NCBI GenBank assembly: GCA_040437565.1
Contig: JBDOQK010000016.1
Location: forward strand, 434,001 to 498,000
Length of the DNA stretch: 64,000 nt
From: Albugo candida
Lineage: Eukaryota
Direction: 5' to 3'
The notes below the pieces were generated by a model. The model did not search any database. It worked only from the letters and a program-made list of their open reading frames with translations, and was not told the origin of the DNA. Below, piece by piece: positions 1-64,000 of the stretch. Made by a program: the position numbers and the translations under genes. Position 1 is the stretch's first letter. Each line of letters begins with the position of its first letter.

Positions 1-1790
1 ACTACGCTTAGTATGAGTTTCCTCAGTTTGATCGGCCTCTCTTCCCACCAGCACGGTACCAAATGTTCATCATGATGCAGCTTGTCGCATTACTGAGTCG
101 TGTTGGCATTATAAGATTTATCGGCGAGAATGCTGTCGATACTCTTTTTGAGGACATTTTGCAGCTGATTGCTCGTATCCTTGCAAAACTCCGCTTCAGG
201 CTTTTTATCCCATTGTGCTTTCTTTTCTACTCCGCGTAGCTCGTTGGATACTCACCTCTTCTATCAGATATCCATGATAATAATGCCGTGTAAGATCAGG
301 AAATCTTCCCGAACTAGTGGCAAACACTTTGCCATACATTGAATGTCATGAGGATTCTTGATTCATAGCGTTTCCTTTCTGCATGTTCATCGTGCACGAA
401 TCTAAACACTCACTTGGTTGCCCGCCGCCTTCGTGTCTTTTTTTTTCGTAGAATCACTAAGAGCGTTAAATTTTCCTTGGGATAGATTTGCCAGCCCGGG
501 AAGCATCGTAATTAATCGGTAAGCAAAATCGATTCAGTATCCATCTGTTCAACGCCATGTTCGTCTAATTGCATAATAAATGCTCATAAATATAATATCC
601 TGTTCATCAGTATGATGACATTAAACATCTTCCCCTCAATCAAACAATGTGAACATTAAAATTTTGTGGCTTTGGATGTGAGCTGAGCGAGTCAGCTTCA
701 CACCCATCGGATCCGTGTTGATACGATATACTTGACATCATGTCGTGATTAAAAACGTAAACAAAACACTCGCATTCCGTTGATGTTGGGTACACATTCA
801 AAAGGTCTGGCTTACAGCAAACGGTAAACATACGGCTTTACCGGTACTTTCCAAGCATAATAACAAATCATCCACNNNNNNNNNNNNNNNNNNNNNNNNN
901 NNNNNNNNNNNNNNNNNNNNNNNNNNNNNNNNNNNNNNNNNNNNNNNNNNNNNNNNNNNNNNNNNNNNNNNNNNNACCGGTACTTTCCAAGCATAATAAC
1001 AAATCATCCACTACACCTTAATGCTGCTCATTTTTGCTACCTGTAAATGTCCAAGCCATTTATGCCGTATACTTGCTTCCTCTTGTTTGTCGTGCACATG
1101 TCAGATTGACGGTTAGAACTTCATTGCATAAATGGATGAACACTTTGTCTACTCTTGAGTTGCCCGATCAAACTACTCTGTACGCTGTAAGTAAATTCCT
1201 CTAGTGAACTTGAGAGCACAGAGTACTGTGTAATTAATCCTGTCGTAGACACAAATTACGCTGCAAGTCGCATCAAATTCGAACTCGGAAGAAGTACTTG
1301 GGTATTTTCAAGATTTCACATCGAGATGATCCGATCGACTTCAAAAGTATGACCATTTGCTGGGTGAGACTAGTGAAAGATATTCTACCGCTAGCATAAT
1401 TTACCAAAGCCAGATAAAGGGAATTGCTATTTCCACCCACCACGTGACATTCTGAATAATCCGATTACGGCGTTATTTTCACTCACCTTTTTATGTAAGG
1501 GGCACTTCTNNNNNNNNNNNNNNNNNNNNNNNNNNNNNNNNNNNNNNNNNNNNNNNNNNNNNNNNNNNNNNNNNNNNNNNNNNNNNNNNNNNNNNNNNNN
1601 NNNNNNNNNTCCTGTCGTAGACACAAATTACGCTGCAAGTCGCATCAAATTCGAACTCGGAAGAAGTACTTGGGTATTTTCAAGATTTCACATCGAGATG
1701 ATCCGATCGACTTCAAAAGTATGACCATTTGCTGGGTGAGACTAGTGAAAGATATTCTACCGCTAGCATAATTTACCAAAGCCAGATAAA

Positions 1791-2757
1791 GGGAATTGCT
1801 ATTTCCACCCACCACGTGACATTCTGAATAATCCGATTACGGCGTTATTTTCACTCACCTTTTTATGTAAGGGGCACTTCTCTCAGAAGTATTGATTGGT
1901 AGACCCACCCTGGATGCATATAATCTGCCAGAACGGCCTGTCTCCAAGAGTATTGAAAATCGGCTATCCGTGTCGCATCGGTACGAGATAATATAGAGTA
2001 CCCTTTACAGTACAAACAATTCCGCTGGTAGAAAGCTTTCGCAAATGTGCACTCGATTGCACCACAGGGCACTTCGAAATCGGGCGATGCATACAAATGG
2101 TATAGCGGTATAAAGATGCCAACTCCACTGGAAACAGCTACGTGCAACATTTAGAAACGATAGCCAATCCCATAACACTACAACCGCAGGGCGTCTGTGC
2201 GCTTGAGAACCGGCTTAAACAAGTTACAAATGTATTTACAAGTTATTTTGATTTTTGCTCGTGTTAAAAGGTATACGGCAAAGATCGTTGTCCTTATCAG
2301 TCCATTTCTCAGACCAAACTGAACGTACTTTCAACTTCCAAAGACTTTCTCGCAAGATGTAGTTTTCAGACGACAGATGATGGCGATCCGTGAATGCGTA
2401 CTTGTACCGTGTCGTTCGCGAACATGCTTTTCATTGTACCGTGTTGTTCGCAAATAGGAAATGAAAAGCATGAGAAAGTTGGCTGATCTAGAATTGGGAT
2501 TATGGAAAGGTGTGCAACTATGAGTTCTGATGCCTTCAATCGACATGCAGGACTTTGAAACTGTAGCCGTATCTTGAAACAGCGGGTGGAAACATCGCAG
2601 TAGTCTGATTGGTCAGAAAGTCACGTGGTGGGTAAAGCCGCAATTTGATTGGTCAGAAAGTCACGTGGTGAGTGGAAATAGTAAAAAAAGTTGGGTGGAA
2701 ATAATGCCGTAATCTGGGGGTCAGAAAGCCACGTGGTGGGCGGAAATAGCAATTCTT
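1791..2757. mobile_element. Non-autonomous DNA transposon with ~65-bp imperfect TIRs and 8-bp TSD (CAGATAAA)
   Basis: Left end GGGAATTGCTATTTCCACCCACCACGTGACATTCTGA...GATTACGGCGTTATTT is the reverse complement of ...AAATAATGCCGTAATC...TCAGAAAGCCACGTGGTGGGCGGAAATAGCAATTCTT (~2692-2757). CAGATAAA occurs at both 1783-1790 and 2758-2765. No intact transposase inside. Confidence 0.8.
2606..2752 (+). repeat. Subterminal tandem repeats (TGATTG)GTCAGAAAG[T/C]CACGTGGTG, 3 copies
   Basis: Copies at ~2606, ~2647 and ~2720. All contain a CACGTG palindrome; the first two contain ATTGG (reverse CCAAT). Confidence 0.85.
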
Positions 2758-2906
2758 CAGATAAAACCCATGATTTCTCTCTGTCTGATTGGCGTTTAAT
2801 GTAGTGCTGCTTTGTCGCTTAACACGAGGACGTAGCTAGCTACAGTATAAGTTCGAAAATGTGTAAACACGGTTGGACAGGCCACATTTTCTCGAACTTC
2901 GGGTCA

Positions 2907-2922
2907 GATCATTTCTAATTTG
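2907..2922 (+). promoter_or_regulatory. Oomycete-type INR/FPR core promoter-like motif
   Basis: GATCATTTCTAATTTG resembles the oomycete consensus GCTCATTYYNCAWTTT and lies ~35 bp upstream of ATG 2957. A CTGATTGG (CCAAT-box) occurs near 2785. Confidence 0.4.
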
Positions 2923-2956
2923 TTACTGTAAATAGCTATTAGTTCACGCAGCAATT

Positions 2957-3205
2957 ATGACACAAGCTCGTGGAAGCCATTCGAACCACGCCCACATTCG
3001 CAGTCTGAATTTAGCGGCACAACAAAATGCAGTACCAGACGAATCGTGCTCTGTGATTCGTGAAGATATTGTTACAGTCGAAGAAATTGGAATAAAGCCA
3101 GCCGCAGCTACCACCGACCCTCCAGCCACCACCAAATCGAATCAGCAGTGTCCGGTCATTCCAAGCACGTCAAATGGCGACGAAGGATGTGCTGGCAAAC
3201 AGTGA
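2957..3205 (+). CDS. Small hypothetical protein or truncated paralog of the 7434 gene N-terminus
   Basis: 82-aa ORF. MTQARGSHSNHAHIRSLNLAAQQN aligns without gaps to MTGTKGSRTQHAKVRCVNTASQQN at 7434. INR-like motif upstream. Confidence 0.35.
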   Translation: MTQARGSHSNHAHIRSLNLAAQQNAVPDESCSVIREDIVTVEEIGIKPAAATTDPPATTKSNQQCPVIPSTSNGDEGCAGKQ

Positions 3206-4343
3206 ATCAAAAAAGTCTCGTTTAACGAGCAGTACAAGCAGAGAATGAGAAAGAAACTGCTCATCTTAAACATAAAACAATATAAGAGCTGCATTCGTAC
3301 ACATTCTTTCTTCTTTTTATTTGACTGTCTACTTTACAGCAGTTTGACCAATCCAATCCGCCGCAAAATGAAATTTTAATATCTCGCACTCGAAATACAC
3401 AATCATTCAAAAAAAGGGCTGATACTCTTTGTATATTCTATTTCTTTTTGAAATGCCATAATCGATGTGACATACCCGGCTTGTTACCAGTGCGTAAAGG
3501 CGAGGGTCTAATGGGCAAGTTCTTATAGAGCCTTCAGCAACTACGGTGGAAAAATAGAAAAAGCCGTTTATGGCTTGAAGAAACATTTGCAGTTACTTAA
3601 CAAACTCATGAAGCTCTTACGAGTACAGCTATAAGATGTAACATCGATACAAGAGATTGCGGGAACGCAATTTGTTTTCCAACAATCAGAATTTTCATTT
3701 CTACTTCCAGCCTTTTTCGCGCTAAGAAATCTTATGTTTGTACAGAAACGTGCTCGATCAACTTAAGATATTGATTTCAGCTTCGTGATGTTAAGTAGAC
3801 ATATTGTGCCCCATTCAGCGCGGGATTAGAGCATCTGCAAGCTTTTTCAGATAGAGCTTGAGCTACCTTTTCTAGTTTGTTATTACTTCAAACAATTCTG
3901 AACTTTTTGTCGCAAAGTGCGATTCAAGGATGGGAGAGAGAATACTTTCTAATCTCTCAGAATTGCACCTTTTTGAAAAGCATGACTCGATTTACGTTGC
4001 AGGATGTCAGGTAACTAAATTATGATGCCATTGAAATGGACAAAAACATACTCTCTTTCGTCATCCATTTGCACCATTGATACGTAATCCCCCACAAATA
4101 GTTTAAATGCGCAAACCGGTTTCTATGTGCGATGTTTGAAATAAAAGCTGTCCTTCGTTCGCAATCAGTGAAACAATGGAAGCCAGGCGAGCTTATATGC
4201 GATGCACACTACTTATGGTGACTACTACCGCAATAACCTTTCCTTGCAAAGCCTATAACAAAAACAAATACGACAAAATGACTTATATTAATTACATTCA
4301 ACTACTCACACTCGATGACGTGCTGTTGAAGAGCAAAATCTAT

Positions 4344-4480
4344 GATGACGTAATGAGGTCATCAATAACCTTCCAGCATTTGACTCCAATGACGTAATGA
4401 GGTCATCCATGACAGTGATCGGGTTCCAATTGCACGCGTTGTCTGCATCATCTACAATGGCGTAATGAGGCCATTAGATG
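4344..4480. repeat. Three hairpin repeats, stem-GTAATGAG-stem
   Basis: GATGAC-GTAATGAG-GTCATC (4344), ATGAC-GTAATGAG-GTCAT (4389) and AATGGC-GTAATGAG-GCCATT (4456). Confidence 0.8.
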
Positions 4481-4486
4481 AATATG

Positions 4487-5568
4487 CTAAGTGCGAACCA
4501 GCTGCCACTCTTGATTGCGCCAATCTCCTTCTCGATTCTGCGTTCTTCTCAAAACAATCGCGTAGCTTTCACCTAGTCTTATCCGAAAGGCTTTTCTGTA
4601 AGGGTTGTGCGAGTCTTCATCTTCCAATTTAGAACCGCCAAATTGATCTTGTGCCTCGTTCCGATGCTTCACTTTCCTTACCAACGCTTGCGATAGATCT
4701 TGGTTGACTTTTTCGACTTCATGCACTTCGATCTCGTCGGTCCCACAGTCGACAAATGCGCCGTGTTGCCATATCTGTCCGTTTCCGTTGTCGCCGGTGG
4801 ACACTCCGCCGTATCGTTGACGCGGCTGAGTCGGTTTTTTAAGCTTTCCACAGTACACTCGAGCTGAAGTATCGTTTTCTTGGCATCTTCTAACTGGAAT
4901 GCTTTTGTTTCCAGATTTACCAGCAATTTCAAACTGAGAATTTCGAGTTCGCGCGCTTCAGTGGCGCACTTTTCATACGCATGTTGCATTTCCGTTGCCT
5001 TTTCCACCGCGTTGTCACGATTGTTTCCAGCCAGGCTTCAAGATCCACGAATCATATGTTGAGTCCGCTGATTTTATCTTTGCGTCTTCCAGCTAAGCTG
5101 ATTTTCATTCAATGAGCGCGAAAGCTGCTCGATTTCTTCTTGAGATGGTCGAGTTCGCTGAGACGCGGTCGCGTTACTGCTTGTCTCCATACCATGACTT
5201 TCTATAAAAGTGTGAAAACTACAACGTTTTTCCTCTCACCTTTTGAGTCGTTTGAGTCAGCAGCGCATCATTCCAGCGATAACGAGAACAGCCCGACCGA
5301 ACGCGACACGGAATACGACGACAAGAAACGTGACTCACATCACGGGTCGCAACGCGGTCGGGCTGTTCTCGTTGTCGCTGGAATGACGCCTGCTGAATTG
5401 GAAAAGCGGTTGGGTCGAACACTGTCGTTGTGGTGGCGTTGACGCTTCGGTCGGTGCCCGTATCGCATACCCGCCGCCGACACGCTTCAGAGTCGACGTT
5501 CTTGCGTTTCCACTTGCTCCATTTCTACGGAGCACGTTGGCCGTCGTAGATATTCTTCGTCGCTGCAT
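4487..5568 (-). pseudogene. Disrupted coiled-coil protein gene
   Basis: Successive minus-strand frames (MQRRRIST..., EEIEQLSRSLNENQ, EKATEMQHAYEKCATEARELEILSLK...) have heptad character but are broken by stops, frameshifts and an internal inverted duplication. Confidence 0.4.
5257..5396. repeat. Inverted repeat, ~35-43-bp arms, ~55-bp spacer
   Basis: 5265-5299 GCATCATTCCAGCGATAACGAGAACAGCCCGACCG pairs with 5355-5389 with 2 mismatches. Both strands encode HSSDNENSPT. Confidence 0.9.
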
Positions 5569-7433
5569 TTTCGGAAAAATAATTAGTGCTTCGTTTGAGT
5601 CAAAGAAACGAAAGAATACCGACACATATCGACCTCACCTTGCAAGTCTCTTAGCATGATTCTCGATGCTAATTCGAGACATTGTCGGTACGAAAAAGGC
5701 GGCGCTTTCCAAGCGATTGGAAGCGGAATCGACAGATGAGTTCAAATCGATGAGTATATCTCATTTCGAGTGTCTTTTGCAGTGATAAATTGATGCAAAG
5801 GACGCGCAAAATGAGATGTACTCATTGATAAGTGCAACTCATAATGTGGAAGAGCTATTTTTAGATCTCACGGCAACGTGTACCGTGAGATGCAAAAGTA
5901 GCTGCAGCCTGAATATGCGGGTGATATGGAACTTATAGTAGAAGTCTATCATTAGTCAATAATACAGATTCATAGATGAATAGTATTTATATTATGAAAA
6001 GCAACTTGACAGTCAGCGTAACACAGTTTCTTTAAAAAAGATTCGGTCTCCTGTACACTGATGGAAGCAACAAAAAATACACCAAAAGATGCATAGTGTC
6101 AAAGCAATCTCTACTCAAATGTAAGTATGCCATGCAGCAACAACGGGGGCGTTCTAAACTCCGCTGATCCCGGTTATGATTACCAGTCGCAACTCGCCGG
6201 TATATGAGCAGAGAAGCGGACCAACTGTATACGTACAGACTATTATCCGGGCTGACNNNNNNNNNNNNNNNNNNNNNNNNNNNNNNNNNNNNNNNNNNNN
6301 NNNNNNNNNNNNNNNNNNNNNNNNNNNNNNNNNNNNNNNNNNNNNNNNNNNNNNNNAAGCGATTGGAAGCGGAATCGACAGATGAGTTCAAATCGATGAG
6401 TATATCTCATTTCGAGTGTCTTTTGCAGTGATAAATTGATGCAAAGGACGCGCAAAATGAGATGTACTCATTGATAAGTGCAACTCATAATGTGGAAGAG
6501 CTATTTTTAGATCTCACGGCAACGTGTACCGTGAGATGCAAAAGTAGCTGCAGCCTGAATATGCGGGTGATATGGAACTTATAGTAGAAGTCTATCATTA
6601 GTCAATAATACAGATTCATAGATGAATAGTATTTATATTATGAAAAGCAACTTGACAGTCAGCGTAACACAGTTTCTTTAAAAAAGATTCGGTCTCCTGT
6701 ACACTGATGGAAGCAACAAAAAATACACCAAAAGATGCATAGTGTCAAAGCAATCTCTACTCAAATGTAAGTATGCCATGCAGCAACAACGGGGGCGTTC
6801 TAAACTCCGCTGATCCCGGTTATGATTACCAGTCGCAACTCGCCGGTATATGAGCAGAGAAGCGGACCAACTGTATACGTACAGACTATTATCCGGGCTG
6901 ACAACGTCAATCACATGAAGAACCCTCACGGTATCGGTCACCACATCGATCACGGCGATCTCTGGTTACAAAGGTGTGCGCGATTGAACTCAGCATCTAC
7001 TATTAGACATGAGTGAAGGACGAGATAGCTTTTGGATCGGCAGTAGCAAGAAGGGAGCCACTCGCATTCGCGAATTCCGGAAATTTGATGCTCGCTTGTC
7101 TATCCTTTTCATCCAATTCACGAGAGAACAGGGCATGAGAACGATGCATGCTCTCATGTGCTGAGCACATCGGAGCTCCAAAAGCTGACATCACTGGACC
7201 GTTAGACAGGGATATGTATAAGCTAGTCGATGGCTACTGCCTAAATGTAAATGTGTGCTTCATGTCAGCGTGCCTCTATTGAAGGATCTGTGCAATAATG
7301 TGGAAAAAGCTGAGAAGGCAACTAGAGTCGACTTATTTATAAGAGGCTTGTAATCTGTGCGGCTTCGTTCATTCACACTGTAGAACCTGATTAACATCAC
7401 GGTAATTACAAATCTTGGCAGAACCCAGCAATA

Positions 7434-8754
7434 ATGACAGGGACAAAAGGAAGCCGAACGCAGCATGCCAAGGTTCGCTGTGTCAATACTGCGTCTCAAC
7501 AAAATGATGGTACGAGTATGTTTACTCGCAAACCTTCTGTGGAAAAAAAATCGATGCAGAAAATCAAAGGAGAATCAATAAATTCAACTGGCTCAATAGC
7601 AATCGACATACAACATCCATATCTCGCTTTCATTCAAAAGCGAAAGCGATCCTATAAGAAGAAACTGGATAAAATAATTACCTTAGAGGCTGCATGTGCC
7701 GATGGGAAGGTTTGATTTAGCGATATAGCTTATCATTCCATGGTAGCTCATCTCCATGTAGGTGCTCAATGAGCAGCAAAAAGAGCTGGTTTCGGGTAAG
7801 CCGATGCTAGAGCGGCTTCTGCTGGAACTCGACATGGTTCGGGATCAATTCATTGAGCTGGAAACAGACAAGGTATTGTGACATTTTAGTTCATGATCGA
7901 CTGTGACTAATTATGTAAATTCCGTATTCTAGCATCCGATATACGATCTCGAGTCGCCGAAAATTTTGGACAGAGACCCTATCGATCCACCTATACGAAC
8001 AGCTGATAGCACCGTAAGAGATGAGCATCATGCAATTGAAGATTTGCTCGAGGTTCTTCATATTGTGGACTCATATCGAGGTCTTCAGCAGAACATCCCA
8101 ACAGTGTTAGACTACTATTCCCAGGTGCTGCTGGGAAAAACACGTCCACCAGCAGAGCTCAGCTTCGAAGAGAATCTGGCGGAAAGTGTTGATGTTGCAT
8201 TGAGATATGCGCAAAAAAGCGATATGGTGTTTGCATGTGATACGACATACGCGCAATTGAATGGAATCGTTACGCAGCTTGCAAGTGCAAGGAAGCCACA
8301 AGACGAACGTTTGATGAAAAATAAACCGGGTGAAGTCAGTCCCTTGGTTTCAAAGCATGCAATTGTATCCAACTCAGGGTCAAATGAGCATCCGATATCG
8401 AATGGCTCACTCTGTTTGAACCGGAAAAGCCCTGCAAAGTCGACGATAGATGATAAAGTGGCATGCATCAATTTCTTCACTGACTCAACAATAAATGATG
8501 ATATTGTCGGAGAGGCAGCATTGAAGAAGGAGGAGCAAGAACCATCACCTATCATCGACATGGAAAATATTTCGGAGGCACCTTCGCTATCATTTGCCGA
8601 GGCTGCCGCTCGCAAACCTTCAGCAGGAAAATGGAATAGAATTGGTGCTGTTACGGAGGAGAAATCTAAAATGATATGCTCCAGAATTGTGGAGCAGAAT
8701 CGTCCGAACCACCGTCGGCGATATCAAGCTCGACCAAAACAAAACAGCCACTAA
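7434..8754 (+). CDS. Three-exon hypothetical protein with a Caprin-like N-terminal coiled coil
   Basis: Exons 7434-7709, 7762-7872 and 7933-8754 join in frame through GT-AG introns. IQKRKRSYKKKLDKIITLE...GKVLNEQQKELVSGK resembles the Caprin HR1 pattern (KKLRNLEKKKGKLD...LNQDQ). The C-terminus has a SFAEAA motif and an Arg-rich tail. Confidence 0.6.
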
Positions 8755-9535
8755 CATCTTTTCATATGGACGATGCTGGAAATCAAAAAGGTCGCCCTCA
8801 CGTGTCTCACTCAATCACAACCGCGAGTTGGAGTCCAAAAATTCTAGTACGATCCAGCGCGAGACAACACATTGACACTTGTCATTTTGTCTGTTAATAG
8901 AAAACATAATTTCGGGTTCTTCCTTTATTCAGTTGACTCATACGACAGAGCTCTCTTTGATGTTATTAAATTAGATGCTACCACACCAGTCCGTATCGCG
9001 AATTTATTGAAGGGAACTCAGCAGGCATGAATTTTATTGGCTCCACACGCCATACATTGGAGTAATATATCGATGTATACTCCATTTCAAGCGCTATTGT
9101 ACAGTACTAAAAATCTCAATTTTACTCGTAGCTGTTTCCGTTGTGAGAATTTCAGGATACTGCTAGAAAATATCACGTGTGTACAGAATGAGTAGGAAAT
9201 TCACTCACGTGTTCAGAGGGCGAATGTCCAACGTGTGAGGAGCCACGTAGAAATTTCTTTTTCGATTCGTGATACACTAAAGCCTGACTTATCCATGCGG
9301 TCAACACATGTTCGCAGCATTGGAATAATATACACCACATTAGTAGCCTGCAGTGTTGCCTCCATGCTCCACAGATTTTATCAAGACTCAGCGAGTCAGC
9401 AAGGTACTCGATCGATCAGCCAACGAGCTTTCAACNNNNNNNNNNNNNNNNNNNNNNNNNNNNNNNNNNNNNNNNNNNNNNNNNNNNNNNNNNNNNNNNN
9501 NNNNNNNNNNNNNNNNNNNNNNNNNNNNNNNNNNN

Positions 9536-10818
9536 CAGAGCTCAGCTTCGAAGAGAATCTGGCGGAAAGTGTTGATGTTGCATTGAGATATGCGCAAAAA
9601 AGCGATATGGTGTTTGCATGTGATACGACATACGCGCAATTGAATGGAATCGTTACGCAGCTTGCAAGTGCAAGGAAGCCACAAGACGAACGTTTGATGA
9701 AAAATAAACCGGGTGAAGTCAGTCCCTTGGTTTCAAAGCATGCAATTGTATCCAACTCAGGGTCAAATGAGCATCCGATATCGAATGGCTCACTCTGTTT
9801 GAACCGGAAAAGCCCTGCAAAGTCGACGATAGATGATAAAGTGGCATGCATCAATTTCTTCACTGACTCAACAATAAATGATGATATTGTCGGAGAGGCA
9901 GCATTGAAGAAGGAGGAGCAAGAACCATCACCTATCATCGACATGGAAAATATTTCGGAGGCACCTTCGCTATCATTTGCCGAGGCTGCCGCTCGCAAAC
10001 CTTCAGCAGGAAAATGGAATAGAATTGGTGCTGTTACGGAGGAGAAATCTAAAATGATATGCTCCAGAATTGTGGAGCAGAATCGTCCGAACCACCGTCG
10101 GCGATATCAAGCTCGACCAAAACAAAACAGCCACTAACATCTTTTCATATGGACGATGCTGGAAATCAAAAAGGTCGCCCTCACGTGTCTCACTCAATCA
10201 CAACCGCGAGTTGGAGTCCAAAAATTCTAGTACGATCCAGCGCGAGACAACACATTGACACTTGTCATTTTGTCTGTTAATAGAAAACATAATTTCGGGT
10301 TCTTCCTTTATTCAGTTGACTCATACGACAGAGCTCTCTTTGATGTTATTAAATTAGATGCTACCACACCAGTCCGTATCGCGAATTTATTGAAGGGAAC
10401 TCAGCAGGCATGAATTTTATTGGCTCCACACGCCATACATTGGAGTAATATATCGATGTATACTCCATTTCAAGCGCTATTGTACAGTACTAAAAATCTC
10501 AATTTTACTCGTAGCTGTTTCCGTTGTGAGAATTTCAGGATACTGCTAGAAAATATCACGTGTGTACAGAATGAGTAGGAAATTCACTCACGTGTTCAGA
10601 GGGCGAATGTCCAACGTGTGAGGAGCCACGTAGAAATTTCTTTTTCGATTCGTGATACACTAAAGCCTGACTTATCCATGCGGTCAACACATGTTCGCAG
10701 CATTGGAATAATATACACCACATTAGTAGCCTGCAGTGTTGCCTCCATGCTCCACAGATTTTATCAAGACTCAGCGAGTCAGCAAGGTACTCGATCGATC
10801 AGCCAACGAGCTTTCAAC
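9536..10818. repeat. Identical copy of 8153-9435 across a gap (probable assembly overlap)
   Basis: Offset 1383. The copy starts right after the 100-N gap and the source ends right before it. Confidence 0.9.
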
Positions 10819-11314
10819 AGGATTGTAATCAAGTGGTCTTATTGCACCAATTCGGCACTGTCAAATCATCAAACATACCTTGTGGTCGTGGTGGTATTCT
10901 GACAAACTTGACGTCTATGACTGCGATACACCTTATTACATATATAGCACCATGACAATGACGTTTGCTGCTTGCTACTCTGTATGCCTCTCCATATAGC
11001 AGTACGCCAAATTCGGACTGCTTTTCACAAAGAATTACCACCGGCAAGTAGCTTCATTGCATTCTCCGCTTTGCACATATTTGTTCTCGTATGCGCATAT
11101 GGTCAACGCATACAGATGAGTCTCATCTGATCGATACGACCGACATGCTGATCTAAATTCGATCCTATAAAGACATCAACAACCGAATAAGATCCATTGT
11201 GTGGGGCTAGTGACCGTCATGTCATGTGAGGTTTATTACTGAGAGCTTAATTTTGAGGTAATGCTGCATTATAAAGTTTCGAAGAACATGTACAAGCTCA
11301 TTTGACATGTGCTA

Positions 11315-12441
11315 TTATTCGCCCTTCTTTTTCTTCTCCTTCTTCTTCTTCTTTTCCTCTTTCTTCCGCTTTTTTCGCTCTTGCTGTAATTCTTCAAAAG
11401 TGGAACGATACGTCTTCAATTTGGAAAAGTACAATTGCTCCAATTCCAAAGCCATTTGATGAACGGGTTCTCCCATTCGATTGAAAGTCGTGGCATTCTT
11501 TACTAATTGTTGCACATCATGAGAGAACTGATCGATTTTATGATACTCGGCCTTTTCGACTTTTTCCTTCATTCGAGTGAGATCCATAGGCTCTTTTACA
11601 TACTCAAAGTATGTAGGGACTCCAAGTCGTTTGCAGTTGTCCCGAGTTATCTTCTACAGAGCGTTCGTCAGACATCACACTTGTGCGCATTGAAATAGCA
11701 AAGAGGTACCTGAATAAACGGGTTACTAGGCTTCCCGTGAACGATCCATTTTGTCCATGTGACGTCGCGTAATTCCAAGATGAGAGGTGCAAGGATCTTT
11801 TGCAACATGGTCGCATCTTCACGTTCTCGTTTACGTCTCTTTTTTTCTTTTTTGTCTTCGTTTTTCCCCTTCACCTTCTCTGACGTACTGGATGCTTTGA
11901 TATCAGAAGTCGCTGCTTGTGACGTAGGAGAACGTACTGTTCCTGTGTTTTTCCCATCTTTCTCTGTGAGTTGATCATTTATGTAATATTTCACGCTATA
12001 TAATCGTGTGAGTTGTACCTTTGGATCGTTGCACAAGCATTCCCGGTTTTGATCCTGCAGGAAGCTGAAACGCGGCGCGAAGGAGATTCTCGGGTAATGG
12101 CTGGATGGGTCGATCGAATGGAACGCCATCCAGTAATCCCACAAGATTACTTTTCACATCCTTTGCACTTGCGGTAACAAAATTGGTGTTATTACCACAC
12201 ACACCGCGTAAGAGGTGATGATATGTTTGCGGGAGCTGAGTCGTATTCATTTTCTCAATATAAGTATCTAACTGATATTCTTGCATCAGATTATTGTAAT
12301 GGATTCCATCATTTTCAACTATTCAAACATAGGTTGAGTGTGATAGGTTCAGTGTTGGCACATAAAGGAAACTTTCTAGCGCTTGCAACGAGCGTGAAGA
12401 AACGTACTGTTCTCTCGTATGAGATAAACGTCTGAAGTCAT
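11315..12441 (-). CDS. Bromodomain protein with N-terminal Mediator Med19-like domain (~308 aa, 4 exons)
   Basis: Exons 12441-12408, 12318-12019, 11963-11710 and 11653-11315 with phase-consistent GT-AG introns. Bromodomain: SNPFIQKITRDNCKRLGVPTYFEYVKEPMDLTRMKEKV...Y...FSHDVQQLVKNATTFN. N-terminus VYLIRE...NNLMQEYQL...IQPLPENLLRAAFQL is Med19-like. Lys-rich tracts present. Confidence 0.8.
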
Positions 12442-12662
12442 TAGAAGCAATTCTCCAATATTATGTAACCCTGCCCTAAACACTCCAAGGGTCAAGTTCG
12501 GAATATCATGTAAGATATTATTGTAAGCACTACTAAAAAACTTGTAAATCGTTGGTTATCACTGTGGTTAATAGTAAACTCATTGAAGGTGCTCGCTTAC
12601 GAAACGTAAGATACGAACTGACAACGAAATTAGAGCTGTAACATTATAATTCTACGTGTTCC

Positions 12663-14953
12663 TTACCCACACTCACACGATCCCGTTCGACGTTGAACAT
12701 ACCGTTGCAGTAATTTTTGACGCATGGAAGCCTGTACACCATCCGTCTTCAGTGGAACTTGATATTTTGCTTGACCTCGAACGGGTTCAATCTTGAAGTC
12801 ACCAAGTAAGTCCGGACAATGTTTTACACCTTCTCCGATATCTTGACAATTTACCAGTAAATCGTAAGCGATTGAAGATGAGACAACGGAATCTTTTTTG
12901 TACTCTGGATGTCCCCTCACAAACCGACGCATCCATGTTGCTATTGTTGGCAATTCGCCAGTCGCTCTTTTGATAATAAGATCCAAGTACTTTAATATAG
13001 TCTGTCGTGTAACATCATCGCATTCGATATAGTCCAAGTACGCGTATATGATTGGGATCAATCCAGTAAAATAGGATCCTTTACCCATCATAATTTCGGC
13101 AATTGTCATAAGTTCGTATCGATCAGGGTCTTCATGGAACGCGCATCGGACATTCTCAGATGCACAATCGCCTACTTCGGGTGGCGCTAAATGACATCGA
13201 AAGTAAAATTTCTCATTCAATACGGCATTGATACGATGAGCGGCTTCCATGTTCTCATTCACTTTGGACAATGGAATGTACAAATTGAGATCAAATGTGA
13301 GAATCACACGCGACAAAAGTGCGACGAAAACGGTGTAAGCTGCATTTTCAAAGTCTGTCAGTTGAATTTCCATAGAGCGAAACTCGGTCCGCCAGCCAAC
13401 ATGAATTTTTGCTGACTGATGTTGCGATGTGTATGGTGGTGGAGGCTTCCAGCGGACTGTTTGCCAGTTTGTTGATTGAATATTTTCGAAATGATCTGTT
13501 TCAGTTGCATTATCCAAATGCAGACGCTGTTTGTAAATGACCAATGGATCGCGATTGAAAAGATGGGAAATATGAAGGGAGAGCAAATGATCCACACCAT
13601 GATCAGTCAGTGTCTGGTACGATTGCTCGTCGTATGGGACTTCGACGTCATTGTACTTAAGTGTCGAAGAATGAGGATCCAAGCCGGACTTATGATTGCA
13701 AATGTATGTCGAGATGCCTTCATACCGAGATTTGGGGAGTCGTTTACAGCCATTGCCAGCCATTTTTGCGTATGCCGCTTGAACTGCTGGATCAGTGGGA
13801 GCAGTGGTTAGACCTAATTCTTGTGGTGTGCGATCATCTACAGCAGCTGAAATGGTTGCCCATCGAACATCCGTGTCTGCTAATCGGCCCTTTAAGATCG
13901 GTGTGGCTGCTGTGAGGGCCAACATAATTGGCGATAAGACACCCAGATGATCATACAAGTGTCGAGATTCGCCAATATTTTTGGCTTGAAAAGTTACTTG
14001 CAGGCAGCACATTCCCATCCCAAAGGCCATGCAATCCATATGTATGAAACCAGGGTATGGCTCAGGAAGAGGATTCTCACAAGATACACGTTTTCCGTCC
14101 ATAGCATTAGAAGCAGCTTTATCGATATCAGTACTCCTATCAAACACGATCTCTGATGATATCGCCGCCTCAGCTGGTTGGTCGGCCTTTTTGGACTCAT
14201 AACTGGGCCGGGATCGCTCAGCATTCCAAATATGATGCTCTTCGATCAACCGAGCTTCTGTGTAGATATCTCTGAATAATGGAACACGAATATCGATCTT
14301 TCGCTTTCGGCGCTTTCGAATGTTCCGCGTGAGTGCCGCAAAGCGAGGATGTGGATTGATGACATCGTCACTCACATACTGAGATAGCGCGATGGGGCCA
14401 TTCGGGGAAGAAGGTGGATCTGTGAAAACCCCAACACCAAGAAGCGGAAATGCAGTGATGGTTGGAGCGATCTCGTCTTCGGCTAAGACTTCCAGGAGAC
14501 GGGCACGGCGAAGACGCATATTTGCTTCGACTTTGCGTAAATCATTGGTAAAACCTCCATACGGAACTTTTGGTGTTCCTTCGATCATCCATGCGCTACA
14601 TTCAAAACACATCACTATACAAGCGTAGTTATCTCGTAGTTAAAAGTGTACCCATATTCTGGCACCCATTGACATCCATCTTCATGTCCAGGCTGATTAT
14701 GTTTGGCTTCTTTTTGCTCGAGTTGCGATAAGAGTTCAGCGGCACGAAGTGAGAGTGTTGCTTTTCTTGTAGCCTTGTCCAAACGGAAGATACCGTATTC
14801 GAGTTCGTCCCCCCATTGAAGCACGTCACCCTCGATACCTTTGACACGATCATAAATATGAAGAAACTGATCGATTCCATTAGCTCGAACATGCTGAAGC
14901 CAGTCTAGAGCTTCTTCCCATTCCATGGGGCTACCATTGACCAGCAGTCCCAT
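12663..14953 (-). CDS. GCLC: Glutamate-cysteine ligase catalytic subunit
   Basis: MGLL start, WGDELEY, PEYGAWMIEGTP (across intron 14596-14651), HMDCMAFGMGMCCLQVTFQA, HFENIQSTNWQ, GWRTEFRSMEIQLTDFENAA. Confidence 0.97.
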
Positions 14954-15153
14954 GATGATTCAGGATCACCAGCGATCAAATAGTGGGNNNNNNNNNNNNN
15001 NNNNNNNNNNNNNNNNNNNNNNNNNNNNNNNNNNNNNNNNNNNNNNNNNNNNNNNNNNNNNNNNNNNNNNNNNNNNNNNNNNNNNNNGACTACAGACCCC
15101 AGACCTTCTCGCTCGTACTTTATGTGTCCCACACTATATACACGAGGATTGCC

Positions 15154-15963
15154 ATGCCACGATATTCAACGCGATATTGGAGTCAGCGCGACCCTTCTTT
15201 GCCTCAAGCAAGCTTACCCAAAATAGCAGTGATTCTGTTGAATTATAAAAATTTTGGTTGGAAAATACCTAGTTATGTCAACGCTCAATCACAACAGGGC
15301 AGTCGTGAGCTATTTTGTCATTTATGGAGCAGCGCGCACGTGACAATCTGTGCGGATGGAGGAGCCAACTGCTTGTACGATGAAGCCACAAAAGTCGAAG
15401 CAGAAAGCATTTTTTTGCCAAAATATATAAAAGGTGACTTAGATTCCCTTCGACCAGCAGTGCGAGCATTCTACGAGCAGCGCGGAAGCGAAATAATACA
15501 AGACCTCGATCAAGATTCGAATGACTTGGATAAATGCTTGAATTTACTATGGGATAAACAAGAAGAAATAAGTTCTGGAATGTTTTCTGTCGTAATTTTT
15601 GGTGGAATGGGTGGGCGCTTTGATCAGGAAATGCAAAATATAAATTGCTTGTTTCGGTATCAATCGAAATTTCAGGAGATTTGTTTGGTATCGGAAAGTA
15701 CTACAGCACGTTTGTTGGTAGCTGGAAGTCATGAGATTGAGCCCAACTTGGAGTATGAGACCGGAGTATGCGGGATCATCCCGCTTGGGGGGCCGTGCCG
15801 GAAGCTGACAACGGAGGGCTTGCAGTGGGACGTGACAGATCGGTATTCAGGATTTGGAGAAATGGTTAGCACCTCCAACCTTATCAAAGAAAAGCGCGTA
15901 TTGATTCAGAATTCGGATCCGGTGATTTGGACCACAGAACTACATGGCACTGAGTATTCCTGA
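15154..15963 (+). CDS. TPK1: Thiamine pyrophosphokinase
   Basis: Motifs ICADGGAN, GDLDS, DQDSNDLDKCL, GGMGGRFDQ, TTEGLQW and VSTSN. First ATG after the gap is at 15154. Confidence 0.95.
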   Translation: MPRYSTRYWSQRDPSLPQASLPKIAVILLNYKNFGWKIPSYVNAQSQQGSRELFCHLWSSAHVTICADGGANCLYDEATKVEAESIFLPKYIKGDLDSLRPAVRAFYEQRGSEIIQDLDQDSNDLDKCLNLLWDKQEEISSGMFSVVIFGGMGGRFDQEMQNINCLFRYQSKFQEICLVSESTTARLLVAGSHEIEPNLEYETGVCGIIPLGGPCRKLTTEGLQWDVTDRYSGFGEMVSTSNLIKEKRVLIQNSDPVIWTTELHGTEYS

Positions 15964-16118
15964 AAGTACTACGACTTTTCGATTTTTTATGCTGTTGCGT
16001 ACTATTCCAATTTCAATTTCTGAGAGCTTATTTCTGTCGCTTTCTCGTGAGTGGCCATGTAGCGTAGTATTGCGCGTTCGAGGCCCATGCATTGCGTACA
16101 GTAAGTCAGATGCCTGTT

Positions 16119-16245
16119 TGGCTGATTTTATTCAGCACGACTAGTTTCAGCACTCTAAACGCTTCGATCGTAGGTGACTGTCACAAAGTCTTGCAACAGA
16201 GAGCAAAATAGTACTGAAACTAGTCTTGCTGAATGATATCAGTCA
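16119..16245. repeat. 36-bp inverted repeat (hairpin or MITE-like)
   Basis: 16119-16154 pairs with 16210-16245: 31 Watson-Crick pairs, 2 G-U, 3 mismatches. Confidence 0.8.
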
Positions 16246-17264
16246 TTTCTGATGTTCACATTGCGAGGTCCAAGTGGCTCTTTGTGTGTTCTCTGCATAG
16301 TGTGGTCACATTGAAAAGGTATTACCGCAAGGAACACTCGTGTGCACATATCGATTGACACATAATATTGGAGTAGGTAACTGGCGATTTATAAGCTTGT
16401 GTGGTATCATTATTTTTTGCAAGCTGATCGCATCAAGCTATGCAAACTGTGTGGGTAGTGTGGGCATACTACATTGATCGCAATTATAAAGTCATAACTT
16501 CGCATCAATTGTGTAAGGCTCAACGAAACTCGAACATCAAATTACCCATAGCATGGAACTTCGTCGACTCGGCCATCTGTGTTCTCTCACGTGGGTATAA
16601 TTCACAGTTGAGTCGAAGCATCCAATTACCAGAAAAGTAGAAACATGCACATCCAAGCTTGCCACAATCAATCGAACTTGATTCTCATTACATACAGTCG
16701 TCACATTCAGAATCAATTGACTACTTACTGAACACCAGTGCCAGCGAAGAGAAAGTAGAATTCAGCATGCAATAAAGACAATGACAAGTGTAAGGGAAAC
16801 ATTGATGCTACACTATGTCGCTGTTCCACATGGAAAAACTTTGATGTTGTTTGAGCTACTAAAAGTCAGCCATACACATTTGGCATCACAAGGATTACAC
16901 TACTATACCATTTTGCCGCTGTTTTGCTACTCCAATGTTATTTCCCGCTGCTCTTTCTTCTTTTCCTATCAAATGGAATAAAAAAAGCTCATTGTGGCAG
17001 AATTTACAAGTGCGCGGCTCAATGCCTTTACATAGGGCATTTTGCTAAATGCACAAATGTAAATGCCCTTTTACATAAATATACAAACAATTGTTCGATA
17101 AGTCATGTGCGCATTTAGTAGGAATTATCTGAATCGTTATGTAGATTTAAATTCTCATGCTGTAATTCCCTAACTTTCATGGAGCAGCAACGTAGTAAGA
17201 GACCCAAAATCATACTGTACAGTTCACAGATACATTATATACTGATACGTATGATATGCACTTT

Positions 17265-17302
17265 CCCTGCCTCCCTGCCTCCATGCCTCCATGCCTCCAT
17301 GC
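17265..17302 (+). repeat. Octamer minisatellite CC[C/A]TGCCT, ~4.7 copies
   Basis: ccctgcct ccctgcct ccatgcct ccatgcct ccatgc. Confidence 0.85.
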
Positions 17303-17562
17303 GCAGTGTGCAGTAAATCCAGGGTATCGGCGTTGCAATTAGACGCGATCCATCAACAGTGCAGCACGAATGCACTGTGACTGTGTTGCTACAAATCACC
17401 GTGACCAACGGAGTATATGCTTGAACTGGCGAGACACACTTTTAGTATCATGTCATCGATGTATAAGCGCTACTTCAATTGACAAAAATAGAGTAGATAC
17501 TGAGATCCGTGCTCTATCGTTCAGTACGCTTTATTCATCGTCTTGAGTGAGTGTACAACGCA

Positions 17563-18162
17563 ATGTTCGCGCGACTATCGTTCATCGGTTTAATTCTCAG
17601 CAGCCATGTCACTGACATGTATGGTTTCAATTTCAAGAATCGTTGTGGATCACGGACGCAAAAAAATGTATTATCGGTAGCGGTAGGAGCGCTTACCAAT
17701 GCATCAGATCCTGATGGTATCGCCTACTGCGTGGCAACTCTGGTCGACGCAACTCACGTTGTAACCGCAACCAGTTGCCCTTTATTGGTAGATGCGAATG
17801 CACTAAATCGGCCAGCGTATTTTGCATACAAGATCACGCAACAAGGGTTACCTTTTTTTGTCAAGGTGAATAAGCTNNNNNNNNNNNNNNNNNNNNNNNN
17901 NNNNNNNNNNNNNNNNNNNNNNNNNNNNNNNNNNNNNNNNNNNNNNNNNNNNNNNNNNNNNNNNNNNNNNNNNNNNCTATTAAGTCAAAATTCCGAATGT
18001 AAGCTTATAAGCAGCTTATGCGAATGTCTACATTTAGACATTTTCGACAATGCAAAATATTTGCGCACCTGCATCATCGATGGCATTCTGTCCACTTGCG
18101 CGCAGTCAGCTCTAGGCCCACTAGCATATGGAAGGCTTCCTTCTCGTCTCCATGGAGCTTAA
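17563..18162 (+). CDS. Putative secreted trypsin-like pseudoprotease (gap inside; 3' end uncertain)
   Basis: Hydrophobic N-terminus MFARLSFIGLILSS. YCVATLVDATHVVTATSC matches the S1 motif C-x-x-TL-x-x-x-x-VLTAAHC with His replaced by Ser. No GDSGG seen. Confidence 0.4.
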   Translation: MFARLSFIGLILSSHVTDMYGFNFKNRCGSRTQKNVLSVAVGALTNASDPDGIAYCVATLVDATHVVTATSCPLLVDANALNRPAYFAYKITQQGLPFFVKVNKXXXXXXXXXXXXXXXXXXXXXXXXXXXXXXXXXXLLSQNSECKLISSLCECLHLDIFDNAKYLRTCIIDGILSTCAQSALGPLAYGRLPSRLHGA

Positions 18163-19514
18163 CAGAGAAAAGGAACTGATTGGGGGGAGCCATTTATGCA
18201 CGTGAGACCTTTGTGGGTACTACTTCAGTACCTTATAGCGGATGTATGTCCGCGAATGACTGATCGCGTTTGGGTTCAATGTGACCATTTGGAGCACTTG
18301 ACACTATTTCCCATGTGATATCATAGAAGCTCTGCATTGCACACTGCCAGAGGTTGAATTCCTGCGCTTGTGGCTTGTGTGGAGGGGTTGTAAATGGAAG
18401 GCGCTGAGATCAAGTGGTCTGGAAATCGGTTTTGTCGTATCGTTATGGATCCCATTACAATACAAATGTTTTGTTTGTGCGCTTGGTCGTCAACATGCGA
18501 TAGCATACGATTGGATTGTCGTATGGGATGTAATTATGCAGCTTCTTATTTTGATCGGATGGATATCGTAACTTTTCATGAGGACGACGAAAAGAACTTG
18601 ACCAAGTCGAGGACGGAATCCATGTCTGTATCGCCTGTGTCATGCCATTGCTATTGATTTTGCTTTTGTGATGCTGAAAAATCGGTGGAGCATTTGGCGT
18701 TTCCACGATCGGCTCGGCTGGTGTAATATTGCACGAAAAGCAATAAAGTAGAAATCATAAAGCATGGATGTTTTGCTGCTGGCTCGATTCGATGGCGGAA
18801 TATTCGTTGCTTTCACTCAAATTTGCCTTTACTTTCGACACTGGTGCCTTTATATACGGTGGGCGACCATCCTGGACGACAGGTACCGAGAACGAATCCA
18901 ACTAGATCGATAAAAAGACGTATTTTGCGAGGCACCAAGATGAGCTCAGTGCTCGGCAATGTCGGGTTGAATTTGACTTTCGTTGTCCGATCTTTTACAC
19001 GACACACTCGATAATTGCTCTTGCCCGATTGAGAACAAGGAAAGTAAGGGTATATAGTAAGGCGAATCTATTCCTCTTGCTTCGGAAGGCTGAACGAAAA
19101 TAATGCGCCTGCCAGAAACTTAGTACCACCTCAGATCCCATGAGAACACCGAATAAAAATACCTGCTGCTTCGATGCTTTTCTTCAGATGTTTGCGTGTA
19201 TAGCAATTGCTGGTTGTTGACTTCAGTATCTCGATATGTTGTCCTCTTTCTAAAACTGCGGACAATCCAATGGTGCAATTCTATCGACAGAGATTCTGGT
19301 TACATCGACGATAGTGAAGTGCAGCCTCTTTTTCCAGCACACGCGCTGAAGATTCGAAATTTGGTACAGTGCTTTGTATTGATAGAAGGAACAATCTCAT
19401 GATGGTCATATCTGCATTTTGAAATAGAGCTACAAAGTGCTGTCAAAGTATTATCAATGAAGCACGAATGAGCATCGATGGATGCTTTTTTGATGATTTG
19501 CTAGTATCATTCCG

Positions 19515-20249
19515 CTACAACTTTGCAAACGTTCCCGGCCAGATGTGATCGCGTCGATCTGGATTTTGAATTCTGTCCAGCTTATTACACGTCAATGTAT
19601 TACAAGAAAAAAATATTGTTTCTGTCTAATTCAAGTAGAGAATTGTATCATCACATACAAGAGAGTTAGAAGAATAAAGACGTACCGAAGGACATTGAAA
19701 ATTGAGAACGTATGGACACTTTCGAACGACATCTTCACATATCGACAGACACGTTCGATGTCTCGCGTTTATGCCTTCCTGACATCTTTCCTTTCCAGAC
19801 GGATTGCGCTCCATGCAAATCGAGTGGTGGTACTCATCGTCAGGCTTGTCAAGTTTAGTACTATTCCCCGCATACCCACACTTTTGGAATTTGATGCTAC
19901 AAATCCAATACTTGTACGCTTCACGGCAGCTTTCACACGAGTGGAGGCTATATTTGAAGCTACATCCAAAACGCAGCAGAACTGTATTGACATTATCATA
20001 GTACATTTTTGCCATCGTATCTGAATCCAATCCATCTTTATCCTCTGAATCAACCACAGCAACGTAATCGATCATTGTGCAAAACGGCAACGAATTTTTC
20101 TTTATTGCGCGACATACAGGTGATTTTGGCTCCTCCCTAAAACGGAAAGCGCTAGTATCACTCGCTATACTCCAAAATATAACCAGAATGAGAATTGTTT
20201 TCCTCAGAAATCGACTTTGAGCGCTCGTAATCGCCGCGCGCTCTTTCAT
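19515..20249 (-). CDS. Secreted cysteine-rich protein of Mid1/FAM155(NALF)/Frizzled-CRD-like type
   Basis: Exons 20249-19686 and 19625-19515. Signal-like TILILVIFWSIASDTSA. Motifs LPFC, CESCREAYKYWICSIKFQKC, CLSICEDVVRKCPYVLNFQCP and TCN. An upstream in-frame ATG at 20312 is an alternative start. Confidence 0.7.
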
Positions 20250-20632
20250 CAAGTTGAAGTTGATAAAAACTGTGAAAATGAATATGTCAGCATACTTGAC
20301 GGTTTTCTTCATTCACGGTACTCGAAGAAAAAATCTCAACGTTTAAGTATTATAATTCAATCCGAAAGGAAATTATAANNNNNNNNNNNNNNNNNNNNNN
20401 NNNNNNNNNNNNNNNNNNNNNNNNNNNNNNNNNNNNNNNNNNNNNNNNNNNNNNNNNNNNNNNNNNNNNNNNNNNNNNAATTCAATCCGAAAGGAAATTA
20501 TAAACAAGAAGAGCATCCACGCGCGTTGTTTCTCGCTTGTCAAAATTCAGCAAACAGCAATTAAATTACCTTATCAGGCAAAATAGGTGATAAGAGTGTT
20601 GATCACTTGATTGAAAAGGGAAAGTTGAACTT

Positions 20633-23600
20633 ATGCAATTCTTAAGGCAACTTACGGACCCCGCGCTCAAACGTTTGTACAAATTTGTGTTAAAGCGACT
20701 TATTGGGCGATATTTGGCGCATGATGAATTGGATTTAGATCAATTAGACGTTCATGTCCGCGCAGGAAAGATCGAATTGTGTGATCTGAAACTCAACGCC
20801 GATGTGCTGAATGCGGAATGGTTTGACATCTGGAATTCTTCGTCGCAAAAAAGTGGAAATAGTGCTCCATTTCGAATTGAAAAAGGATATATCGGGTCTG
20901 TGAGAGTGACAATTTCGTACGCAAAGATTCTGACAGAAAGCTGCAATGTGGAATTCGATGATATTGAATTACTTTTGGTACCCAATAGTGTCAGCTCGTA
21001 TTCTGATCCAAAATGCGATTCGGCTGCTCAATTATCACCTCAGCGAAATAGCTCCGATAAACCCAAAGAGAAGAGTATGGAGAATACCGTGGGAATTAAA
21101 GATCAACGAGATTTGATTTCTCAAGAAGGCCTGGATTTCGTGGCGAGCTGGATTGAGCAAGTGACGTCCAGGATCAAGATCACCGTTTCGAACGTTTGCA
21201 TTCGATTGGAGACCAGGGATTCAAATGGTGAAGTACGATCACGGGACAGAAACGCGTCAGATCATGAACAAGAAGCTGAAAGGAATGAAAGTGTCGCGCT
21301 TGTATGCAGATTGAAATGGGCACAATTCACGGATGAATCGGTGGTGCACAATGGAAGCGTAATACTATCCGAAGAGGATCAGAATGGGGCTCAGGGAGGA
21401 ATCAGATCGCTTACAAGCTCGGTTATTTTTGGTATCACTCAGAAAATTATCAAATTTAGAGGGATCAGCGTTGAGATTGTCAGAGATGATGTCTCTGGTG
21501 AAGAGGGAGGTATCACCAGATGGATCCTATTTCTTAGTGACACTTCACGCCAGGGATATGTGCAGGTCAAATTGGCGCAGCAGGAATTAATGGATGTACC
21601 TAGCATCGACGCCGATATTTTTTTACATTCGAGCAAGATCGTCATTCAGCCGCGCTATTTTAAAGCATTTGAGACTTTGATTGACGCCTTTGATGTCGAA
21701 AGTGCAGATAAAAGCTGCCCAGAAGGTGGATATGTTCATCCGAGCTCACAGAGCTTGTACCATTCTATTTGTGAAGGGCACCCATCTTGGCTTGAAATGA
21801 GAGAGGATGAAAGTCAAAATCGCGGACAAGATAAGAAAAAGTGGAGTCTCTCGACAACGGAATTCGAACGTATCGAAGAAATTCTGATGCAGTATCGTAA
21901 GACAAAAGAAGAACTACAGGTAGCCCAGCGATCTTATCTCAGCGGTCAAAGAAGAAGTGACTCATCTATTGCTAATAGTCATGCAATTTCTGGGGTTTTG
22001 AACGTAGAGAATGTCGAATGTTCTGGTTTATCTGATGTCGAGGAAGATGATTTTTTTGAATGCAATTCTGGCATGGAACAGACAGGAACTTTTGATATGC
22101 GGCAGTCAATATACGCTTCAATGACGGGTGAGGCAGATATGATGAATCCTAGTTGCACACTTACTGGAAAATATAAACGTTCGAAGGACCGACAGGCCCG
22201 GAATCGAGCCAAGTTACATCTGCTGGAATTTGAGATCATCATCTTGTATGAAGACGTTCAAGATGATGACGACGTGGAGAATCCAGAATCCAGTCATGAG
22301 CATACAGGCAATTTCGTGCCGACACATTTAATAGGCCTCGAAAGGCGAGAACGGCTCACGATGACTATGTCGGATGTGCTCTGCTCATCGGTTTTGTATT
22401 CATCACAATCAACCATGAGCGCTACTATCGGGAATTTCGATATTTTTGAGCACGCTGTTCCAAGTCTTGGGATGATCAGTGTTGGGGAGGCGCAACCTCT
22501 TCTAAAGATTCAGATCCTACGACTCTCTGATTCCTTAATGCAAAAGGGTCACGAGGTCCAATCGTCTTCTGCCATCACAATTTCAACCAGGATAGACTAT
22601 GAAACAAGTTCCACGACAAGCAATGGTGCAAATACTATATCATCCATCAATATTCAAGTACGAGCGCAGCCAATTATCGTGGAATGGGACATGTACATTT
22701 TGAATCGCTCCTTCAACCTATTGCAAGCAATAGAGGATCGCTCCAAAAAATCGGTTGTNNNNNNNNNNNNNNNNNNNNNNNNNNNNNNNNNNNNNNNNNN
22801 NNNNNNNNNNNNNNNNNNNNNNNNNNNNNNNNNNNNNNNNNNNNNNNNNNNNNNNNNNCATCGGTTTTGTATTCATCACAATCAACCATGAGCGCTACTA
22901 TCGGGAATTTCGATATTTTTGAGCACGCTGTTCCAAGTCTTGGGATGATCAGTGTTGGGGAGGCGCAACCTCTTCTAAAGATTCAGATCCTACGACTCTC
23001 TGATTCCTTAATGCAAAAGGGTCACGAGGTCCAATCGTCTTCTGCCATCACAATTTCAACCAGGATAGACTATGAAACAAGTTCCACGACAAGCAATGGT
23101 GCAAATACTATATCATCCATCAATATTCAAGTACGAGCGCAGCCAATTATCGTGGAATGGGACACGTACATTTTGAATCGCTCCTTCAACCTATTGCAAG
23201 CAATAGAGGATCGCTCCAAAAAATCGGTTGTAAGAACCGAAGGAAAAGACGTACGATCTGTTATCAGAACACTCGAAATTTCAACTGAAGCTGCCCAATT
23301 TGTTCTCAGATTTCCAATGATTGGAAGTGATGTCATTAGGTACGGGCTATCGTCCACGCGTGGTCTTTGTGAAGATAGAATTGTGATCACATTGAGACAC
23401 CTCGTCATCGCATCTCAAGTCCAGCCAAATGGCGAGAAAGAAGACGCAAAGAGAAGCAGTGAAGCAACACTACACTGGCTATTGGAGTACAAATTTGAAT
23501 TTGATGATGTGCATGTCGAGCTTTGTACCAAAAAAGATGACAACCAGCGTACTGGAGAAGATGTCAACTACACTTTGGTAGACGGGACCAGCGACACTGG

Positions 23601-26600
23601 TCAATCCGATAATCATTCGATCATTCTAAGGATTCAAGATCCATCACAAACTTCGATCGAGGAAGCTATCAAGATGCGAATGCCTTTTGATGAAGCAATC
23701 AAACACGGGGCAGACATCGATAGTGCACGAGTTGGTTTGAATGGCTGGAGCGGAAGTACACATTCTACCGCCCAAGCTTTTGAATGCGCCGCTGCACCAG
23801 CGTCACTCTACTTCCTCGACATGAAGATCAACAATGCGAAATTTACTCTTTCCAAATCTTCCTTTGGTCGTCTGCTAGTTCTTTTCGAGGCTCTACTATC
23901 GATAAATCCTGTAGAAGTGGATGAGTGCATTGCAACAGTTTCACGTGAAAGCCGTCCTAATTACATGAGTATGAAGCTTACGCTCTCCAAAGGCAAACTG
24001 GAGCTGCAACATACAAGAGAATACGGTAGCGGCTGTGTGTTCTCGTTTGCTTTTGAAAACGTGAAGTTGTTTCAGGTCTCACAATGGCTGGGACAACTGG
24101 TGTCACTGGTTCACGTTTCCGTGCAAAATGTGACAATGGTAGACGAGACACTGGAATCACGAAAGCCAATTTTGTATCGCACACCTTTTGGTCCATCAGA
24201 TATACCAGTACTATTCATCGGGGCTGAAATCGCAGATATATCACAAAAAATGCGAGAGATTACAATTGGAATGCATGTTTCGCATGGTACGCTACGTTTC
24301 GAGCCAAGTTCTCAGTGGTTGTTTGAACTGCTGGATATACTGGTTTTTGAGTATCCAGCACCGATCATTCCATTCGATTCAGCGGATTTGAATGAAGCAG
24401 ATTACGAAACCATCGTCCAACAGATGCGATTTGATATTGAGGATGCTGTGAAGCTCGCAGTTCCGATGAAAACTGTCTTCACTAAAATCCCCATCAAATT
24501 ATGTGATGTTGTTGTGGATTACGCACCTGTGAATGTTGACTCTCACGCCATTTTAGTGATTGGAAGTGCTAGTATCTCTTCGAATATCGTCTCCACGGCA
24601 ACGTTACTCGGTTACAAGATCGTTGCCAAAGATGTGGAATTATTTTTGAGGAATAGCGGTACAAACTATGAGGACATTGACAAATGTATCGGACACACAC
24701 AGAGACTGCAAAACGGCGATATGAAAACGAAAAACAGTCACGCTTCACGTCATGAGTCGATCCGTGCAAGATCCATGCAGCAGAACTCCTTACACATGTA
24801 TTTAGACTCGACTGGATACCTCAAGATTGTTACTTTGGATTTCATAGAGATGTTTTTGAAAAGCTCCACAGTCAACTGCTCAAACGAGATGAAGCTAGGC
24901 TCGGTGGATTCTACTGGCTATGCTTTGACCTCGGAGTGCCCTCAACTTTCCGTTGAATTGAGCGTCGGTACGGCAAGTGTGTATGCCTGCTTTGATTCAT
25001 TCTGCACATTGACCGAATTAGTATCGGATCTGGCTGACGAATTGAACAGAGAAGATGAACCCCGTGATGTCACTGGATATGTCGGGCTTGATCGGGTACA
25101 AGATTTATCGAGGGATGTGACTACAACCGCTTCTCGTTCACACAGTGTACGACTGGCGACGAGTAAGGAAAAGGTGGAGCTCACAAACATCCCCGAAATC
25201 ATCTCTGGCGACACGACAAATGCCAATAGAGATATAGCGCTGGTTCAGGCTTCCTCGCATGCAGCACTGACGAGTACGTTTGGGTGGAAGGAGTTGGAAC
25301 ATTCACCAAACAACAACATTATACAGCCTCCTGTCAATCTTTTGAAAGATATTGAGTTGAATGCATTTGGAAGTGAAAGCACAACTCGTCAAGGAAAATT
25401 CTCTACGAATGACATGGAGACGCGACAATTTCAGACTCGATTGGATGAAATAGACAGGTGGAAACATCGCGTTATGGGAACACGACATAGCAGCCAAAAT
25501 TCCCGTGCAAGCGTACGCATCAGCGAACTGTTGATTGAAAATTATTACAAAGAAAGTCACGCAGAAGAGTCGATCCCAAAGCAGCGTGATGATCGAGAGG
25601 ATAGCCCATGGTTCAGCGATCAACTTCATGTGACAAATTCTAGTAGTTTAGGAATTCGATCTGACGAACACAATTTTGAGAAAAAAGTCGCAACCTTTTC
25701 GCCGCAGTTTTCTCTCGAAAAAGAAGATGAAAATGCGATATCAACAGCTCCGGAGGCGATAGAAAGTGAGGATCATCAGTATTCTTCGATCTTCAAAGTG
25801 GATGATAGCGCAAAGAAAGCAATGTGGGAGCCCAAATCCGCGGACGATGAACGAATGAGCGAGATGCATACGGAAGTGTCAACTACGTCCATTCCAACTC
25901 GTGTTGGAGATACACACCAAGCACATTCACGTTGTACTCTATCAATGTCTTTGTTTGGTTCGGATCAAGACGAAACTACCGAAGTAGAGCTCGAATTCCC
26001 TTACGGAAACGACCTTCAGAGAAGCTTGTGCCACCTACTCGACATGACCGATGATTCCACTATCAACAATGAATTACCAGAGAGCCACCTGGGAACTAAA
26101 TGCACGCAAAATTCCGAATCAATGATCCATCGCGACGATGCGTACATCCCGCAGCCTCAATCAGATGAAGAAATATCTGGCGATCGAACTCAGCATCTTC
26201 AACAGGAGCTCCCGTCCGTTTCTTCAGTTGCCAGCGAGTATACGGCTCGATGGTTTCATGACGACCAGAGTGATATGCTGGGTAAGCAGACTCCATTTCC
26301 ACACATCTATCAGCATCACGTGGAGATTCCGATTGGTGGTGCTGCCGCGTCTTTAACATTTGGAGAGAGAGAATACAAGGCAGCACTACAAGGAATTGCG
26401 AACGAGTGTCACGTTTTGAAGATCGAACCATCCGAAGTAAGCACACGCATGCACGTTCTTTTGAGAGATTTCAACTTACGTATCCGGCTCTTTGGAGGCT
26501 CGGACTGGCCTACCGATCCAATTGAGACAAGTGCAAGTGCTGGGCGAAAGAATGAGAATATTAAGAAGAACGACCAGCAAACAGTTACTTTCGAAACGCA

Positions 26601-28236
26601 GGAACATACAAGACAACGTCCCTCACGGCAAGAAAAACTTTTGGATGCTCTACTCGACGATTACGTTCCTAATTCTCATGATGATACACTTACGAGCTAC
26701 GGAAGTGCACCGACACGATGTGATATTTTTGGTGGTAATTCTGGCTCTTTGAGAGATGGAAAATTGGTGGATCCTTCCTCATTGCCATTCACCGCTACGA
26801 AATCAACAAAGACAGGACGAAAAACGGAAGAAATGCTGGAACTCTCTGTACATCGGATACAAATGCGCTTGGATGTGTTTAATGATAGCGATTCACAACC
26901 TCTCGCTTCAAATACGGTGGCAGCAGTAGAAGATTTAGAGATTTTGGATTACATCTCAACCTCACAAATACGTAAAATGGTATGCTATTGGAAGTCCGAC
27001 ACCATTCATCCTCGAGAAACCGGAAGCAGTATCATGAAGCTGAGATTGATGACGATACGACCAGGACCGAATTTGTGCGTCGAACACCGCCTCAAGATGC
27101 GTTTCTTACCTTTACGCATCAACTTGGATCAGGAAGTTGTGATATTTCTAAAACAATTTGCCTCTGTGGGATCGACACATCAAATGAATGCAAAGGCACC
27201 AGCGGCAGAAAAACATGTGGAAAATAGCGCAAAATCTGGAGATGCTGACAGTATTGAGATGGTGACTCCAAAAGCTTCTATAGATCTCAAAGAAACGGAT
27301 ATTCGACTAGGCAACTGGTTCTTCCAAAGCATTGATATCCGACCTTGCAAAATCAAGATCGATTATCGTCCCAACCACGTGGACTACCAGGCTTTGCGTG
27401 CCGGAGATTATCTCGAAGTGATCAATTTATTTGTACTGGAAGGTATGGAACTCGTCTTACGGCGAGTCATATTAAGCGGTATTGACGGATGGGCAGCTGT
27501 GGCGGAAAGCGTGCTCATGTCGTGGGTCACCGATATTTCTCGACATCAGATACACAAATGCCTCGCGTCAGTGACAATGCCGCCTCTACGATCATTTGCA
27601 AACGTTGGATCCGGAGCTGCTGATTTGATTTTATTACCGATAGAACATTATGGAAAGGATCGGCGACTCGTACGTGGGATAAGAAAAGGAGCAAAAAGCT
27701 TTTTGAAGAGCGTTACCGTCGAGACACTAAACACAGCTTCAAAAATGGCTCAAGGAACTCAATCACTACTGGAACAAGCGGATGATTTGATATCAATTGG
27801 AGCTTCTTCATCAATGCAAAAGAAGCAACTTCAGTATCGAGGATCTACAAGTCGAATCAAACGAAACTCAAAACGTCTCGGAGGTGGAGGTATCAGAAGC
27901 GCCCAAGTCAACGGTGGAGTGCTTGGAAGCCGTCAGTATTTGCAGTTACAACCCAGCAACGCCACAGAAGGTCTGGAACAAGCATACGATTCATTAGCCC
28001 GTGAGCTTCACATTGCTGCAAAGACCATCGTAGCGATTCCTCTCGTCGAATACAAAAAGACGGGATCCCACGGATACGTTCGATCTGTGATCCGAGCCGT
28101 GCCGGTCGCTCTACTTCGTCCGATGATAGGCGCCACTGAAGCCATGTCAAAGGCGCTGATTGGAGTGCGCAATGCAGTCGATCCAGAAATGAAGGAAGAT
28201 ATCGACAATAAATTCAAAGACTTTCGAAGTGTGTGA
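20633..28236 (+). CDS. ATG2: Autophagy-related protein 2 (~2376 aa after removing a 473-bp gap/overlap)
   Basis: Chorein-N (KRLYKFVLKRLIGRYL...LDLDQLDV), TASVYACFDSFCTL (CAD-like), FLPLRINLDQE, IKIDYRP, and C-terminal ATG_C (QPSNATEGLEQAY, RAVPVALLRPMIGATEAMSKALIGVRN). The frame is restored when the duplicated 22386-22758 is collapsed. Confidence 0.93.
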
Positions 28237-28367
28237 AGTTACCACATGCTCATACGTTTATAAATGTAAAAAGCACGTAAAGTTGTGTTGTGTCTAATTC
28301 AATGGAATGGATTTATACTATAGCATCAATGCCGAATACTCGTTTCACTGAGGTCGATGTAATGGTA

Positions 28368-28771
28368 TTATTCTTTGAACTCCATGAGAACTTTTGCTAC
28401 CAGGAGCGCCATATCATAAAATGAAGATACTGCAGCGCGAAGTAATCGAACTTCAGTGGTACGAAAATTACTACAAGTATGTAAATCAGAGTGAGAAATT
28501 GGGATGTTAATTGGAGATTGGATACATACGCAATCAGATCGTTTTCTATAACGCTTAGATGACGAATTATCTTATCGGGTTGTAGTTCTTTGTCCACTTG
28601 TAGACTTTGCATCGCATAGGAAGCATCGCGATGACTCTCAAAAGGGATTGTAATCACACTGCGGAGAATTGATTTCTCGATATTATGTCTTGTTGGTTAT
28701 GGTGGTAGCGTACAGTCACGTACCATGTAAAGGGATGAGAGGTGTTTCGATTTGAATTTGAAGAAATGTCC
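28368..28771 (-). CDS. PCC1: KEOPS/EKC subunit Pcc1, copy truncated by the gap (same locus as 29636-30041)
   Basis: Identical to the 29636-30039 copy at offset 1268. The start codon falls in the gap. Confidence 0.6.
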
Positions 28772-28871
28772 NNNNNNNNNNNNNNNNNNNNNNNNNNNNN
28801 NNNNNNNNNNNNNNNNNNNNNNNNNNNNNNNNNNNNNNNNNNNNNNNNNNNNNNNNNNNNNNNNNNNNNNN

Positions 28872-30039
28872 GTTGGATCCGGAGCTGCTGATTTGATTTT
28901 ATTACCGATAGAACATTATGGAAAGGATCGGCGACTCGTACGTGGGATAAGAAAAGGAGCAAAAAGCTTTTTGAAGAGCGTTACCGTCGAGACACTAAAC
29001 ACAGCTTCAAAAATGGCTCAAGGAACTCAATCACTACTGGAACAAGCGGATGATTTGATATCAATTGGAGCTTCTTCATCAATGCAAAAGAAGCAACTTC
29101 AGTATCGAGGATCTACAAGTCGAATCAAACGAAACTCAAAACGTCTCGGAGGTGGAGGTATCAGAAGCGCCCAAGTCAACGGTGGAGTGCTTGGAAGCCG
29201 TCAGTATTTGCAGTTACAACCCAGCAACGCCACAGAAGGTCTGGAACAAGCATACGATTCATTAGCCCGTGAGCTTCACATTGCTGCAAAGACCATCGTA
29301 GCGATTCCTCTCGTCGAATACAAAAAGACGGGATCCCACGGATACGTTCGATCTGTGATCCGAGCCGTGCCGGTCGCTCTACTTCGTCCGATGATAGGCG
29401 CCACTGAAGCCATGTCAAAGGCGCTGATTGGAGTGCGCAATGCAGTCGATCCAGAAATGAAGGAAGATATCGACAATAAATTCAAAGACTTTCGAAGTGT
29501 GTGAAGTTACCACATGCTCATACGTTTATAAATGTAAAAAGCACGTAAAGTTGTGTTGTGTCTAATTCAATGGAATGGATTTATACTATAGCATCAATGC
29601 CGAATACTCGTTTCACTGAGGTCGATGTAATGGTATTATTCTTTGAACTCCATGAGAACTTTTGCTACCAGGAGCGCCATATCATAAAATGAAGATACTG
29701 CAGCGCGAAGTAATCGAACTTCAGTGGTACGAAAATTACTACAAGTATGTAAATCAGAGTGAGAAATTGGGATGTTAATTGGAGATTGGATACATACGCA
29801 ATCAGATCGTTTTCTATAACGCTTAGATGACGAATTATCTTATCGGGTTGTAGTTCTTTGTCCACTTGTAGACTTTGCATCGCATAGGAAGCATCGCGAT
29901 GACTCTCAAAAGGGATTGTAATCACACTGCGGAGAATTGATTTCTCGATATTATGTCTTGTTGGTTATGGTGGTAGCGTACAGTCACGTACCATGTAAAG
30001 GGATGAGAGGTGTTTCGATTTGAATTTGAAGAAATGTCC
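28872..30039. repeat. Identical copy of 27604-28771 across a gap (probable assembly overlap; ATG2 3' end plus Pcc1)
   Basis: Offset 1268; both copies abut the 100-N gap. Confidence 0.9.
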
Positions 30040-30041
30040 AT
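29636..30041 (-). CDS. PCC1: KEOPS/EKC complex subunit Pcc1/LAGE3 (3 exons)
   Basis: Spliced product MDISSNSNRNTSHPFTCVITIPFESHRDASYAMQSLQVDKELQPDKIIRHLSVIENDLIANFRTTEVRLLRAAVSSFYDMALLVAKVLMEFKE has the typical Pcc1 pattern. Confidence 0.88.
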
Positions 30042-30374
30042 TATGTAACTCGGACGGATAGCTGATGAATTAGCCCATTAAATGTATATGATTATAAATG
30101 TAATATTCATGTAGTAGCCCAGCAACTTGTTAATTGATGTCTGCATACAATTAATATGAAGGGCTAGTTGAGTAGCGTGACATAGGACAGCTATCTTACG
30201 TGTGCCGTCTACATGCTGCGAGTATTCTGATCGTATCAGCGAAAGTGATCGTTTGACTTTTCAATCATAAGATGTTTCAGTCTGAATTCGGTCCAAGTGA
30301 CTATACATATACATCAGTATAGTGTCTATCTGATAATCAGACTCGAACTATGGCAGTAAATTGATGCGTTTGTA

Positions 30375-31642
30375 CACTACCCTTCAGAAAAGATTGTCCG
30401 CCCACCCAATGTTTACCACCTTATGGAACGAAGACTTTGGCTTCCAAAGCATGGTACACACACCTGATGAGCCATCTGCCCATGAAAACTGGTACAGAAC
30501 TTCGACAGTATTCAGAGCTGCAATCCTTCAGTTACCAGCGAGGAGAACCTCCTTTTGTTTCAATTACAGCTTTGATCCTCTCTGGCATGGAGTTAACAAG
30601 ATGCTGTAGCCACTCTGGATCAATAGCAGACCATGCCTATTCAAGATGGAGCCATAATTCATCGCTGTTTTTGGCTTTGGGGAGCTTTAGGATGGCTGCT
30701 TTCGTCTTTGCCCATACATTCTCAATGGGATTGAGATCAGGAGAGTTTGCAGGCCATTCCAGCTTGCCAATGCTGTGTTCTTCACGCCATTTTTCGGGCG
30801 CTTTTGCGCGCTGGGTAGGCGCACCATCTTCCATGAGTATGGCGCTTCCAGCATTGACAAGGCCTTCCCAGAAGCCAGCCAAGTCAGCACCGTACAATTG
30901 TGCGACAAAGTCAGCTGCTGTGCGACGATTTGGTGCCATACGCACGAGCTGGCTTTCCTTGCTATCCTAAAAGGCACCCCCAGATCATCACTGAAGAAGG
31001 CCCGAACTTGAAGAAGGTACCAGATAGTCTGATTGGTACCTATCATTGTTAGATCTCCAGACAAAATGTCGGTGAAAAATTTTCCCAATTTAAAAGCTGG
31101 CCACATTAGTCCAGCAGAGTGATTTCCAGAACTCCATGATGGCATTCTGGTATCTTTTTGCAAGGTCCAGCCTCTTAGCAGTGTGTGGCTTGTTTATAGA
31201 GGGCATCTAACCTCCTCTCGAGCAAAGAGACCAGCGGCATGTAAAGTCTCTCTCACTGCAGTCTGACTTGCTTTAGTTGGCATGTTGGAGGTAATTTCGG
31301 CCAGAGTTGAACGTCTTGCACCCTTGGTGCTGCGGACTAGAGCTTTTGTGAAAGTTTTTGGCCTTCCAGGGCTTGTCTTTGGCATAACTGTGTTTTCTTT
31401 ATTCCACCTCTCCATGATGCGTCGCACCTGTCACTCATTTGTGTTGAACTTGCACGCAATTTCTGCAACTTTGGTACCAGCCTGCCTCATTTTAACAATG
31501 CGCAATCGTTCCTCGGCTGTCAAAGTATGGTTTTATGCAGTTTTAGCCATATTTTGTAACTTGGGGGTGCGGAAGTGATTTGTTCAAAGGCAAGTTGCGG
31601 TCGTGAGAAGAGATTGCGGACAATCTTTTCCGAAGGGTACTG
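30375..31642 (-). mobile_element. Tc1/mariner (DD34E) transposon, full length but decayed
   Basis: 27-bp TIRs CA[C/G]TACCCTTC[A/G]GAAAAGATTGTCCGC at 30375-30401 and 31616-31642, flanked by TA on both sides. Confidence 0.93.
30637..31550 (-). pseudogene. Tc1 transposase pseudogene
   Basis: HTH region with GRPK. Catalytic segment MEDGAP...WPANSPDLNPIENVW has 34 residues between D and E. Multiple stops and frameshifts. Confidence 0.9.
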
Positions 31643-31914
31643 TACAGTTATACAAATAAATGACACTTTACGATGCGCTTTGCACTTTGCACTTGCGGTA
31701 CTTTCGGTAATACTTGTCATAATTTATTTTCTTACGTCATTGTCATTTCATACATATCCTATCGACTATGCGTGTGCATCTACCACAACGCGTATCCTTA
31801 TACAATGAATACCAGCAAGCAACTGCAATGAGACTTTGACACTCAAATTTCCGCATAATTAGATAAAGAATTCTGGTATTCCATGCAACTTAAAAGCTAA
31901 AATCAGCATCTGAC

Positions 31915-33657
31915 TCACTGTTTCCACGCTGGTAACGTCATTTGGGCGCCACGACCTCGTCCAATACTAGGCGCATTACATGTATCGTCTTCGCACATCA
32001 TTTGATCACTTGAATGCTCATTCTGATCATCCTTTCGGGGAGAGTGCATACCGTAATTCTCACCATAATAAGTATTCACTAAAGCCGCCGCCCATTCTGA
32101 AAGATGAGCTTCGTCCTGATGAAACTGAACATTCTCCAACGCCTCAATTCCATCCAATGACTCCACAAGTAGTACTCCGTTTGACGCAAAGCGAAGAACA
32201 AACTCGATCAATCGCAAAGAGTTGCCCACCACTCCGGTATCATCCATTTTCAAAAGCTCTAAGAAGTGCTTCAGAACATCATCGCTACATGCCAACACGA
32301 GACCAAGGTGCTCTGGACTTGTTAAGGCGATATTGGTCAAGGCGAAAGAAACTTCCCGACGAAGTTCTGAATTTCCATTTCTGAATTGCTGAACGAGTAC
32401 GGGAATGAATGCGTGCTCTACCAGCTTTTGTACCATTTCCGGGTCGAGCGTCGCGAGATTAGATACCACCCATGCGCTTTCAGCTGCTAACGAAATGTGC
32501 TTGACTTCATTTTCCGGTTGCAGAAACTCCAACAATTTTGTCAGTAAAATGGACTTGGACTGTAAAACAAGATGATGCACGAACCGCACTATTTCGTGAT
32601 TGATATGCTGGTCCATTGCCCCACAACAGATATTCCCGATAATGCGCAGAATCGGAGTCAAAACCAGCTCATTCGGTGTTGCGAATCGCGGTAAAAGTAG
32701 CTCCACTATAGGCTGCTTGATAAATTCTGCAAGAAATATATCTTCTCTCGCTGTCAGAAAACTCAATAGCCATAAAAACTCAATTAGAGTGTCATCGGTA
32801 AAGCTTGTGGGAACACGTGTCAAGCCTCTAGTGACAGTTTGTAGTACTCCAGCTTCCAGAAACGGAATAGATGATATCTTTGGTCCACGTGCAAGATTCG
32901 ACAATGCCCACGCACAGCTAGTTGGCAATTCTTTATCAGTTGAAATCGCCTCTGCCTGTACCAGTAGCGGTTTGATAGCGCCCTGAGCAATAAGAGTCTG
33001 CCTGAATTCTTCACAGTCAGCGGCGATATTGCCAATGACAAAAGCAGCGTGTTCTGCAACAATCGCATTTCCATTTTGTAGAAGCTCTAGAATTCGAGGA
33101 ATCGCGGGAAGCACTAATTTCGTCTCTTCATATTGTCCGCTGGCTATGTTTGCAAGACACCAAAGAATCTCTTTGTAAACCTCTTCTCCTCTTCGTGTGG
33201 CTGCAGCGAGCGGTGACGCACTTTCCAATATTTTAACTAGCACGGGAACAATCTTCAAGCAAAAGGTCAGGTGATTGAATGAGCATTAGATGAGCCTTCT
33301 ATTCGGGTTACGTACGCCAGATTCACAAATTCGGTCGACTTGAGCGTAATTGTGTGATTGTTCGCATACAGACAAACGACAACGGAGCTCCTTTAGCGCC
33401 TCAAATTGTATCTGATGCTGCTTTGTGCAGTCTTTTGCAGTGCTTGCAGCAAGAATTTGCGTAATTTCAGTGATATCGCGGGTATTTATTAGTATGTTTG
33501 TGTCGTCATTTGGTACATTTATACGACGTCGTTTCTCTTGTATGGTGCGATTTCGTTTATCTTTTCGTATTTGAACTGTTTGACGATTTCGTCGCGCTTT
33601 GGTCGCGCGTGATTCATTGTTTGTGTCGTGTTTTCGAAGCGAGTTTCGTGGCGGCAT
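31915..33657 (-). CDS. Importin alpha (divergent; IBB domain plus ARM repeats)
   Basis: IBB-like RRNRQTVQIRKDKR...EKRRR. ARM motifs WCLANIASG, GNIAAD, AWALSNLARG, LRIIGNI, AWVVSNLA. Intron 33253-33315. Confidence 0.9.
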
Positions 33658-33830
33658 GACCGATGAACGCTCCGAATGAAGGATGTAACTACTAATAAAG
33701 TGCTTACGGTACCACCTGACCCATGACAAAGCACACGGACACAATAAGCGCTTTTATTTTTCAGCGGCAGACACTAATGGCAACCCTTAAAGGTCATATC
33801 GGTGTCAAATATCATATAACGAGAATACAT

Positions 33831-35026
33831 TCAGTATAAGCATTGAGAACGTGCACAAAGATCAAATGGCGGAATTGTCGCATGATGCACTCGATTCTCC
33901 AAATCTTGAAGTTCATGGCCCAACTTGAGAGAAAAAATAGCAGAAATGATCAACACTGTGGATAAAAAATGAAGTGCTTGATATCGCAGGAGTTCTTCAG
34001 CCTTCAGCTTTGGCGGACACTGGAAAAGCATCCTTATGTGGTGGTGATCCGCTACACTAAAAACGGACCAATCACAATCATTAGGAGCTCAAGTAGCGCC
34101 ACAATTGCATACCAAAGATGAGATGATACACAACATCCCACAAAGCCAAGTTTCAGGGCGGATCGTAAAAGACTCAGCATATTGGCCAAGAGGATGGATT
34201 CGTGGTACCATGAAGTTCGCATTATTTGGTAGGAAAGGTGGGCAGAAAACCGGCGGAATGTATGTGCATAATAGAGCAAGAGAAGCATGGCAAGAAGTTG
34301 AGGAATATAGCCCAAAAGATGCTGCATCGAGTATACGCTCGAGTCTTGCCGGATCGTTCTCTTAAGATGGATAAGATTCGGATGTACTCATAACGGACGA
34401 TGCGACTTACATGATGCACGGAAACCAAGAAGCAGTTCAAAAATGCCATCTACAAGTTCGAATATGACAAAGTGCAAATTGCGGTGAATGAAATGTCCTT
34501 ACAAACGCACACAGTCGCAGATACCACGGAAACAACGTGCGTGTCGGATTGCGTGGACATGAGTATAAGAGACGGAAGAAGAATACCACAGCGATGCTAT
34601 AAGNNNNNNNNNNNNNNNNNNNNNNNNNNNNNNNNNNNNNNNNNNNNNNNNNNNNNNNNNNNNNNNNNNNNNNNNNNNNNNNNNNNNNNNNNNNNNNNNN
34701 NNNAAAGATGCTGCATCGAGTATACGCTCGAGTCTTGCCGGATCGTTCTCTTAAGATGGATAAGATTCGGATGTACTCATAACGGACGATGCGACTTACA
34801 TGATGCACGGAAACCAAGAAGCAGTTCAAAAATGCCATCTACAAGTTCGAATATGACAAAGTGCAAATTGCGGTGAATGAAATGTCCTTACAAACGCACA
34901 CAGTCGCAGATACCACGGAAACAACGTGCGTGTCGGATTGCGTGGACATGAGTATAAGAGACGGAAGAAGAATACCACAGCGATGCTATAAGCCACAATG
35001 ACCACATTGTGAGTTGACAAATTCAT
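33831..35026 (-). CDS. Multi-exon, multi-pass membrane hypothetical protein (interrupted by gap/overlap 34315-34992)
   Basis: Several hydrophobic segments in successive frames, linked by GTATCT/GTAAGT donors. The exon structure is only partly resolved. Confidence 0.4.
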
Positions 35027-35130
35027 TTCCGTCTTCTTTCTTGGCGAGTATACGCCGTCGCGATAAGTATACACTACATCCGTACGTTAGTATACACATC
35101 AATATCTTAATCGAAATATCGAATGCAAAA

Positions 35131-37398
35131 ATGACATCCTCGTGCACGGACGAACGCATTCCATCAACACCCAACACAAATGAACCTCCTTCACCCGTGT
35201 ATTGGGGCTATGTAATGGTATTTCCCAATTTTGACTATCAGCTGCCACATACAAATTCACAGCATTCAAAGCGCTTTAATGAGAGCACAAAATTACTATT
35301 ACAATTACAACAAATTGTCTGTCCGACAACTTTGGACACAATTTTATGGAAATTAAAGCACGCGGATTTACAATTTCGACTGTTTTACTCGTCAGGAAAA
35401 CAATTTATATTCTGTAAAATTGGAGCCACTGAAAAGCGTTTGCAGTCGGAAGCAGCTCGCATCGAGTTACAGCTCCAATTGAATCCCATTCGCTTGTCGA
35501 AAATTGCTCGAAAAGGGCTTTTGCAATACGGAATACATCCATTCCCAATCGTTGACGTCAAACACACCTTTCGATACGCACCGTACGACTTTATCTTTTC
35601 TCCATATGTGATCGCGTCACAGTATCAGTCGTACTTTTTGAGGAGTGGACCCACAAAAGACTCGCTTTTTGATAGTAGTAATCGTAAGATATTGATAGAG
35701 AATATCATCACAAGTGATCCGAGTGTCAATGGAGCAGGCTGTCATTTAGATCGCCTTCGGTATGATGGTACGATCCTGGAATGTTTCCCATTACATGAAG
35801 ATTCCGAGCGGAAAATCCTGCAGAAAGAGTGGGTACAGTGGAATATGGCGCCTATGATGCAGCCTTTCGGTAAAATCAAAGCTTATTTTGGTGTGAAAAT
35901 TGCATTATACTTTATGTATCTCGGCCACTACACACAATGGCTCACGCTGCCTGCAGTAATTGGATTGATTGTGGGCGTTTTGGCATGGAAATTACCAATT
36001 TCAATGAAACCTTATGTGTTTATGTATCTACTGCCGGCATTTGGGATTTTCATGAATATTTGGGCAGCGGTATATCTGAAGAATTGGAAACGATTGAATG
36101 CACACGCAAGTCTTCGATGGGGTGTTTCCAAAATCAAAGAGCGGCCGTACCATTTACGACCACAATTTAGAGGCGAAATAATCACTTCGCCGATTGACGG
36201 CTCCCTCACAAAGTATTTCTGTCCAAAGCAAAAGTGGCGTAGAGTTGCATTCAGTTGGCTGGTTATTTCTCTATTGATTCTCATCGTTTTCTTCCTGGTT
36301 TCGTGCATCTTCTACTTGCGATACGATCTCACAAAAGGATCGGATTCGATCCATTTGGTCGTTGCGAATTATCGTGTGGGTCCTATGCTTGCGGCAGTAG
36401 CCAATGTCGTCCAAATCACCATCATGACCAGAATCTATAATCACTTCTCGATTCGATTGAATGACCAGGAAAATCATCGTACGGATGTCGAGTACGAGAA
36501 CAGCCTGATACTGAAAACGGTCATATTCCAATTCGTGAACAATTTCTCGGGGCTTTTTTACTCTGCTTTTATCAAAAATGGGCTGGAAGGATGCGAGAAT
36601 CTGGATTGTCTGTATGAGCTCGAGTATATTTTGATGATTATCTATTGCTCTCGATTGGTTTGGGGAAATGTGACAGAAGTTTTACTTCCTCGATTTTGGG
36701 CATACGTCAAGCGTCAACAATTGCTCACAAGTCAGCGGTATTGCTCGCGACGCACAGAAGAAAATGGGGAGCCAACTTTGTGGCCGAAATCGAAATGTGA
36801 AATGGAATTATTCCTCGCTCCATACGATTGGCACGGAACCTTTGACGATATGTTGGAAATGGTGATTCAATTCGGGTACACGACTATGTTTGTGGTTTCA
36901 TTCCCATTTGCTCCCTTCCTTTCGTACCTCAACAACTACTTGGAAATTCGACTGGATGGATATCGTCTCTTGTACGAGACCAGACGACCACAGCCTCAAA
37001 ATGTTTGTGATTTGGGCCATTGGTACTCTGTCCAACAAGTTTTCGCTGCAATTGCTATCTGTAGCAACGCTGGTGTGATCGTGTTCACTGGAAACTATTT
37101 CTCACATGTTTCAGAAAGTTTGCGTGTATGGCTTTTCACTCTGTTTGTTGCGACTTTATTTTTCATCAAATACGTGCTGGAAACGTGCATACACGACATC
37201 CCACAGAGTGTGCAGGCTCAATGGAAACGACAAGAGTTTCTGATCGCGAAAATCATACATCATGTACCGGACGAGTTGGGAGACGCTGCTGCATGTAAAG
37301 TTGCTGGAATCTGTAAGGAGGTCTACCCAATCGAACTTGCAACTATACACGATCACGATCCCGATGAAGTGCATGGACGATCACATCTGAGCAGCTGA
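35131..37398 (+). CDS. Anoctamin/TMEM16 family channel or scramblase
   Basis: FPLH, IKAYFGVKIALYFMYLGHY, ENHRTDVEYENSLILKTVIFQFVNNF, DMLEMVIQFGYTTMFVVSFPFAP, NNYLEIRLD. Confidence 0.95.
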   Translation: MTSSCTDERIPSTPNTNEPPSPVYWGYVMVFPNFDYQLPHTNSQHSKRFNESTKLLLQLQQIVCPTTLDTILWKLKHADLQFRLFYSSGKQFIFCKIGATEKRLQSEAARIELQLQLNPIRLSKIARKGLLQYGIHPFPIVDVKHTFRYAPYDFIFSPYVIASQYQSYFLRSGPTKDSLFDSSNRKILIENIITSDPSVNGAGCHLDRLRYDGTILECFPLHEDSERKILQKEWVQWNMAPMMQPFGKIKAYFGVKIALYFMYLGHYTQWLTLPAVIGLIVGVLAWKLPISMKPYVFMYLLPAFGIFMNIWAAVYLKNWKRLNAHASLRWGVSKIKERPYHLRPQFRGEIITSPIDGSLTKYFCPKQKWRRVAFSWLVISLLILIVFFLVSCIFYLRYDLTKGSDSIHLVVANYRVGPMLAAVANVVQITIMTRIYNHFSIRLNDQENHRTDVEYENSLILKTVIFQFVNNFSGLFYSAFIKNGLEGCENLDCLYELEYILMIIYCSRLVWGNVTEVLLPRFWAYVKRQQLLTSQRYCSRRTEENGEPTLWPKSKCEMELFLAPYDWHGTFDDMLEMVIQFGYTTMFVVSFPFAPFLSYLNNYLEIRLDGYRLLYETRRPQPQNVCDLGHWYSVQQVFAAIAICSNAGVIVFTGNYFSHVSESLRVWLFTLFVATLFFIKYVLETCIHDIPQSVQAQWKRQEFLIAKIIHHVPDELGDAAACKVAGICKEVYPIELATIHDHDPDEVHGRSHLSS

Positions 37399-37435
37399 AT
37401 CAGTTCGCACTGCTCGAGCGGTATGATCGATGTGG

Positions 37436-38488
37436 TCAGATTGCCTGACGTGATCCCATAGGCGTCACTGCAGCAGAGTGACCAGAAGACGGAAGCTTTT
37501 GTATCCTTCCAAATCCCCACATGAGACCTACGACCCCGAGAAATTGTATATAATGCAAAGGACTGATGGGTCCCGTCAAGTATTGGCATCGCTCTCCCGT
37601 GGTGGAACACATGACCTCATCCGTTTCGCCACTCATCGAAAACATGACGTAAAATTGTGTGGCCATTGCAATCACCGATGAAATCGTAGCGACGCTCAAG
37701 ACTCGTTTCATACGTCGGAAGCGTTCATACGGTTTACGGACATTAGCATGAAGATGTGCATGATAAGAATGCTCCATTTCATGCTGTCGTCCAAGCATTC
37801 CAGCATCATCCATAGTCGATATAAACCGTATCATTGTCATGGGAATATCGGCTTCTTCCATGCTATCGATCTCGTGAACGCGCTGGAGGACCTGCCAGCC
37901 ATACACCAAAAGCACCATCAATATCAATGTCAATAGAAGCGCATCGCCAATATATCGATACGTTTTCGGAATACGATAAAACCCACGATGATCCAATGCA
38001 AGCGAATCAATTCCACCATAATATATCCAAATCAACAAAACAGCCGATTGCTCCGTGACAATCGAACGCCACGATCGCTTTGAAGCTGTTCCGTGCGTCA
38101 CCGACATCAGAAAGAAAGCAGAATTCAACAGGATGGAATACAATGCAGCAGTGCACAAATGAATCATTAGATAGAATACAACGCGTGGTAATGTGCCTCC
38201 GTAGGACCCAGGATCTACCGCTCGAACAGAAAAGGTTGCAGAACAGAAAAATGTCACAAAATATGCTTTTTTTTGTATTCTCGATCCCGAATTTCGTGTC
38301 GCTCGACCGTATTGTAAGGCGCTCGCAATAAGACCCGCAGCTCCGAGTGAGAAATAAATCCATTGAGATAAATGGTAGTCGGCGAGATTATAGCTCGCAT
38401 ACGTCGCGGTGCATGACGGACCAACAAATCCGTATTTGCATGTTTGTTCTGCCGGTTGGGAGAGCTCAAACGCGCTTGTACTGTGCAT
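37436..38488 (-). CDS. Seven-transmembrane (GPCR-like / THH1-TOM1-like) protein with N-terminal EGF-like half motif
   Basis: 350-aa ORF with CKYGFVGPSC, seven hydrophobic segments and a long loop between TM5 and TM6. Confidence 0.7.
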   Translation of the reverse strand: MHSTSAFELSQPAEQTCKYGFVGPSCTATYASYNLADYHLSQWIYFSLGAAGLIASALQYGRATRNSGSRIQKKAYFVTFFCSATFSVRAVDPGSYGGTLPRVVFYLMIHLCTAALYSILLNSAFFLMSVTHGTASKRSWRSIVTEQSAVLLIWIYYGGIDSLALDHRGFYRIPKTYRYIGDALLLTLILMVLLVYGWQVLQRVHEIDSMEEADIPMTMIRFISTMDDAGMLGRQHEMEHSYHAHLHANVRKPYERFRRMKRVLSVATISSVIAMATQFYVMFSMSGETDEVMCSTTGERCQYLTGPISPLHYIQFLGVVGLMWGFGRIQKLPSSGHSAAVTPMGSRQAI

Positions 38489-38835
38489 TACCTCAAGTAA
38501 TAGCGATATGACGTGATGTCATCGCTCTGATACGATCGAGTGCATCGATTGAATTGAATTTCTATCCAGTCATAGGGAGTGAGTTTATCGTATGAGCGAT
38601 ATAATCCCACTTTTGATCATTCTTTTTATGCGATACATACGAAAACGATGGACTTGTCGAAAGAGTGGCAACGCTACCGATAGTACTGGACTTTATTTTT
38701 GTTTCTAGAAAGGTGCATGACGGCGTTGCTCCGAGGTGCGATAGTTAGCTCCATGGATGGTCAAGCGAAGCGGCAGAGCAACCGCCTTGATACTCAACTG
38801 CCAGAGAACATTTGGGTGTGAAATACCACTTTTCA

Positions 38836-40206
38836 ATGATCAGAATCTGCATGTTGTCTCTCCAATGTATCATTCCATTTGGGTTTATAATTGGGGGCAC
38901 ATTGGCCGATGAGAATGATAGAAATACCACACAACAGATTGTGCACATATATCCGCATTCACAGAAAAACTCAAGTCCTCAGGTCTCTACATTCAAGCTG
39001 TACGACGATGAGAGTGTGTCTTGCCCGAAAAAGGTTCAGCTTTCTCAGCTTGAGTTGATGCCTGGAGATTGTCTCGTGATAAAAACCGAGCAGGGTGGAA
39101 GAGTGATTGATGCGGAAGTATGGAGTCGTAATGAACAGGAGCTTCTGACGTTCTCGTTGGTCGAAGATCATTTACATGTGTCGTACATTCCCTCACTGAC
39201 GACGCTTATTCTTCCACTTAACATTCCATCGTCCAGACGGCGTCCTGTGGCCACTTTCTCTGTACAACGCACTCGTGATGGATCGATGGATGAGGATGAG
39301 AAGACAATGAATCCAGTACAAGAAACCATTCTTGGGAATCAGACTGATTTCAAGCCGTCGATTTGCTTCAAAACTGTTGCACCTCAAATGTATGCAGCTT
39401 CTCGTGCGGTAGCTCGCTTGATCACAGAACGAAATGAGACGTCAAGATTTCGACCCAGTACCACCCGCGTGTCGTGCACTGGGTCACTTGTAGGAAGAGG
39501 AAATTATCTGCTGACGAACTTTCATTGCATCAAACAGACTGATTCGGAAATCCCACAAACAAAAACACTNNNNNNNNNNNNNNNNNNNNNNNNNNNNNNN
39601 NNNNNNNNNNNNNNNNNNNNNNNNNNNNNNNNNNNNNNNNNNNNNNNNNNNNNNNNNNNNNNNNNNNNNAAGAGCAGCTCGTATGGCACACCATCAGCCA
39701 CACAAGGAAGAATCATCGCGGCCAATTCGCGGTTAGATTATGCGCTTTTAGAACTGTATCCAATCGAAATGGGAATGAATTTGTCAGATATCTTTGGTAG
39801 CTTGACATTACGAGTCCAAGGACCTCGAAATGGCGAAACGATTTATATTCCACAGCATGCACAAGGACAGCCAAAGGTGATTACGATTTCGGAAAATGGA
39901 CAGCCAGCACGCGTGTGGATGGACTCTCAAGTGTGTTATAATCGGAATCGGAATGAGTCATTGACAGTTGCGTATAATGCGGACACGGAGCCTGGATCGT
40001 CAGGGTCACCGGTATTGAGTCAAGATGACAATACAGTTGTCGCATTGCATCATGCTGGTACAACTATGGTACCGTATATCACAAATATTGATTCCGAAAG
40101 TGCATGCAATGAAGGAATCCGAATGGATGTTATCGTCCGTGATCTTATTGCGAAAAAAGCACTTCCGTATGGAGCAGTTGCTGCGTCGTGTCAGCGCAGT
40201 TTGTGA
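38836..40206 (+). CDS. Secreted trypsin-like (S1/Trypsin_2) serine endopeptidase (gap inside)
   Basis: Signal-like N-terminus. Catalytic triad motifs CTGSLVG...LLTNFHC (H), LDYALL (D) and DTEPGSSGSPV (S), plus VVALHH. Confidence 0.9.
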   Translation: MIRICMLSLQCIIPFGFIIGGTLADENDRNTTQQIVHIYPHSQKNSSPQVSTFKLYDDESVSCPKKVQLSQLELMPGDCLVIKTEQGGRVIDAEVWSRNEQELLTFSLVEDHLHVSYIPSLTTLILPLNIPSSRRRPVATFSVQRTRDGSMDEDEKTMNPVQETILGNQTDFKPSICFKTVAPQMYAASRAVARLITERNETSRFRPSTTRVSCTGSLVGRGNYLLTNFHCIKQTDSEIPQTKTXXXXXXXXXXXXXXXXXXXXXXXXXXXXXXXXXXKSSSYGTPSATQGRIIAANSRLDYALLELYPIEMGMNLSDIFGSLTLRVQGPRNGETIYIPQHAQGQPKVITISENGQPARVWMDSQVCYNRNRNESLTVAYNADTEPGSSGSPVLSQDDNTVVALHHAGTTMVPYITNIDSESACNEGIRMDVIVRDLIAKKALPYGAVAASCQRSL

Positions 40207-42420
40207 ACATCACGCACAGTAGTGCACTAATTAATTTCAATCACAACGAACACGTTTGCTCGACATGCGCGTGGCATTGTGGACTGTAGATTTGCGTTCA
40301 GTCAGAGGTTTAGCGCTACCAGCGATTGTAATTTCGATAAGAAGACGTGCTTTTGCGTTGCATCTGCCACATGGAATATTATAATACCACTTATCTGAGC
40401 TCATCCGCTCCATATTGGAGATAGGTAAGGTGGAAACGATCAGGCTTTTATAGTAGCGATAACGGTAAAGTCACGGTGTTTATGCACTAGAGCGATGTTG
40501 GCCAGTGTACAATACTAACGATTGTTGAACCTCAGAGCTCAAAGTGTTTCAACCTTTGCGAAGTGCGACAGAAAGATCCAATGAGATTACGATGCCAAGC
40601 GAAGTTTGTAGATAGAGCTACGAAATTGCGTTATTCTGTCTACGGAATTAAAGTGGATACAACTCGCTTATGGTTTCCAATTTCGCTAGAAACCAGAGAG
40701 ATATTGGATCGCTCCTTGCTTTCCAAGCATGTCGGTGGCCCACTTGAAGACGAGAATTTGACTTGAAAATATTTCGGTAGGTAGCAGAGCGTGGAGTATA
40801 TCCGTTGTAGACATGTCTCAGGAAGGATGGGAGTGTGGAAAATTATAGAATCATACTTCTTACAAGAATAGTCAATTAGGAGTTTTACCGGCTGAGAGGC
40901 TGAATCATGGAGACAGGCATATACGCCACGTTCGATGTAATGACTTGACAGTTTTATGCAATCCAGAATGCCTCTATACAGAAAGTGTCCAGCCTAGTCC
41001 AACAATAGAACATCAGACTCCCTCCGTTTTATAATAAGACTGACTTTGGCCATAAAGAGCCAGCTTCTTAGATGGCTTCATACACCTAGCACATATCAGG
41101 TGACTGTCTCTAACTTCCAAACGATCCGGCAATTCCTCTTGCAACTTGAAGTGATTAATCCACGTGCAGAGCGTAAGAACAATTTCAGTTTTCTTCTAAG
41201 AAAAGACGTTGTAGGATTGGTTGCATCTCTATCCAGGAGCAATAGAGATATCATGTCTCTCAGTCTTTCTGGGAAAGGTCGACCTACTGATTTTCATCCT
41301 CTATCAAATGTACCAGCTTATCAAAGAAAGTGAGATATTCTAAGTCCGAGCACTACATGTGTAGTAGGCTAATTTGCAATCTCACTTGCTAGCAGACGGC
41401 TTCACAATTTCTCATGCGGCTGGAAGGTCGCACGCAAGGAAGTTGGCATCTTCGTGTCTGCGCAAATGGTGATGAAAACTATCTCCATGTGTTATCAGAA
41501 TATTCGTTGCTTTATTGGAGGTTTATTTAAAAAGCCTAGACTGAGCTTAGGCCAAAGAAAAGGCATTGATGACGGTTGCGTACTTAAAGATTACTTTATG
41601 TCCAATTTGAAAATACCTACACCACAGAATACTTTATCGATAAGTTATGGAATTCTTATCTTGCTACACCCGAACTTCACGTTAAGTCTGNNNNNNNNNN
41701 NNNNNNNNNNNNNNNNNNNNNNNNNNNNNNNNNNNNNNNNNNNNNNNNNNNNNNNNNNNNNNNNNNNNNNNNNNNNNNNNNNNNNNNNNNCCCGAACTTC
41801 ACGTTAAGTCTGAGATGTCATGCTCTAATCCTTGCTTTAAAGCTTAGTATTGCCGAACTTTATATTGACCACAGCTCCAGGGCGGTAAAAGTGGAAGTGT
41901 GGACCCAGTGACTGCGCAAATGTGAAAGCATCCACCATTCTCAGCTGCGCCAGCACTGTAAAATTATGCCATAATCAGTCGTTACTGCGTTAGTGATCGA
42001 TAAACCTGGACAAAGGAACATAGCGAACGAGCAACTTTCACTATTCCCATTTGGCGATACCAACAAATCGACATTTCTCTGAGCCGTCCTTTCATAAATG
42101 ACCTTTCTCTTCCATCATGGTAGTGTACAAAGCCTGATTTGGCGAGTAGAAGTCATCCTCAACTGAAGGAGATGGACGGAAGTAACGAAATCGGGATGAT
42201 ATCTTGAAAAGCATTCAAACTGCTTGATCTAAATGAATTCAACTCGACAAATGGAAACAAATAGAGAATATCGCAGATTTAAACAGAGTTTTCTATAGCA
42301 TACGCACAGATTAATGCTGTTGCTAGAACTTGTTTGGATAAGCCTATTCTTTAGATAAGCCTAGGAATACTTTAAATACACCGTTAGACACTCGATTAAC
42401 GGTACTTCCATTAAATTACG

Positions 42421-43320
42421 TCACAATGCGACCTGAACAGTTTGAACACGACTACTACAAAGCTCTTCGTAACTAATTACGGACCCGCGTGATGAGAGTT
42501 GTGAGCTCACTAAGAAATTGCGCTTAGAGCTACCAAAGTTTATACTTGAACTCTCAAGCGAATTTGCGTCAAAGGTGTCACTATTCAATCTATTTGCTTG
42601 GATGTAATCTTTGAATTGATCAGATCGGTATACAATTGGAGGTTCGGCATTGCTGCTTTCCGTGTCGATAAAATTTGCGGTAGTCACCGTCGTATCCAAC
42701 ATTTCAGCAACATTAAACTGCGGTTGTGACTTGAGCTTTGTCGAGTTGATTGACAATTGACATGCAGATGAGATTCTTGGATGTGGATCGATTGTGTCCA
42801 TTTCAAGAATCTCGGTCCCATTCGATGGTTTCTCGATCATTACGTTCATTGAAGAAGTGTTATTAATCGCACTAAGTCTTGGTCCTAGAATAGGACATGG
42901 AGATGCTCCATTGAAATCCGTCGAGTGGCTTCCAGACTGGACAGTAGCAAATCGATACGTTGTATATTCTTCAGGGAAAGCGGATGATTTTTGTTTACAA
43001 GACTCTGAAGTCTGTTTGTGAAATGAACCTGATGCAGTGCCTGGGCTTGTGTTTTCAGGAGAAGGAAAACAGGAATGAATGTCTGTATACGTCTTGGACT
43101 GCGCGTTTGTATCCGTCACTGATTTACATTCACTCGCTGATCTCCGCCACCGATACACCACAATGCAAAGCACGCATACAAAAAGTAAAGCAGCAATCAT
43201 GACGGAAATGATTGTAGTAGTGTTCAATCCCGATTCGCCATCCTGCGACTCGAGCTTTCGACTCGTTGACAAGACCCGAATGTACATACTCGCTGCTCGG
43301 ATGAGTTTAAAATGACACAC
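42421..43320 (-). CDS. Single-pass membrane protein with Ser-rich disordered cytoplasmic tail
   Basis: 299-aa ORF. TM IISVMIAALLFVCVLCIVVY followed by RWRR. The start could be the internal Met near 43287. Confidence 0.6.
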   Translation of the reverse strand: MCHFKLIRAASMYIRVLSTSRKLESQDGESGLNTTTIISVMIAALLFVCVLCIVVYRWRRSASECKSVTDTNAQSKTYTDIHSCFPSPENTSPGTASGSFHKQTSESCKQKSSAFPEEYTTYRFATVQSGSHSTDFNGASPCPILGPRLSAINNTSSMNVMIEKPSNGTEILEMDTIDPHPRISSACQLSINSTKLKSQPQFNVAEMLDTTVTTANFIDTESSNAEPPIVYRSDQFKDYIQANRLNSDTFDANSLESSSINFGSSKRNFLVSSQLSSRGSVISYEELCSSRVQTVQVAL

Positions 43321-43719
43321 TCGGAAGTACTATACAGGCATCTAAACGGGAAGCTACGTGACAAATACCATAAAAGCACTCGATAAAGCGTAAGCATACA
43401 AACGAGTAAATTGATCTGCTCGCGCGTTTACATATGAGATACGCCAAACACACGCCAGAGATTCTTCTGCTCTCCTTACACAATGTCGCAAGTGCGTGCG
43501 CGCTTTTACGCAGACAACATAAACTACTCCTCTATTGCAAAGAAGCAGGTGGAATGCATAGGATGCGATATGTACTTTATGTATGGATAGGTCTTTTTTA
43601 GCCAGTTGGCCTCTGATTTGTTACACTCGTGAAAGTGTTTCTGCACATTAACCAAACGGTCCTCACATACGACTGGTTGATTCTCATTAGTAATATCAGC
43701 GCCTATATAAAGATAAAGA

Positions 43720-45867
43720 TTACTTCCACCTTTGATCACCTGTGGATCCATAGAGAGGTTTAGCGCGTCGGAAATGATAATGGACCGAGTCGCGGGCCCG
43801 CTGGTGATGATCAAATCGTTTATATTGCACCATGGCGATAACGACTAGACCAGCGAGCATTAGACCGGTCCACCATCCATTCAATAACCTCGATTCCATC
43901 AGTCTCGCTCGTGGGTGGAGTACAGATTCTGATCCAGCAGTATTTGACCACCTTTTCTCCGAAAATGCACCAATAATGGTCTCTTTCCTGATTTTATCCT
44001 TTTCCCCAATCTCAAACGCGTCAATCCTTCGGCATGTACCATTCTCTAACAAGATTCCTTTTGCACAAACACAATGTGCGTGTGGACCTTCCTGACACTT
44101 TCCGTATCCGTTGCAAAAATGAGTCAGATTTTTCTCGCGAACACCTTTGTCTTGTGGGTAAAAATATCCAAATGCCACGCGCCAGCAATAATCGATGGAT
44201 GGAAAGTAATATGCGAGAGAGACATTCTTATCGTCTGCTTTGGCATTGACTGTGTCCTGCTGTTTGGGAAACTGTGCACATGGAGGGCCTGAGTATGGAG
44301 CTCTAATGCTCGGAAATTGAACTGCTGAATAGTATTTCTCCGGCCTCGATAAACAGCCGTCATCGTTCCCATCAACCGCACAATTATACGTTGGTATCGT
44401 CCCCACGCCTGAACATATTGTGACGTTTAGTTCCTTGTACAGCTGTGTTATGCGCTCATCCATCCAGTGGCTTCTCTTCAATACAGCTGTTTTGAGTTTC
44501 TCAATTTGATCCTTCATTGTAGCATTACATGTAATAAGATCTACCACAGCACATTGGAATACGTCTCCGCGCCAGTCCCCATGACATCTCTGGAGCTGGG
44601 AGTATATGGGTGCTGCGCTTTCATTGATGTAAGAAGTGATCGCTTGATCGCTCCATGCGCCATCAACAGGATCGCGCAAGCTTTTCCATCGCTGTATAAT
44701 AAGAGATGTCAGTTTATAATTGCACATCAATCGCTTCCAGAATGTATACTGCGGGTAGATCCAGTCCTTGAAATCTCGACGTGCTCCATTCCCGTACGCG
44801 AGGTTAAAGTCCCACACTGGCCCAGCATTTATTGGCTGATTTCGATCTTTGAAAAAAAATGTGCTCCGTCGATAGGCGTCCACATTCAGTGACATCTCAG
44901 TGTGTAATATGTAGTCAGCAAATGAGCCTAGATCAATATGAGCTTCCAGATGATCCGGATTCGTCATATTATACCACAGAAAACGATACAGCTTTGGCAA
45001 AAATCCAGTTGTTGTATTCACAAAGAAGTCTCTCATATTTTGTGATAATTCATTTTCCGGTGGGAATTCCAGAATTGGTCTTTCGCCCATGCCAAATTCA
45101 TTCTGATACTGATCAATGACCATATTTGGTGATTCCGCACCATACGTAAACGGATCATTTTGCCAGGCCCAACCACCGTTCAGCTCGTCTTGTGTGCATC
45201 CTGGTGTGAGTGGAGCCAGTGGTTCCCGATGCTCCGTAAATGTCAGTTTCTCGAGAACAATGTAGATGCCAAGGTACGCAGGCTTTAACAAAGGATTGTC
45301 TTGCAGATACAAAACGATATGTTTAGTCTTTGGAGAGTAGCGGCCGGTCCCACGATACAACCAATGAGCTAAATGATTACGGAGCAATGAACAATCCAAA
45401 TACGGCCCATTCAAAATAAAAACACGATCTTCAGGAAAACCCACGAAATTGACTGGATGCTGGAATCTCAGATTCATTTGATGCTTGGCGAAGAATAAAC
45501 TACTCTGGCCGCGAAAATTAGTTTTCGACATATACGTCGCGCTGGGTGCATCATTCACACAATTCAAATTCTCGTCATTATCACGATGATGATCTATCAC
45601 ATCGACTGTGGTTTCAACAGCTCTTTTCAGGCAGTTTGGGGCTGGATATCGCTGCTGGTTACAAGTTGGGTCAGGGAAGGCCTCCTTCGTAGCTTTCACA
45701 ATGACAACGGGAAACTCATAGCACTCTACAAGTCAAGCATGAGTGTCTCACAAGTCTCAATCAGCAAATGCATGCGTACGTAAGTGATCGTGCGCCCAGG
45801 ATTCTTCCAAGCCTTGAACCGCATCGATCGCAAACCAGAACGCTAGTATCCACGCAGTGAAATTCAT
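43720..45867 (-). CDS. CotH kinase-family protein (signal peptide, CotH, EGF-like, TM)
   Basis: Exon 1 MNFTAWILAFWFAIDAVQG...; intron 45726-45779. Motifs RGQSS, NGPYLDCSLLRNHLA, YLGIYIVLEK, EMSLNVDAYRRS, GPVWDFNLAYGN, EGF-like CNGYGKC...CVC...C, and a C-terminal TM. Confidence 0.88.
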
Positions 45868-46082
45868 ACTTGTTTTTGGCTCGTGCACGTAAGACAAACA
45901 CGATCAAGCAAAACGAAGACTGACTCCTCTTCGGTGGATAATTGAGTGGTGGGGAACATATGCGCCACCACGACGCTTCGTATTTTGCAACGCTTCACTG
46001 CGTTAATGTCTCTCGGAAACCACTCGAACGTTTTATTCAGATTATCTCGCATACAAAAATCCTGAGAAAACAAAACCTACAT

Positions 46083-48059
46083 TCAAGTTCCATAATCCGA
46101 CCTATTTGTCCGTTTCCCGAGCACCAAAGCCTTTTCTTGTTCCGATTGTCTACCAGCACTTTGACAACTGTTTTTTCGACCAAGATGCAAGTACACCAAC
46201 ATCCCTGCGATGAGCATCAGTCCCGACATTATAAGGGTCGTAGATATCCATGCGCCATGCTCCGATTCAAAAATCAACCGATGATTCTGCAAATTCACTC
46301 CTGCTGTATCCGCACATGATGGTGGATGCATACCACGAATACACGTACAAGTCACATTTGGACCAGCGGGACAATATCCATTTCCAGAGCAAAACGGGGT
46401 CACCGTTCCGTCTTCAATGTATGTACCCACTGATAACCAGCAATAATCAACGGATGGAGCACAAGTCGCATTTGTAAAGTCTACATTTTCTGAACATTCG
46501 GGTCCTTCATAGGCTTGATGGATGCTCGGGAACGATAATTTGCCGATAAAGGCCTCTGGATCACTCAAGCATCCGCTCTCGTTACCGTCAGCAGCGCAAT
46601 TGAATTTTGGCAGCGGCCCACCAGTGCTGCATGTGGTTTCGTCAAGTGATTTGTATAATTTGCCTCCAACATTTACGTCGATCCACTTGGAACGGGCTTC
46701 TATGATGTCCAAAATCATCTGTACCTCATCACGATAAGTTTTCGCTCCGGATTCGGTTGACACATGAGCGCATTGAAGGTCACTACTCATCCAATTGGAG
46801 CAGTGCGTGAGTTGTCGTTCGATGGGTCTCACGCTTGCTTCAACAAACTGTTGTATTGAAGCTGGACTCCATTCATTCGCACGAAGTTGTCGCCATCGCT
46901 TGGTAACAAGACCAGCAAATTTATAATTACAAAAGAGTCGCTTCCAGAATGTCGATGGCATGTACATCCAGCGCATGTTAGGATCGTTCTTCGCACCAGA
47001 TCCGTATGCAAGGTTGAAATCCCAAACGGGACCAGCATTGATAGGCTCATTACGATCTTTAAAGTAAAAAGCACTGCGTCGATACGCATCTTGATTGAGA
47101 GACATCTCGGTGTGCAAAAAGTCGTCCACGAAAGAACCAATATCAATATGGCGTTCCAATCCGTTTGGGTCCGTCATGTTATTATATAAATACTCAAACA
47201 TTCGTGGGAGCGGTCCGACTCCTGGTGTGACAAAGTAATCACGCATAGCTTGCGAAGTGGTATCTCCAGGAGGATACTGTAGAATAGGTCGTTGTCCGTA
47301 CCCATATCCTGTTTCATACTTATCCAGCAAGATATTGGGAGAATACAGTCCATATTCAAGTGGATTGATTTCCCAAGCCCAGCCCCCGTTCATTTCTTTT
47401 CTTGAACACGATGCATTCAGACGCGCCAGACCAACTCGATGTCGACCATAATCAATCTTTTCCATGGCTAAATAAATCCCCTTGTATTCGACAGTCTGGT
47501 TTTCTGCATGTCGAATAAACAGAACGACATGTCGTGTGCGCGGTGAATATCGTCCCGTACTGCGAAATAACCAGTGAGCAAGATGGTTTCGGATCAAGCT
47601 TCGATCGATAAATGGACCGTTCAGTACGAAAGTTCGACCTGGAGGGAAATCAAGCCACTCGGTCGTTTGGTTGAAAGTAACGCCGAACTGATGCTTATCG
47701 AATCTCAAACTCGATTGGCCTCGATTATGTACAAGTGCGTCCCGGGCTGTCGATTTGTTACTCATTGAAAGACAATTTCTCTCTTTGGTGTCGATTACAT
47801 CGATTACTGTCTGACGATTCTCTTTAACACAACTAAGAGATGGCAAGTGTGGTGTAACACAACTGGATAATGGAAAAGGCTGACGAGGTGATAGGATCAA
47901 TACAGGTAGCTCAAAACACGCTACAATTTGTAGGTTAGCGTCAATTCGTACATGGATTGGGATAGGAAACGTACTTTTATCGTAAGGCTGCGCTGTCACA
48001 AGAGCTTTTAATCCTAACAAAAGATGAAGCAGTACATGCGTTCTTGCGATCAAAACCAT
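46083..48059 (-). CDS. CotH kinase-family protein, tandem paralog
   Basis: Signal peptide; probable in-frame intron 47921-47974 with a GCTAAC branch site. Motifs RGQSS, NGPFIDRSLIRNHLA, YKGIYLAMEK, EMSLNQDAYRRS, GPVWDFNLAYG, EGF-like CSGNGYC...CTC...C, and a TM. Confidence 0.9.
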   Translation of the reverse strand: MVLIARTHVLLHLLLGLKALVTAQPYDKSTFPIPIHVRIDANLQIVACFELPVLILSPRQPFPLSSCVTPHLPSLSCVKENRQTVIDVIDTKERNCLSMSNKSTARDALVHNRGQSSLRFDKHQFGVTFNQTTEWLDFPPGRTFVLNGPFIDRSLIRNHLAHWLFRSTGRYSPRTRHVVLFIRHAENQTVEYKGIYLAMEKIDYGRHRVGLARLNASCSRKEMNGGWAWEINPLEYGLYSPNILLDKYETGYGYGQRPILQYPPGDTTSQAMRDYFVTPGVGPLPRMFEYLYNNMTDPNGLERHIDIGSFVDDFLHTEMSLNQDAYRRSAFYFKDRNEPINAGPVWDFNLAYGSGAKNDPNMRWMYMPSTFWKRLFCNYKFAGLVTKRWRQLRANEWSPASIQQFVEASVRPIERQLTHCSNWMSSDLQCAHVSTESGAKTYRDEVQMILDIIEARSKWIDVNVGGKLYKSLDETTCSTGGPLPKFNCAADGNESGCLSDPEAFIGKLSFPSIHQAYEGPECSENVDFTNATCAPSVDYCWLSVGTYIEDGTVTPFCSGNGYCPAGPNVTCTCIRGMHPPSCADTAGVNLQNHRLIFESEHGAWISTTLIMSGLMLIAGMLVYLHLGRKNSCQSAGRQSEQEKALVLGKRTNRSDYGT

Positions 48060-48109
48060 TTCTGCTCGTTTTTCGAAAGACAGCCGGTCTGCGAGACAGA
48101 ACACACGAA

Positions 48110-48125
48110 AAAAGTGAAAAGTGAC
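48110..48125 (-). promoter_or_regulatory. INR/FPR-like core promoter of the CotH paralog
   Basis: Minus-strand GTCACTTTTCACTTTT lies 50-65 bp upstream of ATG 48059. Confidence 0.35.
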
Positions 48126-48396
48126 AATTTGAAAGACAGAGACCCCTATGTGCTCCTCTCAACTGACCCAAAATTTTACATATTGACGCCTTTTTTGTCC
48201 GAATACCTGTCCACCACACTTTCGCTGCTGTTTATCAAATATTCTGGGTTTTAAACACTGAAATACGAGCATCAAAGGGATCAGATCAATCAGCCTTTCA
48301 GTCAAAGATACATTCGGAAAAATTTGCGAATTTTGTGCCCGTTCAAGGCTCGTCATTGTGATATTGCTACCATACAATCATATAAAGTATCAAATC

Positions 48397-50535
48397 TCAC
48401 TTGTATCTACTCAACCTCTCCAGTTGCAGAGATGCAGATTTCACTGCGAAAGTAGAAAAATGGTTTTCTGATTCGAGAAGAAAGCGCAAACAGATGAAGA
48501 AATCGTACTCGTGATTGCCGATACTTAGCTCTTCGTCGAATTGGATGTGTGGAATCATTATATTGAGCAGTTGAAATGCATCCTCAACCATAATCGTATT
48601 GCTTTTCGTCCATTCAAAATTTGAGGTCTCAGCCGCATCTTCCAATAATGTGATATAGTACTTCATGAACTGGAGCACTAGTGTGAAAAACGAAGAGCTT
48701 TCCTCCGCACGGTCGTCGCCACGAGTGTACAAAAGTACGAAACGGATGCCTGACACTGGATGATGCAGTACCAATCTGAGAAATAACGAGATTACACCTT
48801 GGAAGACCTTGGAATCTGATCCCCCAAGTATTTCAATTGCGGTTTGTGCACAAGGAGCTCCACGTTCGCTCGGAATTCGTAACAGATTTGCGCAACGGTT
48901 GAAAAACAAATTTTGTTGTGCACTTTGTTCAAACTCGTTTGGAAAGAGTGATTTGATGGTAATGAGATCTGCAAGCAATTCAAGCGCTTGTGCTCTGCTT
49001 CGAGGAAAGCTTTTTGGACCCAAGATGATATCTTGCAATATATGGCTATGGAGTAGTCGCTTGTAATCGCTCATTGGTGCTGCCTTCATTTCGTGGACGC
49101 AGTGCACCCAAGACGAGAGACATCGAAGCCCTTGATCTACAACTTGTACGGATGTGGAATGGATTTTGATGACACGACAAATGGCTTCCATTAGTTGAGC
49201 GCGCTCTTCGTGAGAAACACCATTCTTTGTATCTGTTGGGTATATATATGGATCGCGCCTCAGGCGGCTGAATGATTCGACCAAAGGATCATATGCATCC
49301 TTTTGGATCATTTCTGCACGATCATCTACAGCATCTCGAATGCCCGTGTTTGACTGGCGAAGCTTGTCTTCATCAATTTGTGAATAATCAACATTGTTGT
49401 CTTCCGCCAAAAAGTTTTGGAATATTTTGCTTTTCAAAATCACCAAACAAAGGAGACGGAAAGCGCTACTTAGGACATGAGGATCAATATCGACCCTTGA
49501 ATCAAAGTATCTGATGAAAACGGGTAGAAGAGCCACAGAACTAGAAAGCTCACCTTTCATCATCATCATTCCTAAGACTTCATAAAAGTGCTTTGCACAA
49601 TTTCTGAGAACGTTTGCCTGCATTGAAAATGTTTGATTGGAATGTTCGGTCACCCAGGACTTGAATTTTGCTTTTGCGTGCTCTGTTACTTGAGTAAATA
49701 CACTACGAGATGAGTCTTCTGGCACCAGAGAACTCGTATGCTCATTTTTGCCTGGGCATGCGTCTAACTCGACATGTGGGATATCAAAGAGTGCAAGTAA
49801 ATCTGTCGAAAAGAGAGTCATGAATGCAGTGATAAGTTCCATATTTTCCTTGTACACGAAATTAGTTGACACTATTTTCAATCTAGCTCATTGGATCGTA
49901 CCTGCATAATGATTTCGTCGATGCTTTCAAGATCAGCGGGATTAGCCTGTATTTCGGTGGCAACGATATTTTTCATTCCCGATCGATGAAGAGAATTGAT
50001 TGCTGATACGGGCTGTTGCGAAGTCTTTGCTACCCAGACATAGTTTCTGTCTACATCAGATCCGGGAGTCTGACTAGAAGATGCGAAAGAGGAATCATGT
50101 TTCCGTTTTTGTGCTTCTGCACGTTTTTTTTCAGCATCCAAACGTTGTTTTTCAATTCTTTCTTTTCTAAAAGCGCTTCTCTCGCAAGTCGATGGTTTCT
50201 TTTCTCGTTGAGTGTGCTGATACTGATTTTTGAGAAATTCAAGCTCCGAAGTAAGCCTGTGATTCTCTTTTCGTAGTATATCCTGACTCTTCTTGATTTC
50301 ATACTGCTTCTCCGCCTCTACTGTAGCGATATTGGCGCATAATTCAAAATTTTCTTCCTCAACCTGCGCAAGTTTTGATTTTATGATCTGTACCAAACCG
50401 TCCAATTCGAAATTCTTATGCTGTAATTGCTCTAATCGGTTGGTTGTCTACACCACAAGAATTAGTAAGGGTGTTGGCTAATTATCGATCTGCTGACACG
50501 CGTACAGTCATAGCGTCGAACTTTGCGTACGACAT
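48397..50535 (-). CDS. Coiled-coil plus helical-repeat protein, ATRIP/Rad26-like
   Basis: ORFs 49878-50405 and 48397-49881 join through an intron at ~49849-49900; a short first exon from ATG 50535 is tentative. The coiled coil DGLVQIIKSKLAQVE...EAEK...LTSELEF resembles the ATRIP coiled coil as recalled. Confidence 0.55.
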
Positions 50536-51874
50536 TGAAACTTTACGTCACGCTGTATCAGTAATCAGTAATCAATTAGGAGTACACAATCGATTGTCTA
50601 CAGTCCGATCTTAAGAAATGACTGAATTGAACTTCAAAAGATCCTAATTATTATTACACAGGTGCACATGATCGTGCCGATTACCAAACCTTTCGGTGGG
50701 ATAATGCATTCAATACAAGTGGGAATGAATGTCCTATCAGCAGTGACGCCTTACGAAAGTACCGCACTTGGTGGTTCGAGCAATGGATAAAATGACTGGA
50801 ACAGCCGCAAAAGCCTGTGAAAGTTTTGGTAGTTGGGAAGAAAAATTCACCTTCACCACAGCATTGTTACTGATAAAGCACGGCTGTTACAATTGGCCGA
50901 CTGTGTTTGGCTAGCTAAACCACAAAAGAAAACATGGAGTGAAAGCCCGTAACATCGATTTGACACCATCTTACATGATGCCATCTCATCCTCATGAGGT
51001 TGGATGAGTTTACATTTGCTGATGCTGTGCTGATAGGTATCGGAAGTCTACTGGATCCTTGTCTGGCGTATCGAAATAGCTTTCGGATTTTCTGCAATAC
51101 GTGGTAATGTCAAGCTTGGGCTTTATCTTGCATCCCTTCTCAATCTATCTTTGCTTTTTATTCACGGCAGTAATATAACTCCTTTTCGAATAAACTTTTC
51201 AGCTTTTCAATTAGTGCAATCGAATCGGTTGGACGATAAATCGTTAAAGATATGGCTTACTCCATTTCCTCGTCGAAAGATGACCCTACCTGACCAGCTC
51301 TTCCGTTTAAAGCTTTGGTTTAGAAAATTTGAACAATGCACAAAGCTCCTAGACTTGTCAATTCGATAAACATTCCAACCATAATATATTGCTACTACTC
51401 ACACACACACTGAGCAAATTATCGCGATTATTTTTGTATTTCAACCCGATCGCGGTACCAGCATTCCTCCTTCTTCAGGAGAGCTGCAAGTGTTCACGAG
51501 AAGCTCGTGGACAAAGCAGCCGTCAAGCAATGTTTTCGTGCAATTCATTTCAGCACTTCCGAGCACGAACTGATTTCATCCAACAAACTATGCCATCCTT
51601 CGTAGTCCTATGTATCATCCCCCTCAACCACGCCGTCCGGTTTAGACCCATCTCCCCTTCATCCGTTGTATCGATAAAGTTGTTGCCTCTTCACATATGA
51701 GAAAAAAGTTCGTTTGCGGTCCATCGCAGCAATTAAATTCTTTGGTATGATTGGCAGGAATTCGCAATCATGCTNNNNNNNNNNNNNNNNNNNNNNNNNN
51801 NNNNNNNNNNNNNNNNNNNNNNNNNNNNNNNNNNNNNNNNNNNNNNNNNNNNNNNNNNNNNNNNNNNNNNNNNN

Positions 51875-53779
<1,905 letters not shown>

Positions 53780-54982
53780 TTGGAAAAGTCTGTAACGTAA
53801 AGGGTACGAATGCTGTCAGTTGCCGATTTCGTCTGTCGAAGTCAGTCAAGGTGCATCCGGGCATGTCGTTGTATCAACCAGGCTTGATAGCATGCACACC
53901 ATCGCGATCGACGTAGCTTACTCTGTTGATTGTCGAATAGTTTACCATCCCAATTGCACGCATGTGATGTGCTGCTTATGTACCGAGTACTTTTGTAGCT
54001 GGATCCTTTCTGCCTAAAAATTGGCTTTTATAGAAACTTTTACCTCGCAGACAATCTGCATTTCGCCTGACTGCCCAAATGGGAGGGCCTTTTGCGGAGA
54101 GACTGATCTTGCTATTTACAATGAGAGCTGGAGATACGTTTACTTTATCTTTGTACGCTTCCATTCGGATTAAACTTTTGGATCTTCGCTATGCGTACGG
54201 ATCGTTTTGGTCTCTAACGCAATCGATCACCGTATGCTCTGAATATTCTTTTAGTGTATGGAGCTGTTAGCAGCTCTTGCGGCAAAACAAAAATGATACG
54301 AGATCCTTCTGAATGTGAGGTCCTTTTTGGTCAAGTCGAATTTCATTAACTACCGATTTGCCAGCATTCTGTGATTGTTATTGTTGAGAAATGTATAAGC
54401 CATTCTCTTACGAAGACAATGACACTGAGCATTTGGATTCTACACAATATTTTGTGTGTGGACGAGGACGAAGTCAGTGTCAAAATGAGCTTCACCGTGC
54501 CCGATGGAAGAAAAGAGTCATTTCTTCTGACAGAAGACCTTCTGCCTGTGTTGAAAAGAGCAAAATGAAAAGATATAGATTCTATGCTAATCAAAACATA
54601 GACACCGTCTGGACGATCACAATGTACATCTTTCGTGCAGATAAAAACGACGATTAGCAGATTACGCGTTCCAACACAATCTGTTAGCACGCAATACATG
54701 TACACTTCTTCATGTACATGCTAATGCCTCGATATTTGAAAGAATTGCACGATATAGGGCAGAGCCCCCAGCCAAATTATATTGAGTGAAAGTGATCAAA
54801 TAAGAAATGTCGACTCTCGGTGTTGTAGCGAATGTTTCTACCAACGCGCAAAAAACTCCGTATCGTAAGATTCTGCATGAATTCTTCAGCAAAAAGCGAA
54901 TATTCGGCATCTATATGTGGTTCAATAATGCCAATTCTATATCTCACTTATTGCGCATGTATGGATTTAAGATTTGTGGGTA

Positions 54983-55977
54983 CTAGAAAGTTGCGGTATC
55001 CAATCTTGTGCTGCATGAGAAGGACTCTAGAATACGGACCGCGTTAGTCGAGAAATGATTCCTTTGGGAATTTCCAACCTTAGTATCTGTCCATTGCATC
55101 ACAAACTCGAGATTCTCCGTTGCGACTCGCTCAAGCTCTCTAGAAACTTTAAGACTCTCAATAATCCTAGCCTCTTCAGTGCAAAGGTGCTCAGCTACAC
55201 TCTCTGCTTTCGACTACAACGCAGCAATTATAACATTTTAGAACAATTCAAGAATATGAATGGCATACCTTTTGTACCAGCTCCGACGTGAGTCGGCTTT
55301 TGGCATTCTCCAAAGAAATCCTCTCCTGTTCATCGCGTGCTTGGAAGCGCCTTTGAAGACTTTTTCGCTCCTGGTCACGTTGCTCTTTGTATCGATCCTT
55401 CCGATACTTATGTACAAGTTCACGATCTGTTTGGATACTTCGAAGATTGCTAGCACGTTCCGCTTTTACTTTTTCAATCGATGACATTCGATGCGTGTCG
55501 ACTATGACATAGTTTTTCTTGCGTATTTCCTTGGAATAAATCGCTTTCTCTACTCGTTAGCGTGATAGTCTCGATACTTTTTAATGTAAGCGAAAGCATA
55601 CCATTCTGTCGACCTTGTATTTGCTCCCTCAGCTCCTTGACCATTCCTTTAAACTTCTGCTTTCCTTCCAGTTCCTGAGTGCATTGTCGAAGAAGTTGTA
55701 CCCGTTGCAATGTCTTCGCTTCTTCACTGCGCAGGTAATGAAGTCGATTTTTGAGTCCGACGACTGTTTTCTGAGCTTGTTTGCGTCCTTTAATTGTTTC
55801 AAGCATCGCGTTACGTAATCTCAACGGAGCACGGTCGGCTGATAAGTTTCCAAAAGTGGCATCATATGATCCATCATATGATCCGTCTGGCTGACATGCG
55901 TTGATTTCAGAGTCCGATACATTTTCAAAAACGTCAATCTCATCGATATGATCGACAAACCAGTCGTAGAATTTCAT
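54983..55977 (-). CDS. Three-exon coiled-coil hypothetical protein
   Basis: LKNRLHYLRSEEAKTL..., EKAIYSKEIRKKN...ELVQK and SKAESVAEHLCTEEARIIESL... join in frame through GTATGC...AG introns. Confidence 0.55.
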
Positions 55978-58900
55978 CTGGGACGTTTACACATAAAAGG
56001 CTTGAGAACGACATAGTCAATATATTTTCCAGAACCTTATCAATTCGACCTATCTGGTCTTGATCTAGCTCTTCACGAGCTCTCGTGATAAGAAATGCAG
56101 CGACGTTATAGCCCATTTCTTGAAAAAGTTTATCAAGGTCGTTACATTGGACAGATCTCAGCCATCGATGGATTGTGAGTGTAATATCAAAATTGTGTCA
56201 GTGTGCTTGCTTACCGATCCGATCGAACGACTTTTTGAAATACTACGTCGAAGAGAGGGGTCTCACTGCTCGGAAGAATCGAAAAAGTTGCCATTTATAT
56301 TTGCCCTCACGTACGCAGTAATATCGGTACGATGTGCCATTTTTGTTTTGTTGACGTAACGACTCATCCAAGCGCCGACTTTTCCTCTAGCTACTCTAAC
56401 AGCTCCTGGATCAGAAGGAAGTGATTGAAAAATATGTTGTTTCAGCAATCTATCCTTTGGGATGTGGAGCATGATGAAATTGTTAGGATGCACTTCCGAA
56501 CGTGTACTCTATACCACAGATATCTGAAGCATATATTTAATCTCAACTTCGATCGTGTTCTCAAATCGGGCAGTTTGTCTCGTATGTCTACTATCTATGA
56601 AGACTGCTGCTACATTCATATGCAGCAACACTAGATCTATAATATCCTGTCCCGATGAGAGATTAGGAATAAAACAATGAGATTGATACGCTGGTCAGCT
56701 AGACCAGAGTAATCACTTCCGAGCAACATCAACTCCGTGAAAATGCAAAATGATCCCAGAAAGCGAATCAAGGACGAGACAATCGTAGGTAACAAAGAGT
56801 AGTTTAGACATAAAAAATATCACAACTGAGAAACGTGAAAGTTGGACGCAGTTGAAGTATGCGTAGGAGAATCGTAACAAAATTTTCAAATTTTAGCACA
56901 AATCAAAGAAAGAGAGCTGACATGGACACTGATCAACAAGAGCACGAGGTAACACTGCGCACAAGATCAAGAAGGAACATATGAACATGCCGGCCGCTGC
57001 AAAATGATGAAAATTTTACATCAAATCCCATGCAGGTTATAAGATGACCGACAAATTGTGTACTTTTAATGCGATCGTGAAGGAGTAGACCGAAACCGTA
57101 ATGGAATTGTGGTAGGAAAGGAAATTTGAAATGCAAGAGGCAGTTTGCCCAATTGATTGTTTTTATCGATAGACGAGCACAATGTGCTGAAACTTACCAC
57201 GATGAGTGAGTTAACTATGATTTGGATAATGTCACAAGAAAAGCTTCCCTTCAATACATATTACTCTAGTGCTCAGATCAGTTGCAGCAAGTATTTGAGG
57301 AATATTATACTTTCAAAAGCGCTCATCTGGCTCACTCACGTATCTCGAATACTTGGGAGGAAAGCCTGGTGGACATTTCCCAGTCTACCAAGGACGAATT
57401 GATTCAAAGAATCATGTGAAAAAAGTGGAACTAGAACTTTTTTTTGCGATCTGGAAAAGAGACTTTCAATCATAGAAAACACTTCGCAAACTGGACACCG
57501 CACTGCTGCTCATTTTTCTTTGATAAAGATGAAATTACTACGAAATCGTCTAAATGTACTGGATTGCATATATGAGCAAGAAACGCATTTCTTCAATCCA
57601 CGTTTTCGTCAGCACGATGCTCAATTTGACGGTGATAGCAGCTTGAAGAGGGGAAATGCTATCCATATCGTCGTGAACCGTCTCCGCCGATCTAATAAGA
57701 AAGAGAAGCATTAAGCCTTCGTCATCTCCTATAGACACTTTGGAGATCATGTGGCCTCCATGCTTTATCTACTTTGCATTGGCACATTGCTAAGAATGTC
57801 ATCGTCAATTAAAACTCTTTTTTGCGACAAAGAAATTTGAGATTTGGTAAACCTTCTCGCACCTGTGGAGATTGGTATGTGGCATTGATGCTTGAGACCG
57901 GTTGCTTATTTGCGCTCCAAATGTTTCTACATTTATACTCCGTGACAACAAGTATTCCATATTACTATACTTGTGGCCTTGGAAGCTTTATTTGCGGTAC
58001 TGCCGTAAGTATTCGCACTTGTGCAAAGGATATAGGAAGTAAAAAAGTGATATATATTGAGCGTCAATTATTTGTTCCTAGTTAGCCTTACCATATGCAT
58101 ATGGCCAGCACTTGTTGATCCTGATCCCATATGACATCCGTGAGTCAATGTCTCTCCCATCATTACCATACGTCAGCTTGGCGGCCAGTCAGATGAGGTT
58201 GACCTTAACCTGTAACAGGTCTTGCAGTCACCTCTGGTGAACTTTCATACCTGTCAGAAACAGCATCTTCTAACACAAACTGATTCAGTACACTCTTTAG
58301 ACGTTGCGCCGACATGAAATCCTACTTCTCGTACTCGACCGCTCACCTGAATGAAACTACTTTGGATGATAAAGTTGCCTTTTCGATTTCTTATAGCCAG
58401 CCACAATGTAGAAAGAAGCCTGCTGCAATTAAAACCTTCTTCAAATAAGTAGGGAAATGGACAGGGGATACGATCTTTAAATATACTTTGGACTGAAGAA
58501 ATGAAAATTAATAAAGTGCATGCATTTGGTTCGGTTTGAATGGGAGGGAGGGATCACATCTTAGGACCGATAGCGCGACTGAAACAATTCGAATGAGGAT
58601 GCGATACTCGAACATAGTTCGAGCGCTTAATCACCACCTGCATCTCACCTATTTCATCATACCGTTACACGTCCGGAACACACCTGGTAATGATTTACAA
58701 AACCTCTCAGAACGACATAATTGAGCCATTTCGTTGTCCGTTTGAGCCTCTCGATACGTATCTCGTGCAGAAATATTTTGCATGCTTAAAGTACCACTTG
58801 CAGTGCTTTCCTGTCGCACGGCAAAGTCCATCAATTTGGATTAAAAGCCGAGGTTTGCGTGCCTAGAATGTAATTACAGAAGTCTCTCGAGCAGGAAAAA

Positions 58901-59477
58901 TTTCTGCCCAAACCATGACACTGCAACTTCTCTTCATAGAGATAGTGTGCTGCTTCTTATCAACCTAGAATGGTGCCAGTATAACGGTCAGCAGCCTGGT
59001 CTGTTCATAGCGAACTTCTTCTTATCAGTGACGACCACAATCCACTACGAAGTATATTTGAGCTCGCGGTACTGTGCTACTCTAGTCAGTGAAGGGCCTC
59101 ATTTGTGTCTCTTGTAAGGTAAAGGCCATGGCGGGCTAATTTATCGAGGCAATGTTCGACCGAGATGCAATAGGATGCGATGGCCAGCGAAAGCATGCCT
59201 ATGGATGATGACAGAATAAGAGGGTGTTGCTCAAGTGTGGATTGGCTTTCTTTCCGGAATGTCTTCTCGACTTGCAGTCACCGCACAAATCTGGTTTAAG
59301 TGCCATGGTGTGCCGCTTTTATATATCGCCCCAGGAAAAAATTTGCATCTCGATTGTTAGCTTTTCCTCCTCAGTGTNNNNNNNNNNNNNNNNNNNNNNN
59401 NNNNNNNNNNNNNNNNNNNNNNNNNNNNNNNNNNNNNNNNNNNNNNNNNNNNNNNNNNNNNNNNNNNNNNNNNNNNN

Positions 59478-60212
59478 TCTCACCTATTTCATCATACCGT
59501 TACACGTCCGGAACACACCTGGTAATGATTTACAAAACCTCTCAGAACGACATAATTGAGCCATTTCGTTGTCCGTTTGAGCCTCTCGATACGTATCTCG
59601 TGCAGAAATATTTTGCATGCTTAAAGTACCACTTGCAGTGCTTTCCTGTCGCACGGCAAAGTCCATCAATTTGGATTAAAAGCCGAGGTTTGCGTGCCTA
59701 GAATGTAATTACAGAAGTCTCTCGAGCAGGAAAAATTTCTGCCCAAACCATGACACTGCAACTTCTCTTCATAGAGATAGTGTGCTGCTTCTTATCAACC
59801 TAGAATGGTGCCAGTATAACGGTCAGCAGCCTGGTCTGTTCATAGCGAACTTCTTCTTATCAGTGACGACCACAATCCACTACGAAGTATATTTGAGCTC
59901 GCGGTACTGTGCTACTCTAGTCAGTGAAGGGCCTCATTTGTGTCTCTTGTAAGGTAAAGGCCATGGCGGGCTAATTTATCGAGGCAATGTTCGACCGAGA
60001 TGCAATAGGATGCGATGGCCAGCGAAAGCATGCCTATGGATGATGACAGAATAAGAGGGTGTTGCTCAAGTGTGGATTGGCTTTCTTTCCGGAATGTCTT
60101 CTCGACTTGCAGTCACCGCACAAATCTGGTTTAAGTGCCATGGTGTGCCGCTTTTATATATCGCCCCAGGAAAAAATTTGCATCTCGATTGTTAGCTTTT
60201 CCTCCTCAGTGT
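59478..60212. repeat. Identical copy of 58643-59377 across a gap (probable assembly overlap)
   Basis: Offset 835; both copies abut the gap. Confidence 0.9.
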
Positions 60213-61567
60213 AGAGTTAGTTATACACTCGACGTCCGTTGATATTGCACACTTACATTTTTGGTCGACAGCTCTACGACTTTGGCATGTTGCCCGACCA
60301 TGGTTTGCTCTTGTGGTACTGAAATAAAAAAGTAGTCAAAAGTGGCGAGTATGGGGGATTTTCACAGAAGAATTTATATACTGGCATCAAAGTCATTGAT
60401 TCCTACACCTCAAGCATAGCATTTGGATTACAAATGTAAAAATAACTGGCTGAATCAAAGAGAGCAAGCAATCACCCATTATCTGATTCCTGAAAAAGCT
60501 CAACTCGCCTTTGCGAAATCGAACTACAAGCAACATTACTGTGGCATGATACGTGAGATTGCATGTTTCCTCAGACCTTGTTAAAATTCATTTATGCCCT
60601 ACTTGCCCAAATTCATGCATGTATTTGCATTCTTGGATGAGTTTGATGTTTTGAACAGAAAGAATCCTCGAAAGTGTAAGCGCGATCGTCCTGATTCTCT
60701 CCCTTCAAGTGCAAAAACATATCGAAATGCTACGAGCAGTTACAGCGTAGATGCAATCATAGTCACAAGGACTGGCCACCATGGGAATGGGGCCGCTCCA
60801 ATTGAAGGATATATACCTGTCTGCGAAGAGGAAGGCACCAATAGTTCAGAAGGATGGATTCTGAGGTGCATCCGGTGTGCTCTCAAATCATTTATGGGCT
60901 CGAAAAGAATGGATCAAATGTATTCGATATACTTTTAGTCATCTTGTAGAGGGGTTATTACTGCCTGACTTCATATTCGTGGCAGTTGATAGTAACCTCT
61001 TCTGCATAGTGGACAACTTGATCCAGTGAAGGTGCAGTGTACTATGACAATTAGCGCTGGCAGTCTTACCCTACCTCAATGCTACGACAGGCGAGCTGCC
61101 CGTCTACCTATCAGCACAGAAGCTCGTACTGACTTCTTGTACTTTTGAATTGTGAAATATATTTACTAGGGCTTACTCCTGGCAAATTATATCACTATGA
61201 AAGAGGTACGAGCTGACGGTAATGTATAATCTCAAGACATCTTGCAGGATGCTGACAGTTCGATGTGAAATGCTTTAAACACAGTAATCTGGTACAGCTT
61301 CACCACAAGCAGACAGGTAGACTGGTAGTACTAGCTACAAACTACTGTAACAGATCTATTACACCTTTACATTTACTTATCTCCAAGTCACATTCGTCTT
61401 TTGTCGATCCGCGAGCTCAAATACTAACATCGTCTTTCGACAGGACATCTTTGGTCACTGTGAAGGGATACTAATTAACTGCAGTCTAATTGGCTTAAAC
61501 GCACAATGATAATAACCAGTCATCCGAAGGCTTTACATCAGTACTTGGTTGGCTTCCAGCAAATTGA

Positions 61568-63691
61568 ATGGCCTCCGCGATTCAAGTTTCGCGTCCTGAT
61601 GTGATTGGGAAGCTTCCACAATTACAAAACATGATAAAGCGTGATCCTGAAGCATATAAAACAGAGTTTATGATGCAGTATCGTCATTATGAGAGTGAAT
61701 ATCAGCTATTTGTATTGCAACCTTGCAAAGATTCTGCACACTTTAGCGCTTTAATATCGTTTCTCAGCCACGTCGCAAGATGCTTTCCGACTGAAATGAG
61801 TTCTTTTCCAACGCAATTAGTCTCCATCCTCCGCAATCAGTATCTTGTACTGGATCCACCCCTTCGAAAAACTCTGGTCCAGTCACTTGTTCTCTTATGC
61901 AGTCACAAGCTCATGGACGCGATCGTCTTGCTCAAATTACTTTTCGAATTATTCCGATGCCCAGATAAACGCTTACGTGACTTGGTCCATAAATACATAC
62001 TGGCCGAAATCAGGAAACTCAACGCAAGATCATGCAATATCCAAGTTAATCGTGCGATTCAGAATTTTCTATACGAGATGATTCAAGATGAACATGAACA
62101 AGCAGCCATCAAGTCACTGCAAATAATGATAGAGCTTTATCGGAAACAAATTTGGCACGATACGAAAACTGTAAACGTGATAGTGACGGCTTGTACAAGT
62201 AAGAATACTAAACTCGCAGTGATGGGTATAAAGTTTTTTCTTGGAATGGAATGTGTTGATGAAGAGGAAGTCAAAGCTGATCGAACTGGAGACTCTACTG
62301 TGAAAGTTGATTATCATTCTCACTCAAAGAAAACAAAAAAACGACTTCGTGAAACAAGAAATGCAATCTCAAAAATTCGACGTGCACGTAAAGGTGAAGC
62401 GGGATCCAAGAACAACGTTTTATTCCCCGCAATAGAATTACTAAACGACCCACAAGGCATTATCGAAAAGCAGTTTCGCATGCTGAAAAATTCTATTCAC
62501 CGATTTGAAGTACGATTATTGATGATGAACTTTATCAGCCGAATCATTGGGCATTATAAGCTTATCATGATTCCATTTTATTCACTTGTGCAGCGCTATC
62601 TACAATCTCATCAGCAAAATGTGACCAGTATATTGGCCTACCTTGTGCAAGCTTGTCACGATGACATTCCTCCAGATGAATTATTACAAGTTGTCAAAAG
62701 TATCGCGACAAATTTCATAACAGAAAGATGCTCCTCTGAGGTGATTGCAGTAGGAATGAATGCCTTACGTGAGATTTTCCGAAGAGTACCCCTTCTGCTA
62801 GAGTGTGAGGACATGGAGGTTTTCACATCTGACCTCATCATGTACAGCAAAGCAACGGATAAAGGAGTTGTCATGGCATCCCGTGGTGTCCTCAATTTGA
62901 TCCGAGAGTGTCATCCGACTTTATTGCGACGGAAAGATCGCGGCAAGCACCATGATGGAGCGGCAAGACCCAGACCGTTTGGTGCGTCAACCGCGGTTGA
63001 GGGTGTTGATGGTGCTGATTTGTTGGCTGCCGCGGAAGCATCCGGTCGCTTTTCAAATGTTGAACTTTCTCTGGAAAACAAGTCTGGAAAGAATGAATTG
63101 GAATCAGATGATGAGAGCTGGGTAGATCTTGAAAGTGGAGATGAAGCAGATCACGCATGTAAAAGCAATGAGAGCCAGAGAAACGAAGAAGAACGCCTTG
63201 AAGGTACATCGACAGCTTCAGAAATGATATCCAGCATCACTAAAGTGGATCAGAAGGACCGTATTGATGCTCGTCGTATATTAACCGCCCTAGACTTCGA
63301 AAGGATTGAAATTCTGAAAAAAGAACGCGCGGAAACTTCTCGAGACCCCAAGAATCGCTCGAAAACACGCCAACAAACGAACGAGAATGAACATGCGTTA
63401 GGCTCAAATGCCGTGACTCCGAATGATCTCGAAGGTTATACGAAAAAGCGACGTTTGACTCAAGAAGAAAGACTTCGAAGTATACTTAAAGGTCGTGAAG
63501 ATTTTCAGCACAAACGGTCCAGCGGCGGAACTACTAACACTGAAAAGAAACGACTTAAGCATTTCATGATGATCAAGAAAAGTAGAAGGGTACAATCCAA
63601 AGTGCTGAAATCCGCACGAGAAATTCAACACACGAAAAATCGACTGGTAAAGAAGCAGATAACAAAACTCAAGAAAAGAAGGAAAATATAA
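61568..63691 (+). CDS. SDA1: SDA1 60S ribosome biogenesis protein
   Basis: LPQLQNMIKRDPEAYKTEF, PAIELLNDPQG, AVGMNALREI, LLRRKDRGK, RILTALDFERI, TTNTEKKRLKHFMM. Confidence 0.95.
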   Translation: MASAIQVSRPDVIGKLPQLQNMIKRDPEAYKTEFMMQYRHYESEYQLFVLQPCKDSAHFSALISFLSHVARCFPTEMSSFPTQLVSILRNQYLVLDPPLRKTLVQSLVLLCSHKLMDAIVLLKLLFELFRCPDKRLRDLVHKYILAEIRKLNARSCNIQVNRAIQNFLYEMIQDEHEQAAIKSLQIMIELYRKQIWHDTKTVNVIVTACTSKNTKLAVMGIKFFLGMECVDEEEVKADRTGDSTVKVDYHSHSKKTKKRLRETRNAISKIRRARKGEAGSKNNVLFPAIELLNDPQGIIEKQFRMLKNSIHRFEVRLLMMNFISRIIGHYKLIMIPFYSLVQRYLQSHQQNVTSILAYLVQACHDDIPPDELLQVVKSIATNFITERCSSEVIAVGMNALREIFRRVPLLLECEDMEVFTSDLIMYSKATDKGVVMASRGVLNLIRECHPTLLRRKDRGKHHDGAARPRPFGASTAVEGVDGADLLAAAEASGRFSNVELSLENKSGKNELESDDESWVDLESGDEADHACKSNESQRNEEERLEGTSTASEMISSITKVDQKDRIDARRILTALDFERIEILKKERAETSRDPKNRSKTRQQTNENEHALGSNAVTPNDLEGYTKKRRLTQEERLRSILKGREDFQHKRSSGGTTNTEKKRLKHFMMIKKSRRVQSKVLKSAREIQHTKNRLVKKQITKLKKRRKI

Positions 63692-64000
63692 ACTGATTCA
63701 AACAGACCTTTTGATGCCACGTGAAATCGCGATCAAAGAGCTTCTGACGTCTCGCAAATCATTCGGATCGTCTGGGCATGAACTAGTATCGGCAGATGGA
63801 GCGTTTCCTGCTTGTCTAATGCACTTATATGGCAATCAATACAAGTGTTTTTCTCAAAAGTCGGATAATCCACTCCTTTCGGATGCTACTTCGGAGTAAA
63901 AAGAGTGGATAATTTAAGCATTGCTACTACATCTTGGAGACTAGGGTGCGAGTCATAGCGGTATGTTCTTTACATTTGAAGCATTAGATATCTTCACTCT

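What the first reader, a model, noticed from the sequence alone, without database searches (positions are those of the whole stretch)
11315..12441. Apparent Med19-bromodomain fusion hidden in a 4-exon gene
Seen: four exons splice with consistent phases into a 308-aa protein ending in a clear bromodomain. Recognised from memory: the N-terminal ~105 aa (VYLIRE...NNLMQEYQL...LPQTYHHLLRGVCG...NLVGLLD...IQPLPENLLRAAFQL) follow the Med19/Rox3 pattern, including a downstream Lys-rich KKEKKRRKR tract. The animal, plant and fungal Med19 proteins I know lack a bromodomain; Mediator normally reaches acetylated chromatin through separate BET proteins. Inference: this lineage may have an acetyl-lysine reader built into the Mediator middle module. 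The Kac-binding Asn (TTFN) is retained.
Basis: partly seen in the sequence, partly recalled or inferred. Interest (0 to 1): 0.8.

Follow-up and report, generated by a model that had tools for sequence, protein, structure and literature searches.

The report
Oomycete Med19-like protein with bromodomain
This white-rust oomycete gene makes one spliced protein that joins a probable Mediator subunit 19 to an acetyl-lysine-reading bromodomain, a combination found in every oomycete looked at and apparently never described.

Summary
On the minus strand, four exons (12441-12408, 12318-12019, 11963-11710, 11653-11315) give a 927-nt, 308-aa reading frame. Assembled contigs of public runs skip exactly the three predicted GT..AG introns, and one 1041-nt contig carries all four exons. 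The C-terminal half is a clear bromodomain (Pfam E 1.6e-16; Foldseek) and keeps the acetyl-lysine Asn and the ZA-loop Tyr.

The N-terminal ~100 aa are probably Med19, but this is not proven:
- Pfam Med19 reaches its cut-off in 2 of 33 family members scanned and is sub-threshold in 11 more.
- It is the only family hit by the N-domain alone, in 4 of 11, with one consistent register.
- Protein-language-model look-alikes of two distant members are Med19 and Rox3 clusters.
- Against this, there was no match to solved Med19 chains by sequence or fold.

The architecture is conserved in Albugo, Peronosporales and Saprolegniales, with no relative found outside oomycetes. Five literature searches found no description. 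I read it as a new variant of a known kind, of moderate to high interest. Mediator membership and acetyl-lysine binding are untested.

The parts
11315..12441 (-). Whole coding region (ATG 12441-12439 to stop 11317-11315), 4 exons, 308 aa
   Evidence: collinear with P0001; spliced contigs
12408..12441 (-). Exon 1 (34 nt; aa 1-11 plus 1 nt), holds the VYLIR start of the N-domain
   Evidence: joint 12318>12408 in contigs
12319..12407 (-). Intron 1, 89 nt, GT..AG; also seen retained in one 149-nt contig of run X1
12019..12318 (-). Exon 2 (300 nt), bulk of the Med19-like N-domain
11964..12018 (-). Intron 2, 55 nt, GT..AG
11710..11963 (-). Exon 3 (254 nt): Ser/Thr-rich linker, first basic tract, first helix of the bromodomain
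11654..11709 (-). Intron 3, 56 nt, GT..AG, splits the bromodomain
11315..11653 (-). Exon 4 (339 nt): rest of bromodomain, C-terminal basic tail, stop
   Evidence: Pfam Bromodomain E 1.6e-16; PDB sequence hits
12041..12432 (-). Med19-like N-domain, aa 4-104 (span includes intron 1)
   Evidence: Pfam Med19; atlas
11821..11877 (-). First basic tract, aa 141-159 (KKEKKRRKR core)
   Evidence: aligned by Pfam to Med19 profile positions ~112-170
11408..11808 (-). Bromodomain, aa 164-278 (span includes intron 3)
   Evidence: in orthologue P0001 pLDDT 88-93 and Foldseek bromodomain hits
11609..11611 (-). Codon of ZA-loop Tyr211 (PTY), aligned with the first Tyr of BRD4 'PDYY'
11480..11482 (-). Codon of Asn254 (TTFN), aligned with the acetyl-lysine-binding Asn of the BRD4 'YN' motif
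   Evidence: conserved in the family
11318..11380 (-). Second basic tail, aa 288-308 (65% Lys+Arg over aa 286-308)
12442..12471 (-). At least 30 nt of 5' leader present in the spliced contig
   Evidence: X2 record 7, X10 record 5 reach 12471

Best explanation
The gene encodes the oomycete version of Mediator subunit Med19 with a bromodomain added to its C-terminus. The inferred mechanism has four parts. (1) The N-terminal ~100 residues, which do not fold confidently on their own, anchor the protein in Mediator at the Med19 position. (2) The Lys/Arg-rich tract that follows corresponds to the basic C-terminus typical of Med19. It serves as a nuclear localisation signal and/or a DNA or nucleosome contact. 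(3) The appended bromodomain keeps the Asn and Tyr needed for binding, so it would bind acetyl-lysine on histone tails or on acetylated transcription factors. (4) A second basic tail follows. In human complexes MED19 is one of the Mediator subunits that touches the +1 nucleosome. A reader tethered there would therefore couple Mediator directly to acetylated promoter nucleosomes, a job done elsewhere by separate BET proteins. What is shown here: the gene model, the single spliced transcript, the bromodomain, and conservation across oomycetes. What is inferred: Med19 homology (about 0.75), residence in Mediator, and acetyl-lysine binding.
For: Gene and transcript:
- establish the gene model and the spliced contigs.

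Bromodomain:
- Pfam gives E 1.6e-16.
- 375 PDB sequences match at E <= 0.001, led by PBRM1, BRD4, Bdf1, TAF1 and BPTF, with the Asn and Tyr aligned.
- The AF2 model of orthologue P0001 has pLDDT 88-93 over this part. Foldseek gives 28 matches at E <= 0.001, and all listed ones are bromodomains.
- The Asn is present in all complete family members checked.

Med19:
- Pfam PF10278 scores 25.8 bits (cut-off 25) in P0001 (33-173 against profile 19-166) and in P0005 (11-106 against profile 3-95). The database's precomputed domains list PF10278 for the same two.
- E <= 0.1 in 13 of 33 family proteins scanned.
- N-domains cut before the basic tract still hit Med19 in 4 of 11 (E 0.0064-0.21). The register is the same each time, and no other family appears at E <= 10 (4 of 14).
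- In the ESM Atlas feature search, N-domains of two members that are ~30% identical to each other both return Med19 clusters at ranks 1-3 (0.89 with 185 shared features; 0.90 with 179) and fungal Rox3 at rank 5.
- The order and spacing of the conserved block and the basic tract fit Bourbon's selection criterion for Med19 (PMC2475620, passages).

Position in the complex:
- A mini-review passage reports that cryo-EM shows nucleosomes binding TFIIH p52, MED19 and MED26 (PMC9986247).

Conservation:
- Every hit is an oomycete, and every model that reaches that far carries the bromodomain.
Against: - The window's exon 2 alone gives no Pfam hit at E <= 10.
- 31 of 33 family proteins stay below Pfam's Med19 cut-off. 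In 5 of the 13 hits at E <= 0.1 only the low-complexity basic tract is aligned.
- A profile of the N-domain finds no Med19 chain among 177,635 PDB sequences at E <= 10. The only hit is an FNIP-repeat protein. A single N-domain finds none either.
- The AF2 model of the N-domain is poor (pLDDT 64, pTM 0.37; below 50 in the full-length model). It gave 0 Foldseek and 0 VIA matches.
- By the tool's own text, atlas scores under 0.9 are leads only.
- A second, canonical Med19 in the genome could not be excluded, because no genome is held.
- No data bear on Mediator association or on ligand binding.
Confidence: 0.68

Rival explanations
1. The N-terminal domain is not Med19. It would be an oomycete-specific domain of a small bromodomain protein that works in another chromatin or transcription complex (of the SWI/SNF, SAGA or TFIID-associated kind). 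The Med19 hits would then come from the Lys-rich tract and from chance.
For: Sub-threshold or absent Pfam hits in 31 of 33 members. No hit for the window's exon 2 alone. No match to solved Med19 chains by sequence or fold. One source names the P. cinnamomi orthologue 'Transcription initiation factor TFIID'.
Against: N-domains without the basic tract still hit Med19 and nothing else, in one consistent register. Two divergent N-domains give Med19/Rox3 as their nearest feature clusters. No TAF1, ET or other complex-specific Pfam domain was found. P. infestans has a separate TAF1 with DUF3591 plus a bromodomain (PMC4030286, Table 2 passages), so the TFIID name most likely follows the bromodomain alone.
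Confidence: 0.2
2. It descends from Med19 but is a paralogue that has left Mediator. A canonical Med19 would be encoded elsewhere and would fill the Mediator position.
For: None direct. The possibility stays open because no oomycete genome could be searched with the Med19 profile.
Against: Searches starting from the N-domain found no bromodomain-less complete relative. The short hits are exon-sized ORFs or records marked partial. The family looks like one orthologue per species across three oomycete orders.
Confidence: 0.1
3. The fusion is an artefact of gene prediction, and two neighbouring genes were read as one.
For: None found.
Against: One contig with all three introns removed spans from the leader to the bromodomain. 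Intron 3 lies inside the bromodomain and intron 1 inside the N-domain. The same architecture occurs in independently annotated genomes.
Confidence: 0.01

Closest known systems
Med19 / Rox3 (Mediator subunit 19; Pfam PF10278, fungal PF08633)
   Same: An N-terminal conserved block that starts with a [FV]YLxR-type motif, followed at Med19-like spacing by a basic Lys/Arg tract. Pfam Med19 is the only family matched by the N-domain. Its nearest feature clusters are Med19 and Rox3.
   Different: It carries about 150 extra C-terminal residues: a bromodomain plus a second basic tail. Its similarity to Med19 is at or below the family threshold. It shows no detectable similarity to solved Med19 chains. 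As far as I recall (no call), known animal, plant and fungal Med19 proteins have no reader domain.
BET proteins (BRD4, yeast Bdf1) as acetyl-lysine adaptors of the transcription machinery
   Same: A bromodomain of the ordinary Asn-containing type. BRD4 and Bdf1 bromodomains are among the best sequence matches. The presumed job is the same: linking acetylated chromatin to Mediator and Pol II.
   Different: BET proteins are separate polypeptides with two bromodomains and an ET domain. Here a single bromodomain is covalently joined to a presumed Mediator subunit, and no ET domain was found.
TAF1 of TFIID (bromodomain built into a general cofactor)
   Same: The principle is the same: a core transcription cofactor subunit carries its own bromodomain. 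Human TAF1 bromodomains match at E ~2e-12.
   Different: There is no TAF1 core (DUF3591). Oomycetes have a separate TAF1 (PMC4030286, Table 2 passages). This protein has only 308 aa.
CBP/p300, PBRM1, SMARCA2/4, BPTF and BRD1 bromodomains
   Same: These are the best structural and sequence neighbours of the C-terminal domain.
   Different: The similarity is confined to the bromodomain (17-29% identity in Foldseek rows). The rest of each architecture is unrelated.

Membership tests
Med19 (Pfam PF10278) | Profile match at or above the curated cut-off (25 bits) | tested here: inconclusive
   The window's exon 2 alone gives no hit. The spliced window protein could not be submitted whole. Orthologues P0001 and P0005 score 25.8 bits, which makes 2 of 33 family proteins at or above the cut-off and 13 of 33 at E <= 0.1. 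The N-domain alone gives E 0.0064-0.21 in 4 of 11.
Med19 (Pfam PF10278) | A basic region after the conserved block, which is Bourbon 2008's selection criterion for Med19 | tested here: met
   aa 141-159 is Lys/Arg-rich, and K+R makes up 34% of aa 111-160. Pfam aligns it to profile positions ~112-170. The criterion was read in passages of PMC2475620.
Med19 (Pfam PF10278) | Sequence or fold similarity to Med19 chains in solved Mediator structures | tested here: not met
   No Med19 chain at E <= 10 with the profile or with a single N-domain. 0 Foldseek and 0 VIA matches for a low-confidence model. This is a weak test, because the model is poor and Med19 is extended in the complex (the latter point is recalled).
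Med19 (Pfam PF10278) | Being a stoichiometric subunit of purified Mediator | not testable with these tools
   Needs affinity purification and mass spectrometry.
Med19 (Pfam PF10278) | Being the only Med19 candidate in the genome (orthology) | not tested
   No genome is held for this window. Searches from the N-domain found no bromodomain-less complete relative.
Bromodomain (Pfam PF00439) | Profile match above the cut-off (21.7 bits) | tested here: met
   Exon 4 scores 60.5 bits, E 1.6e-16. 12 of 12 proteins pass. In one search, 12 of 14 pass the 21.7-bit cut-off, a further one (P0048, a record with an internal gap) scores 15.9 bits, and one exon-sized fragment (P0026) has no hit.
Bromodomain (Pfam PF00439) | Acetyl-lysine-binding Asn and ZA-loop Tyr | tested here: met
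   Asn254 and Tyr211 align with the Asn of the 'YN' motif and the first Tyr of 'PDYY' in BRD4. That these BRD4 residues are Asn140 and Tyr97, the ligand contacts, is recalled. The residue before the Asn is Phe instead of Tyr in most members and Tyr in two Aphanomyces species.
Bromodomain (Pfam PF00439) | Left-handed four-helix bundle fold | tested here: met
   Tested on orthologue P0001, which is 94% identical over this domain. pLDDT is 88-93, and Foldseek TM by target is 0.6-0.8 to CBP, BPTF and BRD1 bromodomains.
BET family | Tandem bromodomains plus an ET domain | tested here: not met
   One bromodomain and no ET-domain hit in any member.
TAF1 / TFIID (the name one source gives an orthologue) | TAF1 core domain (DUF3591) | tested here: not met
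   No such Pfam hit.

The most novel reading that the evidence does not exclude
Oomycete Mediator carries its own acetyl-lysine reader, fused to the Med19 subunit at the point where Mediator meets the +1 nucleosome. Promoter histone acetylation would then be read by Mediator itself rather than through a separate BET adaptor. This would be an oomycete-wide rewiring of a core step of eukaryotic transcription. It would also be a natural 'Rosetta-stone' fusion arguing that Med19 and acetyl-lysine reading act together in other eukaryotes too.
Probability: 0.45. Interest if true: 0.75.

Novelty: new variant of a known kind. Interest (0 to 1): 0.6.

Why it matters
As far as I recall, and as far as five full-text searches showed, Mediator is not known to contain a histone-mark reader. 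Its link to acetylated chromatin is attributed to BET proteins such as BRD4. A conserved, expressed fusion of Med19 with a bromodomain in a whole eukaryotic class has three consequences:
- It would show that this link can be hard-wired into Mediator.
- It would point to Med19, already reported at the +1 nucleosome contact in human complexes, as the place where the link acts.
- It would fill a gap in comparative inventories. [quoted passage not shown]

The bromodomain is also lineage-specific in its context, in a group that includes major crop and fish pathogens.

Tried and rejected
Searches and tests that gave nothing:
- A search of the window's own genome with the Med19 family: no genome is held.
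- A profile of the N-domain (A2) and a single N-domain against PDB sequences: no Med19 chain. The only hits were an FNIP-repeat protein and a designed protein.
- AF2 of the N-domain: a poor model with 0 Foldseek and 0 VIA-wide matches.
- Earlier notes of this scan: none on Med19, on this genome or on this sequence.

Sequencing runs:
- No RNA holder is listed on record for the stretch. The runs laid are typed 'RNA?' or '?' by guess.
- X5 covers only three short pieces and shows no joint.
- 11250-11343 had no cover, because the tool skipped a low-complexity repeat.
- X2 and X10 gave contigs of identical length and depth and may be one data set filed twice. X1 and X2 are from one study. Independent support is therefore two runs at most.

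Unrelated hits:
- Three of the 11 hits (P0017, P0021, P0022) match only a short repeated motif. P0021 and P0022 were read and are unrelated repeat proteins. P0017 was not fetched.

Considered and rejected:
- BET family and TAF1/TFIID identity, because the defining domains are absent.
- A gene-prediction chimera, because of the spliced contig.

Not attempted:
- Profile-profile comparison with Med19, because no genuine Med19 sequences could be obtained from the tools.
- Complex prediction with Mediator partners, because no oomycete partner sequences were in hand.

Literature searches that found no Med19-bromodomain report. Listings and abstracts were read for all five. Passages were read for PMC2475620 (plus its section 13), PMC9986247, PMC13432839, PMC9088918, PMC11261156, PMC4030286 and PMC6562869. 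Supplements, including Bourbon's species tables, were not seen.

Full report
**1. What is in the sequence.**

On the minus strand of 11315-12441 there is a four-exon gene. The exons are 12441-12408, 12318-12019, 11963-11710 and 11653-11315. Joined by coordinates, they give 927 nt and 308 codons with a single terminal stop. The three introns are 89, 55 and 56 nt long, and each starts GTAC and ends AG.

The ATG at 12441 is the first in its frame after the preceding stop. The product aligns end to end with an annotated Albugo laibachii protein (P0001, 318 aa), and all three exon junctions are matched. Identity over the 308 residues:

| Region | Identical residues | Identity |
|---|---|---|
| Whole protein | 261 of 308 | 85% |
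| N-domain | 78 of 101 | 77% |
| Linker | 43 of 59 | 73% |
| Bromodomain | 108 of 115 | 94% |
| Tail | 30 of 30 | 100% |

The window therefore comes from an Albugo-like oomycete that is not A. laibachii itself. This is an inference from those identities.

**2. Transcripts.**

No run is on record as RNA for this stretch. Even so, contigs assembled from public runs X1, X2 and X10 join 11653>11710, 11963>12019 and 12318>12408, with CT..AC ends on the plus strand (GT..AG on the gene's strand) and no other differences.

In X2, and identically in X10, a single 1041-nt contig runs from 12471 to 11367 with all three introns removed. The upstream gene sits on a different contig that ends at 12538. X1 also holds a 149-nt contig that keeps intron 1, at depth 53 against 93 for the spliced 60-nt contig.

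Some caveats apply. X1 and X2 belong to one study. X2 and X10 gave contigs of identical length and depth and may be one data set. Contigs cannot give transcript ends or levels. The window DNA holds the introns, so the simplest reading is that these are transcript assemblies of one mRNA covering both domains.

**3. The C-terminal half is an ordinary, apparently functional bromodomain.**

- Exon 4 alone scores 60.5 bits (E 1.6e-16) against Pfam Bromodomain.
- It matches 375 distinct PDB sequences at E <= 0.001, led by PBRM1, BRD4, Candida glabrata Bdf1, TAF1 and BPTF.
- In the printed BRD4 alignment, Asn254 (TTFN) sits under the Asn of the 'YN' motif and Tyr211 under the first Tyr of 'PDYY'. That these are the acetyl-lysine contacts Asn140 and Tyr97 is recalled, not tested here.
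- The first helix lies in exon 3, so intron 3 splits the domain.
- An AF2 model of the orthologue P0001 has pLDDT 88-93 over this part.
- Foldseek returns 28 matches at E <= 0.001, and all listed ones are bromodomains: CBP/p300, SMARCA2/4, PB1 BD2, Bdf1 BD2, BPTF and BRD1.
- The Asn is kept in every family member that reaches that position. Most have 'FN' and two Aphanomyces species have the canonical 'YN'.

**4. The N-terminal part: probably Med19.**

Evidence for:

(a) Pfam Med19 (PF10278) scores 25.8 bits against a curated cut-off of 25 in two orthologues. In both, the aligned stretch covers the non-repetitive N-domain: P0001 33-173 against profile 19-166, and P0005 11-106 against profile 3-95. 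The protein database's precomputed domains list PF10278 plus PF00439 for the same two.

(b) Across the 33 family proteins scanned (12, 7, 14), Med19 appears at E <= 0.1 in 13. In 5 of those 13 only the Lys-rich tract is aligned.

(c) When the N-domains are cut before the basic tract, 4 of 11 still hit Med19 (E 0.0064, 0.047, 0.11, 0.21). All four place the NLM..Y.L segment at profile positions ~20-27. None of the 11 hits any other Pfam family at E <= 10 (4 of 14).

(d) The ESM Atlas feature search used two N-domains that are only ~30% identical to each other: Albugo P0001 residues 14-125 and Aphanomyces P0020 residues 20-135. Both returned Med19 clusters at ranks 1-3 and a fungal Rox3 cluster at rank 5. 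The scores were 0.89 with 185 shared features and 0.90 with 179. The tool states that scores under 0.9 are leads only, and that 170 or more shared features are typical of true family members.

(e) The order and spacing of the conserved block and the basic tract fit the criterion Bourbon (2008) used to pick Med19 candidates (PMC2475620, passages).

Evidence against:

- The window's exon 2 alone gives no Pfam hit.
- 31 of 33 members are below the Med19 cut-off.
- A profile of the N-domain and a single N-domain find no Med19 chain among PDB sequences at E <= 10.
- The N-domain models poorly (pLDDT 64; below 50 in the full-length model) and finds no structural neighbour.

I could not run a profile-profile comparison, because no genuine Med19 sequence could be obtained through the tools. 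I put Med19 homology at about 0.75.

**5. Distribution.**

A full HMMER pass of exon 2 over 1.84 billion representatives gave 11 hits at E <= 0.001. Eight belong to this family and three share only a short repeat motif.

Word-seeded searches with exon 2 and with the N-domain profile gave 12, 14 and 17 hits. All named hits are oomycetes:

- Albugo
- Phytophthora (4 species)
- Nothophytophthora
- Peronospora
- Bremia
- Hyaloperonospora
- Peronosclerospora
- Aphanomyces (4 species)
- Achlya
- Thraustotheca

(one search gave further names)

Every model long enough to reach it carries the bromodomain. The bromodomain-less hits fall into three kinds: exon-sized ORFs of 95-163 aa from unspliced contigs, records marked partial, and P0016, a short metagenome contig that runs into non-coding sequence. 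No relative was found outside oomycetes. This does not show absence, because canonical Med19 is beyond the reach of these searches.

**6. How it most likely works.**

The N-domain would anchor the protein in Mediator at the Med19 position. This is inferred from the homology, and its failure to fold alone is compatible with a subunit that folds on assembly.

A Ser/Thr-rich linker and the KKEKKRRKR tract come next (K+R 34% over aa 111-160). In the P0001 model this tract runs as one long helix into the first bromodomain helix. Then come the bromodomain and a second basic tail (K+R 65%).

[quoted passage not shown] A passage in PMC9088918 says the kinase module contacts Med19. A bromodomain tethered to Med19 would therefore sit where Mediator meets the +1 nucleosome, and could read its acetylated tails directly. 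Binding and Mediator residence are both untested.

**7. Comparison with what is known.**

The protein works like a BET adaptor fused into Mediator, but it is not a BET protein: it has one bromodomain and no ET domain. It is not TAF1 either. It has no DUF3591, and P. infestans has a separate TAF1 (PMC4030286, Table 2 passages). The 'TFIID' name on the P. cinnamomi orthologue is therefore probably a transfer from the bromodomain alone.

Five full-text searches found no description of a Med19-bromodomain protein or of any Mediator subunit with a bromodomain. [quoted passage not shown] Whether oomycete Med19 was scored as present is in a figure and supplements I could not see.

The domain pair is already visible as precomputed Pfam annotation on one public A. 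laibachii record and one unnamed record. The data are therefore public, but the reading is, as far as I could find, unpublished.

**8. Verdict.**

- Observation: confirmed.
- Interpretation: partly supported. The gene, the transcript and the bromodomain are certain. Med19 is probable. The function is inferred.
- Novelty: a new variant of a known kind.
- Interest: 0.6.

Noticed in passing
window 12289-12437: Run X1 holds a 149-nt contig that retains intron 1 (depth 53) beside the spliced form (depth 93). Retention would stop the frame after about 23 codons. It could be pre-mRNA, DNA carry-over or a regulated isoform.
   Followed up: partly
window 12663-14639 (-), 14959-15963 (+): The upstream neighbours are a eukaryote-type glutamate-cysteine ligase (Pfam GCS, E 1.3e-156) and a thiamin pyrophosphokinase. 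Only about 220 nt separate the ligase ORF from the Med19-like gene's ATG, so the locus is compact.
   Followed up: partly
window 43720-45732 (-) and 46083-48158 (-): Two tandem long ORFs each carry a CotH kinase-like domain (E 3e-28 and 2e-34). This looks like a local duplication of a family better known from bacterial spores and Mucorales (that background is recalled).
   Followed up: no
window 20615-28236 (+): Two overlapping long ORFs have VPS13-like N-terminal and ATG2 C-terminal matches. They are probably one large intron-containing ATG2-type lipid-transfer gene.
   Followed up: no
P0008, P0007, P0048, P0001 (public orthologue records): There are annotation problems in public orthologues. 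The P. cinnamomi record is named 'Transcription initiation factor TFIID'. One Nothophytophthora model carries an apparent unspliced insertion. The P. cactorum model lacks an internal piece of the bromodomain. The A. laibachii model starts 13 residues upstream of the position of this window's first ATG.
   Followed up: partly
P0003/P0007 and P0018/P0046: Nothophytophthora sp. and Thraustotheca clavata each have two records of this protein. They may be haplotigs, or real duplicates.
   Followed up: no
P0019 (unnamed NCBI record, 253 aa): This is the most divergent family member, about 35% identical in the N-domain. It has a shorter linker and a weaker basic tract but an intact bromodomain. It hits Pfam Med19 over 21-124 against profile 19-124 at E 0.002. 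Its organism is not given.
   Followed up: partly
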